Source: Thermostichus sp. DRC_bins_24 (GTDB lineage Bacteria; Cyanobacteriota; Cyanobacteriia; Thermostichales; Thermostichaceae). From it: 17,894 nt of DNA. Where the stretch lies: the NCBI GenBank assembly GCA_039794845.1, contig JAUQVK010000102.1:1-17894 (forward strand). The letters are read 5' to 3'. The position numbers were made by a program, and so were the translations under genes. How positions within the stretch are numbered: the stretch's first letter is position 1; each line of letters opens with the position of its first letter. The notes under the pieces are model-generated. The model was not told the DNA's origin, did not search any database, and saw only the letters and a program-made list of their open reading frames with translations. This document shows, piece by piece, positions 1 to 17,894 of this stretch.

Positions 1-2
1 AC

Positions 3-1094
3 GGTAAGTTGTCTACCCAGTTTAATATCGGTGGCCTGGTTGCAGCTTCTACCAATCCCAATGACCAGAGAATTCGTGTCAACACAACCTTTCGGGCAGT
101 CAATACCGACGACGAAGGACGCTTTTTGGCAAATTTAAGCCTCACAGTACGGCGTATCTTAGTCAGCACCAACGGCAATCAAATTGTTCTAGAAGGTGAT
201 TCTGCTCTCATTGTACGTACCACTGGGGTGTTGTTTGAAGATGGTGGCCCTGGCCCTGAAGGCGAGAACCTAGCAGCAGGATCCTTTGTCAATCCAGACG
301 ACGAAGGCGTGACGGCAATTATGCAGACAGGCAGTTTCTCCGCTAGCTTTGTCGTTCGGCAGCGTGGCATTGCCGGTGACGGGGGAGGGGAAGATCCTCT
401 TTCTCTGCTGGCACGCCTAAACTTCCAGCCTAACCAGGCAGAAATTGTGTATCGTCCAAACCAAGTAGGAACACAATCTGTTCTCTTTGCCCCTGATCCA
501 ACCCGCCCCAATATCCTAACCAACCAGCTGGTTCAGATTCGTCGCTTACTCAACGGACGAGTACAAGCAGAGTTTGATCCGGCCAATACCAGCACAGTTT
601 TGAACTTTGTACAGGTCAGTCCACCTCCTGAACCTTTCCCTACCCCGATTCCACAGTTACCTCCACCTGCTCGACCTGGAGCACCTACCGCCTTTGACTA
701 TTTCTTCTCAATGCGAACAGAGCGTTCTACTGGAACTCTGCCAGGTAGCCCAGTTGAAGGCACTAATTTGAGCCCTGTCATTATTCAGGGGATTGTGCCG
801 ACCACCGGTGATTTTCTCTTCCGTAACCTTGCCGGGGTTCAAATGGCTGGGCCATTTAACCGGGCTGATATTGGTGGATCCTTACTGAGAGGCAACTTAG
901 TTCTTGTCTTTGATTCAACAACTTCCAGCTCTGATATCTCTGGCCAATTCTTTATTGAGCAAGAGTTTCCCACTGACAATCAAGTAATAGGGCCGAATCC
1001 GCCAACCGGAGATGGAGATACAGGTTCCCCTGATACTGGAGGGGTTATTTTGATCATCCGCGGGTTCTTTAATGGTGCTCAGGTTCGCCTTTGA
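3..1094 (+). CDS. Hypothetical protein, 5'-truncated by the window edge; beta-rich domains joined by a Pro-rich linker (probably secreted/surface)
   Basis: Frame is open from position 3 (ggt aag ttg...) to TGA at 1092-1094, so the true start probably lies upstream of the window. Rich in Gly/Thr/Asn/Pro/Val, with linker SPPPEPFPTPIPQLPPPARPGAP. Many A/T-ending codons. No family recognised. Confidence 0.75.
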   Translation, partial: GKLSTQFNIGGLVAASTNPNDQRIRVNTTFRAVNTDDEGRFLANLSLTVRRILVSTNGNQIVLEGDSALIVRTTGVLFEDGGPGPEGENLAAGSFVNPDDEGVTAIMQTGSFSASFVVRQRGIAGDGGGEDPLSLLARLNFQPNQAEIVYRPNQVGTQSVLFAPDPTRPNILTNQLVQIRRLLNGRVQAEFDPANTSTVLNFVQVSPPPEPFPTPIPQLPPPARPGAPTAFDYFFSMRTERSTGTLPGSPVEGTNLSPVIIQGIVPTTGDFLFRNLAGVQMAGPFNRADIGGSLLRGNLVLVFDSTTSSSDISGQFFIEQEFPTDNQVIGPNPPTGDGDTGSPDTGGVILIIRGFFNGAQVRL

Positions 1095-1170
1095 TACTCA
1101 AGTAGCAACTTGTTGTCCAGTTCAAGATATAGTTACTCCAAATAAGAGCGATACACTTTTTGATTCTTGA

Positions 1171-1211
1171 CTCCCCTCTCCCGCTCTGGGAGAGGGGCTA
1201 GGAGGTGAGGG
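1171..1211. repeat. PIT/BoxC-like potential intrastrand-triplex repeat (hairpin plus third purine tract)
   Basis: CCCCTCTCCC (1173-1182) - GCTCT - GGGAGAGGGG (1188-1197) is a perfect 10-bp inverted repeat. It is followed by CTA-GGAGGTGAGGG (1198-1211), an imperfect mirror copy of the purine arm. Lies between convergent genes. Confidence 0.75.
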
Positions 1212-1282
1212 ATCTGCTTCAGCCTCAATTGCAATGACTATATCTTTAGGCTTGGTCACTGTGGCTGAGCCTTTTGTATTGG

Positions 1283-2845
1283 CTAAATCTTGGGCATATC
1301 CTCCAACACCACCTGCGCACAATTATGGCCAGGGATCCCGGTTACCCCTCCGCCGGGATGAGCTCCTGAACCACACAAATAAAGACCCGTTAGGGGAGAG
1401 CGATAATCGGCAAAGCCGGAGATGGGCCGCAGGGTGTAGCTTTGGTCAGGGGTAATTTCTCCGTGAAAAATGCTGCCCCCCATCAGGCCAAACCGTGCTT
1501 CCAGGTCCACAGGCGACAACATCTGCCGCGCAATGACTGCATTTTTGATATTGGGGGCAAATTGGGCAATTTTATCGATCACCCGGTCGGCAAATTCTTC
1601 TCGCAGGCCATCGTTCCAATCTCGCCCCTTGGGTTGATAGGGCACAAACTGACAAAAACAAGAAAGGATATGTTTGCCCGCCGGGGCCATCGTTCGATCG
1701 GTGGGAGATTGGCTATAGATCTCGATAAAAGGATCCCGAGAAGGGATCCCGTACTTGTAGTCATCCCAGGCCCGCTCCAGGTAGGCCACCGAAGGGGCAA
1801 TATCCACCGTTGCCGAACTCACCACCTCTGGGGCAATCTCAGCTGGGGCAGCCGTATAGCGGGGCAGTTCTTCCAGGGCTAGGTTCAGCTTGTAAACGGG
1901 GCCAGAGGTGCGGTAGTTCCGTTCCAGGTGGGCCCGAAACTCTTGCGGCAGGGATCCTTGGGGGCAGAGTTTCAAAAAGGTGATCTGGGGATGGGCATTG
2001 GAGAGTACAACCCGAGCGCGAATCGTCTCACCCGATTCCAGCACCACTCCGGTGGCTTGCCCGGCCTCAACCAAAATCTCTCCCACCGGCGCAGATGTGC
2101 GAATCTCCACTCCCAAATCCAAGGCTGCCTTGGCCATCGCCTGGGTAATCGCCCCCATGCCCCCCCGCACATAGCCCCAGACACCCCGCATCCCGATCGC
2201 CCGACCCACCGCATGGATTAACCAAACATAGGGAGTGCCGGGAGTCATCGGCCCAGCCGCCGTGCCAATCAAAGATTGTGGCGCCATCGCCGCCTTCACT
2301 GGATCCGACTCAAAAAACTCATCCAGCAAATCTGTGGTGGAGAGCAGCATAATGCGGCGAAAATCATCCTCATACCCCGCCTGAGCGAAGCGATCCGCCA
2401 GTTGCCCCAGTGAAATGGGAGGCTGCATCAGGGTGGGTTCGATCACCTCATTCACCCGATCCCAAAAGTCTTCCCAGCGGTCGTAGGCTTCGGCATCTTT
2501 TACGGAAAACTTGGCAATTTCCTCCTTGCTTTTGGCGCGGTTGTCGGCGTAAAGGAAGAGGTGTTGCCCATCCGGGAAGGGCATGAAGTAAGAGGGCTGC
2601 TTGGCATACACCTCAAAGCCGTAGTCTGGCAAGCGCAAATCCCGAATGATCTCGGGCCGCAACAAACTGCAAGAGTAAGAAGCCACCGACACGCGAAACC
2701 CGGGGTGAATTTCTTCGGTAATCGCCGCCCCACCGACGGTGTGATAGCGCTCTAGTACCAGCACTTTTTTGCCCGCCTTGGCCAAATAACAAGCACTGAC
2801 CAACCCGTTGTGGCCACCCCCGATCACCACCGCGTCGTAGCTCAT
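1283..2845 (-). CDS. NAD(P)/FAD-dependent oxidoreductase, phytoene dehydrogenase-related (COG1233; PYROXD2-like)
   Basis: N-terminal Rossmann motif YDAVVIGGGHNGLVSACYLAKAG, then GGAAITEE, PGFRVSVASYSCSLLRPEIIRDL, WGYVRGGMGAITQAM and C-terminal GLYLCGSGAHPGGGVTGIPGHNCA. ATG at 2845 is preceded by AAGGA; 520 aa. Confidence 0.9.
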   Translation of the reverse strand: MSYDAVVIGGGHNGLVSACYLAKAGKKVLVLERYHTVGGAAITEEIHPGFRVSVASYSCSLLRPEIIRDLRLPDYGFEVYAKQPSYFMPFPDGQHLFLYADNRAKSKEEIAKFSVKDAEAYDRWEDFWDRVNEVIEPTLMQPPISLGQLADRFAQAGYEDDFRRIMLLSTTDLLDEFFESDPVKAAMAPQSLIGTAAGPMTPGTPYVWLIHAVGRAIGMRGVWGYVRGGMGAITQAMAKAALDLGVEIRTSAPVGEILVEAGQATGVVLESGETIRARVVLSNAHPQITFLKLCPQGSLPQEFRAHLERNYRTSGPVYKLNLALEELPRYTAAPAEIAPEVVSSATVDIAPSVAYLERAWDDYKYGIPSRDPFIEIYSQSPTDRTMAPAGKHILSCFCQFVPYQPKGRDWNDGLREEFADRVIDKIAQFAPNIKNAVIARQMLSPVDLEARFGLMGGSIFHGEITPDQSYTLRPISGFADYRSPLTGLYLCGSGAHPGGGVTGIPGHNCAQVVLEDMPKI

Positions 2846-2904
2846 CAGCCATCCTTCTACAAGTTCTTCTTCACCCACAATACTCCCGGCTGCCCGACGT
2901 TGAC

Positions 2905-3402
2905 CTACTGAAAAAGGATCCCGTGCTCGATCTGAATATCCAGAATCGGATCCTGAATTACGCCGGCCGTAAAAATCTGTCGGGAGTCAAGGGAGGTGTA
3001 AATGGCCACCGCTTCCAAAGTGGGATCCACCAGCCAACAAGAACGGATCCCCAGGGCAAAGTAAATCTGGAACTTTTCCAGGATTTCATCGGATCCCTGG
3101 CGGGGAGAGAGAATTTCCACGGCCAGCAAGGGAACTTCCCGCATTCGCAAAACATCCCGGGGTCGGCTTAACCCCCGTTTTGGAAACAGGCACAAATCCG
3201 GCTTCACCTCATCCCGATTTTTCAACCCCAACGCGTCCCAATCGAGATGACTCAGATCTAGACTCAACTCCGCGCAGGCAGTGTATTGCTCATTGTCCAA
3301 CAGTTTGCCCAGCCGCACTTGCAAATAGCTGTGATTAAAGGATCCCATCTCCGCATCGGTAACCTGTGCCACATCAGGACTATTTGCCGTCAACTCAGCC
3401 AT
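2905..3402 (-). CDS. Uma2-family (DUF820) putative restriction endonuclease-like protein
   Basis: Motifs H-x2-LQ, VKPDLCLF, PLLAVEILSP and K-x2-IY-x2-LGIRSCWLVDP are typical of cyanobacterial Uma2 PD-(D/E)xK proteins. ATG at 3402 gives 165 aa. Confidence 0.9.
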   Translation of the reverse strand: MAELTANSPDVAQVTDAEMGSFNHSYLQVRLGKLLDNEQYTACAELSLDLSHLDWDALGLKNRDEVKPDLCLFPKRGLSRPRDVLRMREVPLLAVEILSPRQGSDEILEKFQIYFALGIRSCWLVDPTLEAVAIYTSLDSRQIFTAGVIQDPILDIQIEHGILFQ

Positions 3403-3449
3403 CGTATAACCCCAGCCAGTCAATCTCGCTTGCTTAAGCTAGCACCGCC

Positions 3450-3477
3450 AAAAAGGGGATCTCCAACCAAGGGATCC
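3450..3477 (-). terminator. Degenerate rho-independent terminator-like hairpin, resembling the psaB terminator
   Basis: Minus strand reads GGATCCC-TTGGTT-GGAGATCC-CC-TTTTT (imperfect stem plus U5), 29 nt downstream of the 149-aa ORF. Confidence 0.4.
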
Positions 3478-3505
3478 AGCACGGAGCTAGGGCGGAAGAT
3501 GAAAT

Positions 3506-3955
3506 CTACGTTTGCTTCGCTGTTTCGCTCTTTTTAGACCTAAAGATCTCCCAGAGAACATGCAGCAACTTGTAAGTGGGAAGCAATAGCAAGAACGCTA
3601 AAACCTTCCAATGGCCGCGACTCAAAATAATATCAATTGGGCAACGGCAGAATACTGCCCAAAAGACCAATATAGAAACAAAGGGAGTTAAGGCAGATGC
3701 AACTGACTTTGAATATCGATAGCTCCAGTATTTCGAGAGTTTATCTAGCCCCCAAGATGCCAAATCAGAAAGGAGAAGGGCAAAAATTAAATGTAGCAGA
3801 AAGGTACGAGCTAGGGGATATCCTGCCACCCAGAGGAATAAACCTCCAACTGCCACAGATGCTGACGTGATTAAGATTTTTTCAACGAGACTAACCAAAA
3901 GACTGGTCAAAGTATTTTTCTGGCTTTCATGACCTTCTGACAAGGTGCCCAACAT
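3506..3955 (-). CDS. Hypothetical integral membrane protein (about 4 TM segments), AT-rich
   Basis: 149-aa ORF with AAGGA upstream of the ATG. Hydrophobic stretches ILITSASVAVGGLFLWVAGY, FLLHLIFALLL, ALTPFVSILVFWAVFC and VLAFLLLLP; basic C-terminal tail. Confidence 0.7.
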   Translation of the reverse strand: MLGTLSEGHESQKNTLTSLLVSLVEKILITSASVAVGGLFLWVAGYPLARTFLLHLIFALLLSDLASWGLDKLSKYWSYRYSKSVASALTPFVSILVFWAVFCRCPIDIILSRGHWKVLAFLLLLPTYKLLHVLWEIFRSKKSETAKQT

Positions 3956-4121
3956 TTTTCACTTTCCTTAGCTGCAATTGTGATATGTATCAACAAAATG
4001 CTTGGGACTAGCAGACTAGAAGCCTGAAAAAACGTCGTGACAGACGCCGGTTAAAAATCACCACATGCCCGTTGAGCAAACTGAGTAGTAAAAGTCCTGA
4101 AAATTCATTGGTCGCTGGTAA

Positions 4122-4187
4122 TCAATACAGTAGGACGAAGGCACAGGCTACCCCGGGAACTTTGCTGAAGAGAGAGCGAGTCATCAT
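4122..4187 (-). CDS. Candidate 21-aa small ORF or 5' remnant of a decayed secreted-protein gene (MMTRSLFSKVPGVACAFVLLY)
   Basis: SD-like AGGAGAGG (4202-4195) 7 nt before ATG ATG at 4187; TGA at 4124-4122. Signal-peptide-like composition (basic N-terminus then hydrophobic). Confidence 0.3.
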   Translation of the reverse strand: MMTRSLFSKVPGVACAFVLLY

Positions 4188-4354
4188 GCAGTAGCCTCTC
4201 CTACATCTGATAATTGAGACTTTTACTCAATAAGGTCAGTCTATTTAGGTTTAGACAAAAGATCAATCGGATTCCGTGAAACTTGATAGAAACTTAACAT
4301 TTAAATCCTTACGACCCTTTACGCCGAGGATGCACCAGCACGTTCGCTAGCACC

Positions 4355-4386
4355 AAAAAAAGGGATCCCCACTCCATGGGGATCCC
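4355..4386 (-). terminator. Rho-independent terminator of psaAB
   Basis: GGGATCCCCA (4362-4371) / TGGGGATCCC (4377-4386) form a perfect 10-bp stem with a 5-nt loop, followed on the minus strand by U7 (4361-4355). Starts 31 nt after the psaB stop. Confidence 0.9.
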
Positions 4387-4417
4387 CTTAGGCTTTATTC
4401 AAATCGGGATTGACCCG

Positions 4418-6652
4418 CTAGCCAAACTGTGAGGCCGTCGAAGCAATCACAAAGGCCGCGTAGGTCAGCACGTAACCCACCGTGAAGTGGGCCAGACCCA
4501 CCAAACGACCTTGTACAATCGACATCGCCACCGGCTTATCTTTCCAGCGGATCAGCTTGGCCAAGGGGGTACGCTCGTGCGCCCACACCAAGGTCTCGAT
4601 CAGCTCTTGCCAGTAACCGCGCCAGGAGATCAAGAACATGAACCCGGTCGCCCACACCAGGTGACCGAACAGGAACATCCAGGCCCAAACCGCCAGGTTA
4701 TTCATGCCGTAGGGGTTGTAGCCGTTGATCAACTGAGCAGAGTTGGCCCAGAGATAATCCCGCAGCCAGCCCATCAGGTAGGTGGAGTTTTCGTTGAACT
4801 GGGCGGTGTTACCACTCCAAACCCCGAGTTGCTTCCAGTGCCAGTAGAAGGTGACCCAGCCGATGGTGTTTAGCATCCAGAACATGGCCAGGTAGAAGGC
4901 ATCCCACGCAGAGATATCGCAGGTGCCACCCCGACCGGGGCCATCACAGGGGAAGCTGTAACCGAAGTCCTTCTTGTCGGGCATCAGCTTAGAGCCTCGC
5001 GCATCCAACGCGCCTTTGACCAAGATCAAAGTGGTGGTGTGCAGACCCAAGGCAATGGCATGGTGCACCAAGAAGTCACCGGGACCAATGGGCAGGAACA
5101 AGGATCCATTGGGATCATTGATGGCCGACAGCCAGCCCGGCAGCCAAACGTTGCCGTAATTGGGCCAGGCGGTGGATGCAATGCTATCAGGGTTGGCCAA
5201 CAACACATCCATGCCGTAGATCAGCTTGCCATGAGAAGCCTGGATGAACTGAGCAAACAGCGGCTCAATCAAAATCTGCTTCTCCGGCGTACCGAAAGCC
5301 TGCATGACATCGTTGTGGACGTACAGCCCCAAGGTGTGGAAGCCTAAGAACAGTGAAGCCCAGCTGAGGTGGGAGATGATCGCTTCCTTGTGCTCCAGAA
5401 CCCGTGCCAGTACATTGTCCTTGTTGGCCTCGGGGTTATAATCCCGCACCAAGAAGATCGCGCCGTGGGCAAAGGCCCCCACCATCAAGAAGCCAGCGAT
5501 GTACTGGTGATGGGTGTAGAGGGCTGCCTCGGTGGTGTGATCCAAGGACATGAACACATAGGGGTTGAGGGAGTACATGTGCTGCGCCACCAGCGAAGTC
5601 ACCACCCCCAAGCAGGCCAAGTGCCAGCCCAACTGGAAGTGCAGAGATTCGTTGTAGGTGTCGTAGATCCCTTCATGGCCCCGACCCAGCAAGCCCCCAA
5701 ACGGGGTGCCCTTGGGGGGGTTGTGGGCTGCCATAATCTCCCGCATGGAGTGGCCGATACCCCAGTTGGTGCGGTACATGTGACCGGCCACGATGAAGAT
5801 CACCGCGATTGCCAAATGGTGGTGGGCCATATCCGTCAGCCACAGGGACTGAGTATTGGGGTCAAACCCACCCAAGAAGGTGAGAATGGCCGTGCCCGCA
5901 CCCTCAGCAGTACCCCAGACGTGGCTGGTGGTATCTGGGTTTTGGGCATACACCCCCCAGTTGAGGGTGAAGAAGGGCTTCAGACCCGCCGGGTGGGGCA
6001 GGGTGGTCAGGAAGTTATCCCAGCCCACGTGCTGTCCCCGGGACTCCGGGATGGCGACGTGCACCAGGTGGCCGGTCCAAGCCAAAGAACTCACCCCGAA
6101 CAAACCTGCCAAGTGGTGGTTGAGACGGGATTCGGCGTTCTTGAACCAGCTCAAGCTGGGACGGAAGCGGGGCTGGAGGTGCAACCAACCGGCAAACAGG
6201 AGGGTAGCCGCAAACAGCAGCAAACCGACGGCACCGGCGTAGAGATCCGCATTGGTGCGCAGACCGATGGTGTTGAACCAGTAATACAGGCCGGAATAAG
6301 CGGCATTGACGGGGCCGCCGCCACCGGGCTGGGTAAAGGCTTCTACGGCTGCCTTACCAAACTGGGGATCCCAGATGGCATGGGCAATGGGGGTGACCCC
6401 ACTGGGGTTGGCTACCCACTGCTCGTAGTTGCCTTGCCAGGCGATGTGAAAGACGTTGCCAGACGCCCACAGGAAGATGATCGCCAGATGGCCGAAGTGC
6501 GTCGCAAACAGCTTTTGGTAAAGCCGCTCCTCGGTCATGCCATCGTGGGTTTCAAAGTCGTGAGCGGTGGCAATGCCGTACCACAAACGACGCGTGGTGG
6601 GGTCGCTGGCAAGGTCTTGGCTGAACTGGGGAAAACGTGTTGCAGTTGCCAT
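4418..6652 (-). CDS. psaB: Photosystem I P700 chlorophyll a apoprotein A2
   Basis: [36 protein letters not shown] motif [43 protein letters not shown] at 6669-6663; 744 aa. Confidence 0.99.
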
Positions 6653-6672
6653 GGTTCAATTTCCTCCTTGCC

Positions 6673-8940
6673 TTAGCCGAGCGCGGCGAACCGTGCCAGG
6701 AAGAACGCCCAGGTGGTGACGATTCCTCCCAACAGGTAGTGGGCCACACCGACCGCCCGACCCTGAATAATGCTCAGGGCACGGGGTTGAATGGCCGGAG
6801 CCACTTTTAACTTGTTGTGGGCCCAAACAATGGACTCAATCAGCTCCTGCCAGTAGCCGCGACCGCTGAACAGGAACATCAAGCTGAAAGCCCAAACAAA
6901 GTGAGCGCCCAAGAAGAGCAACCCATAGGCCGACAGGGCCGAGCCGTAGGAGTTGATCACCTGTACCGCCTGAGCCCACAGGAAGTCCCGCAGCCAGCCG
7001 TTGATGTTGACCGAACTGGCCGCAAAGTTGCCGCCGGTGATGTGCTCAATCGTGCCGTCGGCGTTGACGGTGCCCCAGATGTCGCTCTGCATTTTCCAGC
7101 TGAAGTGGAAGATGACGATGGAGATGCAGTTGTACATCCAGAACAGGCCGAGGAAGACGTGATCCCAGCCGGAGACTTGGCAGGTGCCACCACGACCGGG
7201 GCCATCGCAGGGGAAGCGGAAGCCCAATTTGCCTTTGTCAGGAATTAAGCGGGAAGAGCGGGCAAACAGCACCCCCTTGAGCAGGATCAACACCGTGATG
7301 TGGATGGTCATGGCGTGGATGTGGTGCACCATGAAGTCGGCTGTGCCCAACACCATTGGCATCATGGAAACCTTGCCACCGATGGCCACAATGTCGCCGC
7401 CGAAAATGGGGCTCACCGAAGCACCGGCGTAGGGAGCCGTGCTGGCAATGGCGTTGGTGTGCAAAGACTGAATCCACTGGGCAAAGATCGGCTGCAGTTG
7501 GATCCCGGTATCCGAGAACATATCCTGCGGACGACCAAAAGCCTGCATGGTGTCGTTGTGGACGTAGAAGCCAAAGGCATGGAAGCCCAAGAACAGACAC
7601 ACCCAGTTCAGGTGGCTGATGATGGCATCCCGATGGCGTAGCACCCGATCCAAAACGTTGTTACGGTTCATGGCGGGGTCGTAATCCCGCACAAAGTAGA
7701 TGGCCCCGTGGGCAGCTCCACCCACCACAAAGAAACCGCCCAACCACATGTGGTGGGTAAATAGAGAAATCTGGGTGGCGTAGTCGATGCCCATGTAGGG
7801 ATAGGGGTTCATCGCGTACATGTGCTGGGCGACGATGATGCTCAGGGATCCCATCAAAGCCAAATTAATAGCCAGTTGGGCGTGCCAAGAGGTGGTGAGC
7901 ACTTCGTACAGACCCTTATGCCCTTCGCCGGTGAAGGGGCCCTTGTGAGCTTCCAGGATCTCCTTCATGGAGTGGCCAATGCCCCAGTTGGTGCGGTACA
8001 TGTGACCGGCCACAATGAAGAGCACGGCAATCGCCAAGTGATGGTGGGCCTGATCCGTAAGCCAGAGGGCACCGTTTTGGGGATCCAAGCCCCCCTTAAA
8101 GGTGAGGAACTCGGCGTACTTGCCCCAGTCTAAGGTAAAGAAGGGCACCACCCCACTGAAGATCCCCCAATCCACAGCGGGGAACATCTCCTTCATCAGA
8201 GCCGGGTTGAGAATGAACTCATGGGGCAGCGGCACTTGGTCAGCCGGCACGCCTGCATCCAACATCTTGTTGATGGGGATAGAAACGTGGATTTGGTGGC
8301 CGGCCCAAGCCAATGAACCCAACCCCAGCAAGCCCGCCAGGTGGTGGTTCATCATGGACTCCACATTCTGGAACCACTCCAACTTGGGGGCCCGTTTGTG
8401 ATAGTGAAACCAACCGGCAAACAGACACAGGCCAGCCATCACCAAACCACCGATAGCGGTGCAGAGGAGTTGAAACTCGTTGGTGATGCCGCCGGCCCGC
8501 CAGAGGTGGAAAAGACCTGAGGTGATGCGGATCCCTTCGAAGCCACCGCCCATATCCCCGTTCAGGATTTCCTGACCAAAGATGGGCCAGACCACTTGGG
8601 CGCTGGGCTTGACGTTGACCGGATCCGCCAACCAAGCGGAATAGTTGGAGAACTGCGCTCCGTGGTAGTACATGCCGCTCAGCCAGACAAAGACCACCGC
8701 CAGGTGGCCAAAGTGAGCGGAAAAGATCTTACGAGAGACGTCTTCTAAGTCGCTGGTGTGACTATCGAAGTCATGAGCAAGAGCATGGAGGTTCCAGATC
8801 CAGGTCGTGGTCTTGGGTCCACGCGACAGGCTGCGATCGAAGTGCCCCGGCTTGGCCCATTTCTCAAAGGAAGTGGGAACCGGATCCACGTCAACCGACA
8901 CCTTGACCTTTGGCTCTCGCTCCTTTGGCGTAGTTGTCAT
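6673..8940 (-). CDS. psaA: Photosystem I P700 chlorophyll a apoprotein A1
   Basis: [36 protein letters not shown] motif [35 protein letters not shown]. Start set at ATG 8940 with SD AGAGGAG (8953-8947); 755 aa. Confidence 0.99.
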
Positions 8941-9034
8941 CAAGAACTCCTCTCTTGCGACAAGGAACGAAGCATTCCCGCCCGTCGGCAGCCGTGAAGC
9001 TTGGGGGATTTCCCCAGGGCAGGACTTACAAGGC

Positions 9035-9040
9035 ATTATA
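9035..9040 (-). promoter_or_regulatory. Candidate -10 element of the psaAB promoter
   Basis: Perfect TATAAT on the minus strand about 95 nt upstream of the psaA ATG. A second -10-like TATTGT lies at 9076-9071. No convincing -35 for either. Confidence 0.55.
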
Positions 9041-9141
9041 GGGCAGCGTTTGTGAACCCCCGGATGCTTCACAATAATTAAACCAGGGATCCCTTGCTCT
9101 GTCGGGATTACAGCAGGTTTGGGATCGATTTTTCGATCATA

Positions 9142-9159
9142 CTTGTGAATATATGTAAC
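9142..9159 (-). promoter_or_regulatory. HLR1-like (RpaB-binding) direct repeat upstream of psaA
   Basis: Minus strand reads GTTACATA-TA-TTCACAAG versus HLR1 consensus (G/T)TTACA(T/A)(T/A)-N2-(G/T)TTACA(T/A)(T/A): first half perfect, second with 2 mismatches. RpaB/HLR1 control of PSI genes is established in model cyanobacteria. Confidence 0.6.
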
Positions 9160-9286
9160 AGATTTTCAGCAGATTCGGATGGGATCAACGCCAGAGGTCG
9201 ATTTGGACCATGGATCGAAAGGGATCCCCTGGGCAGGGATTTGTGGTAGAACCCTGGCAGCCCTTTGTACAGAAGCCAGCCATCTC

Positions 9287-11005
<1,719 letters not shown>

Positions 11006-11089
11006 TGCCCTAACCGTCTCCAGCTTGGGAGAGTCATCACCGGGGGCAATCGTAATCGCAGCGTGGAAAGGGAGCAAAGCTTTTGACGT

Positions 11090-13963
11090 CTACTCGTCGG
11101 TAAAGTCGGCCTCCACCACACTCGAGGCACCGCCGGAGTCAGCGCCGGCGGCCACTGCCCGAGCCGGAGCCGACTGCACCACCTGAGGTGGCTGCACAAT
11201 TTGGGGCGTGAAGATGAACAAGTTAAAGACCGTGTTGCGGCGGATGTTGTCCATCATCTCCAGGAACAGCTCGTAGCCCTCGTTTTTGTACTCGATCAGG
11301 GGATCCTTTTGGCCGTAGCCCCGCAGCCCCACCGCTTCCCGCAGCGCTTCCATTTGTTGCAGGTGCTCCCGCCAGAGGGTATCCACCTGTTGCAGCAGGA
11401 AAAACCGCTCCGCCCGCCGCATCAAACCGGGCTCAAAGGTATCTAGGAAAGCCTCCTTGGCCTCGTAGGCAATTTCCGCCTGTTTGGTCAGGTAGTCCAG
11501 AATTTGCTCAGAAGAGAGATCCTGGAGATCCTGGACTTTCAGATTGTCCTTGAGCAACGGCACAAACTCCTGCATTTTGGCAGTAAGCTTATCGATTTCC
11601 CATTCCTCTGGGGGCAGCTCGGGGTTGACATGGGCGCGTACGATCTCAGCAACGGTTTTGCGCACGTACTCAAGAATCTTGGTTTTGATGTCTTCTCCCT
11701 CCAAAACCCGGCGGCGCTCGGAGTAGATGGCCCGCCGCTGATTGTTCATCACCTCGTCATACTCAAACACCTGCTTGCGCATGTCGAAGTAGTAAACTTC
11801 CACTTTCTTTTGAGCGTTCTCCAGGCTGCTGGTGAGCAACGGGTGCTCGATCGGCATATCCTCGTCCACCCGGAACACGTCCATCATCCGGGAGACGCGA
11901 TCTCCACCAAAGATCTTGAGCAGGTTGTCTTCCAGGCTAAGGAAAAAGCGGGAGGAGCCCGGATCCCCTTGGCGTCCGGCCCGACCCCGCAGTTGGTTGT
12001 CAATGCGTCGGGATTCGTGGCGCTCCGTACCGATGACGTGGAGGCCCCCCAGCTTCACCACTTCCTCATGCTCGGCATCGGTGACTTTTTCGTACTCAGC
12101 TTTGATGCTGTTGTACACATCCCGCAGCTGCAGAATCAACGGATCCTGCACCGGCGCTTTTTCTGAGGCCACCGCGATCAGATCCTCCACCGCCAACTCC
12201 GGTAAACGGTTCAGGCCGTACTTGGCCACAGCCGCCGCAACCGCTTCCTCCAGCGCCTGGCTCACTGGCTGAGAAAGCTCACAGGGATATAGGCTGGCCG
12301 AAACCACCGCCCAGGATTTTTTCGGCTTGGGGGCTGCTTCCCCAAACCCTTGGCCCCCGCCGCGTCCGCCGAGCTGCACGGATCCCATCGGGTTATCGGT
12401 ATCCAGTTGGGCCAGCTTGGGCATCAGCCGTTCCCGCACCTTCAGCCGGGCCATGTACTCGGCATTTCCCCCCAGGATGATGTCGGTACCGCGGCCAGCC
12501 ATGTTGGTGGCGATGGTAACAGCCCCTTTGCGTCCGGCTTGGGCGATAATTTCCGACTCCCGCTCCACGTTCTCCGGCTTGGCGTTGAGAAGATTGTGGG
12601 GGATCCCCATCTCCTTGAGGATGGCCGAGAGCCGCTCCGATTTTTCCACACTGGTGGTTCCCACCAGTACCGGACGGCCGCGCTCGTGCATCTGGGCAAT
12701 TTCTTCCGCCACCGCCTGCCACTTGCCGGCTTCGGTTTTGTACACCAAGTCTGGGGCATCTTTGCGGCGAATGGGGCGGTTGGTAGGGATCGCCGTTACC
12801 TCAAGGTTGTAGGTTTTGCCGAACTCCGCTTCTTCGGTGCGGGCCGTCCCCGTCATCCCCGAGAGCTTCGGGTAGAGCAGGAACAGGTTTTGGTAGGTGA
12901 TGGTGGCCAGAGTTTGGCTTTCGTTTTGGATGGGCAGTCCCTCTTTGGCTTCCACCGCTTGGTGCAGGCCATCCGACCAACGGCGACCGGGCATCACCCG
13001 TCCAGTGAACTCGTCCACAATCACCACCTCTTTGCCCCGGATGATGTAGTTGACATCCTTGATGAAGAGTTCTTTGGCCTTCACGGCATTAAAGACAAAG
13101 TGCGCCCAGGGATCCTTGGGATCAAACAGGTCGGAAACCCCCAACAGGCGTTCTGCGGCTTCAAAGCCTTCATCCGTGAGGATGACGTTGCGGGCTTTTT
13201 CATCCACCTCGTAGTGTTCTTCTTTGATCAGCTCCCGCGCCACCTGGGCCGCCCGCATGTACTTCTCCGAAGGGCGAGCCACTTGGCCGGAAATGATCAG
13301 CGGGGTACGGGCTTCATCGATCAGGATTGAGTCCACTTCGTCGATGATGCAGTAATTAAAAGGCCGCTGCATCACCTCTTTGATGTCATTGGCCATGTTG
13401 TCGCGCAGGTAATCGAAGCCCAGCTCACTGTTGGTGCAGTAGGTAACATCACAGTTGTAGTTGCGCCGCTTTTCTTCGGGGGACATGCCCTGCTGAATCA
13501 AGCCCACCGTCAGGCCCAAGAAGCGGTGCACCTGCCCCATCCACTCCGAGTCCCGACGGGCGAGGTAATCGTTGACGGTTACGATGTGAACGCCTTTGCC
13601 GGTGAGACCGTTGAGGTAGGCGGGCAGGGTGGCCACCAGGGTTTTGCCTTCCCCGGTTTTCATTTCGGCGATCTGGCCTTCGTGCAGTACCATCCCACCG
13701 ATCAACTGCACGTCGTAATGCCGCAGATTCAGAACCCGCTTGGCGGCTTCCCGCACCACCGCAAACGCTTCCGGTAACAGCTCATCCAGAGATTCCCCTC
13801 TGTCCAATCGCTCGCGGAACTCGGTGGTTTTGGCCTTCAGCTGTGCATCCGAAAGAGAGGCGATCTCGATCTCCAGCGAGTTGATCAGCTTGAGGGCAGG
13901 ACGGTACTGCCGCACCTTCCGATCGTTGGGATCGCCGAGGATCTTTTGTAGGGTTTGGAGCAT
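11090..13963 (-). CDS. secA: Preprotein translocase ATPase SecA (cyanobacterial/plastid type)
   Basis: [94 protein letters not shown]. Carries the long insertion after GTDIILGG typical of cyanobacteria/plastids; no C-terminal Cys zinc motif. Confidence 0.99.
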
Positions 13964-14000
13964 GGGGCAAGCCTGGGCCGATAGGATTGATTATGTGTCG

Positions 14001-14009
14001 ATTTTACCA
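14001..14009 (-). promoter_or_regulatory. Candidate extended -10 promoter for secA
   Basis: Minus strand TG-G-TAAAAT (TGn + TAAAAT), 37 nt upstream of the secA ATG, within the lctP-secA spacer. Confidence 0.55.
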
Positions 14010-14052
14010 TTTTGCCTTGGTCGGCCAGGAAGAGGCTGCCCCGCAAGCATCC

Positions 14053-15717
14053 TTAAACTCGCCCAAAACTCACCCCCAAGCCCAGGATCCCGGCCAACCC
14101 CAGGTAGTAGAGCAGCGGAGCCAACAGCCGCCGCATCAGTAGCCCCTCCCGCCCCAACAGACCCACCGTTGCCGCCGCCGCCACAATGTTCGACACACAA
14201 ATCACATTGCCTGCGGAAGCCCCCACACTCTGAAGGGCGATAATCCAGGCCGTCGGGGCACCGATCTCCTGGGCTACCCCAAATTGGAAGAGAGAAAACA
14301 TCATGTTGCTGACGGTGACGCTGCCCGCCACAAAAGCGCCAATCATTCCCACCACTGGCGCAAAGAGGGGCCACGTTTGACCGGCCAAGGCCGACATCCC
14401 CTGGGCCAACGTTAGGGGCATACTCGCCAGTCCTGCCCCATTCACCTCGGAATTGATGAACACCCGCGCCATCAGTACCGCCGCCCCCAGGGCCAGGGTG
14501 GTTTTCCCCAACAACGGAATGGCCTCTGCTAGGGCACCTTTGAGCTCAGCGGGCTTCATCTCGTGCAAAAAGTAGGTGATCAGCACCACCCCCAAAAACA
14601 GGGTGGCGGGCAGATAAAGGGGTTGGGTGGAAACCGTCAGATCGGTGCCAAACAGGTTTGGCCAACTGAGGCGCACCCGTTGCAACCATCCCCGCAGCGG
14701 CAAGGCTTGCAGCCGAGAGACCACCAGCAATAGCCCCAACAGCAGATAGGGCAGCCACGCCTTCACCACCGTCATGGCAGCCGGGGCCGTGCGCAATTGG
14801 GGCATCAGGGATCCCGTCCATTCCGCGGGCCATTCTCGGGCAAAATCCCAGCTGGTTTTGGGGAGCAGCCATCCCCGCCGCAGGATCCCCACCACCAGAC
14901 CCAACCCCACCAACCCCCCGATCAAAGAAGGAAACTCCGGCCCCAGAAACACGGCGGTGAGGGCATAGGGCAGAGTGAAAGCAACTCCAGCAAAAAGGGC
15001 AAACTTCCACATCGCCAAGCCCTCCTTCCAGGAGGACTGTTCCCCAAAAAAAAGCGTCAGGGTCAACACCAGAATCAGAGGGATGCCACTGCCAATCAGG
15101 GCGTGCAGGATCCCCGCTTGAGCCGCCACCTGGAGCAAAAAGCCCGTAAAAGAGAGATCCTGAGCAGCCAAAGCCACCTCAACCGTCTCGGATCCCCCCA
15201 GCCCCGTCGCTACCCCAAACAGGATCGGGGTGCCCACCGCCCCAAACGTGGAAGGAGTGCTCTGGATGATCAGGGCTGCCATCACCGCCGCCATTGCCGG
15301 GAAGCCAACGGCCACCAACAAGGGCACACAAATCACCGCCGGAGTGCCAAAGCCCGAGGCCCCCTCGATAAAACTGCCAAACAGCCAAGCGATCAAGATC
15401 ACCTGTACCCGACGATCCGCCGAGAGGCCGAGCAGGTTTTGCCGAATCACGCTAATCGCCCCCGAGACTCGCAGCACATTCAGAAGCAAAATCGCCCCAA
15501 ACACGATGTAGAGGATCTCCATCGCAATCACGGATCCCTGCACCAGAGAGGCCGCCACTTGCCCAAACGGCACCTGCCAAATGAGCAACGCCACTACTAA
15601 AGTCACTCCCAACGCTGCCGGCATCGCTTCACTGGCAGGGCGACGACCCACCACCAGCAACAAAAACACCGTAAAAATCGGCAGCAGTGCCACCAGAGAA
15701 TAGACCACCAAAGCCAT
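14053..15717 (-). CDS. lctP: L-lactate/glycolate permease (LctP family)
   Basis: Very hydrophobic 554-aa protein with LctP motifs [67 protein letters not shown] and [12 protein letters not shown]. Confidence 0.92.
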
Positions 15718-15809
15718 TGGAATAGGGGAGTGTGCTTGCGGTTAACAGCGAGAAGATGTCAGTCTAAAGAATCGAAAGGATCCTACTTAACCGTACTCTG
15801 CCAGGGCTC

Positions 15810-16223
15810 ATGAATTTTTTGGGTATTGGACTGCCGGAAATGTTGGTCATCTTTACGGTGGCTCTACTGGTCTTTGGGCCGCGTAAGCTGCCCGAGATCG
15901 GTCGTACCTTGGCCAAAACCCTGCGCAGCTTACAGGACGCATCCAAGGAGTTCGAGACACAGCTCAACAAAGAGGCCCGTGAGCTGGAAAAAGCCACCCG
16001 CGCTGCAACAGCTGCTGCCGCTGCTCCCAAGGCTTCTACCGCAGCCACCAAGGCTCAGCCCAAAACCCAATCGGAGGAGGCCCCGGCGGAAACGCTTCCA
16101 GCCCCCTTGGCAGAGGCAGAGCCGGCTCCCCTGAGTTCGGACTCATCTGCTTCTGATGCAGAACCGGCGGTCGCTGCCGTCCCCGAAGATGTTGCTCCCC
16201 CTCAAGCGGCAGACGCTGCTTGA
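15810..16223 (+). CDS. tatA: Twin-arginine translocase TatA/TatB (TatA/E family) subunit
   Basis: GIGLPEMLVIFTVALLVFGPRKLPEIGRTLAKTLRSLQDASKEFE = TM helix, FGP hinge and amphipathic helix, followed by a long Ala/Pro/acidic tail. TatA versus TatB/Hcf106 cannot be decided by eye. Confidence 0.9.
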   Translation: MNFLGIGLPEMLVIFTVALLVFGPRKLPEIGRTLAKTLRSLQDASKEFETQLNKEARELEKATRAATAAAAAPKASTAATKAQPKTQSEEAPAETLPAPLAEAEPAPLSSDSSASDAEPAVAAVPEDVAPPQAADAA

Positions 16224-16232
16224 CCCACTCCC

Positions 16233-16493
16233 ATGGCCCGCTTCAATCCGCTTTGCTTTGGCATGGAAATTACCCGCATGTTCGAGCAGGGGCAGTCCTA
16301 CTTTGCCCCTTCAAAGGTGGAAACTTGGTTGCGACAGCACGGTCAAAACCCCTCTGATTACGAGATCTCCTTTTCTTCAGAATTGCCCCCCGCCGGCTCC
16401 TCCGCAGTCATGTGGATTTGCGTCGATCTGAAGCGTGTGGATGGCCAGCCGGTGGATCCCTGGTTGTTGGAGGAGCTCAACCGCGTGGACTGA
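16233..16493 (+). CDS. Small hypothetical protein (86 aa), apparently a conserved cyanobacterial family
   Basis: ATG 9 nt after the tat stop codon; host-like codon usage. MARFNP...RMFEQGQS...LKRVDGQPVDPWL resembles cyanobacterial hypothetical proteins as I recall them (not verified). Confidence 0.8.
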   Translation: MARFNPLCFGMEITRMFEQGQSYFAPSKVETWLRQHGQNPSDYEISFSSELPPAGSSAVMWICVDLKRVDGQPVDPWLLEELNRVD

Positions 16494-16608
16494 GAGCTGG
16501 CGTGTACAGAATTGCTCCGGCAAGTTCCCACTTTCTGCCTCCTACTACACTCTCCAAGCAAGAATGGAGTCATCCCAGCCCAACAAAAGGACTGCCAGGA
16601 TCCAGCTC

Positions 16609-17472
16609 ATGCCCTATGACAACCTCTGCAAAGCCCTGGTGGAAGCCAATCCTCTTCCCTTTGTGCAGTGGTTGGTAGGACAAACAACAGAACCCATCCA
16701 AATCCTGAAAACCGAATTGTCCCTCGAACCGGTGCGCGCCGACTTCGTCAGCTTTCTGCAACTCGGGCCTCAAGTTTTGCACTTGGAATTTCAAACGGAT
16801 CCCGACCCGGAGATGCCGTTGCGCATGTTGGACTACTTCGTGCGGCTGCGGCGGCAGTATCGCTGCCCGGTGCTCCAGATCGTGCTGTTTTTGCGCCAGA
16901 GTGGTTCAACGCTGGTGCAACTGGACCACTTTGAAGCAGAGACCACCCGGCATGACTATCGGGTGGTGCGGCTGTGGGAGGAACCGGCTGAGGAGCTTTT
17001 GAGGGATCCGAGTTTGTGGCCTTTGGCAGTGTTGGCCAAGGCGGAGCAGCCTGAGGAGCTGTTGCGGCAAGTGGCGACAGGGATCCAGAACATCTCCAAC
17101 GCCCAGGAGCGGGCCCACTTGGCCACTTACACCTATCTGCTGGGTGGATTACGCTTTAACAAAGAGCTGATGCGGCAGCTGTTGCGGGAGGATGTGATGC
17201 GGGAGTCGGTGACCTATCAGGCATTGGTGGCCGAAAGTGAGCAACGAGGGCTCCTCCGAGGGATCCAAGAGGGTCTCACTCAAGGAATCCAACAGGGGGA
17301 GGCAGAACTGACTTTGCACTTGTTAAGGCGCAAAGTGGGCTCCCTCCCCGAGGCACTGGAAACTCAGATTCGGTCGTTGCCGGTGGAACGTCTGGAAGAG
17401 TTGGGCCTAGCCTTGTTGGAATTCCAGACCTTGGCCGACCTCACCTCCTGGCTGGAGGGAGTCACCCCTTAA
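16609..17472 (+). CDS. Rpn-family (recombination-promoting nuclease/putative transposase) protein with C-terminal DUF4351 domain
   Basis: YDNLCK, KTELSLEPVRAD...LHLEFQTDPDPEMPLRMLDY (D...ExQ variant of the PD-(D/E)xK site), YRVVRLWE, PLAVL, MRESVTYQ, xxxG tetrad repeats, and C-terminal LLRRKVG.LP...IRSL..E.LEELG.ALL.F....DL..WL. Start set at ATG 16609 (AGGA upstream); 287 aa. Confidence 0.9.
   Translation: MPYDNLCKALVEANPLPFVQWLVGQTTEPIQILKTELSLEPVRADFVSFLQLGPQVLHLEFQTDPDPEMPLRMLDYFVRLRRQYRCPVLQIVLFLRQSGSTLVQLDHFEAETTRHDYRVVRLWEEPAEELLRDPSLWPLAVLAKAEQPEELLRQVATGIQNISNAQERAHLATYTYLLGGLRFNKELMRQLLREDVMRESVTYQALVAESEQRGLLRGIQEGLTQGIQQGEAELTLHLLRRKVGSLPEALETQIRSLPVERLEELGLALLEFQTLADLTSWLEGVTP
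17187..17472 (+). other. Internal in-frame ribosome-binding site and start for a possible separately translated 91-aa C-terminal protein (ATG 17197)
   Basis: cgGGAGGatgtgATG: GGAGG at 17187-17191, 5-nt spacer, ATG at 17197 in frame with 16609 (offset 588 = 196 codons). Confidence 0.55.
17239..17298 (+). repeat. Five degenerate 12-nt (4-codon) tandem units encoding EQRG-LLRG-IQEG-LTQG-IQQG
   Basis: gagcaacgaggg ctcctccgaggg atccaagagggt ctcactcaagga atccaacagggg. Confidence 0.7.
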
Positions 17473-17795
17473 ATACTTCTTCTTCTTCAAACTAAGCCTT
17501 GATGTAGCACATCGCCAGAGGCAAATCTAAAGATTGACTCAGTGTGTTGCAGAGCACGTGCAATACATTGAAGTTGGGACTAGGATTGACCCGGGTGAAA
17601 GAGTTCAGATTGTCTCTTGGCCCCGCAGGGTGATGAATGGCCGAGATGGCTGGCTAGGTTGACCCGTCGGGTTTCCTAAATCCTGTGCAGGGTAGATAGC
17701 TCCCTGAGGCGGTGGGGGGAGCGGTTAAATTTCCTGAGTGCTTCTGACTTGCACGTATTGAACAGCTACAACAGAGGCCCATCAAGCTTTTCAAG

Positions 17796-17894
17796 GTGCT
17801 ACGGATGTTGCTGCTTTCTTCGGTGTTGATGTTGCTCTGTAATTGCAGTGGTGGGGGAGGTTCGGCCAGTTTGCCGGGAATCGTCCAGCCCACG
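17796..17894 (+). CDS. Possible 5' end of a lipoprotein/secreted protein running off the window
   Basis: Frame open from 17748 to the window end. From GTG 17796 (or ATG 17805) it reads MLRMLLLSSVLMLLCNC-SGGGGSASLPGIVQPT: basic n-region, hydrophobic h-region, Cys, then a Gly/Ser linker. Not in the supplied ORF track; the lipobox is non-canonical. Confidence 0.45.
   Translation, partial: MLRMLLLSSVLMLLCNCSGGGGSASLPGIVQPT

Follow-up and report, generated by a model that had tools for sequence, protein, structure and literature searches.

Gene organization and domain layout

The window, a stretch of 17,894 nucleotides comprising positions 1 to 17,894 of contig JAUQVK010000102.1 from Thermostichus sp. 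DRC_bins_24, carries on its plus strand an RpnL-like gene with a second, nested reading frame in its 3' portion. The features of this locus are as follows.

16609..17472, plus strand: full-length RpnL-like gene, ATG at 16609 to TAA at 17470-17472, 287 aa (from translation)
16741..16794, plus strand: putative catalytic residues D45 (16741-16743), E60 (16786-16788) and Q62 (16792-16794) (from conservation and the structural model)
17186..17192, plus strand: internal Shine-Dalgarno sequence GGGAGGA with the core GGAGG at 17187-17191, formed by the codons of R193-E194-D195
17197..17472, plus strand: nested RpnS-like open reading frame of 91 aa (MRESVTYQ...WLEGVTP), in-frame ATG at 17197-17199 and common stop codon (from translation)
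17248..17307, plus strand: five four-residue repeats, GLLR GIQE GLTQ GIQQ GEAE, aa 214-233 (from the sequence)
17281..17454, plus strand: DUF4351 (PF14261), aa 225-282 (Pfam match)

From the N to the C terminus, the full-length protein (L) consists of a PD-(D/E)XK nuclease core, a helical linker, a helix built of four-residue repeats, and a DUF4351 tail. The ATG at 16609 is supported as the main start since the family consensus, derived from a 118-sequence alignment, begins MxYDNxCK. A preliminary description of this DNA had placed a GGAGG at 17187-17191, five nucleotides ahead of an in-frame ATG at 17197 that would open a 91-residue product (S), and every one of these coordinates was confirmed; the spacer reads ATGTG. 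The same description had located the internal Shine-Dalgarno sequence at a domain boundary, in agreement with a 43-residue helix (residues 201-243) that opens just after M197 and with a DUF4351 domain that spans residues 225-282.

Pfam recognizes PF14261 in both products, with E-values of 1.1e-19 in the 287-aa protein and 1.5e-20 in the 91-aa protein. Compared with E. coli RpnA, the N-terminal domain is too distant for PF04754, which has no match at E ≤ 1 in the 287-aa protein and matches RpnA with an E-value of 1.6e-91, and it remains sub-threshold for the NCBIfam Rpn family TIGR01784 (residues 3-240, E-value 5.8e-12, 46 bits, with the curated cut-off at 52.1). The neighboring genes have housekeeping functions (tatA, lactate permease, secA, ureC, and psaAB) and form no defence island. 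PADLOC reports a weak match (E-value 0.0065) over the repeat helix to C3a178, labeled ‘putative invertase’. A Uma2 nuclease gene occupies positions 2905-3423 of the window. Scanning positions 15700-17894 for sigma-70-like promoters returned none, a result that speaks neither for nor against an internal promoter such as the one present in E. coli.

Predicted structure of the nuclease core and the helical tail

AlphaFold2 models the 287-aa protein with a pLDDT of 88.7 and the 91-aa protein alone with a pLDDT of 89.9. The 43-residue helix is a feature of the full-length model, and the isolated small protein folds into a long helix (residues 2-47) and three short helices. D45 and E60 are invariant across the 118 aligned sequences and Q62 is retained in at least 90% of them; these putative catalytic residues are assigned to model strands 46-52 and 55-62. 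Their spacing pattern matches that of E. coli RpnA, a PD-(D/E)XK protein in which the corresponding residues are D63...E82-H-Q84.

In a wide structure search with VIA, residues 1-124 aligned with NucS (2vld) at a Z of 8.6 (rmsd 3.1, 99 aligned residues), and Can2, Card1, SdaI, PaqCI, and McrC gave Z values of 5-7, all of which are middling for this tool. Foldseek returned nothing at E ≤ 0.001 for the full-length model or for the S model, and the RpnA-S structure 7TH0 was not among the matches of the latter. Searches of PDB sequences with phmmer and with the family profile produced chance L20 matches or none, and no link to 7TH0. Aligning the family with E. coli RpnA in hhalign paired LEFQT..RMLDY with IEHQST..RMMRY; this weak match (E-value 0.054) covers the ExQ..RMxxY core only and does not place M244 against M197. 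Taken together, conservation and modeling indicate that the N-terminus adopts the fold of a nuclease and that its acidic residues are conserved.

Strength of the internal ribosome-binding site

The 16S rRNA of this genome was located with Rfam model RF00177 (a pattern search of the genome for the 3' end gave no match), and its 3' end is GGATCACCTCCTTT. Duplex energies calculated with this native 3' end are -10.3 kcal/mol for the internal site and -4.1 kcal/mol for the AGGA at the main start, which bears out the earlier claim that the internal site is the stronger of the two.

The pattern GGAGGN5ATG occurs four times in the window against 0.97 expected, a count that was reached in 4 of 200 shuffles, and the remaining three matches are either on the opposite strand or in another frame. 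In a single sequence, such a pattern is unremarkable for a GC-rich genome; the excess over chance for the internal Shine-Dalgarno sequence comes from its conservation among homologues.

Conservation of the internal start signal

Homology searches identified 624 proteins at E ≤ 1e-5, nearly all of them cyanobacterial, which their sources name ‘Rpn family recombination-promoting nuclease/putative transposase’, ‘predicted transposase/invertase’, or ‘DUF4351 domain-containing protein’. For comparison at the DNA level we assembled 87 gene copies, mostly cyanobacterial: the window gene, two paralogues from the same genome that are 47% identical to it, and 84 copies from 80 loci in other genomes, these loci being the best 80 of 597 confirmed relatives. 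A single partial copy in the same genome, represented by the overlapping loci L006 and L007, was excluded from all statistics on the 87 copies.

In every one of the 87 copies, M197 aligns with a start codon (84 ATG and 3 GTG; 84 of the copies come from the best 80 of 597 loci). Likewise, in the alignment of 118 proteins this column contains Met 117 times and Val once, with no Leu and no Ile. An exact GGAGG precedes the codon in 64 of the 87 copies, and in 60 of those 64 it lies at exactly five nucleotides, again within the set drawn from the best 80 of 597; the exact motif is absent from the other 23, some of which (L011, L054, and L057) retain AGGA alone or nothing. Strong sites (E ≤ -9.3) are present at the M197 position in 73.6% of cases, compared with 3.1% across 24,044 in-frame codon positions of these genes, and the M197 position is the strongest in the gene, with a mean energy of -9.47 against -2.39 over the 87 copies. 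A second conserved methionine, M73, served as a control and has a mean of +0.84 with a strong site in none of 81 copies. The main starts average -2.74 and are strong in 5 of 83.

Codon choice around the motif departs from that in the remainder of these genes. Within the five codons upstream of the internal start, Arg is encoded by CGG in 53 of 79 instances (67%), compared with 307 of 1720 (18%) elsewhere, and Glu by GAG in 76 of 105 (72%), compared with 658 of 2319 (28%). When the 268 columns are ranked by how far they deviate from the codon usage of the family, E194 comes second and R193 third. Synonymous resampling of the six upstream codons gave a null mean of -4.92 against the observed -9.47, with p ≤ 0.05 in 46 of the 87 genes. 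The 87 copies are related and such counts are not independent, and grouping them into 39 clusters at 75% nucleotide identity weakens the signal without removing it (p ≤ 0.05 in 17 clusters, strong site kept in 25).

GGAGG is also retained where the encoded residues differ. It is found in 25 of 35 distinct five-residue contexts, among them REDx, REGx, QEGx, KEEx, TEEI, GEEI, RRDM, RREE, LGGLA, and LEEID, and it persists in shifted codon registers (AGG AGG GAA, CAG GAG GGA, AAG GAG GAG, ACG GAG GAA, and CTG GGA GGT). The two same-genome paralogues, which read LEEID-ATG and LGGLA-GTG, both preserve it. R193 and E194 are themselves conserved as amino acids, in 110 and 106 of the 118 proteins, respectively, so part of the GGAGG motif could serve the protein. 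The preliminary description had proposed asking whether the Shine-Dalgarno sequence is conserved beyond amino-acid constraint, and the codon bias, the column ranks, and the synonymous resampling give a clearly positive answer. These comparisons indicate that the internal start signal is under selection at the nucleotide level.

Variation of the four-residue repeats

The repeats of the window gene are five G-x-x-x units that start 17 residues after M197, inside helix 201-243. Copies in the same genome differ from it by -2 (L005), +1 (L004), and +3 (L006) units. Across the 87 homologues, with their 84 copies from the best 80 of 597 loci, the distance from the internal Met to G244 takes values of 27, 31, 35...71 and equals 3 modulo 4 in 76 of 87; this count is alignment-based and covers all 87 copies, whereas regular expressions had anchored just 58 and 44 of them. 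A tandem repeat finder did not report the 12-nt repeats of the window copy, its sole report being an unrelated 12-nt near-duplicate at 17165-17187, and the repeats were recognized at the protein level and through comparison of copies. The alignments indicate that repeat length changes by multiples of four residues both across the family and within the genome.

Stand-alone small genes and other copies

At 6 of the 80 loci examined (the best 80 of 597), the full-length gene is closely followed on its own strand by an intact small gene. At these six loci the stand-alone genes start at the equivalent of M197, with an in-frame stop 3-13 codons upstream, and in three of them the number of repeats differs between the stand-alone and the nested copy. 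A seventh locus (L082) retains a 14-codon remnant of the small gene. Two full-length copies stand in tandem at 4 of the same best 80 of 597 loci. The database proteins P0134, P0138, and P0139 likewise start with MRESV.

The window itself has no stand-alone S gene after the full-length gene. A stand-alone copy (L004) does occur in the same genome, on another contig and with an unrelated upstream flank, and its dN/dS of 0.10-0.18 relative to other tails indicates purifying selection. These reading frames show that the S module exists as an independent gene.

The copies within the genome have the gene and a downstream segment in common, and their upstream flanks are different. Their sequences ahead of the repeats are 96-100% identical; the tails are 85-88% identical, with dS of up to about 1. 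The assembly is in 115 contigs, and several near-identical copies or C-terminal variants end at contig ends. These C-terminal variants may represent strain variants instead of paralogues.

The S module also occurs in other arrangements. At loci L017, L018, and L024, the S module is present in tandem duplicate. A second Rpn-like subfamily carries an S module with its own internal Shine-Dalgarno sequence. A Uma2 nuclease is fused to a related tail composed of repeats and a helix.

Comparison with known RpnL/RpnS systems

Every rpn gene of E. coli directs the synthesis of a small protein, RpnS, from an internal start, and RpnS binds the toxic RpnL nuclease and blocks it; the four-residue repeats lie in the first helix common to L and S, 8-20 residues after the RpnS Met, and their number varies among strains and sets specificity; and extra stand-alone RpnS genes, such as ypaA, are found downstream of full-length genes (available text of PMC10400941; commentary by Koonin, PMC10400984). 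According to the available text of Zhong et al. 2023 (PNAS, PMC10400941), some species have separate RpnS genes that carry the annotation DUF4351 (PF14261), and co-expression of L and S is probably broadly conserved.

The cyanobacterial gene resembles these systems in several respects. In E. coli RpnA, the internal Shine-Dalgarno sequence AAGGAG derives from K240-E241 at positions -4/-3 from M244, and here it derives from R193-E194 at -4/-3 from M197. Both have a long first helix with repeats, which in the E. coli proteins begin 8-20 residues past the Met and here 17. Variation in repeat number, downstream stand-alone S genes, and tandem copies are common to E. coli Rpn and the cyanobacterial branch. 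The six downstream small genes are comparable to YpaA (RpnE-Ss), the stand-alone second RpnS copy downstream of E. coli rpnE; unlike YpaA, the L004 copy sits on a separate contig and the window gene has no S gene downstream. The small products differ in size (91 aa here, with a family median of 86 and a range of 67-149 aa, against 49 aa for RpnA-S), and the RpnA tail has no DUF4351 match, whereas the tail here is DUF4351. RpnA-S (PDB 7TH0) and the S model both consist of a long helix and a small helical bundle, but no sequence or Foldseek link between them was found.

In Thermosynechococcus, rpn genes form strain-variable tandem arrays alongside expanded Uma2 nucleases and are treated as recombination-promoting nucleases or putative transposases; the available text of that study (Front Microbiol 2022, PMC9403480) mentions neither an internal start nor a small protein. 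Our literature search found no paper that describes an internal start in cyanobacterial Rpn genes, and the string ‘cyanobacteri’ does not occur in the main text of Zhong et al. (PMC10400941) or in two of its supplement files. Both the underlying principle and the link between RpnS and DUF4351 have been published (PMC10400941), and the present analysis adds the extension to cyanobacteria together with direct evidence that the internal ribosome-binding site is under selection.

Discussion

We consider it likely that this one gene yields two proteins, a full-length L nuclease and an internally started S that would act as the inhibitor of L, in the manner of RpnL and RpnS. The gene-within-a-gene reading advanced in the preliminary description is supported by the conservation of the Shine-Dalgarno sequence, the repeat variation, the stand-alone S genes, and the PD-(D/E)XK core with its D...ExQ pattern, and the sequence evidence thereby supports placing the window gene as a cyanobacterial, DUF4351-tailed member of the RpnL/RpnS design. 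We infer translation of S from the internal start, for which the stand-alone genes that open at the equivalent Met offer indirect support; toxicity of L, its binding and neutralization by S, and a role of the pair in phage defence would follow by analogy with E. coli.

The proposed mechanism begins with L (287 aa), which would be a DNA nuclease of the PD-(D/E)XK type, belonging to the wider Rpn family, whose C-terminus is predicted to form a long helix with four-residue repeats and then a small DUF4351 helical bundle. Ribosomes would also initiate at the internal Shine-Dalgarno sequence and ATG (M197) to produce S, 91 aa in length and identical to the C-terminus of L. Because the ribosome-binding site of the main start is weak and the internal one strong, S should be in excess. 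By analogy with the E. coli proteins, S would pair with the matching helix of L and keep the nuclease inactive, and the number of repeats would decide how well S fits L.

An alternative that we regard as unlikely is that the internally started S is a required subunit or regulator of a nuclease complex and not an antitoxin, or that the gene has a housekeeping role in recombination instead of one in phage defence. All the comparative evidence for the internal start fits such a role equally well. The Cas10d/Cas11d pair, cited as a complementary gene-within-gene case in the available text of PMC10400941, offers a precedent in which activity depends on the product of internal initiation; Zhong et al. 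allow housekeeping roles for Rpn proteins in that same text, and the gene here lies among housekeeping genes. Against S as a subunit stand the hypervariable repeats, the tandem copies (4 of the best 80 loci), and the downstream S genes with altered repeats, features that in E. coli were connected with specific inhibition of L by its matching S (available text of PMC10400941).

It is very improbable that only the full-length protein is made, with GGAGG acting as a Shine-Dalgarno-like pause site or arising as a by-product of Arg-Glu and the Met being kept for structure. Such an account draws on the conservation of R193, E194, and M197 as residues, on the finding that a single GGAGGN5ATG is within chance in the window, and on the 23 of 87 copies that have no exact GGAGG. 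Yet the codons chosen for R193 and E194 depart strongly from usage in the rest of the same genes, the motif outlasts both amino-acid changes and register shifts, and 60 of the 64 copies that carry it keep a spacing of exactly 5 nt. Moreover, the sole alternative to Met is a Val encoded by GTG, itself a start codon, independent genes start at the equivalent of M197, and the control M73 has no strong Shine-Dalgarno sequence.

That the gene is the transposase of a mobile element is hardly credible: homologues appear in databases as ‘putative transposase’ or ‘predicted transposase/invertase’ and several near-identical copies break the assembly at contig ends, but Zhong et al. observed neither terminal inverted repeats nor target duplications flanking rpn genes and knew of no autonomous PD-(D/E)XK transposase (both from the available text of PMC10400941), and the same-genome copies have the gene and a downstream segment in common while their upstream flanks differ.

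A bolder reading, which we consider less likely than not, goes further. Recombination at the 12-nt repeats may generate new L/S specificities, as suggested by same-genome copies that are 96-100% identical ahead of the repeats and 85-88% identical in their tails, with dS up to about 1. The S module may be a portable inhibitor cassette, encountered in nested, stand-alone, and tandem-duplicated form and in a second Rpn-like subfamily, with a related tail on Uma2. On this reading, DUF4351-tailed Rpn genes would constitute a large, unrecognized, and fast-diversifying family of self-inhibited cyanobacterial nucleases, with hundreds of copies and often several per genome.

With the principle already in print, the advance here lies in scope and not in kind. 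It provides sequence-based evidence that the antitoxin-inside-toxin design of E. coli is retained in a cyanobacterial branch that is distant, very large, and equipped with a different tail domain, and it flags a putative 91-aa product that gene callers overlook. It would also correct the labels ‘putative transposase’ and ‘DUF4351 hypothetical’ that hundreds of cyanobacterial genes usually bear, and the natural repeat-number variants and stand-alone copies would offer a series for studying toxin-antitoxin specificity set by repeats.

Mosaic copies and a duplicated unit in the genome

Copies of the rpn gene in the same genome (L001, L004, L005, L006, and L008; window 17030-17472) are mosaic. On the 5′ side of the 4-aa repeats they share 96-100% identity, versus only 85-88% in the tails 3′ of the repeats, where dS ranges from 0.26 to 1.09. 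This juxtaposition of a near-identical 5′ part with diverged tails points to gene conversion, or to recombination that breaks at the repeats; alternatively, the pattern could reflect strain mixing in the assembly.

Similarity among the copies also continues for ~260 nt 3′ of the rpn stop codon, at 84-91% identity.

Segments downstream of rpn copies
Window 17473-17740: shared segment
L004 (stand-alone small-ORF copy) 1846-2128: shared segment; also found in L006 and L008
Window 17780-17894: lipoprotein-like gene start (VLRMLLL...CNCSGGGG), after the shared segment
L004 from 2168 on: lipoprotein-like start (MKW...GCSGGG), after the shared segment

Since this downstream segment is common to the own-genome copies, the duplicated unit, judged by sequence comparison, is larger than the rpn gene alone.

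Further Rpn-like loci

In L002, a 47%-identical paralogue on contig C68 of this genome, an in-frame TAA interrupts the N-terminal region (...FARRGSVAEQ*WLLG; around locus position 1560-1590), and eight residues are inserted. The internal SD and ATG are still present, and L002 is probably a pseudogene that has retained them.

The genome also encodes a second Rpn-like subfamily, with EGIQ/IGKQ as its 4-aa repeats and a tail that includes ...RWDMAVLRESPWYEEIKQEGIQIGKQEGIQIGK.... An internal SD-like sequence particular to this subfamily, GAGGTGGGAT, stands 5′ of the ATG, and a stand-alone 62-aa copy lies 13 nt past the stop of the longer gene.

Second Rpn-like subfamily
L096 (contig C44) 2-406 and 420-608
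L095 (contig C34) 1808-2170

Tandem and apparently split tails

Among homologues, the nested small product can be longer, at about 145-149 aa, and in L017 and L018 at least it contains two tandem DUF4351-like tails.

Long nested small products
L017 2095-2529
L018 1647-2093
L024 1187-1633

A Thermostichus MAG apparently holds a split relative, with a nuclease-only 180-aa protein and a separate 107-aa DUF4351 protein (P0031 and P0133). We infer that P0031 and P0133 lie on one contig because the longest contig listed for each is 5146 bases. The 180-aa protein ends ...YTYLLGG, and L004 has a stop codon at this same point.

Other features of the window and Uma2-like genes

Window 9441-9733 (-): 5_ureB_sRNA match (Rfam RF02514, 72 bits)
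Window 2905-3423 (-): putative restriction endonuclease of the Uma2 family (PF05685, E 2e-15)
L095 (own genome, contig C34) 847-1656: 269-aa ORF with a Uma2-like body

The RF02514 match lies antisense inside the urease alpha-subunit gene and is probably explained by conservation of the sequence that encodes urease, not by an sRNA. The Uma2-family gene adjoins the psaB/psaA operon. In the 269-aa ORF, whose body looks Uma2-like on visual inspection of its translation, a repeat-plus-helix tail like that of the Rpn small modules is joined to another, putatively Uma2-like, nuclease family. This ORF ends ...EEQERQQGIQIGKQEGVQQVARNLLATGMDPAQIAAVTGLTLEQIRQLQH, and its translation has no Met 5′ of the repeats. 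Co-expansion of Uma2 and Rpn genes has been reported in Thermosynechococcus (PMC9403480).
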